From: Macrostomum hystrix
Taxonomy: Eukaryota > Animalia > Platyhelminthes
Reading direction: 5' to 3'
Assembly (NCBI GenBank): GCA_950097015.1
Contig: CATNEN010000003.1
Location: 1,364,001-1,428,000, forward strand
DNA length: 64,000 bases
Every line of letters starts with the position of its first letter. Position 1 is the stretch's first letter. The translations under genes and the position numbers were made by a program. Of this stretch, positions 1-64,000 are shown piece after piece. The notes under the pieces were generated by a model that made no database searches, was not told where the DNA came from, and was given only the letters and a program-made list of their open reading frames with translations.

Positions 1-734
1 TCATTTATACTCGTAAGTACAATTTTTAGAAATTGATTTGATGAATTGATTCTTTTTTAATATAAAATACCAAATATCCCCTGCTTTTTGCAATCCCCTC
101 GGCTGATCAGCTCAGTTTTAGACTGAGACTGGGATGACAGTATCTCTACGAAGACTCGATACTCGAAGCAAGTATGAATACTGCTCTTTCTGCAGTAAAA
201 ATACTTTGTATTTTTGTCTAACACATGAGCATAGCTACCTGAGATTTTAAGTGTCGTGTTAATTAAATCGCTGCTATATGCGATTGCTTTTCAGCTTGAG
301 GCCATTGAGAACATCTTACAATTAAAAATCCACATAGCGTTTAAGATATATAAGACAGCAAGCAATTTAATCCTTAGCGGAAAAATCTAGCTATTAAAGT
401 TGCTTGCTTTTCATAGTCTATGGCCTGAAACGGGGTCTATGGAGCAATGTGAGAATCTGCAGGCGTGCTATTAATGCTTTCCACAGAAGGAAGCCTTCGA
501 CTATTCACCCATTGACTATACGCACCAGTATATTTCTGCTCGATTCGCCTTAACATAATGTGGTTTTACCAAAGACTAAGTCATTCCTTGCACACTGTAA
601 AATGGGTTCCCACACGCTAAATCAAATAAGAATGCCACGGAGTCCCTATAGGACGAGAGGTTTTTGCATAGCGTGTCCTGATACACTTTCAAAAAGTGAA
701 AGCCTTTGTCGTGAATGTTTTACTGATTGAACTG

Positions 735-1450
735 GCCGCAAATCATGTGTTACAAACGTGTAAACGGTCTGACTTTGAGCATCAATCTGGACGACTTTTA
801 TAGTAGTGATGAAGTCATCGTACCCTGATAACAGATGAACCTGAGTACAGTCTGAGGTAGCTCAGGCTGTGTCGATGGGACGTTACAGCTCACAGCCAGA
901 GAGTGAACATGCAGCTGGTTCTTCTAGAGGGCCTTCCAGCACCTGGCCCACGCTGGGACACAATGGCACAGTTGAACATGTCCACATACAGTCTGCGTGT
1001 CCTGCACTGAGTCCCTGGGTCATTAACTGCTACTAATCACAAGCCATTTTGATGTATTCTGGAAAGAAAAAAACGTTTCCTAAATTTTATAATGATTTCC
1101 ATAATATACTGTCTTTCTTAGTGGCATATGCACAGGTTGTCAATTTCAATCCAACCTTCCGGACATGCTATACCAATGAGAATTGACATTGCACATCTGT
1201 CGAGTTATGAACAATTTTTTCACATTGTACAGTTTGAAGCCACATATCTTGTGTCGATTCTGTCCAAGTAACCAAGATAAAACAAGTGCTACCGACCATC
1301 GCTCAATTCGAAAGCACAAGGCAGCCTTCGTATATAACGAAGTTCAGTCTTAACAGATTAGCATCTTGTGGCCTACCATCAACAACCTGCAATTTAGACA
1401 GTGATTTAGTCCAAAACTATGTTGAAATTACAGATGCATGTTAATTCGAC
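735..1450 (+). pseudogene. Degenerate copy of the CUB-like/C-type-lectin-like receptor family
   Basis: Translates to VNGLTLSINLDDFYSSDEVIVP, matching the family motif (NHYCVNRLIVTIDIDSFYHRDETLVP), followed by stops and frameshifts; later remnant AQFEST. Confidence 0.6.
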
Positions 1451-1505
1451 AAATTAACTTTCATAACACGCAGTGTTAAATTGGACTTTGATAAAACACT
1501 TCAAA

Positions 1506-4500
1506 ATGCAACACATAGGGCACACATGGCCGATGGTGCAGATGCTGGTGCTGTTATTGGTGATTCTGGATGAAATCAACTGCACAATGGACTGCGCGCA
1601 TGCAACCCGGCCAGGTGAGTTAATAGTCGAACTCGAGCAGTTGCTCCTGTGAATGATACGTAACACCGTGATTTTGCGTTGCAGTTTCAGCTCAGCTTGC
1701 CTGGCTCACCAGGGCAGACATTGTGCGCACCTGGCAGCCGGACGGTGACTGCCAGCGGTGGCAGAATGGCCGGTCGGAGACAAACCGATTCCCAGCTGCT
1801 GTGCGGTCCGGGCCTCGGTGGCTTGTGATGCAGCTGAGGCAGCCGATGGTGCTGGATCGGGTGAGCGTGCGAGGCTGGGGTGAGTGACGCTGACCTTCAT
1901 TTGTTCTCATGACCGATGCTGAGACAGTCAGTCTGAGACAGTCAGTCTGAGACAGTGAGTCTGAGACAGTCAGTCTGAGACAGTCAGTCTGAGACAGTCA
2001 GTGTGAGACAGTCAGTCTGAGACAGTCAGTCTGAGACAGTCAGTGTGAGACAGTCAGTCTGAGACAGTCAGTCTGAGACAGTCAGTCTGAGACAGTCAGT
2101 CTGAGACAGTCAGTCTGAGACAGTCAGTCTGAGACAGTCAGTCTGAGACAGACAGTCTGAGACAGTCAGTCTGAGACAGTCAGTCTGAGACAGTCAGTCT
2201 GAGACAGACAGTCTGAGACAGTCAGTCTGAGACAGTCAGTCTGAGACAGACAGTCTGAGACAGTCAGTCTGAGACAGTCAGTCTGAGACAGTCAGTCTGA
2301 GACAGTCAGTCTGAGACAGACAGTCTGAGACAGTCAGTCTGAGACAGTCAGTCTGAGACAGACAGTCTGAGACAGTCAGTCTGAGACAGTCAGTCTGAGA
2401 CAGTCAGTCTGAGACAGTCAGTCTGAGACAGTCAGTCTGAGACAGTCAGTCTGAGACAGTCAGTCTGAGACAGTCAGTCTGAGACAGTCAGTCTGAGACA
2501 GTCAGTCTGAGACAGACAGTCTGAGACAGTCAGTCTGAGACAGTCAGTCTGAGACAGACAGTCTGAGACAGTCAGTCTGAGACAGTCAGTCTGAGACAGA
2601 CAGTCTGAGACAGTCAGTCTGAGACAGTCAGTCTGAGACAGTCAGTCTGTCAGCATGGCACTCGTGTTGCAGATGGCCAGTGGCATGCAGCAGGTGCGGT
2701 CGGCTCGCCCGTGTCGGTGGTCGGAGCCGCGAGCCTCCCGCTGGAGCTTCAGCTGGAGGATCCGTGCCGCGCCAGCTGGGAGGCCTTCGGCAGCAGCGAC
2801 CGCTGGAGGCAGCTCGGAGGTAGTGTTGCAAAGGTACGAGAAGCTCATCAACAATATCCGGTCGAATGAGAAAATCAGAACAGCGTCACCTGCCATTTCA
2901 GACTCTTATTTCCTTTCTTCGCCTGAGTAGTCAGAGCTCGCTGAGCTGGCAGGCCATTGGTCTCATTGGTGAGTCGAACTTGTTGGTTTGCAAGAGAAAT
3001 TCAAGTAAATGAGTCTGAATTTTTCACTTTGCAGGTCAACACCCTATGATTGAGGTGAACCTGTCGCTGTCTCAAGGCCTGTACCGCAGCTACGGCCTGA
3101 CTGTCAGCATGGCTGCCCAAATCAAATTGGAATTCTACGTCAACAGCTGCGGTAGTGGACAGCCGGTTTGCTGGCTTCGAGACGCTGTCGGTAACTTTAG
3201 TGTCGATGCTCGGCAGGTGAGTTGCCTGTATCGCACAGTGATTCAGTTTATTTAGGAAATAAAAGTACATATACATCGTTCTATTGTAACTCTGTTTTAA
3301 GCTTGGTTCCGTTGAAACTTTAAATGGAGTTCGGACGCACAAGTTTGAGCTAGCTACTCAAAGCGTGTTTCATGACAGTCTTATGCAGTGCGGTTGGAAC
3401 GCAGACGGACCAGTTCTGCTTGAGGAGCTGCTGCTGTTCGAAGGTAAAAATAGTTAATTTATTTGTTTCAGGATTTTAGGAGAACTCTTCTTCGCATCTT
3501 ATTGCAGTTCAAACAACAAGCCTAAATCTGTCAGTCACGCACGTCTTGGTTGCCGGGCTTTCAGTTGTTGTGAGCGTCACCTCAGACTCGTTTCCCGAGA
3601 CCCAGCATCACTGCTTCATCCGGTCTCAGAGCATCCGGACTCAGAGAAAACTGAGCATTGATAGCTTGGTAGTTGTCATATTTCTTTGTAAAGCTTTCTA
3701 TTTATTTTCAAATTCGTAGCTAAGTAGCCATGGCAACATTTTAGGTGAAATCGGCAATGAAAGACAAAAACCATCGCTCTGTGTTCCGGGTTCGAACTGC
3801 GTTCAAGTTCCACGTCGCGGCAGCTGATGCCAAGGCTGAAATTTTCTGCACGGGCAACGCCGTCTCTGATCCGAGGCTTGACAGGGGCGTCAGCGCGAGG
3901 CAGAACATTTCTCGGGTCAGCGGTGAGACCGCTTGAGTTTTTTAGCCTATTCAATTACCTAATAAGCATATTGATTACACTCTTTTTCTCAGTGAATAAC
4001 ATCAGTTTTCTATAAAATGCATCCCGCAGAGCCGTGCCTGACGGCCATCCACCTGGGCCCGAGTCGTCACTGGCAGGTGGGAGAGACCAGGAACATCTCC
4101 GTGACCTCCAGCCAGTGCAGCATCTGGAATGTGAGCCACACCTGCTGGCTGGAGCTGCTGACAGGTGCCGCACCTGTGCCGCTTCTGAACGTGAAAGTGA
4201 GTGCTGAGCACTGCAATGAGCAGCTTTGAGAAGCCCGACTCAAACTGTGTACAACGCACTCCCATTTCAGCAAGGCGAGTTCATCAGCACACACGAACTG
4301 CAGGTGAGCGAAGCCATGGCTCCAGGAGGCTGGAAAGTTCGGTGCAGCGTCAACCAGTCCGGAGTTGTCTACCCGGACTCTGAGAGCGATTCCAGAGCGA
4401 GTCCAGCCGTGTTCGGTGAGCCGGGGAGCTCTGCGCCTTGCAGCTCGTTTCGAAGCTGTTTAGAAAATTCTATTTTACTAAATCAGGGGATCAGAGCTCG

Positions 4501-6285
4501 GAACGGAATTTCAACTCTTCCCCATCGCTGTTTTGCGTTTCTGCTTCAGGAGAGTCCGACAGGGCTGGCATCAAGCTGTCAGCTGAGAGAGACTGCGCTG
4601 GAATCCTTCGGGTTCAGGTGAGCGAATGGAATCAAGTTCGCTGGCCGCCCGTGTCCAACGTCACCTGCAGCATCTTATTCAGCATGGACATGTGGCTGTC
4701 GAGACTGGTAGGCGCTTGACTGACAATGTCGATTTCTCCACACTTTTGCACTGCTTGCTTTGCAATTTGAGTCCCTCAATGAACTCACTGACGCTGCACA
4801 AATCTTTCAACCATTTTGGACTCCAGCGAGAAGTGGCCATGCACACCGATGGGCGAGGCTCTTGGAGCTCTGAAGCTGTCTTTGCGTGGAACGCATCGCT
4901 GCAAGGGCTCATTGTGCAGTGTGTGGCCTCGCAGCTGTACTATGGAGAGTTGGTATTCCGGACGGTCGCTAAGGTGCCTGTGAGCAATGAAAATTGCATT
5001 TGTAAGTGATCCTTCTTGTTTGTACTTTTACTGGCGCTTGCTTTGACTGTCTGCAGTTATAACTTTTTTATAACTTGGGTTCGCTTTTTATATATTTTTT
5101 CAGGCGTAAGAAGCAAGGTATTGATATATTTCTCCGTGGCAGCAGTAGCTTTGATAATCTTTATTATCGCAGCCCTCGTTATTGTTACACATCAGATTAC
5201 TCTCAGAAGCGTAAGTAAGATCATTTATTTCGTTGTTTTTAGGGGTTGTCCAATTAAACAAAATTAATTGTTTCTTACCAATCATTAAAACAATGAGGCT
5301 GCGTCTCAAATTAATGCGGCCTCATCAAGAAGTCTTTATCTGCGGCTCCTCCCTCTGTTCTTTAAAACACATTAACGACAGATGTCGTCAAAAACCTAAA
5401 GAAACCATAACACGCATGGAACTGACCAGCGAGACATTGCGACCAGCAAGACTAAATGTCCCCCTATCAAGAAATTTACCACGCACAATGTTTCGCGTCC
5501 AAGTAGAGTGCGAAGTTCATTATTTCAGGTGGAATCGGTCCGTTAATTTTCCTATCAATTCTATCAATTTTATCTATCAATCTATCAATCAATTCTATCA
5601 ATCTATCAATTCCTATCAAGATCAATTCTATCTTTTGCTGTCACAAAAGTACAAAAGTATTAATACTTTCGTTCCTCTCATTCTCGCGGTGCAAGCAATG
5701 TGGTTTTAGAACCATCCTTAAAGCGAAAGTCTCTTCTCTATATGAACTAAAATAAGCACATTTAGAATTGAGGGGGTTCGATTCCAGATTCCATTGAAAA
5801 ATGTGTCCTTTAGCAAGACACTCAACTCTGCATTGCTTCAGTTCACCCAGCTGTTATAAGGGAACCAGCATTAGCGGGGAAATTGAGGATGGGTGTGGCG
5901 TCCACCCAGTCCATGGACTGTGCCATAGGCTGCAGGTCTAGTTGAAATTATGCATGTGTAATCAATAGATTTATTCTTTTTTTGACCCCATAATCATTAG
6001 GCAATATAAGTAAATATATTACCAGTTACAGTTTACAATTGCTGAATACTTGCACTATTAATAACTTTCAAACTGCAGGTGAGGCCAGCATTAACCACAG
6101 TCCAGCAAAGTATGCCAGAACAAATGGAACATGCTGTTCCAATGGAAGAAATTAGAGGCACCGCTGAAAGCTACCCCTACGATAATCCAACCAGCGCCCG
6201 AGGCACTCAGGACTCTCAGGCCTACGAGCGAATCTCCGACGGAGGTGTGAGGCCAATGTCTCCTTACATCAACTTGCTGAATTAG
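1506..6285 (+). CDS. Multi-exon type-I membrane receptor: signal peptide, discoidin/galactose-binding-like exon, several Cys-containing Ig-like exons, TM, Tyr-motif cytoplasmic tail
   Basis: ATG 1506 gives MQHIGHTWPMVQMLVLLLVIL then a GTGAG donor. Exons include WLVMQLRQPMVLDRVSVRGW, GGWKVRCSVNQSGVVYPD, IVQCVASQLYYG. TM LIYFSVAAVALIIFIIAALVIV (~5120-5190). Last exon 6079-6285 has YDNP/YERI/YINL. Exon boundaries only partly resolved; domain names are inference. Confidence 0.6.
1919..2648. repeat. 14-bp minisatellite (GAGACAGTCAGTCT)n, intronic
   Basis: About 50 near-perfect tandem units directly visible. Confidence 0.97.
5548..5635. repeat. Short (CTATCAATT)-type tandem repeat
   Basis: Directly visible degenerate tandem units. 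Confidence 0.75.
5765..5950 (+). mobile_element. tRNA-derived SINE, family B (partial)
   Basis: GGTTCGATTCC B-box then GTGTCCTTTAGCAAGACAC...CACCCAGCTG...GGGTGTGGCGTCC; homologous to 48701-48975 and 7930-8200. Confidence 0.7.
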
Positions 6286-7929
6286 GGGTGACTAGACAAG
6301 TGTTTTTGAGTTTGCGCAACATGATATTTATTGTAAAAACGGAGAAAACGTATCTGATGAAAATATTTAAATTTTTGTAATTATAAGTTAAGGAAGCGGA
6401 ATATTAAGCTACCGACCGATAACTGCACTACACAATCAGGGTTGATATACTCAGTGTGAGAATCATGATGAGACTTTAGCAAGGCAGAAAATATTTATTT
6501 GCTCATGGCCCATTTTAGCTACTTAGTAGCCAGAATTGAGTAGCAGTTTGCGAGTTTTAATTCCAAAAATGCGAAAAATCTCGCCACGTTCCGTACCTGC
6601 CTAGCTTGGCGTTGTCAACGAGGCGAAAGACAATAAAATAAAAGTAATATCAATGAACAAAAAGAACAAAACAAAAAAATCCGTTAAAGAGCATTTCCTG
6701 GAGCTTCTGGGAATAGTTTGAATGATTGTGATGATTTTCTCCTGATGAAAAAGTTTTGAATTTTTTTTAACTTAATTTTGAAATATTTCGTACAATGAAC
6801 TTTGAACAATGAACTTATGAACTTATGAACAAAAATTATTATACAATGAACTTATTATCAATGCCAGTTGATAATAACACTGGCGGATTATCCTGTTATG
6901 CTTTTTTTTTATCAAACTGAATTCTTTGAAGCCCGCTGCTAAAAATAGCTCTTTAAACAATGAACATGCATTGTGTTTTTACTTAGGAAAAGTTAATAGC
7001 GATGCACACTAAAATTAGATTTGTACCCCAGTCGCAGAAATTAGGTGCAGCTTTTTGTTGGCTGGATGTCTCTCTCTTTATTGTACTTTGTTTTATCTTG
7101 TGTTTGGTGTACCGTTGAGTGCTTATTTTGGTTTTGAACGCACAACCATGTTTGATGTTTGATTGTACACACTTCAGGTTTAATAATTTTTTTAAATTCC
7201 TAACTTGCAGTCTTACAGTCCACCTAATTAAATAACATTTATCTTTCACGCGGAGGACGTACATTCTAACCGCCGTTGTACAGGTGGTTAAGGATTTCTA
7301 CCACCCAGACTGAAGGTTTTTCCACGGTTTTTCCTTAGTTTGGTTCCATATTGCTTTGCTTTTAACCTCGAATATTAATTGGCCAAATTAGGACAGAACT
7401 GCAAAAAATAAATTTTCGATTTTTAGCAATTTGGATAGTCTTCCCTATTAAGAAGTCTGCTCCATACTCAACACGACTCAACAAACATCGGTAAGCTCGT
7501 GCTGTTTCGTTACTCTATACATTATAGTGAGGGATCTCAATAAGGACCTGAATCAGAATGATAGAAATTGGGTTGGCGGGAGAAACTCAATTTTATCTGA
7601 TGCTTTTCAGTAATTAACAGTCGTTGGGTAAATTATTGGGTAAATTGAGGTCTTGGAGAGATCTTGAGGTCTTGAAGCGGTAGCAACTACGGTAGGTTGT
7701 TCGAACTTCGATTGATCAAGTTAAGTTTAAGCACTCGTGTTACGAAATATTTTTCCAGAGGCTAACAAACAATAAGATACAAATCTTCAATGACGCAAGT
7801 AAGTGCATGGATGCGATACGAGAGCTCTTTAAATGGCCTCTGAAAGATTTTTCATATGAGGACTTTGTAAAAAACAACCTCAGATGCATCGGACACAAAA
7901 GCACAGATTTATAATTTACAATAATGATT

Positions 7930-8200
7930 CAACCAGCCCTCATTGGGCCACACGTGCAACAGAAAGCACAGCCACAGCTATTGCGCGGCGCATTTGAAGA
8001 CTGCTTGCGACAGTTCAGTCCTTGGACTGGGGGGACGCCACACCCACCTTCAACTACCCAAGCTGATGCTGAGTACACATTTGACAGCTGGGTGATGTAT
8101 AGCAATGCAGAGTTAGTGTCTTGCAAAAGGATACAAATTGTTCGAGTGGAGTCGGGAATCGAACCCTCGACTTTCAAGACGTTTCAACCTCTAACTACCA
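7930..8200 (-). mobile_element. tRNA-derived SINE, family B
   Basis: Reverse complement of the family B body, with B-box GGGTTCGATTCC at ~8155-8166. Confidence 0.75.
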
Positions 8201-8777
8201 GGCCCCATCAATGTAGCGTTCGAAGCAGAATCGCTGCAGCTGTCCTGCATGGGTCACAAGTGATGGATTTGATTTTTAGAGCTTGAATCTGCCATCACCT
8301 CAATTCAAGTTACATGCAGGCTTTCAACAACTTTTAACGAACTGAAAACCTTGCGTCTTTGTTTTTTAGTAGTCCCTTAAACTAATTCTGGCCTACTGAA
8401 AACTTACTGCTGGTATTTAACAATCATTTCGAAAAAAATAAACTTGCAGATGTCGCAGATGTCGCATATGTCAAGAGAAGTATGTGTTATTACGGGCTGC
8501 TGCAGGATGATCGGACGTGTTTTGTTAGCATTTATTGGGCTTCTAGGATTTGTAAACATGTAAGCCTACTCATGATTATGAATATCATTCATTATATTAT
8601 TTGCATGAGTTTTATTTTTTTGTTTAAATTTTTTTCATTTTCGTTTTCCAAAAATTTTACTCAAATTTGGTAAAGGCATTTTGTCACATGTCGATATTCC
8701 AACAAAAACAAGTCAAACAGACTTAGACTTCTCCTCAGGCAAATATAGATTTTTTTGCAGAGAGACCACTTTATTAC

Positions 8778-9968
8778 CATGGATGAATGAACAGAATGGA
8801 TTGCTATTCTGGCTCTGGCTATTTTCGTTTTTGACTCTTTTGCATCCGGTTCCCCCCCCCGTGCCTTTTCATTGGTTGATGATTGCCATAGACAATTTTC
8901 GGCCTTCGCCCCTTTCTTTCGATGCACAAACGCAAAGAACAGATTTTATTGTAGACGAATCGACTCTCGAATCGTGCTTGTAGGTCTTCCCCCTTTATTT
9001 CAAAACACGAGCGAAAGCAACTGAGAATTTAAAGTAGACAAATCGACTGATTCGTGCTTAGAGTAATATAGAATCTGTGGTTTACTCACTGTTTATTTTA
9101 CTTTTATCACTACCATGCCTAATGGCTCAAAGTGCTACTGTGCTGCACTAGAATGTCTGTCCAAGTCAGGGATGCGGGACGACACTGGAGTGAATATCAG
9201 CTTCTTTTCTTTTCGTGTCAAATCTCCACTTCAACTGACCGAATGGATGAGCAATGTGAAGATGGCATCGCAGTTTGTCTTGACAAAGAGCTCAGTATTG
9301 TGTTCCGACTCTAATTTCATATGATTTAATCATTCTAACAGTCTGTTCTCATCGTTACTGGTATCGTATATGTGTGTTGTTTTCCTGTTCCAGAGAAGTA
9401 AGTACAAGTAACCAGAGAATAACGAGCGCTCGATAATCTCTGCAAGTAAACCGACATTGACATATAACCAAGTGTGCGTAAACGTCTCAAGCTCGTGTAT
9501 AGTTTATGGCCCAAAGACCATCAAAGAAATAGATTGAAGTGTGCAGTAAATTCCGCAACTGTGCGGTAAATGATACTCCACTTGATCTCCGTGCCATCCC
9601 TCTTCTGAGCTACTATGCAGTAAATCCCAGACGGGTATTGTCTATGGGCCGAAGGAGCTGGTCTTGCGCACACACACTTGGTCATAAATCAATGCACTTA
9701 TGCTAGGCTTCCTAGTGCGTAAATAGTCTATGGCACTCGTGCGCTGCGCGCACTCGTGTCAAGACTATTTACGCACTCGGAAGCCTAGCATAAATCTACC
9801 ATTCTCAGTTCTTTGCGCTTGTGCATCGAAAGAAAGGGGCGAAGGCCGAAAATTGTCTATGGCAATCATCAACCAATGAATAGGCACGGGGGGGAACCGG
9901 ATGCAAAAGAGTCAAAAACGAAAATAGACAGAGCCAGAATAGCAATCCAGTCTATTCATTCATCCATG
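8778..9968 (+). mobile_element. Non-autonomous P-superfamily DNA transposon with ~165-bp TIRs and a THAP-domain remnant
   Basis: TIRs CATGGATGAATGAA... at 8778-~8940 and ~9808-9968; perfect 8-bp TSD TTTATTAC (8770-8777, 9969-9976). Internal ORF 9115-9324 (CAALEC...FFSF..P....W...LCSD) resembles a THAP zinc finger. Confidence 0.88.
9455..9803. mobile_element. Non-autonomous Crypton-type bipartite palindromic element (family II), nested in the P element
   Basis: Near-identical to 23981-24350. Bounded by CATT direct repeats; body bounded by IR CATTGACATATAACC/GGTCATAAATCAATG; hairpin 9698-9793. Crypton assignment inferred from end structure shared with the YR2/YR3 elements. Confidence 0.75.
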
Positions 9969-10350
9969 TTTATTACCCCCAAGGAAAGACCTCTCGAGGG
10001 TATTTCCAATACCCATTGCCTATTTCACGATAGCTCCCAAACCAAATGACCGATTTTCATTAAAGCCCACCATTTGTCTGGTTCCCACCAAAAGCCCATC
10101 GAATATCTCGACGATATCGATGTTTTGTGATTTTTCATCAAGCTGTCTCATCGGATAGGGCGAAAGATTTTTTGTCAACAAATGCATGGCGATTCGTTGA
10201 ATATTTGAAGAGTTAAAGATAATAAAAAATTGGGTTCTTAAAATTCCAGCCCTGGTCTCTGTACTAATAACAGCTAAAAAGGGCTGTATTATTCAAAAAT
10301 GATTGCAGCTTATTTGAAGGTTTCCTAATGTAAAATTGCTTTTTTTAGAG

Positions 10351-13235
10351 CACAGGCTTACGATGCCCACTGCTTTGCTGGAGGTCGAGGGTCGATTTTA
10401 TCGCTTGACCTTGGCATACCTTGGTTCATTGAGACTCGCGTTATTCCTGACACAGACGGAGTGCCTGTGCCTCGGGTGGGACTCGAGTGCAAGTGGAACA
10501 TCACAAATGAAGTTCTGCTTGATCCATTAGTAGTGGTTCTAAGCGGGTTCAACTCCGACCGGTACATTAGTTCAATCAGACGAGTCCGATCCTTGGATTC
10601 AACAGCTAAGGCTCCAGCCTTGATGTACGAGTTGCACATGCCCCCTACGACTTGTAAGTGTTGGGCTTAATTGCTTACATTGTTGAGTAGGTGACATTGC
10701 CCCTAAGAATTTTAGCGGTAGCAAAGCAATTGTCCAAGAACGGTTGAAAGACAAAAAAATGATTCGAGAAGCAAATATGAGAGAGATGAGATACGGAAGA
10801 GATGAGATACGGAAGAGATGAGATACGGGAGAGATGAGATACGGGAGAGATGAGATACGGGAGAGATGAGATACGGGAGAGATGAGATACGGGAGAGATG
10901 AGATACGGGAGAGATGAGATACGGGAGAGATGAGATACGGGGAGAGATGAGATACGGGAGAGATGAAACACGGGAGAGATGAGACACGGGAGAGATGAGA
11001 CACGGGAGAGATGAGACACGGGAGAGATGAGACACGGGAGAGATGAGATACGGGAGAGATGAGATACGTGAGAGATGAGATACGGGAGAGATGAGACACG
11101 GGAGAGATGAGATACGGGAGAGATGAGATACGGGAGAGATGAGACACGGGAGAGATGAGATACGGGAAAGATGAGATTAGGGAGAGATGAGACAGGGGTG
11201 AGAACGAAAAAAAGACATCTACATCTACATGTACTTGTCTAAGCTATTTTAAGAAGCCTTTTGATACGATAGTTTACATTAGAAAATGCATTAGCCACTC
11301 CCATTCTATACCTTAAATCTTTACTGCAGCCAGGTGTTCAGCTATCGCAACGAAGCAAGCTATTCCAGTTCAAATCGACACACTACGGGTCTTGCAACTG
11401 CCGCCAGGGTGAGGCTTAGAAATAATTTTTTTATTGATCAGTTATTAAAAAGTAAGTAATATTTACTTATTAGTACTTTCCTGACAGGAGTTATCTCACC
11501 ATGACGCACCGACTGCAGCGAAAACATTATAATACACCTGGTCTGGGAATACAGCTAATTGTGCCAGGCTTCTGCAGCAAGGATGTGACGTATTACCGTG
11601 GGCATTGCTACACAACTACACTGGCTCGCAGGTCGCTGGAGCAACAGCTGGCAGCTCAGAGCGCTGACAGCGGTGTCGCCCAGCTCGCTCGCTTTGAGAA
11701 CACCCGCAAATTGAAAAGCTTTGTTAAAGAAAGTGAGTTCTAAAATCTGGTTCACTGTTTAAAACCAACTTATGCTTTTAGGGGGTCAGTGGCAAAGCGG
11801 TTAATGCTTTTGCCTCTCGTGCCTCTCGCACCAAGGTCCCTGAGTTCGATTCCGCGGCGAGGCTACGTTCAGTTGGGGCGCAGCCGCGAAGAGAAGGCTT
11901 ATAGTGCAATTTACGCCTGATAGGGGCCAACCTCCTAGGCACAGTGGCGGTGAACACTGCCTGACGATGAGAAGGACAGGGCAGATATACACTCGTGCGT
12001 GTGCCTGCGTACGGTATATGTGTGGTGCTCAGGAGTCAGCGAAATGGGCAGAACTGCCTCCTCGTTAGCTGCAGGTCGAAGTCACCAAATGATGTGCTAT
12101 TGCCCGCAGCCCTCCTACAATTCCTATTAATTTTATTATTATTTCTATTATTAATAATTTTACTATTAATACTATTATTTATTTATGCTTTTAGGCCAGA
12201 AAACTAGCGTGGGCTCCGATCTGTTAACCACAAAGTTACCACTCGACCTGGCACAGAGACACCGCATCGGCTTGTTCTACGACAAGAGAACTCGGTCGAT
12301 ATTTCAACTCAGTAATTTGCATGGTGTATGCGATACTGAAAGCTTTGCGGATCCAGCTAAATTGTGAGTACTTTGCTCGAGATTGACTTGAAGTCTCCTG
12401 ATATATGCACTGTCTATTTCATCACCGTCGTGGCTTGGCCAGATCATAAGTAATCATCACTTTCTTGGGGGCTTGTCGTGCAATTCACGCCCTTGATGGC
12501 CGAACTCCAAGGCACAGTAAAAGTGTACACTGCCTGACGATGAGAAAGTCAGCGTGTGAGCGCATGCATTGCCTGCGCACGGTATCTGTGTGCGTGTGTG
12601 CTCAGGAGTCAGCGAAATATACGCAGTATTGCCTCCTCGATAGCTGCGGCTCTACCCTCGTATTGTCACCAAATCTCCTGCAAATTAGATTATATCATAA
12701 AGCCCAGTTCTGTCCTCAAAAAGTTGTGCCCTTAAGCTTGCCTTGGGACTCGCTATGTGATGCAATGTGATGCTATGTACATACAGCCATGTGTGCCTCT
12801 GTGTACTTATGTCAGAGGTCATTCCTTGATTGATTTTGTCAACTGTTCATATGAGAACGTATTTTTTCACAATCGCTTTTTTATTTCAGAAGGTACAGCG
12901 TGAACCCAACTAGTTCCAACATTTTATGCGGCTCGCTGAGAGTTTTTTATATTGACGTGGAAGAGCCGGTAGTGGAGTTTGGTGACTGCAGCGAGCCAAT
13001 GCCGGCACTAATTAGCTTCCCGGATGCAGCTAGGACCAGTTGCGAGAACTGCGACTTGCTCGTGCTCAGTCTATTTAACGCAGACGTAGCGAACACAAAG
13101 GTAGCATTGACAGCGAACGAGATGGACGAGAAGGCACAGCTGATCGAACTTCTGCCAATGCTGATTACTATGGTGCTTCTGAGTGTCGTGCCTATAGTTC
13201 TCTGTATTATTTACCTGCTCATTCGCTGCAATTAA
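10351..13235 (+). CDS. Divergent CUB-like/C-type-lectin-like TM receptor paralog (multi-exon; 5' end unresolved)
   Basis: Exons: ECKWNI (10461-10653), CSKDVTYYRGHCY...AQLARFE (11488-11731), HRIGLFYD (12193-12363), CGSLRV...VEFGDCSEPM plus TM (12890-13235). Confidence 0.72.
10778..11200. repeat. 16-bp minisatellite (GAGATGAGATACGGGA)n, intronic
   Basis: About 26 tandem units; a degenerate reverse-strand relative lies at ~38130-38290. Confidence 0.95.
11781..12125 (+). mobile_element. tRNA-derived SINE, family A (full length)
   Basis: A-box GTGGCAAAGCGG, B-box GAGTTCGATTCC, conserved body ...CTCAGGAGTCAGCGAAATGGGCAGAA..., AT-rich tail; at least six other copies in the window. Confidence 0.85.
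12465..12690 (+). mobile_element. SINE family A (5'-truncated)
   Basis: Homologous to the family A body. Confidence 0.75.
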
Positions 13236-13746
13236 TCAGCCACAGTTTTAGCCAATACTTATCTGTGGAGTAGGTCGGTGGGGAGGGAAGTTAAGCCCCA
13301 CACGATTGTGCCATTGTGACAATATTTTCGGTCCCAAAATTCGACCTCGCTTTCAGTGCCGATCATGGATGAAGGAATTTACCTTCCTTCCTTCCTACCT
13401 TCCTAGGATGTATTCCTTCATTCATTTCGGTGCGTACAATAATGTAGTTATATGTCTCAGTTAATATTCTCATTATTGTTACTGCTCAAAATTATCAAGC
13501 TTTTTCTATACTCCATTATTTGTACTACAGTTTTTACATTCGGAATTTTCTGCAATATACATGTATTGTTCATTTCACTGAGATAATTCATGACATTTAA
13601 AAAAGTGTAATTTACGCATTTTAAAGCAAAAAACTTTGTATAGTTGACTATTTTTGGCTCTTAAAGTTGTCTTTATATTATTATTACTATGCATATGTTT
13701 TGCTAAGTTTTCGACAAGTAACATTGTTTCAATCAAAAGCAAGGCG

Positions 13747-14303
13747 ACTGAGACAGTCAGTCTGAGACAGTCAGTGTGAGACAGTCAGTCTGAGACAGTC
13801 AGTCTGAGACAGTCAGTCTGAGACAGTCAGTCTGAGACAGTCAGTCTGAGACAGTCAGTCTGAGACAGTCAGTCTGAGACAGTCAGTCTGAGACAGTCAG
13901 TGTGAGACAGTCAGTGTGAGACAGTCAGTGTGAGACAGTCAGTGTGAGACAGTCAGTCTGAGACAGTCAGTCTGAGACAGTCAGTCTGAGACAGTCAGTC
14001 TGAGACAGTCAGTGTGAGACAGTCAGTGTGAGACAGTCAGTGTGAGACAGTCAGTGTGAGACAGTCAGTCTGAGACAGTCAGTCTGAGACAGTCAGTCTG
14101 AGACAGTCAGTCTGAGACAGTCAGTCTGAGACAGTCAGTCTGAGACAGTCAGTCTGAGACAGTCAGTCTGAGACAGTCAGTCTGAGACAGTCAGTCTGAG
14201 ACAGTCAGTCTGAGACAGTCAGTCTGAGACAGTCAGTCTGAGACAGTCAGTCTGAGACAGTCAGTCTGAGACAGTCAGTCTGAGACAGTCAGTCTGAGAC
14301 AGT
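13747..14303. repeat. 14-bp minisatellite (GAGACAGTCAGTCT)n
   Basis: About 40 tandem units. Confidence 0.97.
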
Positions 14304-14362
14304 AAATAAAAAACGGAAACTGTGAGCAGCAGATGTGCTGAGTAATTTCCCTGCTGTTTGCA

Positions 14363-14760
14363 GTCAATCCTATTTTCCAACTCCTAGCCTTTTCAAACCT
14401 CAGCCATTTAGTTACGTTTTTCTCAGTGCAAGAAATAGGACCATGGGCTGGTCTGACATCAATTGAACAGGTCTTTGTCACTATTATCGCTCAGCTTTCT
14501 ATTAACACTTAATCTGCAAGGAGCATTACCAGACGCAATCAATACTGGAGAAGGCCAAGTAAACGAACGCGTCCACTTTTTTGCAGGGACGCTCCCACTC
14601 GCCTTGAAGAGTTTTTGCGTGTTGATCAGACAGACGAAACTCCCACTTCTAGACAATGGGGAACAATTGCCTTGGAATTACGAAAGTCACGTGACACTTA
14701 CTGAGGTTAATCTTTCGCTTGCATAATCACTCAGCCAGTTGCTCTGCTTAATCTCTTCAG
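14363..14760 (+). pseudogene. Orphan, frameshifted exon of the Ig-like receptor family
   Basis: Nucleotide similarity to the exon at 32793-32990 (CCTCAGCCATTTAG...GGTCTG.CATCAATT.AACAGGTC); also preceded by the same 14-bp minisatellite. Confidence 0.6.
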
Positions 14761-16248
14761 CCCCTGATTTCCTAAACTCACACAGATTTGGAATTGCTAG
14801 TTACTTAATGCGTAGGCTGCAGTCTAATGTACCGGATGTGCCCGGTGTGTTATGAGTAGGATTCTGGCTATGGACACTCATTCAAGTTCCTAGTACCACT
14901 TTTCTAGGCCCCTATAACGCAAATTCAGGAATCCCCTTGTTTGGCGTGTCTCGATCCATTCTAGCCTAGCCTAGAATGGAATCCTAGAACATCTTTCCGC
15001 TCTGCCGATAGCCATTCCGCAGTTCTGTGGCAAGAGCCTAGACCGTTTCGACCACCGCTACCAAGGCTAGGAGTCAGTTGCGCACCGCACTACTGACGAC
15101 AGTAGGCTGTAGGCCGCAATCCGAACGCTTCCTCACTCCTTAGACCTTTCGCCGGCTTCGAGCATGGCTTGCGGTAGGCACGACAATATGTCCGTGGCCT
15201 ATGGGACGAGTGGGGCTGGCTAGCCTGAGGCCGATGGGACCACTCCAAACCTTCACTGGACCCCCTCCATCCTCTTCCCCCTCTTCTTCCCCTCCCCAGT
15301 GGTAGTCCCGCGGGTAGCTCAGCGGGCAGGTGACCGACTTGTCTTCTCTCGGAGCCTACACAATAATTGGTTTCCGAGGTGGGGTCGTCTGTTCCCTGAC
15401 CAACCATTTCCAATGGTGCCCAGCGGTGGGATTATCTTCTCCCTGAGTTCCAAATTAAATGAGGGCAGGTCAGTGTTTCAATATCCCGCCAAATTAAAGC
15501 CCAACGCAAGCGGAGACCCGGCCGGACGAAGGATAAATCGAGATTCGCACGGAAGACATTTGTTGTCTGACAGATGTCGGAAGTTGACCAACTGGTCGAA
15601 GGCGAGTTCGTACTTCTTTTCGATGGAGCTTGGGCGCACCTCAACGTGCCGAAAATGTCAGATGGTCATGACAATGTCAGTAACTTGTCAGAATCCTGCA
15701 TCATGCCGGGTACATACAGTAAATCTGTTCCGTGAGCCCAAAACCCCTCTGTTAACACGTTTACATGCGTTACTGTCGTCGATTTTGCGTATCACTTTAT
15801 CATTGGCAAAATAGACGCAGTCTTGGCAAAATTGGTCGCTGAAAGTTCAGTGTCTATGGGTTTAACTTCGCAGAAGCGAGAGGGAATTTGAGTGGTTTTC
15901 TTCTAGTCTGGCAAAATTGATTGCCGTTTTGGCAAACTAGGTTGCCAAGCTTGGCCAATATATAAAATCCGATTTCGTCGTTAATGGACGTTTAACCTAC
16001 TACAACTATTTAATGTATCGTTTAACGAGGTTTTTCTTTTTTGTAGAATAACCAACTGTCTATGGTAAACACTTTATTTTACGAGGCTCTAAACCGTTTC
16101 TCAGTCCTCGTTTTGAGGCCTGAGAAACGATTTGAGGACTTAAAGCGCCAGGAAATAGGATGAACACAAAAAAAGAATTCGCGAAACGCGAAAACAAGAA
16201 CAGCAGATGACCGAAAGTTCACGTTATTGAAGGAAAAAAAGTAGATTG

Positions 16249-17676
16249 TCACTCCCATGTGATGGTTACACAGTTCTCCTCTCCGTTCGCCACAATCTTC
16301 ATCTTCTTCGCAGGACGATGGTCTTCAGTTGCAAATAAGGCAGTAATGCTCCCTGTGGCAGTAGCAGCAGATGGGGCCGTAGCATGGGTTGGTAGATTGG
16401 TCAGTGTGGTAGTGGTACCCCCTGCATGGCCTGCGTGCAACGCGTCTGAGATGCGCAGATGGTCAGTACTGTCAAGACGAATATATCGCTCTATAGCACT
16501 GCTTGAATGACCCGTGACCCTAGCAATATCAGCCCGTTCGAAACCAGCCTTTCGTAATTCAGTTGCGCAGGTCTTCCTTAATGATTGATTCGTAAAACGC
16601 ATGCCATTGCCATTGCCAGTACTAGTTAGCTCCTTAACAATGTTGTCAAGAGTGTGACGGCCAAGAGGTACGTTCTGATACCATTTTCCGGCAGCAATGC
16701 TTGTCTCATTGCGATAGTAGCTCAGGAACAAGCTGCTAACATGGCAGTTCTCCGGGCGCTTCTCATTGTACTTCAAGTAAATACAAACAAGACAGCGCTC
16801 GTGTCCAGGTGTATGAAACGCACGCATTTCACGAGGAGGAGTAGGTTTGGCCTTCAAGCCACGATTGTTGGTTTTATTAGCTCTCTGCTCTGTGAAGAGT
16901 AAACATTCTCCAACAGTAGTACTGCTCACAGTGATGTCCTTGTCATGTTGTAACGCATGTAACTCTGTTCCTCCACGTAGAGCAAAGGTCTTGCCGATGT
17001 AATAGATGACGGTAAACATCAGCAGCCGAGGATTAGATGTACCAAGATCTCCGCGCTCCCAGAGTGCCAGCTCAAAATCGTGAGGTATAGGCTCACTTGC
17101 TCGTTGCCCTGGAATATTACCTTCGCGAACGGTTTCCTTCATCGCAGCGTCGAGAGTCGCTCTGGCGTCCGAAAATTGTGGATCTTTCCAGAACGAAAAG
17201 TCCTTCTTTAGAGTAAACGTGACATAGTGCTGCAGCATGGCAAAAATGTCCTTCAGACTTGTCGCATTATACTTGCCACCGTCCTGTTTGCGCACCTCGA
17301 AGAAAAATCGCCTCAGAAGATAGTTCCAATCGCCTCGACTCCATTCTTCGATCTGTTTGGAGACAAGAAGTCCTTTGGCATCGCCATGCAGAATTGCGCT
17401 TTGGCGCTCATTTCGCCACTCGTTGAAAATATTAACGGCCCATTGTTCTTTGCGACGCGTATTGCTCAGAATAGCGGCGGCCAGCTTCGCTTCAATATCA
17501 GCTTCATCTAGCTTAACGAATCGCGTTGAGGATGTAGATGTAGAAGCCGTTTCAGCCCTAATAATAACAGGCCCAATCGAATCTGTTGGTTCTGATGCCC
17601 CAGTTGTTGTTCTATTAGCTGGTTCGAACAACTCATCTAACCAGTCCAACGCTCCAGGTTGACCCAACGGATCCAT
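16249..17676 (-). CDS. Crypton tyrosine recombinase YR1 (DUF3504/ZMYM-like)
   Basis: 475-aa uninterrupted ORF. NT..K..WAVNIFNEW, FFFEVRKQDG..Y...SL, FALRGG.E (Arg), KTNNRG (Lys), NQSLRKT, TGHSS, IERY (Tyr). Confidence 0.9.
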   Translation of the reverse strand: MDPLGQPGALDWLDELFEPANRTTTGASEPTDSIGPVIIRAETASTSTSSTRFVKLDEADIEAKLAAAILSNTRRKEQWAVNIFNEWRNERQSAILHGDAKGLLVSKQIEEWSRGDWNYLLRRFFFEVRKQDGGKYNATSLKDIFAMLQHYVTFTLKKDFSFWKDPQFSDARATLDAAMKETVREGNIPGQRASEPIPHDFELALWERGDLGTSNPRLLMFTVIYYIGKTFALRGGTELHALQHDKDITVSSTTVGECLLFTEQRANKTNNRGLKAKPTPPREMRAFHTPGHERCLVCIYLKYNEKRPENCHVSSLFLSYYRNETSIAAGKWYQNVPLGRHTLDNIVKELTSTGNGNGMRFTNQSLRKTCATELRKAGFERADIARVTGHSSSAIERYIRLDSTDHLRISDALHAGHAGGTTTTLTNLPTHATAPSAATATGSITALFATEDHRPAKKMKIVANGEENCVTITWE

Positions 17677-17789
17677 GTCACTGACGGATTACTGACACTG
17701 AATGAAAAACTATTTCAAAAAGCTTTCTTTCACGAGGCACAAGTCTATACATAAAAGGTATACTTCGTATTATAGTGTTTTAATATATA

Positions 17790-18934
17790 CACTCAGCAAC
17801 ATAGAAAAGTTTCCACCCTCGCGCAAGTTGTACTCGTATATTTAGAGTTTCAAAACCGGTTTTTGTCGCCAGACTTGTGCCATAGACGATTGATGATTTC
17901 GTCAACACGCATTTGGGCCATAGACGCCAGACAAGTCGAAGGAAACATTCGCATGTAGCAGACAGCAGTCAGCTTACACACAGAGCCGGCGGCTCAATAT
18001 GCACAGTACAACTAGGAGGGCGGACCGGCGATTGCTGCGAATGTCGAAGGGAAGCCCCACATTGCCAGCCACCCTGCTACGGCTGATGTGGGCTGAAAGA
18101 AGCTGGCGAGGGGATTTCTGAGCGCCCAAACCATCCGACGACAATAGCGGGAGTCGGGGCTCTGATCCCGTAAGATGCGCAAACGGCCACGCCTGACCCC
18201 AACCCATGTGGCCAGCCGGCAACAATGGGCAATGCAAAGGGTCCAGTGGAGGCAGCAGCAGTGGCGGCGAGTGATTTTCGCGGATGAGAGCCGCTTTCGA
18301 TTGTTCCATGCCGACGGCCGCATTCGAGTGTGGCGCCAGCCACGCCAGGAGATGCTGCCGCAGCACGTGCAAAACTCAGAGAGCTGCAGCTTCTATTCAC
18401 GTGTGGGCAGGCATCACAATGCACGCAAAGACGGAGCTCGTGTTCCTGGGTGCGACTGTGACTGCCGAGTCGTATTTGCCTATTTTTTTGCCAAGCCAAC
18501 CTTCTACAGACGCTGCTGCCCTTCATTGATGCTTCATGTGGTGGCGTGGGGAACAGCGTCCTCCAAGACGACAACGCCCCACCGCATCGCGCAGCCGCTG
18601 TGGTGCATCTGAAGGACTGACTACTTCGGAATCACTGTCTACCGCGAATCACTGTCTACTGCATGGCAACAGCTACCGCAAGATTTTCTGCGACGCCTGG
18701 TTGTGGGTATGCCCGGAGAGTGTGCGCTCTGCTGCACGCACGTGGCTGCTGTACGCGTTACTGACCCTGTTCTGGGCCAGTTGGCACCAGATGCTCGCGT
18801 ACTTTCTTTGCTGTTCGTTTGCTTCGTTCGAATCCGGATTTTATATCTGTCTATGGCTCAAACCACAAATCTCCACCTACCAAAACGTTGACCCATCGTG
18901 CGCTAGGGTGGAAACTTTTCAATGTTGCTGAGTG
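17790..18934 (+). mobile_element. Tc1/mariner element with a frameshifted transposase
   Basis: TIRs CACTCAGCAACAT.GAAAAGTTTCCACCCT at both ends with TA TSDs (17788-89, 18935-36). Transposase fragments RKRPRLT, WRRVIFADESRF, VWAGI, QDDNAPPHR. Confidence 0.92.
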
Positions 18935-19103
18935 TAGGTGATGTTGTATATAGGTTAAATAACATATTACCCTCTAATTTTGTGTTCTATGGTAGAAAGT
19001 CCTCGGACGCTATTCTCAGGCCTCGGCTTCGCCTCGGCCTGATAAATGCATCCTCGGACTTTCTTTTCCATAGAACATAAAATTAGAGGGTAATATAGTA
19101 TAC

Positions 19104-19362
19104 TTAATGGGCGCATTCTGAGCCACGAATCTATCGTCTATGGAAATGCGAAGTCTTGAACCAGTGTGCCATATAATGGTCCCGAAAACGGGGCCCATTA
19201 AACCATATAATGGGCGCCAAACCAAATCGAATTTCATATAAAATAGTGGCTGCTCAATTTGCAGTCTATGGTTAAAAAGTCCTCGGCCACGCTCAATACT
19301 ATTAAACGCAGCCTCAGACTTTCTAACCACAGAATGCCAATTAAGCAGCCACTATCATATAC
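19104..19362. mobile_element. Family I mini-unit 1 (palindromic body plus degenerate hairpin)
   Basis: Body TTAATGGGC...GCCCATTAA; hairpin ATAGTGGCTGC...GCAGCCACTAT 19243-19355; ends CA-TATAC-TTA. Confidence 0.6.
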
Positions 19363-19976
19363 TTAATCCTAAAGCTTGGCCAAAATTTTATCCTAAAGCT
19401 TGGCTAAAATTTTATCCTAAAGCTTGGCCCGGCTCACGAGATTGCGCTACTAAAACCACAAATTCTATATTACCTGTAATATACGAGGCTCGTAGAATCT
19501 GTAATATAGAATCTGTGACTAAAACTGTTTACAGCAACTTTGACCATAGACTATATGTTTCATCGGCCTAGGGCAGAGACTTCTAGAAATAACAACAGTT
19601 GTTGTCAATGACTGGCTTAGTCCAGTTAAATAATAAATACATGGAATTAATCCCCAGCTTGGCACGGCCTATTGGCTACTAATTCTATGTATTTATTATT
19701 TAATCGGCCTAGGCCGTTAAATCATTTAACGGCCTAGGCCGATTAAACATATAGTCTATGGTCACAGTTGCTGTAAGCAGTTTTAGGTTTGCAATCTCGT
19801 GAGCCGGGCCAAGCCTTAGGATTAAATACTATAATACCCCCCTGAAATCGTTGTCTATGGCCTAGGAACGGCTTCGGACTGCGCTTCTGCAGGCCTCGGC
19901 TTCGCCTCGGCCAAGAAACGCGTCCTCAGCCTTTCCTAGGCCAAAGAAACGAAATCAGGGGGGTATTATTCTATAC
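19363..19976. mobile_element. Family I mini-unit 2 (long palindromic body plus hairpin)
   Basis: Body TTAATCCTAA...TTAGGATTAA 19363-19825; hairpin 19831-19969 with core GGCCTCGGCTTCGCCTCGGCC (19892-19912); ends TC-TATAC-TTA. Confidence 0.7.
19457..19517. mobile_element. P-type excision footprint / minimal element
   Basis: 17-bp TIR ends CACA(A/G)ATTCTATATTAC ... GTAATATAGAATCTGTG; 8-bp TSD ACTAAAAC (19449-56, 19518-25); same TIR as 22376-23721. Confidence 0.85.
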
Positions 19977-20251
19977 TTATTCCCCAGTTGGATTGGCCCA
20001 TAGACCAGATAAATGTATTTATTTGGCCGTTGAAATTTATCTGGCCGGGACAGATAAACATTATCTGGTCCGGTGACAATTATCTGGCTTCAACTGTGGA
20101 ATAAATACATTATCACCCACTTGTTTGACTTATCTATGGCCGAAAACGTCTTCGGACATCGTTTCATGGCCTCGGCTTCGCCTCGGCCAATAAACGAGTC
20201 CTCAGCCGTTCCCGGCCAAAATAAATTAAAAAAGTGGGTGATAACTTATAC
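19977..20251. mobile_element. Family I mini-unit 3 (palindromic body plus hairpin)
   Basis: Body TTATTCCCCAGTTG...CAACTGTGGAATAA; hairpin 20110-20244 with core at 20168-20188; ends CT-TATAC-TTA. Confidence 0.7.
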
Positions 20252-20644
20252 TTAATAGCCAATAGGCCGGGCCAAGCTGATTAACTGATTAAATAATCAG
20301 TTAACTTGCATCTTGAAGATACAAATATACGGTGTACTTTTACTTGCTATTGTCAGCGTGTAATCAATGGTTAGGTAACGCACGGCTTTTGAGTGCACCA
20401 ACGAGCAGAGACACGAGTGCGCGAAGCACGAGTGCACGAGTGCTTCGCGCACTCGTGTCTCTGCTCGTTGGTGCACGAGAAAGCCGTGCGTTAACAGCAT
20501 TATCCAATGAGAGGCCGTTTCCGCATCGATCCGTCCTTACTCTTTCGACCATAGACAAGTGCGTTGGCGCACGCCCATGTTTTTGGGCGGTCAGGCTGGC
20601 TTAAGGCGCAAGCCCCAACGCAGTTGAGTAGATAAGATTTCGAC

Positions 20645-21981
20645 ATGATCAACCTAATGCACTGGCCGAATGAGTGCATATCTGGCTTGACCATGGACGA
20701 GATTCGACTCCAGAGGGAGCTCTTCCAGCTGAACGACGTGGTGGAGAAGGAAATGTATGAAGATTTTGAATGTCCCACCCTGGACGAACTCTGTGCGTTA
20801 CTGCCAGACGACTCTACCGCGGATTTGGAGGCAATTGCAGCGCAGCAATACGAGGATACGAAGGTCGTGTCCACCGAGAGACAAGAGGTCGCTGCAGTCG
20901 AACGATTCAAGCAGTTCCTGACGACAAACGCATTTTTGCCTTTCGACATCGATTTGTGCAGTGAGGATGAACTGGCCTGCAAGCTGCGACTGTTTTACGC
21001 CACACTAAGAAAGGAAGACGGTTCTCTGTACGCTCCGACATCTCTGATTTGTGCGAGAGCTGGACTTTTCCGCTACTTTCGCAGGGTTAGGTCTCTGAAC
21101 ATAATCGAGAATGACAAGTTCCACGCAGCCAATCTGGCTTTGAAGGCGGTGGCGCGAATGTTTCTAAAGGCTGGTAGACGGATCAACCATTACGAGGCCA
21201 TCAGTGAGGAAGATGAGGGCAGGTTGGCGCAGTACTTTGACCGTGCGTCGCCGACGACCCTGTTGCACGAGGTATACTTTGTCCTCATCTACTTTTTCGG
21301 CCAGCGTGGGAGAGAATGGTTCCGTGGATTGGATTCGGACAGTCTGGTGTTCGAGGACAATGCCGACTGTGGCACTCTAGTCCGGCTTCGCACAGGGTTG
21401 CAGAAGAATCTGGGACGGGAACTCAATGCCGGAGCCATGAGTGACAACAGAGAGGCGGTGATCAAGGCCACTGGGACGACGCAATGTCCAGTGCAGGCAC
21501 TGCGGCTTTACCTCGAGAAGCGACGGGAGGCTCTGGGTGACGCTGAGACGGAAGGATCTCCGCTGCTTCTGACACCGAAGAAGTCCTCTGCAGCTGGGGG
21601 CCCATGGTACACGAAACAGCCAGTCGGGGTGAATACCGTTGGCGGAATGATGAAGACTATCTCAACGAAAGCTGCCCTGTCAAAGATCTACACGCCGCAC
21701 AATATTCGGCCAACTGTGATTGCGGACCTTCACCAGGCAGGATTCAGGCTGGAGCAAATTTGCAAAATTACTGGCCACAAGGAGGCAAAGACTGTGCAAC
21801 GGTGAGTACCCATATATGACGGGCTTTGCACTAACAAAGTGAACATGTCAACGTCATGAGTAACTACTTTCAATCGCACTTTAGGTACCTCACGCATGGG
21901 AAGCGGAAGGCAACGGACATGGGGAAGATGTCAGACGCTCTATCCGGATCGTTGTACGGGCGTCAACAGCGGGCGTGGTAG
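20645..21981 (+). CDS. Crypton tyrosine recombinase YR2 (KCTD1-like/CryptonA-type); two exons 20645-21801 and 21885-21981
   Basis: FGQRGREW, QKN, HNIRPT, TGHK. Removing the GT-AG intron 21802-21884 restores TVQRYLTHGKRK...MSDAL, aligning with YR3 TVERYLRFGSRR...MSVSL. The expected tail ...FENCTFNLK (to 22241) is in another frame, implying a frameshift near 21960. Confidence 0.88.
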
Positions 21982-22375
21982 CAATTCCAGGGCCGCCGCC
22001 GCAGAGATCAGCTGAGCCCACCCCCGACGGTGTCATCCGGCATGTCAACTGTCATCTGACAGTTCCAGGGGTCACCGGCGCATCGACGCCGCATGCGCAG
22101 CAGTCCACGCTTCAGCTTCCCTCCAGTCAGGTGGTGCAGCAAGTTTGTGTGACAAGTTCGACCCCTGGCAACGCTGGAGCTCCAGCGCTGTCATTCCACT
22201 TTGGTGGACATTTTGAGAACTGCACATTCAACCTTAAGTGAGCTGCCTGAGTTCTAATAAGAGCACGAGTAAGTGACATTTCTACTTGACAATGCCACAC
22301 ACGGTCATCTGGAGTATGCCGTGCAAACTGCTATGAAAATGTTGTCGCCGTTAATATTTCGTAAACACCAACAAC

Positions 22376-23721
22376 CACAGATTCTATATTACTGTGCTAT
22401 AACCTGCTGCTTATCGGTTCTTACGCAAGCAATCAGGCCTTCTGCTTCCATCCGAAACAGTTCTGAAGCGCAGAATTCGATTATTTTTTTCGGATACCGG
22501 AGTCTGCAGCTTCACCATTGCTGAACTGAAGACCTACTTTTCACGAAAGTCCAGGGAGGAGAAGATCGCTACGCTCTGCCTGGACGGAATGCGCATCTCT
22601 CCATCAGTCAGGTTTGACAATAATAGCGATGCAATTATTGGACTGGCTTCAGGATTCGAGGCGTTGGAAAATGCAAAGCCGGTGAATCAGGCCATTGTTG
22701 CACAACTGCGAGGCATCGCGGCCCCGTGGAAACAGCCCATCGCCTGCTAATTAGTCAACCATGGCCAAAAACAACCGGAATTCAAGGCTGCCATCAACGA
22801 ATGCCTGAAGGCCGCCAATGAAGCAGAAATTTGTGTGAAGGCAGTGGTGACTGATCAAGAGCCTACACAGTGGGCTTACATCAAGAAGACGGTCTCCTTG
22901 CCGCAGCCAAGCTTCCCACATCCATCTACAGGCGAGCCCGTGTACTTCATACTGGACGTTCCTCACTGCTTGAAAAATACGAGAAACTGCCTACTTAAGC
23001 ACGACATCGAGTATGGTGGCAACAAGCGGGCTACCTGGCGACACCTGCGTGAATTCTACGAGTCTGAGCGCAGACGAGAGCTGAAGCTGGCGGTAAAACT
23101 GACAGATGCGCATTTCTGTCCCGGTATCGCGCAGAAAATGAAAGTCTCGCTGGCGGCGCAGGTTTTCAGCCATTCCGTTGCGAGCGGCATGCGAGTTCTG
23201 GTTGATCATGATCGAATGGAGAAGTCCGCTCTGCAGACAGCTGAGTTTGTGGAGAAAGTAAACGAGATGTTTGACATTCTCAACTCTGCTAGTTTATTCG
23301 GCAAGCATGGAAAAGGTGCAGTTACCGAAGAGTCCGCTGAGATGGTACTGAGCCAGCTGTCAGCAGCGCAAGAATTCATTTTGACATGGCGATTCTCGCC
23401 TGTGTGTTTGCTTGTCATGCTTATCTGTCATGCTTGCCTGTCATACTTGCTTGTTTAATCACCATGTTATCCTTATTTGTTTTTATTGTTCCGCGCATTC
23501 AAGAAATATTCGGCTCAGAAATTTGTTACTCGCGTTTTCTCCAATTAAAAGTCATTTCTCAATATTGGCTCGCCTATAGCGTTAAAGGCAAATAACATAG
23601 TTTCCTAAAAAGATATATCAATGCGGCAGTATTTAACTCGCGTCTGTGGCAAAAACACTGGGTTTTCGATGAACGAACGATTTCTCTTGGAGTGACCAAT
23701 CTAGGTAATATAGAATCTGTG
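22376..23721 (+). mobile_element. Internally deleted P-element (THAP9-like transposase pseudogene)
   Basis: 17-bp TIR CACAGATTCTATATTAC; 8-bp TSD CCAACAAC (22368-75, 23722-29). Transposase motifs LCLDGM, WKQPIA, VVTDQ, DVPHCLKNTRN, KMKVSLAAQVFSHSVA, FDILNS, with stops. Confidence 0.92.
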
Positions 23722-23980
23722 CCAACAACAATCCCCTTGTTGTACCGTTAATTCTTACTACGTTTTGAGCTCAAATAAATGCACTCTAAGTTTGCGTGCT
23801 GATAACGGTCATTGACGCACGCATTTTAGGCCGTTGATGCACGCTGTCTATGGTAAAATCTAGCATTGACGTGGCACGCTGAGACTGCCTATCGTTTGAT
23901 AATGCGTTTTGTTCACACTGCCCACGCTTTGTTTAATGTGTTCGGACCATAGACGACTGCTTTCTCACACAGTGACAAGT

Positions 23981-24350
23981 CATTGGCATATAACCAAGTG
24001 TGCGTAAACGTCTCAAGCTCGTGTATAGTTTATGGCCCAAAGGCCATCAAAGAAATAGATTGAAGTGTGCAGTAAATTCCGCAACTGTGCGGTAAATGAT
24101 ACTCCACTTGATCTCCGTGCCATCCCTCTTCTGAGCTACTATGCAGTAAATCCCAGACGGGTATTGTCTATGGGCCGAAGGAGCTGGTCTTGCGCACACA
24201 CACTTGGTCATAAATCAATGCACTTATGCTAGGCTTCCGAGTGCGTAAATAGTCTTTGCACGAGTGCGCGCAGCGCACTTATCTGTCATGCTACCATTTA
24301 AGATAAATAAATCTATTTTTTGCCATAAATCTACCAATAAATCTACCATT
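23981..24350. mobile_element. Non-autonomous Crypton-type element (family II), second copy, hairpin inverted and truncated
   Basis: Near-identical to 9455-9697 over ~240 bp; CATT at both ends. Confidence 0.75.
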
Positions 24351-24388
24351 TAAAACACGAACTAGCGAGATCGTGTAGCCTTGTCTGT

Positions 24389-26500
24389 CATTGTATCACG
24401 CTGGCGCGTGTTAGATGCACGATTTACTGTGCGTCTAATGTAGTTGTCTATGGCAATTTTCTATCTGAGTAAAAACAACAAGCGTGCGTCTAACGCGTGT
24501 AATGCACGGAAAGTGAGTATATTTTAATAAGTATACTTCTGCTACAAGTACAACGAACGAACAACATGGAATTGTGTAAACAAGGTAGACTGTGTAGACG
24601 CCTGACCCAAGTGATTTCCATTTTAAGTCATCGAAAATGCTTTACATCGCTTATTGTGTATTCACATCGTGGACCCCCCGTCCTTTCGGTCCCTACACAG
24701 GCTTTTGTAAATCCCGATTACAGTTACAGTAACAGGAACGGTTAGCAGGTGCACAGACAGGGAAAGCGAATAAAGATGAAGGCGTTCTGCATGTGGAAGT
24801 TCATTGTGGGAAAAGTTCATTGCTATTACTCACTCTAAGAATTGAACGTGCAGTTGTTGACAGTGTTGTAGAAGTTGTAAACCACAGTTGGCTTCTTCTT
24901 GGCGTCATCACTTGGCGTCCCACCAGCAACGTCCGACGTGTCAGAAATAATCAGTGACTGGCTCATGACGGTAGAAGAGTCTTTCATAATCACGTCTTGC
25001 ATGGAATCATCCTTGTGTAGTGCAGAAGCCAAGCTGACCGACATGTCTCGCATTTCACCGTCCCTTCTGGAGCCAAAGCGTAAGTAGCGTTCTACAGTTC
25101 GCGTCTGCTTATGGCCAGTCACTTTGCAGATATCAGACACACTGTAACCTGCGTTAGATAGCTCCTTTATTACCGTGGATCGAATGCAGTGCGCAGTGTA
25201 TGACTTTGATAAATTCGCCTTCTTTGAAATGACGGTCATCAGCTGGCCCAAGGGATTCACACCAATTGCCTTGTTCGGGCAGTACCATGCTCCATTTGCC
25301 CAACCAGTCTTTTTCGGCAGTAAGAAGAAAGGATATCTTTTCACCGTCTCCGAACTGCTTGATGGAATGGATTGCTCACGCTGAGCTAAATAGAGCTTCA
25401 TAGCTTCCACAGGGCAGCGGCTTCTGTCTGGCAACGCACTCATAACAGCTTGCTTGACATCGTCACACGAGTTCCTGGAGAGTTCTTTGCCAACATTCTT
25501 TACTGTTCCAGCAACAAAGCGCACCACTTCAATCCCATCGGAATCCGTCTCGAATCGAAAGGAATCATCGCTCAGTGAACGGATCCACTCGCGACCTCTG
25601 TTTCCAAAGTAGAAAATAATGTTGTAGTGCACTTCATGAAGTAGCACCTCTGGAGATTTCCGATCGAAGTAGTCAGACAGCCTCTTCAGATCAACAGGCT
25701 CGATCGATTGAAAGTGTCGGGCGCGTCCGCCTCGGGCAATGAAGATTCTGCCCATTGACTTCAGTGTCGTATTGGAAGCATAGAATGCGTCGTCAGTTAG
25801 AATATTGATTCGCCTTGTCGACATGAAATGCCGGTAGAGCGCAGCTCGGATGCAAATCAACGTGGCTGGAGCAAAGTATTCGCCATTCCTCTTGCGAAGT
25901 GGCGAAGAAGTCGCCAAATCACGCTGAACTGACGGATGGTTCTCCATGAAGCTCTGCAACTTACCGACATAATATTCGGTAGCCTTTGTCACACTCTTAC
26001 TAGCAGCGGTGTCCTCGATTTCGGAAACGAGCTGTTCCAATTCAAGTAGTTCAGCTTCTTCGTCAGGTATCTTCTTGAAAAGTGCCTCCAGAAGATCCTC
26101 CTCTTCTCGATCAATCGCCGACTCCGGTAGATTATCAGGCTCGTTCAGGATGTCGTCAATCTCATTGGTGGACAAGCCGGAAATCATTTCGTTCGGAAAT
26201 TTGCTCAGATTCAGAAGTCTGACTTTAGTTGGTGGCTCAGCCATATTCTCTCACAAGTGATTTTAATTTAACAGCTTCTTATTCCCTTCTTCGTAACACT
26301 CAATCAACTTGCGTGCCTTTCACGCATTTTGTCTATGGTTAAGACAAAGTCTAACTGAGCGTGCATCTAACGCGCCATCTAAAGTAGTAAGCCAACGTAA
26401 TACAATGCAACTCATACATCGATTTTTTGTGCTTAAATGGTCTATGGCACTCGTGCATCGACCATTTAAGCACGCAAAATCGATGTATGAATCCTACATT
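24389..26500 (-). mobile_element. Crypton-type element 3 (family II): IR-bounded body carrying YR3, plus hairpin
   Basis: Body IR CATTGTATCACG (24389) / CGTAATACAATG (ends ~26407); inner IR TGGCGCG(TG)TTAGATGCACG / CGTGCATCTAACGCGCCA; hairpin 26412-26490; terminal CATT 26497-26500. Confidence 0.7.
24835..26244 (-). CDS. Crypton tyrosine recombinase YR3 (KCTD1-like/CryptonA-type)
   Basis: 469-aa ORF with FGNRGREW, VKN, HCIRST, TGHK, VERY and C-terminal NNCTFN. Clear paralog of YR2 but appears to lack ~12 aa (EL...LR.FY helix) before LRKRNG. Confidence 0.9.
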   Translation of the reverse strand: MAEPPTKVRLLNLSKFPNEMISGLSTNEIDDILNEPDNLPESAIDREEEDLLEALFKKIPDEEAELLELEQLVSEIEDTAASKSVTKATEYYVGKLQSFMENHPSVQRDLATSSPLRKRNGEYFAPATLICIRAALYRHFMSTRRINILTDDAFYASNTTLKSMGRIFIARGGRARHFQSIEPVDLKRLSDYFDRKSPEVLLHEVHYNIIFYFGNRGREWIRSLSDDSFRFETDSDGIEVVRFVAGTVKNVGKELSRNSCDDVKQAVMSALPDRSRCPVEAMKLYLAQREQSIPSSSSETVKRYPFFLLPKKTGWANGAWYCPNKAIGVNPLGQLMTVISKKANLSKSYTAHCIRSTVIKELSNAGYSVSDICKVTGHKQTRTVERYLRFGSRRDGEMRDMSVSLASALHKDDSMQDVIMKDSSTVMSQSLIISDTSDVAGGTPSDDAKKKPTVVYNFYNTVNNCTFNS

Positions 26501-26600
26501 GGTTGGCTTTCAATCAGCTGCGCTTCGATTAGCAAGAATTCAAAGACTTCTGCTCTACAGCGAAAACTCTTGTCCAGACTCTTCGTTTAAGACGACAATT

Positions 26601-28423
26601 ATGGTAAGTTGATGAAAAATTTCTGATAGATTTTATACAATTGTGCGAACTGTAAGACTGTGAATTCATAATTTAGAATTGGCTTTCGGTAGTAAAGCCA
26701 ATTACGCTGCAGAAGTTGAAAATGAGGGCGAATTCCTATTTGGAAGTGGACATTACAGCAATGTTCACTTCGAAACTAGTAAATCTACGAAGATTTTTTC
26801 ATTTCAGCGGACTTTTCTGCTTGGGATCCTGACTTGGACATTGTGCTGTTGTGCTGTGTAAGTGTTATTCAATGTTAGTTCAATTACCATCAACAAATAA
26901 TTCAAGTTATGCATGAAGCTGCACAAATCTCGATTTTTGTTTTCGTTCAGTGACGTCGGACAACTTCACAGATTAAAATAGCATGATCCTTAATTTTCTA
27001 GTTTGCTTCGACGTCGTCACTGCTACATTCCAGAAACTCTTTTTCCTTTCTCTAAACAAATATTATTCTCAAAAATAGGTGATGCCCATTTGGCATTTGC
27101 AGGTCCGAGGCCGCCAACCACTACTGCGTGAACAGGCTCATAGTGACAATAGATATTGACTCATTCTACCACCGAGACGAGACTCTGGTGCCGAGAGTTG
27201 TTGATGAACCGCTCGACAGTCGGGATCAGGCCAAGAGCTGCAGGTGGACGATCGGGTTCAAGGGGATCAGCGAGCTGACTCAACTCATTCTCATTGGCAG
27301 CGGCCCAATTGAAATCCAATCCACCGAAAACGGATCGACGGCATCGCAGCTCACGGTGACCTCAACAACTGGCGTTGAATTTAACGTGACCGCAGGATTG
27401 GTGCAGACCATATTTCTGCGATCCGGGTGATCTGCTTGTCCTGCATCTTGCACTCGATTAATAGTTGCACAGATTTGTGAAAAGCTTTGAGTTTGAGCAG
27501 TTCTAGCAATTGAAGCCTTTTGTTTTCACACCTAGGGACTTCCTGGTTGTTGAAGCCAGCTGGGATCCAAAGCGCCGGGCGTCCTGCCAGGTCAGCCTGA
27601 GAATCGTTCTTCCCATTAAGGGGCACTGCACTAAAGATATGCTCAGCTTCCGAGGCACCTGTTACTATGTGAGTGAGACGAGGCAGGACCTGACTGGAGC
27701 TTTGTCAAGTTTCAGAGGCAACGCTCAGCTCGCCAGCTTCAGCAATCTCACGGAGATCAGGGCATTGATTGACGCTAGTAAGAAAAATCAATGAGATGAT
27801 AGAAAAGCTATAAAAGTATTGAACTCTGCTTACATTATCTTTAACTTCAGATAACGGCAAATCAACCGTTTATCCCTACAAGCGGCCTCTGATTCTGAAT
27901 TGGCCCGTCCGTATTGGCTTGTTCCGCAGCCCAGCTAATAATTCGTTACTATCCGTGGTCAGAACTGCTGGTCGTTGTGAGCAGTTTAGAGTGTCAACCG
28001 GACCGGAAGTTGAGTAAGTCCATCTAACTCCCTAAATTTAGTCTATGTCATTCTAGGATAATCCCATGGCAACTTAAACACTGACTGAACCCACATTTCA
28101 GAGTGCTTGATAGCGGTACTGGCCCATGTGGAGCAATGATTAACCTGACAGAGTCAGGGAAACCAGTGATTGAATTTAGCACCTGTTCGAAGCTGGTTAG
28201 GTCCCTGCTGAGCTTCCCAGAGACTGGGAGCTCTGAGCAGTGCAGTAAAGCTTATCTTGCTCTGGCCAAGGTTCCACATCTCATAAGGAATCTATCAAAG
28301 ACGACTGAATCGGATATTGGGACACATCAGACGAGATCCAGCGGTTCCACCAAATTATATACTACCGCCTTGTCAATCGCTGCCTCCTGTGTAACTGTTT
28401 TAACCGTTGCTGCCGTTTTTTAG
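26601..28423 (+). CDS. CUB-like/C-type-lectin-like TM receptor paralog
   Basis: ATG|gtaagt at 26601; signal exon 26808-26857 (RTFLLGILTWTLCCCA); NHYCVNRL..DSFYHRDETLVP..CRW; CTKDMLSFRGTCYY..AQLASFS; PVRIGLF; GPCGAM..FSTCS; ends within a hydrophobic segment. Confidence 0.75.
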
Positions 28424-29419
28424 TAAATTTATTTCCGTTTTTTGATATTTCTACTGTTAGTAGTCTGATAGCACTGCCCTTATAAAAACAAGCTAAATAT
28501 TTTACAAAAGAAACAATCAAAATTCATGAAAAGTACCACTCTAGTCTACTAGGATGTTTATATGATTGAAAGGTGTCTAACTCCTCAGAAAAAAATCGCT
28601 ACCTTTAACATATAACAGTGTTTTACTAATATTTAATTGGAGATATTCCGTTTGAAATACTATTTTTAATGTAAATCAATAAATTGACTTATATAAAGCA
28701 GTGAATTTGGTATTCTAAGAAATAACTGAAATATCCCATCAGTTCGAGTTTGCAGAAAGCATAAATAAATTTTCACCACTGGGCCTGTAACACAAGTATA
28801 CTATAAATATGCTTGGTATGTACTTGGTTGACTTTTAAGGTATACGAGTGTAATAGGCTAGTTTAAATTCGCGCTTAAAATATGCTATACGTATACCAAT
28901 AATATTAGACCCATTTCGATTTGTTTAAATTACGTAAATATACTGAGTATACACCCAGCAAAGTAGGAAATGTTACTATAAATATAGACCAAATTCACTA
29001 GAGAAAATTAACCGTTTCAAAGCTTATTATAGAAACAATTGAAATCTCCTCGTAAGCGATCTCAAAAAGGCTTACTTATTTCTTAAGTAAAGTAAGTTCC
29101 GTGAACAAGCCGATCCGGGAAAAGCCCGAGAACAGACTAGCCAGAACAGAAGAGTCTGAACCATCTGACTTCACCTGATAGCAGTCTCCAGAACTGCCTA
29201 GATATAAGATCTAGAATTCTTCTGGCAGATGGCCAGAGCTATCGTGGTAAAGCCACGCTACCCAACTATCAGTAGTTTGTATCAGTCCACCCAAAAAGGG
29301 GTGCGGAATAATGATTGTACGAGCGTATAAGTCTCTGTGGGTGACTGGAAGTAATAAGTAAGCAAGTTAAAATAGACAGTTACACTATGAGGAGGATTTG
29401 TATTATCAGGAGAGTGCAA

Positions 29420-29670
29420 ATTTTGCGAGGAGGCAATTCTGCCCATTTCGCTGACTCCTGAGCACACACACAGACTGTACGCAGGCATACGCTCACACAG
29501 GTGTGTATATCTGCCCTGACTTTCTCATCGTCAGGCAGTGTACATTTCACTGTACCTTCGAGGTTGGCCCTCAAGGGCGTAAATTGCACGACAAGCCCCC
29601 AAGCCTTCTCTTCGCGGCTGCGCCCCAAATAAATAAGGCCTCGCCGTGGAATCGAACTTATAGGGACCGT
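29420..29670 (-). mobile_element. SINE family A
   Basis: Reverse complement of the family A body and head. Confidence 0.8.
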
Positions 29671-29914
29671 AGTGCATTAGAAGCATTAGAAACACATTTA
29701 CATTAGAAACATCCCAATTCGATCAAGAGCAACACTTTACATTAGATTACTTAGAATTAATGTACTTGCAAGTAAGTCAACATAAGAAACATCGTATGCT
29801 TGGTAAGTCGGTAAAATTTTACACGCTACCCACTTTGAAAACTTTAAAAGTCAATCATGTAATGAAAGTAAACATCGTTGACTGAATTGGTAAGTTTAGC
29901 TTGTTTGTTTTCTA

Positions 29915-31230
29915 GGATAACGCTTTGCCACAGGGATATTTTTCAGACGGTGACACCACTGGCGAATGTCTTGTTTGCAAGGAACAGAAGGGTATGAAGA
30001 CCAACAATCGTGGACTGCATGAGGACTGAGGACTGAAGGTGAGTATCTATCATGTGCTGAGGATCTATCATACTCATGCGGATGAGCGCTGCGCTGTGTA
30101 CAGTGCGTTTGTGGCTATGCGTCTAGCTAATTTTAAAGTCGCCAATCTGTTTCTATCGTGTTTTCGTGACTGTGACTGTTCCCCAAGCTGGAGAATGGCA
30201 CCAGAATGCCGCAATCGGACGCCATACAATGGACGGCATCGTCAAGGAATTACTCAAGGAGCTGGCAAACGGTACACTAACCAGTCACTATATGGAAAAC
30301 CTGTGCAGCTACGCTACACCAAGCTGGTTTTGAACGAGCTGATATCGCTCGCGTGACTGGCCACTCAAGCTCAGCTGGGGAAAAGTACATACATCTAGAT
30401 CGTGATGACCAGCAGCGCATCTCCAAAGCGTGGCAAATTATGCCGGTTGACGGTGCGAATTCTGGCTTGTCACCGGGGTCCAGATATTCAAACCGTCCCA
30501 GCATTGTCTGTTCTGAGGCTGCTCCTGCCGCTACGACTACAAGTACAAGTACTACTACTACTAGCGGGCTGATCGTCCCTGGCCGCGCCTGCGCAGTCCC
30601 TGCGAGGTCCACAGCAGGAAATCCTGCAGCGGCTCTGGGAGTAGGCCTTGGCCCGGATGACATGCCCGGCCAGCCGCAGGCGCCGCTGACTCAGAGGACA
30701 GAAGGCCGCGTCAGGCACGCACGCTGGTATAGGGACTCGGTTGTCTCGCTACCAGGGCCGCGTCGGGCGCCGAAAGCGGCGCAAACTAGGGCCGCATGCG
30801 CCGCGTCGAGCAGCACCTCGAGCGTCCCGGTCAGCGTCCAGCATTGTACAACAGGGCGGTATCGACAACCGCCTGGAACAGCTGGGACCTGGCGCCGTTC
30901 GACAGGGCCTCGGAGAGCAGCACCGCCAGCACAGAACGGAAGGCGGCCCAGGCCTCGCCGCGCCGTCTCGCCAGGTCGTCGACCACGTCAGGCACCAGTC
31001 CGCCGAGGTAGACGAACTGACGGCACTTCGTCACTGTCTCGTATTTGAATCTCGGCAGGTAGGTTATGCGGCACCGTCAGCACCTCGGTCTTCCTGGCGT
31101 TCCTTCCTACACTCTGACTACTACTAGTACTACTACTGCCACTACCCATTCGGAGGTGGCTCAGAACAATCTCAACACGCGAATGAAGCATAAAACAGGT
31201 TCCAACTACTGGTGACTGTTTATTTCATAG
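29915..31230 (+). pseudogene. Degraded YR1-like Crypton recombinase (YR4), interrupted by a LINE fragment
   Basis: Fragments GECLVCKEQKGMKTNNRGL, ERCAV..LFLS, YTNQSL, AGFERADIARVTGHSSSAGEKYIHLD closely match YR1; multiple frameshifts. Confidence 0.82.
30565..31116 (-). mobile_element. Non-LTR retrotransposon (RTE-like) 3' ORF2 fragment
   Basis: FVYLGG...AWAAF...LLYNA and RRLRLAGHVIR motifs; flanked by ACTACTACTAG direct repeats (30554, 31117). Confidence 0.75.
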
Positions 31231-31758
31231 CATCACAAATAGATCAATTATAGGTATTTTCCGTGCTCTTAGATTGAAGGAGGTGACTGACGGTAGCATC
31301 TGTTTTCCATCACTGCAACTTCGTGCATCAAAATATTTGTATATATTTGAAAGACAATTTTCTCCAGCAACATATCTAGACATTTTTATACAATTCTAGC
31401 AACTGAGCCACATGTTACTCTGCAAACTGAAAATTATCTCATCGTCCAATCAAATCCGTTGTTTGCGCCAACCCACGAACCTGGTGTGTAGGAAGGTTCA
31501 AATCCTGGCTGTCAGTTGTCTTACAAAGCCACGATCTTAACTTAACGCTCACAGGATTAATATTCGCAAAAATACTTTGTACGCACAACACTAACCTGTG
31601 TAACGGAAGTTCTGTTTAAGCGCTGTTATTAAAGTATGTAATTGGGAAAACATCAATGCCACAGTCGCATAGACCCATCCATCCCGTAGTGGCTTAAATT
31701 ATCGGATTGGAGTAAAATAATCTTCTTAGAGATAGGGATAGAGATAGAATTAAGAAAT

Positions 31759-34700
31759 ATGCGTCAAAGACGGTTGCAGCTGCTGCTGCTGACAATCATT
31801 ATTTTGATGTTACCATCAAGCTCCCGAACCAGCTGCTCACAACACCCAGGTGAGGCACAAATTTAGTCGAGGAAGTAATTAATCAAGCCACAAGATTTTG
31901 CCAATGAGCCTCCCTCAAAAAATCATGCAGCTATGAAACAGCTGAGCCAATTGGACATTGTGCGCACCTGGCAGCCGGACGGTGACTGCCAGCGGTGGCA
32001 GAATGGGTGGTCGAAGACAAACCGATTCCCAGCTGCTGTGCGGTCCGGGCCTCGGTGGCTTGTGATGCAGCTGAGGCAGCCGATGGTGCTGGATCGGGTG
32101 AGCGTGCGAGGCTGGGGTGAGTGACGCCGACCTTCATTTGTTCTCATGACCGATGCTGAGACAGTCAGTCTGAGACAGTCAGTCTGAGACAGTCAGTCTG
32201 AGACAGTCAGTCTGAGACAGTCAGTCTGAGACAGTCAGTCTGAGACAGTCAGTCTGAGACAGTCAGTTTGAGACAGTCAGTTTGAGACAGTCAGTCTGAG
32301 ACAGTCAGTCTGAGACAGTCAGTGTGAGACAGTCAGTCTGAGACAGTCAGTCTGAGACAGTCAGTCTGAGACAGTCAGTCTGAGACAGTCAGTCTGAGAC
32401 AGTCAGTTTGAGACAGTCAGTTTGAGACAGTCAGTCTGAGACAGTCAGTCTGAGACAGTCAGTCTGAGACAGTCAGTCTGAGACAGTCAGTCTGAGACAG
32501 TCAGTCTGAGACAGTCAGTCTGAGACAGTCAGTCTGAGACAGTCAGTCTGTCAGCATGGCACTCGTGTTGCAGATGGCCAGTGGCAGGCAGCAGGTGCGG
32601 GCGGCTCGCTCGTGTCGTCGCTCGGAGCCGCGAGCCTCCCGCTGGAGCTGCAGCTGGAGGATCCGTGCCGCGCCAGCTGGGAGGCCTTCGGCAGCAGTGA
32701 CCGCTGGAGGCAGCTCGGTGAAGTCAAGAACGAAACAAAAAAAGTATGAAGCACACAAGTCTTAGCAGATGGGTCATTTCCCTTCGTTTTGCAGTTTATC
32801 CTAATTTTCAACTTCTGGCACCCTTCGCACCTCAGCCATTTAGCTACGTTTTGCTCAGCGCAAGAAACGGGTCCATGGACTGGTCTGGCATCAATTTAAC
32901 AGGTCGTTGTCATTACTATCACTCAGCTTTGTCTTTAAGACATCATCTGCATGGAGCATTGCTCATAAAGGCTGTCAATATTGGAATGATTTCAGGCCGC
33001 TCCGCACCGCTGAGCCTGGCAGTGAGAAATGACTCAATATCAGGCTGTCCTTACACTGACCTGTCAGCATTGAAGGATGGAGCCGGCGTCTGCTTCTCGG
33101 TGACGAGTTGCCGGAGCGGACGGGTCAGGTGCGCCTTCACTCTGAGGAACGGTTCATCAGTGCCAGTGCAGCAGGTAGGCCAGTCTCAAACTCGATTCCT
33201 GAGGCGCCTCCTGCAGCTAAAATTCCCCTCCCCTGCAGCTGAGTCCGAGTGGAACTCTGCCCGCTGACTTTCAATTCACCGCCAACTTCGGCCTTCACGG
33301 AGCAACTCTGAGCTGCGAGCTGGCGGACTCACCTGCTCTGAGCACTGAGAGAACAATAGGCATTGTTGGTGAGAGCAGCTGATGGTCTGTGACTGTGAGC
33401 ACTGAGAGAACAATAGGCATTGTTGGTGAGAGCAGCTGATGGTCTGTGACTGTGAGCACTGAGAGAACAATAGGCATTGTTGGTGAGAGCAGCTGATGGT
33501 CCGTGACTGTGAGCACTGAGAGAACAATAGGCATTGTTGGTGAGAGCAGCTGATGGTCTGTGACTGTGAGCACTGAGAGAACAATAGGCATTGTTGGTGA
33601 GAGCAGCTGATGGTCTGTGACTGTGAGCACTGAGAGAACAATAGGCTGAGAACAATGTCGGTGAGATTGAGCACACAAAAATCCGAAAATGATTTCACCA
33701 GCAAAAAGATGTCCCCTTTAACATTAATCAACAATTTCAGTAAACCCGATGAGAACTAGCCTATCGGTGTCTCCAGTGTGGGTGTCAGGCCGCACTGTGT
33801 CGGTGAGTTTCACCTCGTTTCTCGGCTACCCAGCTCAGCTGCACCAATGCCGCATCTTTTCTGGCAATTCCACCTGGAATTTGGAAATCAATTCTGTGAG
33901 TTTGCATTCGTGAGTAGAAACTGACATTTGGGGCACCAGTTGGTCCAGAAACTGAAAGTTTAAGTCGAACTGCATGCACTAAAATCAACTAATTTTAGAC
34001 TCAAATATTTGTGACGGCAAACAGCCATAATAAAACTGTTGCGACACAAAAATCACAGCTCACATTCACCGTCTCTGCTGCTATGCAGAATGGCACCTTG
34101 AATTGCGGCACCAGATTGAGGAATCGAATTGGCACCGATTCAAATGTTGCATTGCGCGGTGAAGTATTTAACATTTCAGCAGTGAGTGGTGAGTAAATTC
34201 ATGCCGAGCCTCATTTCAGCAGTCTTCAGCTATTAAGTAGTGTTCTGAGCAGTGTTCTGAGCAGTGTTCTGAGCTGTGTTCTGAGCAGTGTTCTGAGCTG
34301 TGTTCTGAGCAGTGTTCTAAGCAGTGTCCTGAGCAGTGTTTTGAGCAGTGTCCTGAGCAGTGTTCTAAGCAGTGTCCTGAGCAGTGTTCTGAGCAGTGTC
34401 CTGAGCAGTGTTTTTTGCAGTGTCCTAAGCAGTGTTCTAAGCAGTGTTCTGAGCAGTGTTCTAAGCAGTGTTCTGAGCAGTGTCCCGAGCAATGTCCTAA
34501 GCAGTGTTCTAAGTAGTGTCCTGAGCTGTGTCCTGAGCAGTGTTCTGAGTAGTGTCCTGAGCAGTGTCCTGAGCAGTGTTCTGAGCAGTGTTCTAAGCAG
34601 TGTCCTAAGCAGTGTTTTGAGCAGTGTTCTAAGTAGTGTCCTGAGCAGTGTTCTGAGCAGTGTTCTGAGCAGTAATTCCACATCCGAATTCCAGAACCCT

Positions 34701-35594
34701 GCCAGACCAACATCAGCCTGAGTGAATCTCACCTGGTCCGAGTGTCGTCTCTTAGGTGCAGCTACTGGAACGTCAGTCACAGCTGCTGGCTTCGATCGAC
34801 TGGACAAGAAAACTTCACGCACCTGAAACTTTTGAGCGTGAGTTCCAACCGACACTGCTGAGCCTTAGGATGAAAGCTCAATGCGTTTCCCTGCCATTGC
34901 AGCAGGACGGCTTCAACAGCACTCACCGGCTGAGGGTCCCAGAAGATATAGACCAGCAGGACTGGCTGGTGAAGTGCAGTGTCAACCAGTCCGGCCTGCT
35001 GTACCCGGATGTGAAGGCTCGAGTTCCCCCTCACGGAAAGTCTCGTGAGTCTCGTAAGTCTCGGAAAATTTATAAAAATATTGAGACCTATTTTTCGACC
35101 CCTTTTTCTACATTACTTTCGCTAAAACGAAGACTGTAAGACCCAGAATCATTGAAAGTCAATGAGTAACAATCAGAATCGCAGCTGTCACTGAGAACCA
35201 ATCAGAATCGCAGCTGTCACTGAGAACCAATCAGAATCGCAGCTGTCACTGAGAACCAATCAGAATCGCAGCTGTCACTGAGAACTAACTGGAATCACTG
35301 ACAATCACTGAGAAACAAAAGTAAACAATGGTGACCTCTTTTTTATTTTTAGATCTAAATCTAAATCGCCAGTTGTTGATGCTGCTAATACTTTTATCGC
35401 TAAATCTCATCTGCGTCGCCATTGTGATTTTTATGTGCGTTACGACTCGAAGATGCTGCAAGTTTGAGAGAGACGCTGCAGAGAGACAGGCAAATTTTAA
35501 TAACCAAGCAGCTTTTAATGGGACTGTGCTCGCAGTTCAGGTAATGCAGGTACAAATATCTGATTTTGCTTTTTTAACAGAACTCACTTTATGA
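31759..35594 (+). CDS. Second Ig-like/discoidin-like TM receptor paralog (possibly disrupted)
   Basis: Signal exon MRQRRLQLLLLTIIILML; near-identical WLVMQLRQPMVLD exon; WLVKCSVNQSGLLYPD; TM LLMLLILLSLNLICVAIVIFMCV. In-frame stop at 33265-67 not explained. Confidence 0.55.
32157..32550. repeat. 14-bp minisatellite (GAGACAGTCAGTCT)n, intronic
   Basis: About 28 tandem units. Confidence 0.97.
33339..33646. repeat. 57-bp tandem repeat (~5.4 copies)
   Basis: Unit TGAGCACTGAGAGAACAATAGGCATTGTTGGTGAGAGCAGCTGATGGTCTGTGACTG. Confidence 0.95.
34235..34673. repeat. 12-bp minisatellite (AGCAGTGTTCTG)n
   Basis: About 36 tandem units. Confidence 0.95.
35170..35287. repeat. 29-bp tandem repeat (4 copies)
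   Basis: Unit CAATCAGAATCGCAGCTGTCACTGAGAAC. Confidence 0.9.
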
Positions 35595-35989
35595 GCACAC
35601 AATTTTTTGCACAACTAAATGATTGTTTACTTTACAATTCAAATAATGACTCAAATTGCTGTCTTTTTCTCAATACACACTGTAACACAATTTCAAGGTA
35701 AGCGAGCTCTCGGTTGTCAGCAGAAAGACGACACAATTTCGACACAGATTCTTGTCCGAGACCTTGTGTCAGGGCGAATCCATTGGTTCAAAGCGAAAAA
35801 GCGAACAATTTAATAAATCCAAAATAGAAAAAAAATCATAGCCGACACGGTTACATAATGAAACTTTGTTAGAAGAAAAATTATGCCTATATTGGTGGTT
35901 TTAGCCACCAGACCCCCTTGATGAGAATCGTTGAATATCTTGACGATGCCGATGTTTTGTAATTCTGGATTTTGTGTCATCGTGCTACA

Positions 35990-37350
35990 AAATAGTCAGT
36001 CAGCGTCACAGTTCGTCCTTGGCCTCTGCGCTTCCGCTTTTTCGGCTGGTGCAGGAGGACAAGGGCCAAAGGGACTTGGTCGCCGCGGCCATGACTCCGC
36101 AGGCAGTGGCCCAGCGGCATTTGGCGGCGCCGGCGAAGGGTGACACTCAGGTCAGGAACGCCGGCGCGGGCCATCAGGTCTCTGGACGGCAACGTCTCGG
36201 GGTAGTGCAAGCCCAGGGCGTAGCGCAGCAGGGACCTGTAGAGTCCAGGTCCAGGTCTCCCTCTCGTGTGTCGGTCATCGGCACCCCTTCCCGTACAGTA
36301 GGATCGGCTCCATGGCTGCGCGGAAGAGGCGCACCTTCAGGCCGTCCCTCGCAGCTCAATTGAAGACGTTCCTGAGCAGGCGCGCGCGGCTCGCCAGGCC
36401 TGATTCTTTCTGTCAGAGACGATGGAGTCCAGGCTCCAGAGGGTACCGGAAGTCTTCACAGATTACCATTTGGTAGCGCAAGTGCCGGGTCGGTATCAGT
36501 GCAGCAGTTCTCGCGCCTTGACCATCAGCCTCACCCGGGCGCCCTCCTCACAGAGGCGGGAAAGTGCGCGTTGGGCAGCACCTGGATCACGACAGAGGAG
36601 CACGATGTCGTCGGCATACGCAAGAGCAGGCAGCGGAACGGCAGGGTTTCGGGAGCTTCGGCGTGGAGCCAGCATATAGCTGTCGTTCTCTTGAAGGCAG
36701 CGGTGCAGCACATAATCAACGACCATGATGAAGAGCAGGGGAGCCAGCGTGTGGCCCTGGAGGACGCCGGAGTTTGTGCTGAACTTCTCGGTCGGACGGT
36801 CGCTCGTCGGAACAAACGCCCTGGAATCGCTGTACAGAACCATCACCGCAGCTACCAGTGCATATGGGGACGCCATAGTGCCATAGTATGAGAGCAACCA
36901 CGCGATCGCGATTCGACACCGAGTCGAACGCCTTGCGGAAATCCGCGGAGACAGGCTTCGATGACGGAATGAATCGTTGCAACCTGCTCTGTGGTGGACC
37001 TGCCCAGTCGGAAACCGCTCTGGAGACTCAGCAGCATCGGGTTGAGGCCGGGCAGGACCCGCTTGCGGAGAGCTGCATTCAGCAGCTTCGTCATGGTGCA
37101 CTTCAGCGCGATGCCACACTTGTTTTCTAAGCTGGTGGAGGCCCCCTTTGGGCTCGAAACGATTTTGGAGGTGCGCCATTGTTGTGGAGCGCAAGCTGCC
37201 ACGTCGCCTCCAAGACTACAGTGTCTGTTCAACTGGCAGGTGATGGCTAGGGTTAACTCTGACATCTTCAAGACCCTGGGGGGAATAGAATCCACCCCAG
37301 AGGCGGCATCTTTGCTCATGGTGTTGGCAAAAAAAGTGAAAAGTTTCTTC
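35990..37350 (-). mobile_element. Non-LTR retrotransposon (RTE-like) reverse transcriptase pseudogene
   Basis: QSGFRLGRST, DFRKAFDSV, GVLQGHTLAPLLF, LAYADD spread across frames. Confidence 0.88.
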
Positions 37351-38545
37351 ATAAAATTTTAATTCGTGAAAATCAGCCCTAAATAATTTTTCCAAGAAAC
37401 GAAGCGTCCAGACCTTCTTGTTGCTACACTCGTGCTTGATTCTGATGATTCCCATGGTCGGGCCCATTTCTTCTGTAGATAATACATCGTACACTGGTGC
37501 ACCGAAAATTTGCCGTTAATATTCTGGCCAAGTAACATTTTGGCGCCAAGTCGGATTCCATGTCGAAAATTGAGACCGCCCCTCACTAACTCCTCAGCCG
37601 ATCCGCAGTTTCCGCGAACACTTTCTGCTAGGGGAAGATAACCTAAGCCAAGGCAGCAGCGCCTACAACTATCCCTACGATTATGTCTGCGACTACGTCT
37701 ACGAAACTGTCTAGAAGCCGGGCCAATGTCAAAGAATCAAGGGAGATCAGGCGATTTGAGAATATATTGTACTGCAACTTGCCTGAGCCTAGCTTAGACG
37801 GTTTGACAAGATTGCCGGACGACTTGTGTCGCAAATTAATATTGTCAGAGACAACTTTCAATATTTATTAAACACTAAAAGCAGAAAATCATTATTAATT
37901 AGATTTCATTTTCTTTGTCCCTCCGGTCCTTGTCCTTTCTATTTATCGATCCGTTAATACACTCCCAGACGTTAGTCAGGTGCCTCATTGGCACATGTGT
38001 GACAATTAAATATATTTTTTGTAGTCTTGCTTACATTGACCGTAGACTACTCAGTTTTTGTAGAAACTCAGCTATTTGTAAACAGGGGGTTGTAGCCTCG
38101 TGGTTAGGGCGTCGGACGCAAGACTTAAAAATCCCTGTCTCATCTCTCTCCTGTCTCATCTCTCTCCTGTCTCATATCTCCACTTTCTCACGTCTCTCGT
38201 GTCATCTCTGCCCAGTATTATCTCTCCCCTGTCTCATCTTTTCTCTCATTTCTGAGACATTTCATTTCTGTCTGATCTCTCTACCTGTACGGTCGCACAG
38301 TTTCTGTGCCACGAAGCGCTTGACTTAAAAGTTGCTTTCCGAACACTGCATCTGTGTTTAGCAGTTATTTACAATAAAAATGACAGCTCATTCGTGTCCA
38401 ATCGGTGTTCGCTGATTGGTTGTAAACACCCACCCCAGACACCCACCCCTCCGCCTTGTGCTGGGTCGTATTTCAGCCGGCGCCCGCGTGCTGCCCAGCC
38501 TTGTCTCTTCGCGCTGCGTGGTGTGAAATTTTCTCTCTTACTGCA

Positions 38546-39622
38546 ATGGCTGAGCTTCCAATTGACCGGCTTACGGCTCGCCAGTTAAGAGACCGCCTGA
38601 TTCAACTTGGCCTGCCTAGCAGCGGTCGCAAGCGTGAACTGCAAGTCAGACTGGAACAATCTAGTTTAGCCAGCCGAACCACACGCCGTGTGCAGCAAAG
38701 GTCAACCGCATCGGCCCAAGTCGAGGACGACGGCAGCACCTGCAGCGAAGAGGACGGCGAGGCGAACCCGGACCGGGCGAGTGATCTGGGAGGCGGCGAC
38801 GACCTGGACCAGAGGATAGCCCGACAAGAGAAGCTGCTCCGCCTGAGAACGCTTCAGCGCCAAACAGCGGAGATCGAAGCCGAGCTTGGAAAGGACGGCC
38901 AGCGCAGTCAGAGTGGTAAGTCGACTAGCCCGATGCTGCTTAACCAAACCCTCAGTGCCCACGAGCCGGAGCAGCATCTGCCAGTGCCGGACTGGGAACT
39001 GCCAGGCAGCTACACCAAGCCCGCTGTCACCTCGAGGCCTCTGCTGGTGAGAGACTTCATCGATCGTGACTTCGAGGAGCCTGCGCCCCAATCAGCGAAG
39101 ACTAGAGCCCGAACTGAGAACATCACGGCCGGCCAGTGGGTCGCAGGCAGCGGCCGCATCCTGCTGAGACTGCTTGACGACGGTGCCCTAGTCACAACGA
39201 GAAACGGCACAATGGATTTGAGTGAGCTGAAAGCCTATGTGCGGTATTGCGTGCAGTTCGGCGAGTTTATGCATCAGGGCTTCAGCCAGGCCGCCCTCAA
39301 CGACTACGACGAAGACTTCAGGATCATGCAGCACCAGACCAGCGGCAGCTGGGAACGGGAGTCGTTGCAGCTGCTGTCCAAGCACATTCTGGCGCCTAAA
39401 TCCAATCCTGCTGGCAGTTCGACCTATTCGCGGCCTGGTTTTAAGTTCAGCAAAATGAGAAACCAGACAAGCGGCTTGGTCGGCCCAACCGACGCTGAAG
39501 GTCGGGAGCTGTGCGTCAAATTCAACCGAAACAGCTGCCACAGACGCGACTGCAAGTTCAGACACGCGTGCTCTGTCTGCTACGCGGCACACCCGCGCCA
39601 GCTCTGCACGTCAAAAAACTAG
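38546..39622 (+). CDS. Gag-like ORF1 (N-terminal SAP-like motif, C-terminal Cys/His zinc finger)
   Basis: LTARQLRDRLIQLGLPSSGRKRELQVRL; YDEDFR; CVKFNRNSCHRRDCKFRHACSVC...H....C. Confidence 0.85.
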   Translation: MAELPIDRLTARQLRDRLIQLGLPSSGRKRELQVRLEQSSLASRTTRRVQQRSTASAQVEDDGSTCSEEDGEANPDRASDLGGGDDLDQRIARQEKLLRLRTLQRQTAEIEAELGKDGQRSQSGKSTSPMLLNQTLSAHEPEQHLPVPDWELPGSYTKPAVTSRPLLVRDFIDRDFEEPAPQSAKTRARTENITAGQWVAGSGRILLRLLDDGALVTTRNGTMDLSELKAYVRYCVQFGEFMHQGFSQAALNDYDEDFRIMQHQTSGSWERESLQLLSKHILAPKSNPAGSSTYSRPGFKFSKMRNQTSGLVGPTDAEGRELCVKFNRNSCHRRDCKFRHACSVCYAAHPRQLCTSKN

Positions 39623-41955
39623 ATTGCGGCCGGCCGGGGGACTTGATCGACGGCCCCACTGCACCGGCCGATTCTGACAAGGTCGATCACCCGCTCCCCC
39701 CTGGCCGGCCTCAAGCTAAGCCCATCGAGTCTGTTGCCTTCTCCTCTGACCTTATCAGCGCCGCCTGGGATGCCGAGCTGCTCGGCGATCCCGATCGTGA
39801 CTTCCTGCTGAACGGTGTTCGCAACGGCTTCCGACTCACCTGCCCCAGTGCCCCTGACAATCAGCCTAATAGCACTTGCTCTCAGAACTACTTCTCCGCT
39901 GACAGTAATCGGCAACTGGTCGAGCAGCAGGTGCGGGAAGAAGTGGCCAACGGCCGTTATGTGAAAGTCAGCAACAAGCCGGACGTCGTCAGCGCCCTCG
40001 GTGCCATCCCGAAAGGGAACAACAAGATCCGGCTGATCCACGACTGCTCGCAACCTCCGGACCTCTCGCTGAACAGCCGTTTCTCCTCTGACTACCAGAT
40101 CAAGTTTGAGACTGTCAGCCAGTTCACTGCCAAGCTGCAGCCGGGTTGGTTCATGGCGAAGGTCGACCTGGCCAATGCTTACCGCAGTGTCGGAATCAGT
40201 CCCCACGACTTCCGCTACACTGGTCTACAGTGGAAGTTCAGCGATCAACCGGGCCCGATGTACCTGTGCGACACGCGCCTGCCATTCGGCGCGGCAGCTT
40301 CAGTGGAAGTCTTCCACCGCCTCAGCCAGTCCATCAAGCGCATGATGCAGCGACGCGGCTTCAGCAACATCGGGAGTTACCTCGACGACTTTGCTGTGGC
40401 GGCAGAAACCGAGATCACCTGCCAGCAAGCTCTGGACACTCTGCTTCATCTGCTGCGGCGTCTAGGCTTCTCCATCAACTGGAGCAAAGTAGCTCCACCG
40501 TGCACTAGGCTGGTGTACCTGGGCGTCATGATTGACACCAACAGCGGCCTGCTAGAGCTCCCAAAGGACAAGCTCGAGGCCACGAAAGCGCAGCTGCAAT
40601 CCGCACTCTCGCACAAGCGCATCACCAAGCGCCAGCTCCAATCTCTCTGTGGCCGCATTAACTGGGTTTGCCAGGTCGTCCGTATCGGGAGGTGTTTCCT
40701 GAGGCCGCTCCTGCTGGAACTCAATAAGCTAAAGCAGCACTGCCACAAACTGCGCATGCACAACGACCTCCGCGAGACCATCCTCTGGTGGGTTGCCTGC
40801 CTGGCCAAGACCCCCAGCTGCCGCATTTGGAGGACCGCCGGGCCAGCCTGGGCAATCGAGTCGGACGCATCCAATTGGGGAGGCTGTGGCATCATCCGCG
40901 GCCCAGGCGTCACTAACTGGCTCATCATCGACTGGCAACGTGATAGCCAGGAGCTCGAAACTCTGCACATCAATTTTAAGGAGAGCCTCGCGCCCGTGTT
41001 CACGGCTCTGCACTTTCAACAACAGCTGCAACCAGGAAGCAACCTGGTGATCTACTCGGACAGCACGGCCGCTGTCGGCGCCATCAACAAAGGCTCCTCG
41101 CCGAACCCGATTGTCAACACAGCCCTGCAGCAGCTCGCGCTTCTCGCCGCTCACCACGATCTCGTTATCCAAGCCTTCCACGTGCCTGGGACGTTCCAGA
41201 TCTTTGCGGACAGCGGCAGTCGCGCAGATGACATCAGCGAGCTGGCAAATTTTCTGCTCCGGCTCTACGGCACAGTGGACATTAAAACTGACAACCTTCA
41301 TGAGCACACCCTTTCGTCCGCCTCCCGCCAATTCCTTTCTTTGCAGATCGCTCGCCTACGGTCCCGGGTTCGCACCTCAGCCGCCGCTACCAAGAGCTCT
41401 GCAGCCTGGCCTTCGCAGGCACCACAGCGCGCTCCTACCGCTGCCAAATTGCCTCCTGGCAACGCTTCTGTAAGCGAACGCGCATCGACAGCACCAGACC
41501 GTCAGCACAGCAGATCGCGCACTACGTCATCGTGCTGGCTGACCGCCTCACATCGCATGCCAGCATCGGTGCATACCTTAACGCCGCCGACCTGTACTGC
41601 AAGCTGCAGACTGGCCGCGGCCTCCCAAGCGACCCTCGCATCGACCTGCTCCTCTGCGGCGTGCGACGCAAGCTGGCCAAGCCACCCGCGCGCAAGGCTC
41701 CAATCAAGCCAAACCACCTGCTCAAACTGCGGGGAGTACTGCAGCTGCATATTCCGGAGGACGCAGCCTTCTGGGCGGCTGTACTGGTCGGATTCTGGGG
41801 CCTGCTGCGGCGCGCAAACCTGTGTTGCCCGACCCCAATGCCGCCACCGGGAGAGGCCATCATCGTTGAAGACCTACGGCTGGGCTCGGACCTGGCAATC
41901 CTGCATGTCCGCAAGTCCAAGACCAACCAGTTCCGCGAGCGAGTGCACCGCGTAG
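39613..41955 (+). CDS. Reverse transcriptase/RNase H ORF2 (likely entered by -1 frameshift)
   Basis: RLIHDCS, KVDLANAYR, LPFG, YLDDF, YLGVMID, SDAS..GG, HINFKE, SDST, ADSGSR. Confidence 0.92.
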   Translation, partial: KKLDCGRPGDLIDGPTAPADSDKVDHPLPPGRPQAKPIESVAFSSDLISAAWDAELLGDPDRDFLLNGVRNGFRLTCPSAPDNQPNSTCSQNYFSADSNRQLVEQQVREEVANGRYVKVSNKPDVVSALGAIPKGNNKIRLIHDCSQPPDLSLNSRFSSDYQIKFETVSQFTAKLQPGWFMAKVDLANAYRSVGISPHDFRYTGLQWKFSDQPGPMYLCDTRLPFGAAASVEVFHRLSQSIKRMMQRRGFSNIGSYLDDFAVAAETEITCQQALDTLLHLLRRLGFSINWSKVAPPCTRLVYLGVMIDTNSGLLELPKDKLEATKAQLQSALSHKRITKRQLQSLCGRINWVCQVVRIGRCFLRPLLLELNKLKQHCHKLRMHNDLRETILWWVACLAKTPSCRIWRTAGPAWAIESDASNWGGCGIIRGPGVTNWLIIDWQRDSQELETLHINFKESLAPVFTALHFQQQLQPGSNLVIYSDSTAAVGAINKGSSPNPIVNTALQQLALLAAHHDLVIQAFHVPGTFQIFADSGSRADDISELANFLLRLYGTVDIKTDNLHEHTLSSASRQFLSLQIARLRSRVRTSAAATKSSAAWPSQAPQRAPTAAKLPPGNASVSERASTAPDRQHSRSRTTSSCWLTASHRMPASVHTLTPPTCTASCRLAAASQATLASTCSSAACDASWPSHPRARLQSSQTTCSNCGEYCSCIFRRTQPSGRLYWSDSGACCGAQTCVARPQCRHRERPSSLKTYGWARTWQSCMSASPRPTSSASECTA

Positions 41956-42341
41956 TCCTGCCACGCCTTCGACGCGAGGCGCAGCACCCGCTCTGTCCGG
42001 TGGCAGCGCTGCGACACCACCTGCACGCCAACCAGCCCGTCCCTGCTTCAGCCCATCTCTTCGCTTTCCGCCATTGCGGTGGTCTCGTGCCAATGACCGC
42101 CACCCGGTTCTACCGCCTGTTTCGCCGCGCAGTCAACCTCGCCGGCCTGGGAGGTCTATCGCTCTCGCCACACAGCCTTCGTCGCGGTGGTGCCTCCCTA
42201 GCCTTTCGGGAAGGCATCCCGCTGCCCGTCGTCAAGGCGCTGGGAGACTGGCGGAGCTCGGCGGTGGAGGCGTACCTTGGGTTGGAGTCGGGCCTCGACC
42301 TGCAACTGGCCGCTGCTCAAAAGCTATCAGCGTGCGTTTGA
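41347..42341 (+). CDS. DIRS tyrosine recombinase ORF3
   Basis: FWGLLRRANL, SKTNQ, LCPV, HSLRRGGA, GDWRS.AV..Y. Frame is open from 41304 with no upstream ATG. Confidence 0.9.
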
Positions 42342-43464
42342 CCCTTGGTGTGTCGCTGAAATATTCTTTGTGACCTCCTTCTTTGTACTCGCTGTGGACC
42401 AAGTGCTTCTGCCTTCTGTATTTTTGCTTTCGCGTTTAGTTGTCGTTTGCTATGCTCGCTGGTCTTGCTGTAACTTTTTTTACACTTTCAACCATTTTGT
42501 GTTTTATGTTTTAGCTCAGTTTTAAGTGCGTACCGGTGTCACCCTCTTTTGCTTTTCGTGTTGCGTGCCTCCCTCCTTCCTCTTCTTTTTTTGGGTTTGG
42601 GCCATAGACGGTGCCCTTCCCTCGTTCGCTCTCTGCTATGTCGCAACTGCTGTCTCTGTCTGCCTTCGTGTCTGGGAGTGTGGTGTTTAGTGTCCAATCG
42701 GTGTTCGCTGATTGGTTGTAAACACCCACCCCAGACACCCACCCCTCCGCCTTGTGCTGGGTCGTATTTCAGCCGGCGCCCGCGTGCTGCCCAGCCTTGT
42801 CTCTTCGCGCTGCGTGGTGTGAAATTTTATTTTTTGCTTTTTCCTGGCTTCCTTTTTCTTGCTTTTCTGTGCTTTTTGCTTTCTTCGCCGTTTTAATTAT
42901 TTTCTTCGAAACAATTTATCAGCAAATATATTGCATGTGGGCCATAGACGGTGCCCTTCCCTCGTTCGCTCTCTGCTATGTCGCAACTGCTGTCTCTGTC
43001 TGCCTTCGTGTCTGGGAGTGTGGTGTTTATCGCTAAATGCGACTGCGAGTATGGAATTGTAGCCTTTGGCCTGTCTGTACGAGCTAGCTTCTCTTTAGCT
43101 GAGTTCATTAATTCTATATATAGAACTGCTGTACAGCTGTACAGCTGTAGAGTGTTCGTCAGAACCTTGTATTTAACGCTCTGGCTGGGGTATTTTCCGT
43201 GGATTACCCATGGATTAAAAAACAGAAGCTGCATCTCAGAATAAAATAGTTGTTTTCTGGTTCTAAAATACTTTTTATAATACTCATAGTTAGGCTACAT
43301 TTAAATGAAATTTTTAAAGAAATTTTACTAATGACAAGTGCCATCAAGTGTGTTTACATTCTGTTTGCGCATGTGCACCTGTAAGTTTACATTTTTCAAA
43401 TTTCAATTTTTTAATTATACTTGTAGTTTCATATTTTCAAAGTTCAATAGAGTTTTGCTATTCA

Positions 43465-43635
43465 TAATTATTGTAGGAGGGCTGTGGGCAGGCAATGGCA
43501 CATCATTTGGTGACACTTGACCCGCTGCCAGCAATTCTGCCCATTTCGCTGACTCCTGAGCACACATGCACACAGATACTGTACGTAGGAACACGCTCAC
43601 GCAGGTGTGTTCATCTGCCCTGACTTTCTCATCGA
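43465..43635 (-). mobile_element. SINE family A (3' part)
   Basis: Reverse complement of the family A body. Confidence 0.75.
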
Positions 43636-43785
43636 TTCTATGTAATGAATGGCAATTGCCTGAAGGCCATTGCCACGAAGTGAGATTTTAGGCAATGCCC
43701 CGTGGCTGTTCGTCTGGCTGAACTGAGTTAGGCGTGGCTTTTATCATTCTATCTAAAATATGGATCGCAAAAAACTACACACAAG

Positions 43786-45242
43786 GGTTCCGGCCTACAA
43801 TCACTACTGCTCATCGAGTATTTTGCAAGTCACAGTGCATCTCGATGAGCAGCAGCACAACAGCGGCACATTTATTCCTCGACTGCAAGACCACGAAGAC
43901 AGCCTGCCGTTCAGCACCACGTCCTGCAGTTGGTCGGTGATGATTTCAACAGAGCGAGGCGGGGAGCAACGCGCTCTACTGCAGGGGCTGCCTTTAGAGA
44001 AGGAAGGCGCTCTTCAGAATGCCACTGTAGCCACGGTGAAGGTGACTGACAAACTCGGACACGAGGATGTCGTTGAGACCGGCTCCTTTCATATATTGAC
44101 AGATATTCGAAAGCGGTAAGCTGAACTCCTTCTGATCTTATGTTTAGACATACTTTTTAAGAAACATTTCCTGTTGATTTTTCTGTTTCATTCTAGACAG
44201 CCGTTTAAAATATCAGTGGCTTGGCAAGCCGATACTCCAGTCGTTAGCAGAAGAGCTCCAAAGGTGCGCATTTTGATTCCAACACCTGGACAGAGCGGTA
44301 GAGAAACTCTGAGCTATCGCAAGCGTTGCTTCGTCTCCAGCGCAGTGAGTCAGAATGTAACGGACGCTATGCACAGCATCAGAGGCGAGGCGCAACTCGC
44401 CAGTTTCAGCAGCATGACTGACATTTCAGAATTTGTCGCCGCCAGTGAGTGCCGACAGTTTGCCATGAACTTTTCTCAGCTACTGTAAAGTAACTTATCA
44501 TTTATTTATGATTCTAGATGATGCTACACTGGAAAAATTCCCGTACCAGCGACCACTAAACTTGAGTCAGCCACACAGAATCGGCTTGTTTCTCAACCAA
44601 TCCGATGTCACATTGCTCTCCATGCAGGCCAGCAACAATGGCGCCTGTGAGCTGTCTCGTGCTGTGAGCTCGGATGGCTTTGAGTAAGTCTTCTTCGATG
44701 TTGCTGTCCTCTGTTTGAGCGGGTTTCAAATCGATTGAGACCTCTAGATGGATTCTGTCGGTGCACGATCCAATTAACTCTCTTTTAGACTGACAGGAGG
44801 TCCGTGCGCTTCTCTCCGAGTGACCAAGACGGGCAGAGCGGTTGTAGAGTTCGGCGACTGCAGCAGGCCGATGCTATCGCTGATGAGTTTCAGGGAGACT
44901 TCAGGGAGTGACTCTATTTCGAAGCTCAAGCAGTGCAGCGAGCTGACGGGGCAAGTGCTGCAACTGACACGAAGCCGCCCGCTCACCAGCACCTCGTTAA
45001 GTTTTTTCAACGCAACAACCAAAACGACTCAGCAGCCCCACGGAGTGCCAACTGCAGGTGCGCAGTACTTGGTCGGAGTCATTGCTGGCTCCTCATGCGC
45101 TGGTTTTGTTATACTTTGTGTACTTGTCGTCACATTAATAATTTTAGTTCGTCGCCAACAGCACGGGGGTAACAATGACCTAGCTTTGGAAGATGTTGCA
45201 GGCACAGAAGAAGCTGGCGTTAGCGCTCCGTTGAACTCTTGA
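43786..45242 (+). CDS. CUB-like/C-type-lectin-like TM receptor paralog (5' exon unresolved)
   Basis: YNHYCSS..CSW; LSYRKRCFV..AQLASFSS; HRIGLF; GPCASLRV..FGDCSRPM; TM VIAGSSCAGFVILCVLVVTLIILV. Confidence 0.78.
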
Positions 45243-45289
45243 ATCAAGTTATTTACTGCGTGGATTAAAAGAATCCGCGGAATTTCTAA

Positions 45290-45430
45290 GAATCCGCAAA
45301 CTCCAGGATTTCTTATTGTCAGGCAGTGAACACTTTTACTGTGCCATGGTGGTTGGCCCCATGAGGAGCATAACAGCCCAAACTGGGAGCCCAAAATGAC
45401 TGTGCCTCTCCGCGGAATCGAGCTCAGGGA
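45290..45430 (-). mobile_element. SINE family A (degenerate)
   Basis: Partial similarity to the family A head and body. Confidence 0.55.
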
Positions 45431-46184
45431 CCACTCACCCTCTCATTAGGGTACGAGTACTGCACAATTATTATGTTGAAAGTATGTATCGCTTTTACAT
45501 ATCCGTCCACCTGCATCAAAGAGGTGCAAATTGCTGCATTAAACGCTTGCGTAAACTTTTGCTTTAAGATCGAAAAAGGCATTGAGTTTCTAGCTGCTCA
45601 CAACTCAAAGGTGCTTTAAAAAAGTTAATTGTTTAGCTCCTGTTTACGGCAGAAAAACGTTTCTGAAAGAAACCAGTCAGTAACAGCTATAAATAAAAAT
45701 ATAAACTATGAGAGAGTTCTTTAAAGTAAGTGCGAGAGAGGCTTGAGTATGAGTACGTTGCAATGTTGAGTACGGTTTTTCTCTGTGTTGTGCCAGAGGT
45801 TTTATCTTGTCAGTGAATGTTGTTACAGATTTCGCACTGCATATAGCCTTTATGTATAATATTATTATTATCATTATCAATGATAATATTCAATGTGCTA
45901 ACTGAAATTTTATTTAATGAGCGAGACGAATGCAATTTAAAAGAGAAACACTATTCATTGTGAATTAAAAGCAAAGACATTGGCGCAAAAAAAATCAATA
46001 AGCCTCTCGACCCCAAGAGGGGGGCAGCCCCGCGACCAGGCAACGTACATGCACCCCCCGCACCAATGCACAAGCCCCCAACCCCCCGGTTTAACCTCCA
46101 ACCAAGCTACGCTCGGTCGGACCAAAAAAAGTTTTGTCGTCAGCTTCGCAACACCACCGCAATTCCTCTCTGTGGCGCGGTAAG

Positions 46185-46760
46185 TGACCGGCTGAATTGC
46201 TATTTGGACGACCTCTTCGAGTTCCAGTCGTCTCTACGTTTCAACAGGGTGCCAGGGTGGTTTACAAGCCCAATGCTGATGCTCCTTCCTCCCAAGCCCA
46301 GTTCCTGATGTCGCGAGGACATAATACTTCCTGGCTGTTGGCTGGGGACCAATTGCGACTGGCGAGCAACAACCAAATTGCCCCGCTACCTGGGACTGGA
46401 GAGGAGGAGGAGGAAGCCGCTTCTGAGGTCCCGGACCAGGGGGAGCAGCCTGCGAATGACCAACAGGAAGCTGGATTTGCACCGCGCAGGAGCGCGCGTG
46501 CTCGGCGCGCACCTGATCGTTTTGAGCCATGATCTATAAATTACTGTCCCATCTCAATTGAATTGGAGTCCTAACTGACAACACACTATATGGTTTTGTT
46601 TATTCGCATTCTATAACTACTATGTATTATCATTCGTTGGTTTCTTCTCCTGCACCATTCTTATCGGAAGGGGGACATGTTATGCTGTGCTAGTTTTCCT
46701 GTCAGTTCTTTACTTTCCTGTACTATTAGGTATATGCATATTTCACTTTCAGTTAGTTTG
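46185..46760 (+). mobile_element. Gypsy-like LTR retrotransposon 3' remnant (integrase tail, PPT, start of LTR)
   Basis: AELLFGRPLR...PRRSARARRAPDRF*; polypurine tract GGAAGGGGGACA followed by TGTT at 46678. Confidence 0.7.
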
Positions 46761-47689
46761 TCAAAGTTTGGCACAGAGGCCGACTCCAGCGACACTTAAA
46801 GAGAAAATGGACTTCGATTTCTACTTCTGAGCGAAACTTTGTGCAAATCCTATCATCGTAAGGAATTCTAGGTCTTACAGTCCGCAATGTTTCACATGCT
46901 TAATTGTGATTTCCCAGACGAATGTTGGATAGGATGCTCCTTCTTTCGGGGCTGATAGATCAGATAGATAGATATGTCCTGAAGATATAGATAGATATAG
47001 GTGCAGATAGATATAGATAGATCTGTCCTGAACGGAAACTCGAGGTGATCCTTCAGGCTTTTGACTAGCTGAGCTCACTTTAGACCAGCCGGACTTACGA
47101 GTGCTTACGAAGGCTGGATTAACTTTCTGAGGCTCGATTTCTGAGGAGCCACTTCGACCACTCTTCGGTCAGACCCAGTATGACAGTGGCAGCTTCCACA
47201 CCTTTGCCAACGGTACCATGGCAAAGTCCAAAGTCGTGAGTCCAACGCCCTAACCACTAGGCTAAAACCTAGCCTAGGTTGTATGTACAGAAATGTAACT
47301 ATACTATACTATTATATTTATTTTTTGTAGTTATAATTATAGATAATTTACTGTATATTAAGTCAACAAAAAAAGACTAACCAGCTACTATACAATCCAG
47401 AAAGAACATAAGCTCCTTTTTCAGGTCTTCCCCAGTTTTATCTGGAAAATAGAACCAGTTTCATAGAAATTGTATAAGTATTGAAGATAATACTGGTACT
47501 TTCGTACCAGACAATTCAGTAGCTCAGTCTATTGTCGTCGGAAAAATTTGAGAGCGAATTATAAATATATGTGCTCGTATCTGCGGGTATATGGTAAGAA
47601 CTCCAAAATACATTTTCTGTGTTTTCTAGAAGTGTACAAAACTGCATACACAATTTATGATCGTTTCAATTGCCAATATTTTTCAGTCT

Positions 47690-49725
47690 AGTCTGAATCT
47701 ACATCTGCTTAAGATCATCATCCTGCTAGCGCGTTCGGTTTCTGAAATGTGAGGTGGTTTCAAAATTCCTGATTCATCAAGCCTTTTAGGTAATTTTCCG
47801 CACCCCTTTCACTACCAAACCCTAAGTCGGTCAGCCAATCACTACTGCGTCAATGGACAGACGCTCAGCATCGAGTTGGATGACTTCTACCACAGAGACG
47901 AGACTATTGTTCCGGAGGTGCCGGACGAGACACCGCAGCAGAAGTTGGAGGCCAAGGCGTGCAAGTGGGCGATAACCCTGACCTCAGCCAGGACTAACCT
48001 GCAGGTTGTACTCGCCGGAGCTGTCAGTTCGCGGCGGATTTTGGATGAGAAAAGAGACGAAGAAAAACCTGGTCTCCTGATGCATCTAGGAAGCTCGGTG
48101 ACAAGGGTGTCCGCAGGCCTGTTCAAAGTGCAGGCACTGGAAAACCTGTGAGTGTTTAACAGAACAAAGACCAAAAGGACCAAAAAGACCAAAGACCAAT
48201 TACCATAACAAAATCCAGAGCACAGGCAACAATTTTTCGCTCCATCCAACTTCCAGAATCACAAAACATCGGCATCTTTCAGATATTTAACGATTTACCT
48301 CGGGGCATAATTTTTTCTGCTCACAAGATTTCATCGTGTAACTTATATACTATTTTGGATTGAATAAGTTTTAATGTTTGTTGTCCGAAAAAATCAAACG
48401 GCTGTCTAGAGGTCACTTCTCAATAGAGGCCAACTGGGATCCGAGGGTGCAGACTATCGACTCCTCAAATCTACGGGTGGTGATTCCACTTCCGGGGTCC
48501 TGCAGCCGTGACATGCTCAGCTTCAGGCACAACTGCTACTATGTGAGCCGTTCGGAGGAAAATGTATCAAGCGCCATGTCCAGCCTCAGAGGAGCTGCTC
48601 AGCTAGCCAGCTTCAGCAGCATGGCTGAGATTGCTGAGTTTGTTGCTACCAGTAAGCACTCGCTTATTAGTATATAGTATGCGATTTTAAGTGCTGCGCA
48701 GGTTTTAGCCTAGTGGTTAGAGCCTCCAAATCACGACTCGAAGGTCGGAGGTTCGATTCTCGACTCCTCGTGTCCTTTAGCATCACATTTAACGCTGCGT
48801 TGCTTCAATTCACACAGCTGTCAAAAAGGTACCAGCATTAGCTGGGGTAATTGAGGGTGGGTGTGGCGTCCCCCCAGTCCATGGACTGAACAGCCGTACG
48901 CAGCCTTCAGATGCGCCGCGCAATAGCTGTGGCTGTGCTGTAGGCTGCAAATCTGGTTGAATTGGCCGGGGAAGATTGGGCAAGGTGTAATATATTAATT
49001 ATAATTAATGAACACTTTAGTATTTGAGCACTTATAACTAATTCAAGAAGTGGCAATTGCTGAAATCATAGACAATGCCAGGTTGAACGAGTACCCGTAC
49101 AGCCGGCCCCTCAGCCTGAGTCAGCAGGTCCGTCTCGGAATTTTTCACCGCCGGGCTGATGATACACTGCTGAACATATTCAGAAACGGCAGCTGCTGGG
49201 TGTTAAGGCCAATTTTAAATTCTGATCACTTTCTGTAAGTTCCATTGCGACTATAATTTAGAAAAGATACTCGCAATTTACATTTTTATCACAGTTGACA
49301 CGCCTTCTGATTATAGTCTGCCTGACGAAGCAAGAGGCCCGTGCGCATCGCTCCGTGTGACAGATGCGGGTGCAGTGGTGTTCTCTTTCGACGACTGCAC
49401 CAGGCCGATGCTGAGGGCGGCACAGTGTAGCAGCGGCGAGCTGACGCCGCAAGTTCTGCAGCTGATGGAAACCCGATTGATTAGTACGACCTTGTCTAAT
49501 GATGAGGCTGATCCACTGACGGCTACGAGTACGCAACGGGTGCTGGCCGAGCCAACAGCAAAAGTCTGGGTCATTGTGGTTGCGTCAGTGGCTGGCTTCA
49601 TCTTTTTAGTTTTGTTAGTAAACCGTCTAGTGTTTCTTTGTCGTCACACGCAGTTGAAAGAGTTTAGTAAGCACAGAGAAGAGTTGATTTGGCCAAATCA
49701 GCAAACTAACACAACACAGAACTAA
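47690..49725 (+). CDS. CUB-like/C-type-lectin-like TM receptor paralog
   Basis: SANHYCVNG..DDFYHRDETIVP..CKW; CSRDMLSFRHNCYY..AQLASFSS; VRLGIF; GPCASLRV..FDDCTRPM; TM VWVIVVASVAGFIFLVLLV. Confidence 0.78.
48701..48975 (+). mobile_element. tRNA-derived SINE, family B (intronic)
   Basis: A-box TAGCCTAGTGG, B-box GGTTCGATTC, conserved body. Confidence 0.82.
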
Positions 49726-50295
49726 TGTGATTTATCCAATCAAGGAAAATTTCTGTAAAATATTACACAACTGGAAAAAGCTTCATTATTATTTTAATAA
49801 AAAGAATCACTGCCTTCGATTTGAAGAAGTGGTGTTTTATTTTAGTTTCATGCTGCAAATTTGATACCAGGAAGGAGGCAGAAAGATGAAAAAGTTTAGT
49901 AATTCACTTAAAACCAGTTAGCTTGTGTGTTTCCCCCTCTTTGTTCTATTTGTCATAGACTGTAATAAGTCAGAGATATTCATGCAAAGCGATTTAAGGG
50001 AAGAAATGCAACGAGCCATTACTGTACTTTTCAGGAACCAAAACCTCTTCCCTGTGAGAGATACAATTCAGACTACTGACAACAGTAGAAAAGCAAAGAC
50101 TTGGCTGCAAAACTCTCACATAACACTAAAAAATATCGCCATAAAAATGGCAAGGTTAAAAGAGACTTCTGTGCACACTGAGAGTGGTGGGAGAGGACGG
50201 CGTATGGCTATGGCTGACTGACGAAGGCAAACAAGCCAGAAACCGGTCTCGGTCTGCCAGCGCGAGGTTCGTTCCCCACTTTTAGTGTGTTACGA

Positions 50296-50489
50296 TGTCT
50301 GTGTCTGTGTCTGTGTTAGACTGTGTCTGTGTTAGACTGTGTCTGTGTTAGACTGTGTCTGTGTTAGACTGTGTCTGTGTTAGACTGTGTCTGTGTTAGA
50401 CTGTCTGTGATAGACTGTGTCTGTGTTAGACTGTGTCTGTGTTAGACTGTCTGTGCTAGACTGTCTGTGATAGACTGTGTTAGACTGTG
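50296..50489. repeat. 18-bp minisatellite (CTGTGTCTGTGTTAGA-type)
   Basis: Directly visible tandem units. Confidence 0.9.
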
Positions 50490-50860
50490 CTCGTACATTC
50501 CCCACCACCAGACAGAAAGAAAAGGAAAAATCAGACTGCTGTACATTTTCCATCCCGCTGTTTTCCGTACATGTATGGGTCTGAGAATGTTTCAGTTGTA
50601 CGGGTCTTTTAAGTACTTGTTAGTGTACTTCCTCTCACTACATGCCGCAGAGTGGTAGAGAAAATCTTGGATTGAGTGTGGTGGTCGAAAATGCGGAACC
50701 AAATTTCTTTCCCTGCATCCACACAATTGCGTCAACAGTTATTTTTGGATTATACGAGCTAGAACGAGGTACCACCGATTATTGGCACAGTATTTATTTG
50801 GATCAGAAACCATGCTACAAGAAGTGAATAGATCGTGCATTTTATCATGGAGCATTGACA

Positions 50861-52420
50861 ATGTTCTTTAAAGAATTTCTACCTCTAGCATTGACACTTA
50901 ATATTGTTGCTATTATCTTCCTTTCGTAAGTATACTGCCCAATTACTAATTATGTATTAATACGAATTACGTTCAGCAGTATTGGCTCAATAAATTCCAG
51001 ATCTTGCAACGGTGCTCCTTTGAGCATCTCGAGTCGCAGTCAATTTGAAAAAGTATACGTCAATGATCGAGAAACATTTATCAGGCGAACTGATAAGCTA
51101 AACACGACGAAATGCATTGAGATAATACTGCCTCCAAACCGAAAGAAGGACCAGGTTCAGGTTGTTCTTCAAGGTTTCTTTGCTGATGGAGGTGGTGAAT
51201 TCACGGACTCCTGCCTTGCTCTAACCGACTCAAGCACTGCCGTTACGCGTGGTATGTTTCAAGCTTACCCTCTGCATCAAAGGTGAGCTGTTTTAACCGT
51301 ACTCAGTTTTTTCAACACAGTGTTTTTTCAACACAAAAACTCAATCTGAAACTTACCATGCAAACTTCAGGTCAATAATTAAAATGTGCGAAATTCCGAG
51401 ATGTAGAAGCAGTGTAACTACGGCAGATCTCCAGATTCTAGTGCTGAGTCCCGGAGAATGCAACTCCAACATGCTCAGCTTCCGTGGCAACTGCTACGCA
51501 GTCAGCTCGATTAAAAAGAGTGCCGGTGACGTCATGTCCAACTTAGGAGGCAGTGCTCAGCTCGCCAGCTTTAACGACATGGCCCAAATCAACGATTTTA
51601 TCAAGGCTAGTAAGTGGACACTATGCTTTAGCAGTTACTACTTAGGATGGAAAGCTAATGCGCTACGACATCTATGAATTGTTGCTCTCTTTAGACAACG
51701 AACGTCTTGACAAGCCACCATATAATCGAAATTTCGACTTCAAGAGCCCAATTCGGATTGGCCTTTTTTACAGCCCCGAACAGGCCAAAATGTTCTCAAT
51801 TGGCAGAAGCGAAGATGGTAGCTGCGGTCTAGATCCTGCTCTCAAGTTCTCTGACTTATTATTGTAAGTGTTGGCATTGCATACTATGCGCTCAGCAATT
51901 CGTAATAACTGAAAAAGCATAAACTAATTAATTCTGAACCATTTTTAAGGACGAACTCAACGACGCGATATTGCGCAGCTCTGAAAGTTGTCAATTCAGA
52001 GCAAGCCAAGGTCGAGCTGGACGATTGTAACGAACTAAGGCTGTCTCTGCTGAGTTTCCCGGACACGAGCCCTGAGTTTTCATCCGTTCCGAACTGCATC
52101 ACGCCAAATATGCTGCAGGTAGTTAATAAATTTGCAAAGCAACAGACAAATGTTTCCGAGGTGTTCGAGACGATAAACGGTACCTCTACCGGACGAGAAG
52201 AAACGAATGGAAACGAGTGGGATAGAAAAGGACTAATTTTAAGTATTGTAGTTGGTTTAGTGGTAGCGTTCAGTTCAGCGTTCAATGCAGTTCAGTGGTA
52301 GCAATAGTATGTATTTTGGTTACGTTGTTGGTTCGTCGCCTGCGTTCTTAAGACCAATCTGAGTTAGAGCAGGCCTCGGCACCTAATCAAGATGAAACAT
52401 CGGTCGAGATGCGAAAGTGA
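50861..52420 (+). CDS. CUB-like/C-type-lectin-like paralog with disrupted TM segment (possible pseudogene or secreted form)
   Basis: Signal MFFKEFLPLALTLNIVAIIFL; CNSNMLSFRGNCYAV..AQLASF; PIRIGLF; YCAALKV..LDDC. A local GTTCA duplication shifts the TM (stop 52299-301; remainder VVAIVCILVTLLVRR in another frame). Confidence 0.65.
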
Positions 52421-52654
52421 TTTTTAAATGACTTGACACCTTGTCTCTAGTTTATTTTTTATTATTCGTAACTATAAAAGCTTTCATAGAGGTTTTAGAT
52501 AAAGAATGGAAAGAGTTTAAATTTGCAAGTCATAATGCTGCGATTCCGTGCCCTGAGTCATGAACTCTTTCGTGCTGGTGCAAATTTTCATCTAGATAAT
52601 TGAAATACAGCACTATTTTAATTCATTATATAATCATTTTTGTACCTCAAGTAA

Positions 52655-54160
52655 TGCACTTTCTCAACTTATAGCAGTGTAACGTTTTTGTTTGATCTTT
52701 AAATCAGTAAAAGTAAAGCTAAAAATGCAAAAACTTCATATTATACTAATATGGATAATATATTTTTTAATTCAAATATGGCAAAACGGAGTGTTCACTG
52801 CTCATTTTACACTGCAAAGTACAGTAGTTGAATGTACGGGCTGAAACTGTTTAGCACAACTGCTCCAGTGCTTTTGACTGCACCTCTAAATTTAGCCCTG
52901 ACTGGAACATGGAACCAAATACGCAGGCCACCAAGGAATAATCCAGGGATAATCCAGGGAAAATCCAGGGAAAAAGCTTGGACAAGCCGTTGGCTGTAAA
53001 GTACATCAATTTTGACGAACATACGACTAAGACAGCGAATGTGAGAAATATATGGAATACTCTCGGATATTTTTATGGCATAGGCAACCCTTTTAATTAA
53101 CCTGCAAAATACTTTTTTGTTCATCGCTTGTAGACATTGGTTTAAAAACATGTTGCATGTACCAGGACTTGAATGCTTCGCATTTTATCTTTGGTTGCCC
53201 CCATACTAGACATTGTTAAGAACTACAGAAGTTTGGTCCAAATTAAAAGTAGTTTACTAATTTAACCGCTAATACAGGAGTGGTAAATCTGACTGACTGA
53301 CTGACTGACTGACTGACTGACTGTACTCGTAGTTATCTTGAGTATCTATCATAAAATTAGTTTCATGCTTAGCTGGACCAACACAAAATAAGGAGATTTA
53401 AACAAAAAAATTCAAATTGACTGAAAAGTGCCATGCAGTGCCCCGACACGATGCTTTTCGTCTAAATGTTCCAGTGGTGCCTGGAATCGAGCCCTCGACC
53501 TTCGAGTCGTGCGACCGACCCACTAAGCAATAGCCTCTTTTAAGAATGCTTAGTAACTTAATGCATTTAGATAGAATGATTAAAACAAAAACAGTAAATT
53601 TACAGAATGCAATTACAGTAATTTGAACACGACAGTGTCTTGGTTACACACGTGATTCATAATTGTCTGACGCATTCAGATATCTTATTTTCTGTTCTAA
53701 TTAAGCAACTTATGCTATCTACATTCATACGAATTATTCTGTAAATGCGTCAGTTACGCGTGGTATGTGCTTTGACTGTGACATGGATTTGCGGTCCTAG
53801 CACGCGAGTGTTTGGCTGCATATACCAAATGTACAGTTAGGTCAGGTATATATTTAGACACTGTACAAGCTTTTCTGACGCGACAGTGAACAAGGAACTC
53901 GAAAGTAAAGAACAGAAACTAAATTTATAATTCGCTCACATGCATTAGACCGAAAATAGATGAGTACTCTATTAAATGAGTAAATATCAATTATATTGTA
54001 TATTTTGTAACTATTGTACAGGGAATCCGATTTTAATTGAAAATTCTGAAAACTCAAGCAAAAAATCACAAACAAGCCAATTTATCTGTCATTAATATTT
54101 GCATGCTCGTCAATAGCACCAACGGACTTAACAGAGTCATGGAAATGCATATTTCACTTG
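52655..54160. repeat. Left arm of an inverted repeat pairing with 57320-58145 (carries an extra ~690-bp insert at ~53075-53759)
   Basis: Reverse-complement match visible, e.g. CTTTCTCAACTTATAGCAGTGTAACG versus CGTTACACTGCTATAAGTTGAGAAAG. Confidence 0.85.
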
Positions 54161-54362
54161 CACCATACGTATACTAACGAGGGTAGTAGGATACGATGAT
54201 TCGGGGGACTAGGTGCACTAAGTTTTACAGGCTAATTTACAGCAGTTGTATTTCTTTCCACAAAAACAGACATAGGATGCAGCTAAATAATGCGTGATCG
54301 TCTGCAGCTAGACAATGTACCACAAAAAGGCTTCAGAAAATTAAGTCGAAGTAATTACTCAG

Positions 54363-56154
54363 TTATACATAGATCGAATTTCTTTTCGTGTCGAACATAA
54401 ACTTACCAGCAGGATCATGTTCACTGTCTTGCTTTCCTACAGCCTGAGAAGTAGCTGCTTGCTCGGCTGTAGACTGATACTGGCCTTTCTCATTAAGCAT
54501 CAGGACAGACTCACCCTTAGTCTGACCAATCTGCTCGCACACGCCGCCGCGGCTCGAACGGACTGCAGAAGCAGCCGCGCCCTCGCAGTCAAATCTTCTT
54601 TTCCGTCGCCGTCTGATCAGCACAGCAGCTACCGCCAATGCCGCGGCGAGTAGGCAAACGACTGCGCCAGCAAGAGCAAAACCGACTGCTGAATGGCTGT
54701 CAGACCTAAAACTCACATCTGAGCCCATGTGAGTCTCAAAGCCGGAGGACAGCGGACTCGTTGAGGGGCCTTCTGGAATTTCGGGCAGTCGCAGTTGCTC
54801 CACCAAACGCGCCAGCTGGTCGCCGTTGCATTGCGCGGACCTTCGCACAGAGCGAGTTGCCGTCTCCGGGAAGCTCAGCAGCGACAGCATCGGCCTGCTG
54901 CAGGCGTCGAACTCGATCACCGCTTCGTCTCGATCGGTCACTCTGAGTGAGGCGCACTGGCCAGTAAGTGTGGCTTGAGCTCTGCAATTCAGACAGCCGC
55001 ATCATGAGTCACCACTTCGTCACCTCAGGAGTGAAATGCTCGAGTCACCACTTCAGCATTGCGTAACCTCCTAAGCGAGGCGAAATTCTCACCTGAAATC
55101 AGACGCATTTCCAACCGGCACCAGCTTGCAGCCGCTCTTGTCACTAACAGCCGAAAGCACTGCGGCTGCACTCAGGAAAATTCCGAGACGGACTGGCTGG
55201 TTGAGGTGCAGCGGGCGCGTGTACGGAAAGTCTCTCATTTTGTCAGTGTCTGAAACAGATAAAGATCAGGCTTTAGCAATGGACTTGAAGGCTTGAGTTG
55301 TGTCTGACATTGCTCACTCACTAGCTCTGATGAAGTCTGCGATCTCAACCATGCTGCTGAAACTGGCGAGCTGTGCGCTGCCTCCGACGCTGGACACCAC
55401 CTGACTGGTCGTCTGGAGAGCGGTGGTCACGGCGTAGCAGTTGCCGCGGAAGCTGAGCATGTCTCTGCTGCACACTCCCGGGAGAGGTATCACAATCCTC
55501 AGGCTCTGAGCAATGGGCTTCTGTGCTTTCCTGTCCCAGTTCGCTTGCACTGTAAATTGCATTCTGAAATTGCCAAGCCGACTTAAAAAACTAATTTTAA
55601 GCAAACAAAAACATTAAAAGAACCAGTTTCAGACACAAAACCTTGTCTCACCGATCTCTCATTGGTTGGACCAGAAACATCCCGTGACGGAGCACAGTAT
55701 TTGAGTCGAGCATCATGAGTCCTTCTGACTGTCCGCTGCCCTGCTCTTCTGTTTCTTCGTTTCCATGGTTACGATCACGCATCTCCAGAACCAGCTGCAG
55801 GTCAGGTTGGACCGATCTCAACCTCACATCCCAGCGACAGCTCATGCGCTCCCGATTCTCGCTAGAAGGTTCGTCCACAACGTGAGGAATGATTGTCTCG
55901 TCTCTGTGATAGAAGTCATCCAGCTCTAAGATAAGTGTGAGCTTTTTAACGCAGTAATGATTTGCCGACTTAACTCTGTAATATAGATAAGTGTTAAAAA
56001 ACGTTTTTAGATCATATCCAAGCCAGCAGAAATATACTAACTACAGTTTGTATCAACGTTGCTAAAATTTTTGAGTCTATATAATTTGGTCCACCTACCC
56101 ATTCACCAACGCAAGAGTTAGTAGAACGACAAGAGAAACCGACTGTGCGACCAT
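54363..56154 (-). CDS. CUB-like/C-type-lectin-like TM receptor, inverted near-identical duplicate of 62075-63860
   Basis: Five exons mirror the + strand copy; tail ends NSIYV. Confidence 0.82.
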
Positions 56155-56854
56155 CTGAAATTTTCAAGCGACAAGCGACTTGGTAAAAACTAGCGTAAGC
56201 AGTATTGCGAGCCCAAAGCAAAAAATGAACTAAGGAACAGCCCAGGACACCAATCCACTCACCTTAGCGCGGTTAAAGAAAATAATATCCAGCATGTCGA
56301 CACAATTTGGATGCTGGCTGCTTTTATACAGCTTTCTTTTACGTGTTTGTCATTGTCAGATCTAAAAATATACTCTCGAGTGTCTCGACCACGCACACAT
56401 ATCGTAATGGACGCATAATCCTATTCGTTCAACTAGGCCGAGAACAATGCGAGTGTTCACTTACCAGGTAAGAAATTTTTGTTCCACATTAATGTTTCCG
56501 TCTTGAATAGTTTGTGTATTCCTAACAAACAAGAATGGGAATATAAAGAAACGAATTTTCTGCTCTGACTCGTTTACCTTAATTATAGTCGAAAATGAAA
56601 TTTCATTATCCCGTTGTATTTATCCCAAAAAGATCCCATCGCTCTTCCTACGAAAAAGTATGATGTTTTTCTCTCGCTTCTCGCCTGATCCCTTTGCTCT
56701 ACTCCAGGACACCTACGACGTCCTTCTCCGACCTTGGACTCCTTGTTCCCCTGCGAGTCTTCCCGATAAAATATCTTCTCCCTTCCCAAAACGAATCTCC
56801 GCGTGTCAAGCTCCAATCCCAGCTAACATTAACATCACCATCCCCTCGAGTCAA

Positions 56855-57215
56855 GGGGGGTCGGTGGCAGAGCGGTTATCGCGTTTGCCTCTCGCACCAC
56901 GGTAACTAAGTTCGATTCCACGGCGAGGCCACATTTATTCGGGGCGCAGCCGCGGAGAGAAGGCTTGGGGGCTTGTCGTGCAATTTACGCCCCTGTGGGT
57001 CAACCTCCAAGGCACAGTGAAATGTACACTGCCTGACGATGAGAAAGTCAGGTACACACCCGTGTGAGCATATGCCTGCGTACGGTATCTGTATGTGTGT
57101 GTGCTCAGGAGTCAGCGAAATGGGCAGAATTGCCTCCTCGCTGGCTGCGGTTCTAGTGTCACTAAATTGTGTGCCACTGCCCGCAGCCATCCTGCAATTA
57201 TTATTATCAATAGTA
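56855..57215 (+). mobile_element. SINE family A
   Basis: Full head and body; duplicated in inverted form at 61035-61385. Confidence 0.82.
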
Positions 57216-58151
57216 TTATCCCTTCGAGTCATCACCGCATGCCTTCGGCTCTTAAGACCGTTGGTCAGCATCGCGCCCAGCCGCCTGACGGGAGCTGACG
57301 GAACCGCCTGACTACAAGTGCAAGTGAAATATGCATTTCCATGACTCTGTTAAGTCCGTTGGTGCTATTGACGAGCATGCAGATATCCATGACAGATAAA
57401 TTGGCTTGTTTGTGATTTTTTGCTTGAGTTTTCAGAATTTTCAATTTAAATCGGATTCCCTGTACAATAGTTACAAAATAAACTATAGTTGATATTTACT
57501 CATCTGAGGAAAGAGTACTCATCTATTTTCGGTCTAATGCATGTGAGCGAATTATAAATTTAGTTTCTGTTCTTTACTATCGAGTTCCTTGTTCGCTGTC
57601 GCGTCAGAAAAGCTTGTACAGTGTCTAAATATATACCTGACCTAACATTTGGTATATGCAGCCAAATACTCGCGTGCTTGGACCGCACATCCATGTCACA
57701 GTCAAAGCACATACCACATACCAAAAATATCCGAGAGTATTCCATAGATTCCTCACATTCGCTGTCTTAGTCGTATGTGCGTCAAAATTGATGTACTTTA
57801 CAGCCAACGGCTTGTCCAAGCCTTTTCCCTGGATTTTCCCTGGATTATCCCTGGATTATTCCTTGGTGGCCTGCGTATAGTTCCATGTTACAGTCAAGGC
57901 TAAATATAGAGCTGCAGTCAAAAGCACTGGAGCAGTTGTGCAAAACAGTTTCAGCCCGTACATTCAACTACTGTACTTTGTAGTGCAAAATGAGCAGTGA
58001 ACACTCTGTTTTGCCATATTTTCATTATAATATATATTATCCATATACTAGTATAATATGAAGTTTTTGCATTTTTAGCTTTACTTTTTCTGATTTAAAG
58101 ATCAAACAAAAACGTTACACTGCTATAAGTTGAGAAAGTCCATTATTACAG

Positions 58152-59147
58152 TTTACAGTGCAAGCGAACTGGGACAGGAAAGCACAGAAGCCCATTGCTC
58201 AGAGCCTGAGGATTGTGATACCTCTCCCGGGAGTGTGCAGCAGAGACATGCTCAGCTTCCGCGGCAACTGCTACGCCGTGACCACCGCTCTCCAGACGAC
58301 CAGTCAGGTGGTGTCCAGCGTCGGAGGCAGCGCACAGCTCGCCAGTTTCAGCAGCATGGTTGAGATCGCAGAGTTCATCAGAGCTAGTGAGTGAGCGCTA
58401 ATCATTCAGGTTGATGCGATTCCATATTCTCCCTCAATGAAAATATTTCAAACATTGACTTTCAGACAACGCCAGGCTGAACTCGTTACGGTACCGGCAG
58501 CCGCTGAGTTTGAATCTGCCGGTCCGACTCGGTCTGTTCCTCGCGTCAGTCGATGGCACAGTCCTGTCCATCGGCAGGAGTAATGGAAGCTGCGCGCTGC
58601 TGCAACAAGTCCCGGCGCTCACGCAGTTTAGGTAGGCCATGCGGTCCGCACAGTTCTTAGTTGGATTCTAATGCCTGGAGGCTTCTGACCAAAATCACTC
58701 CACTGACATTTCAGGACTATCGACGGTCCGTGCGCTTCTCTTCGATTTTTAACAGATACGAACCAGCCGAACGAAGCCGTAGTCGAGTTCGTCAGCTGTA
58801 ACAGGTCGATGCTGTCGCTTTTGAACTTCCGGGAGACTTCCCTGGAGAGTACCCAGCACTGTACCGATGTAAATGGGAGCCATTTTGATAACCGGCTTGC
58901 AGAGCTTGAGAAAATATTTCTAGAATTAAATTTCAACGGAAGTAATGCCAGTTCCAATTCTACGAGTACAGACTACTGGAATTTACACAGTGACGCTTCT
59001 GTCCTGAAATCGCACTTCTCTATGATAGCCTACATTCTTCTCGCTTACGCTGCAATAGCTGCTGCTTTAGTGATTTTACTAAGGGTTTGCAGCCATAAAA
59101 ACAATAGTTACTCGAGTGTGCATCAGGCTGCTATGCAGACAGTTTGA
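58152..59147 (+). pseudogene. 5'-truncated chimeric lectin-like paralog
   Basis: Exon 58152-58387 is almost identical to 62674-62907 but lacks the exon's 5' end; downstream exons (PVRLGLF; GPCASLRF..VSCNRSM; TM) are divergent. Confidence 0.7.
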
Positions 59148-59384
59148 CATTTTCCTATTCGTATCCTAAATAGTTCACTTGGCACAAGCCTCAGTAGGGT
59201 CGCTAGGAACCTGACTTCTCACAAAAAAATAAATATGATTATATTTTGCTAATACTATACTTATTTTTTTAAATAATATTCTTATTATTTTTATTATTAT
59301 TATTTTTTATTGTTATTATAAAGTGCTCACTGAAAAGAGGTGCTGATTTTCTTTATTTTTCCATATCGCAACTGCGAGAAGGCA

Positions 59385-60003
59385 CTTAACGACCGGATCT
59401 AATTTCACTTAACAACCGGATCTAATTTCACTTAACAACCGGATCTAATTTCACTTAACAACCGAATCTAATTTCACTTAACAACCGGATCTAATTTCAC
59501 TTAACAACCGAATCTAATTTCACTTAACAACCGGATCTAATTTTACTTAACAACCGGATCTAATTTCACTTAACAACCGAATCTAATTTTACTTAACAAC
59601 CGAATCTAATTTCACTTAACAACCGAATCTAATTTCACTTAACAACCGAATCTAATTTCACTTAACAACCGAATCTAATTTCACTTAACAACCGAATCTA
59701 ATTTCACTTAACAACCGGATCTAATTTCACTTAACAACCGGATCTAATTTCACTTAACAACCGGATCTAATTTTACTTAACAACCGGATCTAATTTCACT
59801 TAACAACCGAATCTAATTTCACTTAACAACCGAATCTAATTTCACTTAACAACCGAATCTAATTTCACTTAACAACCGAATCTAATTACACTTAACAACC
59901 GAATCTAATTTCACTTAACAACCGAATCTAATTTCACTTAACAACCGAATCTAATTTCACTTAACAACCGAATCTAATTTCACTTAACAACGGAATCTAA
60001 TCT
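59385..60003. repeat. 23-bp minisatellite (ACTTAACAACCGRATCTAATTTC)n
   Basis: About 27 tandem units. Confidence 0.97.
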
Positions 60004-61034
60004 AAAAGGCGAAAAAACGAAAGCAAAAGCGAACGCATAAAAGACACGCGAAACGAAAAGTTTTTGTTGGTGAAAAAATATGTTGTTAAATATTGAATTA
60101 ATTTTTAGGCATAAAATCGCATTATTTATATTGTCATTTATATTGTTTTCTAGATTTCTCTACCTTTTGTGTCCAGAATCTTGTAAATTCAGCTTCAAAT
60201 TTCACCCTGTGTCGAATTATGGATTCTGTTTTTGTTGTCAGGAGACTGTTTTGCATCACGTTGCTGTTCATGTTTGCCTCGATACCGCAGCCAGTGTTAT
60301 TCGGATCGGTTACTAATTTCCATATAATAGAGTCTTGTCGATTAGAATTAGAGTGAAGCCTAATTCTAATTAGAGTGATAATTATGTTTATCATTGAATT
60401 AGTGAAAGTGTAAAATGGTTCAAATATTCGTTAGACTTTTGAAGACTTATAGATTGCGCAATCGAGGTGGAACGACATTTTCATCAGACATTATTGCTAA
60501 GAAAACAAGAAGCATTAGAATCTGCCGCAGATTTTCCGGCTTTGCTAACGTAAATCGTTCGGCTTTTTAAAGAACTTTGAAATCGTTCGAGAACGATAGT
60601 GACGGTGTGGCCCATGCGGCGCAAACTGTTAGCATTATGCTTGAAACATAGTGATCTGTCAACTGAGCAGTTTATCGTTTATCGTTAAATTTATAATTCG
60701 CTCACATGCATTAGACCGAAAATAGATGAGTACTCTTTCCTCAGATGAGTAAATATCAACTATAGTTTATTTTGTAACTATTGTACAGGGAATCCGATTT
60801 AAATTGAAAATTCTGAAAACTCAAGCAAAAAATCACAAACAAGCCAATTTATCTGTCATGGATATCTGCATGCTCGTCAATAGCACCAACGGACTTAACA
60901 GAGTCATGGAAATGCATATTTCACTTGCACTTGTAGTCAGGCGGTTCCGTCAGCTCCCGTCAGGCGGCTGGGCGCGATGCTGACCAACGGTCTTAAGAGC
61001 CGAAGGCATGCGGTGATGACTCGAAGGGATAATA

Positions 61035-61385
61035 CTATTGATAATAATAATTGCAGGAGGGCTGCGGGCAGTGGCTCACAATTTAGTGACACTAGAACCG
61101 CAGCCAGCGAGGAGGCAATTCTGCCCATTTCGCTGACTCCTGAGCACACACACATACAGATACCGTACGCAGGCATATGCTCATACCTGACTTTCTCATC
61201 ATCAGGCAGTGTACATTTCACTGTGCCTTGGAGGTTGACCTATAGGGGCGTAAATTGCACGACAAGCCCCCAAGCCTTCTCTCCGTGGCTGCGCCCCGAA
61301 TAAATGTGGCCTCGCCGTGGAATCGAACTTAGTTACCGTGGTGCGAGAGGCAAACGCGATAACCGCTCTGCCACCGACCCCCCTT
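61035..61385 (-). mobile_element. SINE family A
   Basis: Inverted duplicate of 56855-57215. Confidence 0.82.
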
Positions 61386-62074
61386 GACTCGAGGGGATGG
61401 TGATGTTGATGTTAGCTGGGATTGGAGCTTGACACGCGGAGATTCGTTTTGGGAAGGCAGAAGATATTTTATCGGGAAGAGTCGCAGGGGAACAAGGAGT
61501 CCAAGGTCGGAGAAGGACGTCGTAGGTGTCCTGGAGTAGAGCAAAGGATCAGGCGAGAAGCGAGAGAAAAACATCATACTTTTTCGTAGGAAGAGCGATG
61601 GGATCATTTTGGGATAAATACAACGGGATAATGAAATTTCATTTTCGTTTATAATTAAGTTAAACGAGTCAGAGCAGAAAATTAGTTTCTTTATATTCCC
61701 ACATTCTTGTTTGTTAGTAATACGCAAACTATTTACAAGACCGAAACATTAATGTGAAACAAAAATTTCTTACCTGGTAAGTGAACACTCGCATTGTTCT
61801 CGGCCTAGTTGAACGAATAGGATTATGCGTCCATTACGATATGTGTGCGTGGTCGAGACACTCGAGAGTATATTTTAAACAATGACAAACACGTTGTGTT
61901 TTTTCGACACACTGTGTCGACATGCTTGATATTACGAGCATATCGTATTATATACTTTAACCGCGCTAAGGTGAGTGGATTGGTGTGCTGTGCTGTTCCT
62001 TAGTTCATTGCTTTGGGCTCGCAATACAGCTTAATCTAGTTTTTACCAAGTCGCTTGTCGATTGAAAATTTCAG

Positions 62075-63860
62075 ATGGCCGCACAGTCGGTTTCTCTTGT
62101 CGTTCTACTAACTCTTGCGTTGGTGAATGGGTAGGTGGACCAAATTATATAGACTCAAAAATTTTAGCAACGTTGATACAAACTGTAGTTAGTATATTTC
62201 TGCTGGCTTGGATATGATCTAAAAACGTTTTTTAACACTTATCTATACTACAGAGTTGAGTCGGACAAACGTTACTGTCTTAACGAGCTCACGGTCACCT
62301 TAGAGCTGGATGACTTCTATCACAGAGACGAGACAATCATTCCTCACGTTGTTGACGAACCTTCAAGCGAGAATCGGGAGCGCATGAGCTGTCGCTGGGA
62401 TGTGAGGTTGAGATCGGTCCAACCTGACCTGCAGCTGGTTCTGGAGATGCGTGATCGTAACCATGGAAACGAAGAAACAGAAGAGCAGGGCAGCGGACAG
62501 TCAGAAGGACTCATGCTGCTCGACTCAAATACTGTGCTCCGTCACGGGATGTTTCTGGTCCAACCAATGAGAGATCGGTGAGACAAGGTTTTGTGTCTGA
62601 AACTGGTTCTTTTAATGTTTTTGTTTGCTTAAAATTAGTTTTTTAATTCGGCTTGGCAATTTCAGAATGCAATTTACAGTGCAAGCGAACTGGGACAGGA
62701 AAGCACAGAAGCCCATTGCTCAGAGCCTGAGGATTGTGATACCTCTCCCGGGAGTGTGCAGCAGAGACATGCTCAGCTTCCGCGGCAACTGCTACGCCGT
62801 GACCACCGCTCTCCAGACGACCAGTCAGGTGGTGTCCAGCGTCGGAGGCAGCGCACAGCTCGCCAGTTTCAGCAGCATGGTTGAGATCGCAGACTTCATC
62901 AGAGCTAGTGAGTGAGCAATGTCAGACACAACTCAAGCCTTCAAGTCCATTGCTAAAGCCTGATCTTTATCTGTTTCAGACACTGACAAAATGAGAGACT
63001 TTCCGTACACGCGCCCGCTGCACCTCAACCAGCCAGTCCGTCTCGGAATTTTCCTGAGCGCAGCCGCAGTGCTTTCGGCTGTTAGTGACAAGAGCGGCTG
63101 CAAGCTGGTGCCGGTTGGAAATGCGTCTGATTTCAGGTGAGAATTTCGCCTCGCTTAGGAGGTTACGCAATGCTGAAGTGGTGACTCGAGCATTTCACTC
63201 CTGAGGTGACGAAGTGGTGACTCATGATGCGGCTGTCTGAATTGCAGAGCTCAAGCCACACTTACTGGCCAGTGCGCCTCACTCAGAGTGACCGATCGAG
63301 ACGAAGCGGTGATCGAGTTCGACGACTGCAGCAGGCCGATGCTGTCGCTGCTGAGCTTCCCGGAGACGGCAACTCGCTCTGTTCGAAGGTCCGCGCAATG
63401 CAACGGCGCCCAGCTGGCGCGACTGGTGGAGCAACTGCGACTGCCCGAAATTCCAGAAGGCCCCTCAACGAGTCCGCTGTCCTCCGGCTTTGAGACTCAC
63501 AAGGGCTCAGATGTGAGTTTTAGGTCTGTCAGCCCTTCAGCAGTCGGTTTTGCTCTTGCTGGCGCAGTCGTTTGCCTACTCACCGCGGCATTAGCTGCTG
63601 TGCTGATCGGACGGCGACGGAAAAGAAGATTTGACTGCGAGGGCACGGCTGCTTCTGCAGTCCGTTCGCGCCGCGGCGGCGTGTGCGAGCAAATTGGTCA
63701 GACTAAGGGTGAGTCTGTCCTGATGCTTAATGAGAAAGGCCAGTATCAGTCTACAGCCGAGCAAGCAGCTACTTCTCAGGCTGTAGGAAAGCAAGACAGT
63801 GAACATGATCCTGCTGGTAATTTGATGTTCGACACGAAAAGAAATTCGATCTATGTATAA
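62075..63860 (+). CDS. CUB-like/C-type-lectin-like TM receptor; exons 62075-62130, 62254-62577, 62666-62907, 62980-63136, 63248-63860
   Basis: Signal MAAQSVSLVVLLTLALVNG; phase-compatible GT-AG junctions; TM AVGFALAGAVVCLLTAALAAVLI, basic stop-transfer RRRKRR, tail ...NSIYV. Confidence 0.85.
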
Positions 63861-64000
63861 CTGAGTAATTACTTCGACTTAATTTTCTGAAGCCTTTTTG
63901 TGGTACATTGTCTAGCTGCAGACGATCACGCATTATTTAGCTGCAGCCTATGTCTGTTTTTGTGGAAAGAAATACAACTGCTGTAAATTAGCCTGTAAAA

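Follow-up and report, generated by a model that had tools for sequence, protein, structure and literature searches.

The region from 15962 to 20284 in the 64,000-nucleotide stretch of Macrostomum hystrix DNA analysed here (the window) is a pile of transposons, not an integron, and its Crypton ends are hairpin-bearing and unusually well defined. Very probably, the region was built by nested and head-to-tail insertions of Crypton-type tyrosine-recombinase (YR) transposons and their short non-coding relatives; that recombinases stack these elements site-specifically is an inference which the data support. An autonomous Crypton, YR1, lies inside a short element, u2, and itself contains a TA-duplicating (Tc1/mariner-like) element; u2 is adjoined by an inverted body copy, B3', in which u3c and then u4 are found (Table 1).

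Table 1. Features of the stacked region, in window coordinates
Feature	Position	Strand	Description
u2 5' piece	15962..15991	+	30 nt, separated by the Crypton from the remaining u2 sequence
Autonomous Crypton YR1	15992..19103	+	inserted into u2 at GACGT^TTA, no duplication
YR1 recombinase ORF	16249..17676	-	475 aa, uninterrupted
Nested TA-duplicating element	17790..18934	.	43-nt terminal inverted repeats, TA target duplication
Hairpin 1 and 7-nt tail ending TATAC	18959..19103	+	core 19019-19039
u2 remainder	19104..19362	+	hairpin 2 at 19237-19355; ends TATAC
B3' left half	19363..19646	-	inverted, hairpin-less body copy, u3c-related
u3c, canonical non-autonomous, 330 bp	19647..19976	+	hairpin 19831-19969
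u4, non-autonomous, 275 bp	19977..20251	+	hairpin 20110-20244
B3' right half	20252..20284	-	other part of the inverted body copy

The original prediction read this region as an integron-like array, with a Crypton at the base followed by cassettes stacked at a recombination-site-like junction. Its junction motif, hairpins and intact gene stand, and its division into units is in part mistaken. The motif TATACTTA is present at 19099, 19358, 19972 and 20247, and each copy is directly preceded by a long inverted repeat (18959-19101, 19237-19361, 19826-19974 and 20105-20249); the window holds seven occurrences against 1.0 expected, a count reached in 0 of 100 shuffles. Three of the window hairpins carry an exact 21-nt core (starts 19019, 19892 and 20168). 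The recombinase gene of unit 1 is uninterrupted as described, no long ORF is present in the short units, and tandem duplication does not account for the block. Unit 1, described as one body, also houses the nested 1145-bp element, which had not been separated from it, and unit 3 is a composite, an inverted body copy split by u3c and u4. The 'TAA-N7-TTA' at 15982-15994, taken as the left border of the first body, lies within the 5' region of u2 where there is no hairpin, and is therefore read as a coincidence. The left flank at 15690-15948 belongs to a separate, hairpin-free repeat family of about 8 copies, and the surrounding region is generally transposon-rich.

The elements share a common build, consisting of TTA and an inverted repeat, a body, the matching inverted repeat followed by TAA, the sequence ATAnn, an imperfect hairpin of ~135 nt with a conserved 21-nt core, and finally nnTATAC. 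In autonomous copies the body contains a recombinase gene in antisense; in YR1, this gene stands between the 5' TTA with its inverted repeat and a subterminal inverted repeat with TAA, after which come the hairpin and a tail ending in TATAC.

The Crypton is not the base of an array, since it is nested in u2. The u2 copies in L005, L021 (two copies) and L024 run uninterrupted from the 30-nt segment into the sequence from 19104 onward, with left flanks that vary and end in AT. The corresponding joint, 15991 to 19104, which skips 3112 nt and shares 4 nt, is found in contigs of runs X1, X2 and X4; as with all the run data used here, these are assembled contigs of public runs, whose joints may reflect further copies in the genome instead of unfilled alleles. 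Two further YR1 copies lie at different sites, one in L021 (99% protein identity) and one in L023. A true integron-like platform, in which YR1 as a resident integrase captures circular hairpin cassettes at one fixed adjacent site, would fit the constant TATAC/TTA junction across head-to-tail units, the retention of hairpin structure despite diverged outer stems, and the differing unit order at other loci. This reading is nevertheless very improbable, because the Crypton lies inside u2, 30 nt from the u2 5' end, a nesting that contradicts it, because the other YR1 copies stand in differing contexts, and because the units are non-coding and those downstream carry ends and hairpins of recombinase lineages other than that of YR1.

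The elements u2, u3c and u4 are dispersed multi-copy families, and the ends and hairpin of each match those of a different autonomous Crypton lineage. They measure 275-330 bp (u2 ~290) and contain no long ORF, and the 21-nt core occurs in the genome at 56 exact and 34 one-mismatch sites. There are at least 12 full-length copies of u2, which span ~290 bp across the window's 259-nt stretch; hairpin 2 in the window lacks ~30 central nt. In L081, the first 148 nt of u2 and part of its hairpin surround a recombinase gene with 44% identity to YR1, which shows u2 to be an internal-deletion derivative. More than 40 genome matches to u3c were found, most of them covering 19647-19976 alone of the former unit 3 at 86-97% identity; its ends were set from 11 full-length copies. 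The autonomous element L023:93-2086 resembles u3c in its 5' inverted repeat and hairpin (80%). A candidate solo hairpin cassette in L023 was rejected, being the 3' part of a u3c copy interrupted by a Crypton insertion. The 5' end of u4 has 57 genome copies, with distinct flanks for 30 full-length copies, and its hairpin shares 86% identity with the hairpin of a 1.88-kb autonomous family (L007, L019, L022 and L032). The families of the stacked units differ in age. Instead of cassettes, the units are thus non-coding relatives of three other Crypton lineages, and YR1 is for that reason probably not their enzyme.

The prediction that the units would recur independently is borne out, with copies found elsewhere among varying neighbours and in varying orders: L001 has u3c followed by u3c, L041 has u4 followed by u3c, and L023 has an autonomous Crypton with u3c and then another element after it. 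Copies end at the 3' side exactly in ...TATAC, and none shows a DDE-type target duplication. Other copies of the host repeats provide unfilled sites, and a contig of run X3 lacks u3c and u4; taken together, these observations fit site-specific insertion of the recombinase type. The joint in the X3 contig, 19646 to 20252, shares 5 nt, and the two halves of B3' when joined (19363-19646 and 20252-20284) match the reverse-complemented u3c body at 157 of 174 positions. The hairpin-less state of B3' and the B3'/u2 junction are not accounted for by simple insertion. Both the hairpin-less inverted copy adjoining u2 at 19362/19363 and truncated or chimeric copies, such as those in L005 (left arm of hairpin 2 with hairpin 3) and L004, would follow if stacks arose by recombinase-mediated deletion between a 3' junction and a nearby resident ^TTA site with loss of the intervening DNA, a process for which the same ^TTA sites suffice. 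As the origin of the stacks, such deletion is improbable, since the flanks of the Crypton in u2 and of u3c and u4 in B3' lie directly side by side in other copies or contigs, the pattern that insertion leaves, and since nesting is impossible by deletion.

Insertion without target duplication is seen in four filled/unfilled pairs: the Crypton in u2, u3c within an inverted u4 at GTAT^TTA (L011), u4 within u3c at TGTAT^TTA (L040), and u3c at TACT^ATC, for which L059 has the intact site. The last target lacks TTA, which shows that the TTA belongs to the element. At 41 distinct insertions, the left side has A at -2 in 33 and T at -1 in 38, and the right side has T at +1 in 28 (A in 8, C in 5), T at +2 in 40, and A at +3 in 35. 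The target is therefore a defined, AT^TTA-like 5-bp site, and the TTA is carried by the element; all but one of the 5' ends are TTA, and 12 of the 41 right flanks are something other than TTA. The last count excludes TTA as a 3-bp target duplication of the PIF/Harbinger kind, given that the 5' TTA is kept, as does the insertion at TACT^ATC (L059/L036), where nothing is duplicated. PiggyBac-type TTAA bodies were also rejected, as u4 is flanked by TTAT...ATAA and its ends are asymmetric. A staggered 7-bp overlap like that of classical recombinase sites is disfavoured, as TATAC is always kept at right junctions; it occurs on no left flank except at the window's own stacked junction, so there is no sign of mixing of junction sequence. 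One observation counts against the insertion model: the -1 base is C in stacked junctions versus T in 38 of the 41 targets.

For self-association, 38 distinct intact 3' ends from the same genome were chosen solely by the core motif and their flanks compared with six reference elements. Three are stacked on a known 5' end, three on a similar 5' end, six are nested and 26 are other, so that about one third abut or sit within such an element, nesting being about as frequent as end-to-end stacking. The flanks of about two thirds are unlike any of the six reference elements and are AT^TTA-type sites genome-wide, which again speaks against a platform with a single capture site.

The YR1 ORF matches the Pfam family DUF3504 above the cut-off (2.7e-19), with QRICH1 at 2.9e-06 and a weak Phage_integrase match just below the cut-off (1.8e-05). 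Of the catalytic residues that mark a tyrosine recombinase (R..K..HxxR..H/W..Y), R234, K268, R367 and H390 are invariant among eight aligned sequences, and Y398 lies opposite Tyr in six of the seven others; the YR2 ORF stops before that position. The His position of the HxxR motif is occupied by Gln364 in YR1, likewise by Gln in its closest relatives, and by His in the YR2 ORF and P0007; Gln364 in place of the expected His is a point against the preferred explanation. The nearest named homolog of YR1 is from Macrostomum lignano (52% identity), and at least 92 related genomic matches were found in several lineages. The metagenome scan with YR1 as query returned no relative, and the search of solved structures returned one spurious repeat-protein match and nothing else. 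With two intact copies that are 99% identical, YR1 appears to have been recently active. Outside the nested TA-duplicating element, the recombinase is the sole long ORF in 15992-19103, with no reverse transcriptase or other transposase, and the 1.88-kb autonomous family in L019 is similar in this respect. The nested element is absent from the L021 Crypton copy, and a contig joint from 17787 to 18935 skips 1147 nt with 2 nt shared. It is Tc1/mariner-like as judged solely by its TA duplication and inverted ends; no transposase match was found in it, and its 145-aa ORF (18175-18612) has no Pfam family.

Hairpin structure is preserved although the outer stems diverge, and its strand asymmetry is conserved. 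Hairpin 1 has folding energies of -45.5 kcal/mol on the top strand and -47.7 kcal/mol on the bottom strand. When circle junctions are simulated, the inverted repeats base-pair with each other and lengthen the hairpin, and the energies for three families change from -50.5, -38.6 and -45.5 to -69.3, -56.8 and -56.5 kcal/mol, with an identical folded geometry in all three (ATA/TAT, AC bulge, TAA/TTA). Comparison with known RNA families gave generic miRNA-hairpin matches below threshold and nothing above it.

Asymmetric inverted repeats with a 3' hairpin, present in u2, u3c, u4, YR1 and the L019 family, recall Helitron2/Helentron elements, in which the 3' terminal inverted repeat lies just upstream of the 3' hairpin, the 5' end carries T, and target duplication is absent (PMC3627910). 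It is nonetheless highly unlikely that a Helitron2-like rolling-circle (HUH) enzyme moves the hairpin-ended units with the recombinase genes as passengers. In each of five recombinase lineages (YR1 plus four that are 42-52% identical to it), a distinct version of the hairpin is present, and its placement and orientation with respect to the gene do not change; the likeness to Helitron2 is one of form only. No Rep/helicase domain or ORF was found among the large ORFs of the window, and the autonomous members encode a tyrosine recombinase alone. The 3' end here is TATAC, and the hairpins of ~135 nt are several-fold longer than Helitron 3' hairpins, which are roughly 16-20 nt.

Under the preferred explanation of nested and stacked Crypton insertions, an excised circle would join TATAC to TTA and place the inverted repeats on either side of the hairpin, forming a single long palindrome in which a 2-nt AC bulge lies beside the crossover point. 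The element's recombinase would then exchange strands at C^TTA in the circle and T^TTA in the target. Resident copies would be preferred as targets because they carry such sites, namely the AT^TTA regenerated at the 5' end, TATAC^TTA at the 3' end, and GTAT^TTA on the other strand at the boundary of body and hairpin; arrays and nests would be by-products of this targeting. A more speculative extension, which we consider rather unlikely, is that the joined-end palindrome (inverted repeat-TAA-ATAnn-hairpin-nnTATAC-TTA-inverted repeat) is a eukaryotic counterpart of the integron attC or of the folded CTX-phage site. An attC site recombines as a folded single strand, and its unpaired bases determine which strand is used. 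By analogy, the Crypton recombinase may recognise a folded single strand or extruded cruciform, the conserved AC bulge may direct strand choice, to which tandem G.A mismatches and a GCGAAGC mini-hairpin on the bottom strand may add, and a single-strand exchange at C^TTA may give a product resolved by replication. If true, this would account for the sharp lone crossover, the lack of mixed junctions and the head-to-tail stacking.

No class of eukaryotic DNA transposon is less well understood than the Cryptons, whose ends have been called difficult to define; to our knowledge, no Crypton recombination site has been characterised. In the present genome, several young Crypton lineages have exactly delimited ends, a defined 5-bp target and non-autonomous partners that match them, and a strand-asymmetric palindrome is conserved at what is presumed to be the recombination site; the mechanism is therefore directly testable with short DNA substrates. 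The same features explain an end-to-end piling that might be taken for a cassette array. Should the hairpin prove to act as a folded substrate, an animal genome would hold an attC-like recombination site.

Integron attC arrays resemble the present system in their tyrosine recombinase, in an imperfect palindrome at the unit end whose structure is kept over its sequence, in unpaired bases near the crossover when folded and in strand-specific features. The crossover also lies just before TT, at G^TT in integrons and at C^TTA here. Unlike integrons, there is no platform, attI-like site or promoter; where a fixed integrase would stand beside attI, the recombinase gene here is within a mobile unit that itself lies inside u2 and recurs elsewhere in unrelated surroundings. 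The units are not promoterless ORFs with attC, since u2, u3c and u4 are non-coding transposons that are dispersed in the genome and match autonomous Cryptons.

Cryptons themselves (animal CryptonA, DUF3504; Goodwin 2003; Kojima & Jurka 2011, PMC3212892) share with the present elements the possession of one gene, for a tyrosine recombinase, the lack of a reverse transcriptase, and short target microhomology without target duplication. Movement by way of an excised circle is a further property of Cryptons. Animal Cryptons have been reported without terminal repeats of any kind (PMC3212892), and the words 'hairpin' and 'palindrom' are absent from two Crypton accounts by text search (PMC3212892 and PMC13465315); the elements described here differ in having a 5' inverted repeat with a subterminal partner and a 3' hairpin of ~135 nt, in always ending with TATAC, and in using a defined AT^TTA target. 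Non-autonomous Crypton derivatives are known, namely CryptonI-1N1_RPro and CryptonA-1N1/1N2_OL (PMC3212892), and like u2, u3c and u4 they are short, keep the 5' and 3' ends of the parent and are more numerous than it. In the present case, three such families from three parent lineages are co-located, the whole hairpin is kept, and the families have inserted repeatedly into one another's junctions.

The junctions on which the original prediction rested are present where it placed them: TATACTTA occurs at all four positions (seven copies in the window against 1.0 expected), a long inverted repeat precedes each of them, and three of the four hairpins hold an identical 21-nt core. The gene of YR1, the recombinase of the Crypton in this array, is uninterrupted as described. 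The window (G000:C3:1364001-1428000, in a 220 Mb assembly of 42 contigs) has a transposon-rich neighbourhood, and its main features are collected in the table. The units also recur in other orders and with other partners, a pattern that the original prediction named as support, in stacks at six loci (L001, L018, L023, L031, L041, and L051).

Features of the array and its surroundings (window positions)
Feature	Position	Remark
Repeat family left of array	15690-15948	~8 copies in genome (88-94% identity), with several direct repeats resembling TTGGCAAAAT; stops 13 nt short of u2
u2 (short non-coding family)	15962-15991 + 19104-19362	at least 12 full copies in genome
YR1 Crypton	15992-19103	
YR1 ORF	16249-17676 (-)	475 aa, intact
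TATACTTA sites	19099, 19358, 19972, 20247	
Inverted, hairpin-less u3c-like body	19363-19646 + 20252-20284	two halves of one copy
u3c (short non-coding family)	19647-19976	
u4 (short non-coding family)	19977-20251	275 bp; 57 copies of 5' end, 30 full-length with distinct flanks
Long palindrome	20376-20493	
Second recombinase ORF	20645-21805 (+)	
Third recombinase ORF	24835-26244 (-)	
Long palindrome	26331-26447	
Reverse-transcriptase ORFs	36-42 kb	
Octamer GTCTATGG	416-42949	26 sites, e.g., 15852, 16058, 17880, 17918, 18849, 19136

The recombinase element is not the base of the array, as had been proposed, but is itself inserted inside u2. In copies of u2 at three other loci (L005, L021 with two copies, and L024), the element begins 30 nt upstream of the Crypton position and continues through it uninterrupted; the Crypton was therefore inserted into u2 at GACGT^TTA. 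In contigs assembled from three public sequencing runs, 15991 is joined directly to 19104; the 3112 nt between them are missing, and 4 letters are shared. The Crypton in turn carries an element of 1145 bp, bounded by inverted ends of 43 nt and flanked by a TA duplication; both the L021 Crypton copy and a run X1 contig lack it. Another copy of this Tc1/mariner-like element is inserted in the TA of the terminal TATAC of a u4 copy (L052, G000:C32:1032116-1033337), so the two kinds of transposon invade each other.

The third unit, taken by the original prediction for a single palindromic cassette, is composite. Matches in the genome are mostly confined to its last 330 bp, which therefore define the canonical u3c, and u3c followed by u4 sits at GGAA^TTA inside the inverted body, whose joined halves match the reverse complement of the u3c body at 157 of 174 positions across the join. 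The palindromic look of the unit arises because a direct copy sits inside an inverted relative. In one run X3 contig, 19646 directly adjoins 20252, and 5 letters are shared at the joint; since the inverted body appears to be single-copy in the genome, this contig may be a true unfilled allele, or it may derive from a copy elsewhere. Over 15400-20700, contigs of this run, labelled 'outdoor metagenome', are 98-99% identical to the Crypton, which places a close relative of this animal in that sample, and the joined contig is the sole one lacking the u3c and u4 pair.

Each short unit belongs to a dispersed family. The genome has 56 exact sites of the 21-nt core motif and 34 with one mismatch, and the flanks of 47 core sites show that body and hairpin move as one: intact copies all end in TATAC (or, in a few cases, ATACAC), and the DNA beyond that end varies between copies. 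In several u2 copies (e.g., G000:C11:1750401-1750932 and G000:C38:20151169-20151530), the match to the 259-nt query stops at position 195, the apex of hairpin 2, and picks up again ~100-270 bp further on, reflecting either an insertion at the hairpin tip or a long-loop variant; the hairpin 2 of the window lacks ~30 central nt found in other u2 copies. At L021 (G000:C11:1748728-1754862), a second intact YR1 Crypton adjoins an inverted extra copy of its hairpin and subterminal repeat, which lies within a u2 hairpin and forms a large inverted duplication.

The members share one anatomy: a 5' TTA (ATA in u2) with an inverted repeat of ~15-20 nt, the body, the partner repeat with TAA, ATAnn, the hairpin, and nnTATAC. 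This order is valid for u2, u3c, u4, the YR1 Crypton, and another autonomous family, 1.88 kb long and with 99.5-99.7% identity among its copies (L007, L019, L022, and L032). The recombinase gene of autonomous copies is antisense to the element, which puts the hairpin upstream of the gene start. Long palindromes also precede the start of the two other Crypton-type recombinase genes of the window; they are unrelated in sequence and lack the GGCCTCGGC... core. The hairpins of u4 and the 1.88-kb family are 86% identical and their 5' repeats similar, and the autonomous element L023:93-2086 has a 5' repeat and a hairpin (80%) like those of u3c. At L081, a recombinase gene with 44% identity to YR1 lies between the first 148 nt of u2 and a portion of the u2 hairpin, which makes u2 a Crypton derivative formed by deletion. 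The ends and hairpins of u3c and u4 are in common with two further Crypton lineages, and YR1 is the parent of none of the three short families.

YR1 matches DUF3504, QRICH1, and, weakly, Phage_integrase; its closest named homolog is a protein of the flatworm Macrostomum lignano (52% identity), and a metagenome scan with YR1 found no relative. When YR1 is aligned with seven relatives, all sequences keep R234, K268, R367, and H390, and Y398 is matched by Tyr in six of the seven; the ORF of YR2, another recombinase of the window, stops short of that position. In the HxxR box, Gln364 replaces the expected first catalytic His in YR1 and most close relatives, while YR2 and the homolog P0007 keep the His. 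Because two intact YR1 copies are near-identical, the Gln364 form would still seem to be functional.

No target duplication separates filled from unfilled versions of the same host repeats in four cases: the Crypton in u2, u3c in an inverted u4 at GTAT^TTA, the u4 body/hairpin boundary on the other strand (L011), u4 in u3c at TGTAT^TTA (L040), and u3c in a host repeat at TACT^ATC, uninterrupted in L059. The last target contains no TTA, which must therefore be supplied by the element. Counted across 41 distinct insertions, the bases of the target are A(33) T(38) ^ T(28) T(40) A(35), and the three YR1 copies occupy three different sites of this kind. Among 38 distinct intact 3' ends, picked by the core motif only, three run directly into the exact 5' end of a reference element family, three into a 5' end of matching style, six are nested in a known family, and 26 have another flank, one of which (L036) is also nested. 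Once the three ends of the window are removed, ~10 of 35 are self-associated. Since these families are unlikely to occupy more than a few percent of the 220 Mb, the excess would seem large, although part of it may still reflect a transposon-rich compartment.

The hairpin fold is kept in eight families (-33 to -59 kcal/mol), with a mean identity between families of 60% (range 43-90%) over the outer 30 nt of the left arm. The two arms of one hairpin are 73-87% alike, and their differences are the same in all families: left CTATGG stands opposite right CTTTGG, TTTTGG, or a CTGTGG-type sequence. Because of these differences and the word CYTCRG, of which there are four direct copies, the bottom strand (the sense strand of the recombinase) is predicted to form tandem G.A pairs together with a GAA loop within GCGAAGC, a DNA mini-hairpin of great stability. 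The core alone is flipped relative to the arms in only one of 47 copies (L031:1926-2101), and in one u2 copy (L024:2577-2777 versus window 19225-19365) the inner ~90 nt of the hairpin are inverted between outer arms of unaltered orientation. The strand asymmetry keeps alive a possible attC-like role of the hairpin and is not evidence for single-strand recombination. Most Crypton hairpins have the octamer GTCTATGG (1.4 sites expected) in the left arm, and it is also present in element bodies and, three times, near both ends of the unrelated nested TA-duplicating element; it may or may not be related to the TATGG termini reported for oomycete CryptonS elements (PMC3212892).

Cryptons are thought to move as circles that recombine at short microhomologies (PMC3212892; PMC13465315). 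Circle junctions were simulated by joining the 3' end of each element to its own 5' end and folding the product. The subterminal repeat then pairs with the 5' repeat and extends the hairpin. In u3c, u4, and the YR1 Crypton alike, TAA/TTA pairs are followed by a 2-nt AC bulge, then by ATA/TAT pairs, a 2x2 internal loop, and the main stem. The mapped crossover, C^TTA, falls directly at the AC bulge. Insertion would regenerate AT^TTA at the 5' junction and leave AC^TTA at the 3' junction, while the body/hairpin boundary would offer GTAT^TTA on the other strand. All three are seen as targets, which would explain stacking and nesting without a platform. The T at -1 in 38 of the 41 cases favours entry of a newcomer on the 5' side of a stack, a question on which copy divergence is not decisive. 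Some junctions, such as that between u2 and the inverted body at 19362|19363, may also have been created by recombinase-mediated deletion between neighbouring elements.

The observation is thus partly confirmed, and its interpretation is partly supported. Unlike integrons, the array has no platform, no attI adjacency, and no coding cassettes, the defining features tested. Among the papers searched, none describes hairpin-ended Cryptons or Cryptons in Macrostomum. By gene content, absent duplication, and microhomology, the elements are Cryptons, but they carry terminal repeats, whereas published animal Cryptons are reported without them (PMC3212892). Asymmetric inverted repeats and a 3' hairpin recall the layout of Helitron2 (PMC3627910), a resemblance of form: Helitron2 encodes a Rep/helicase, which was not found among the large ORFs examined in the window, and the elements described here encode a recombinase.
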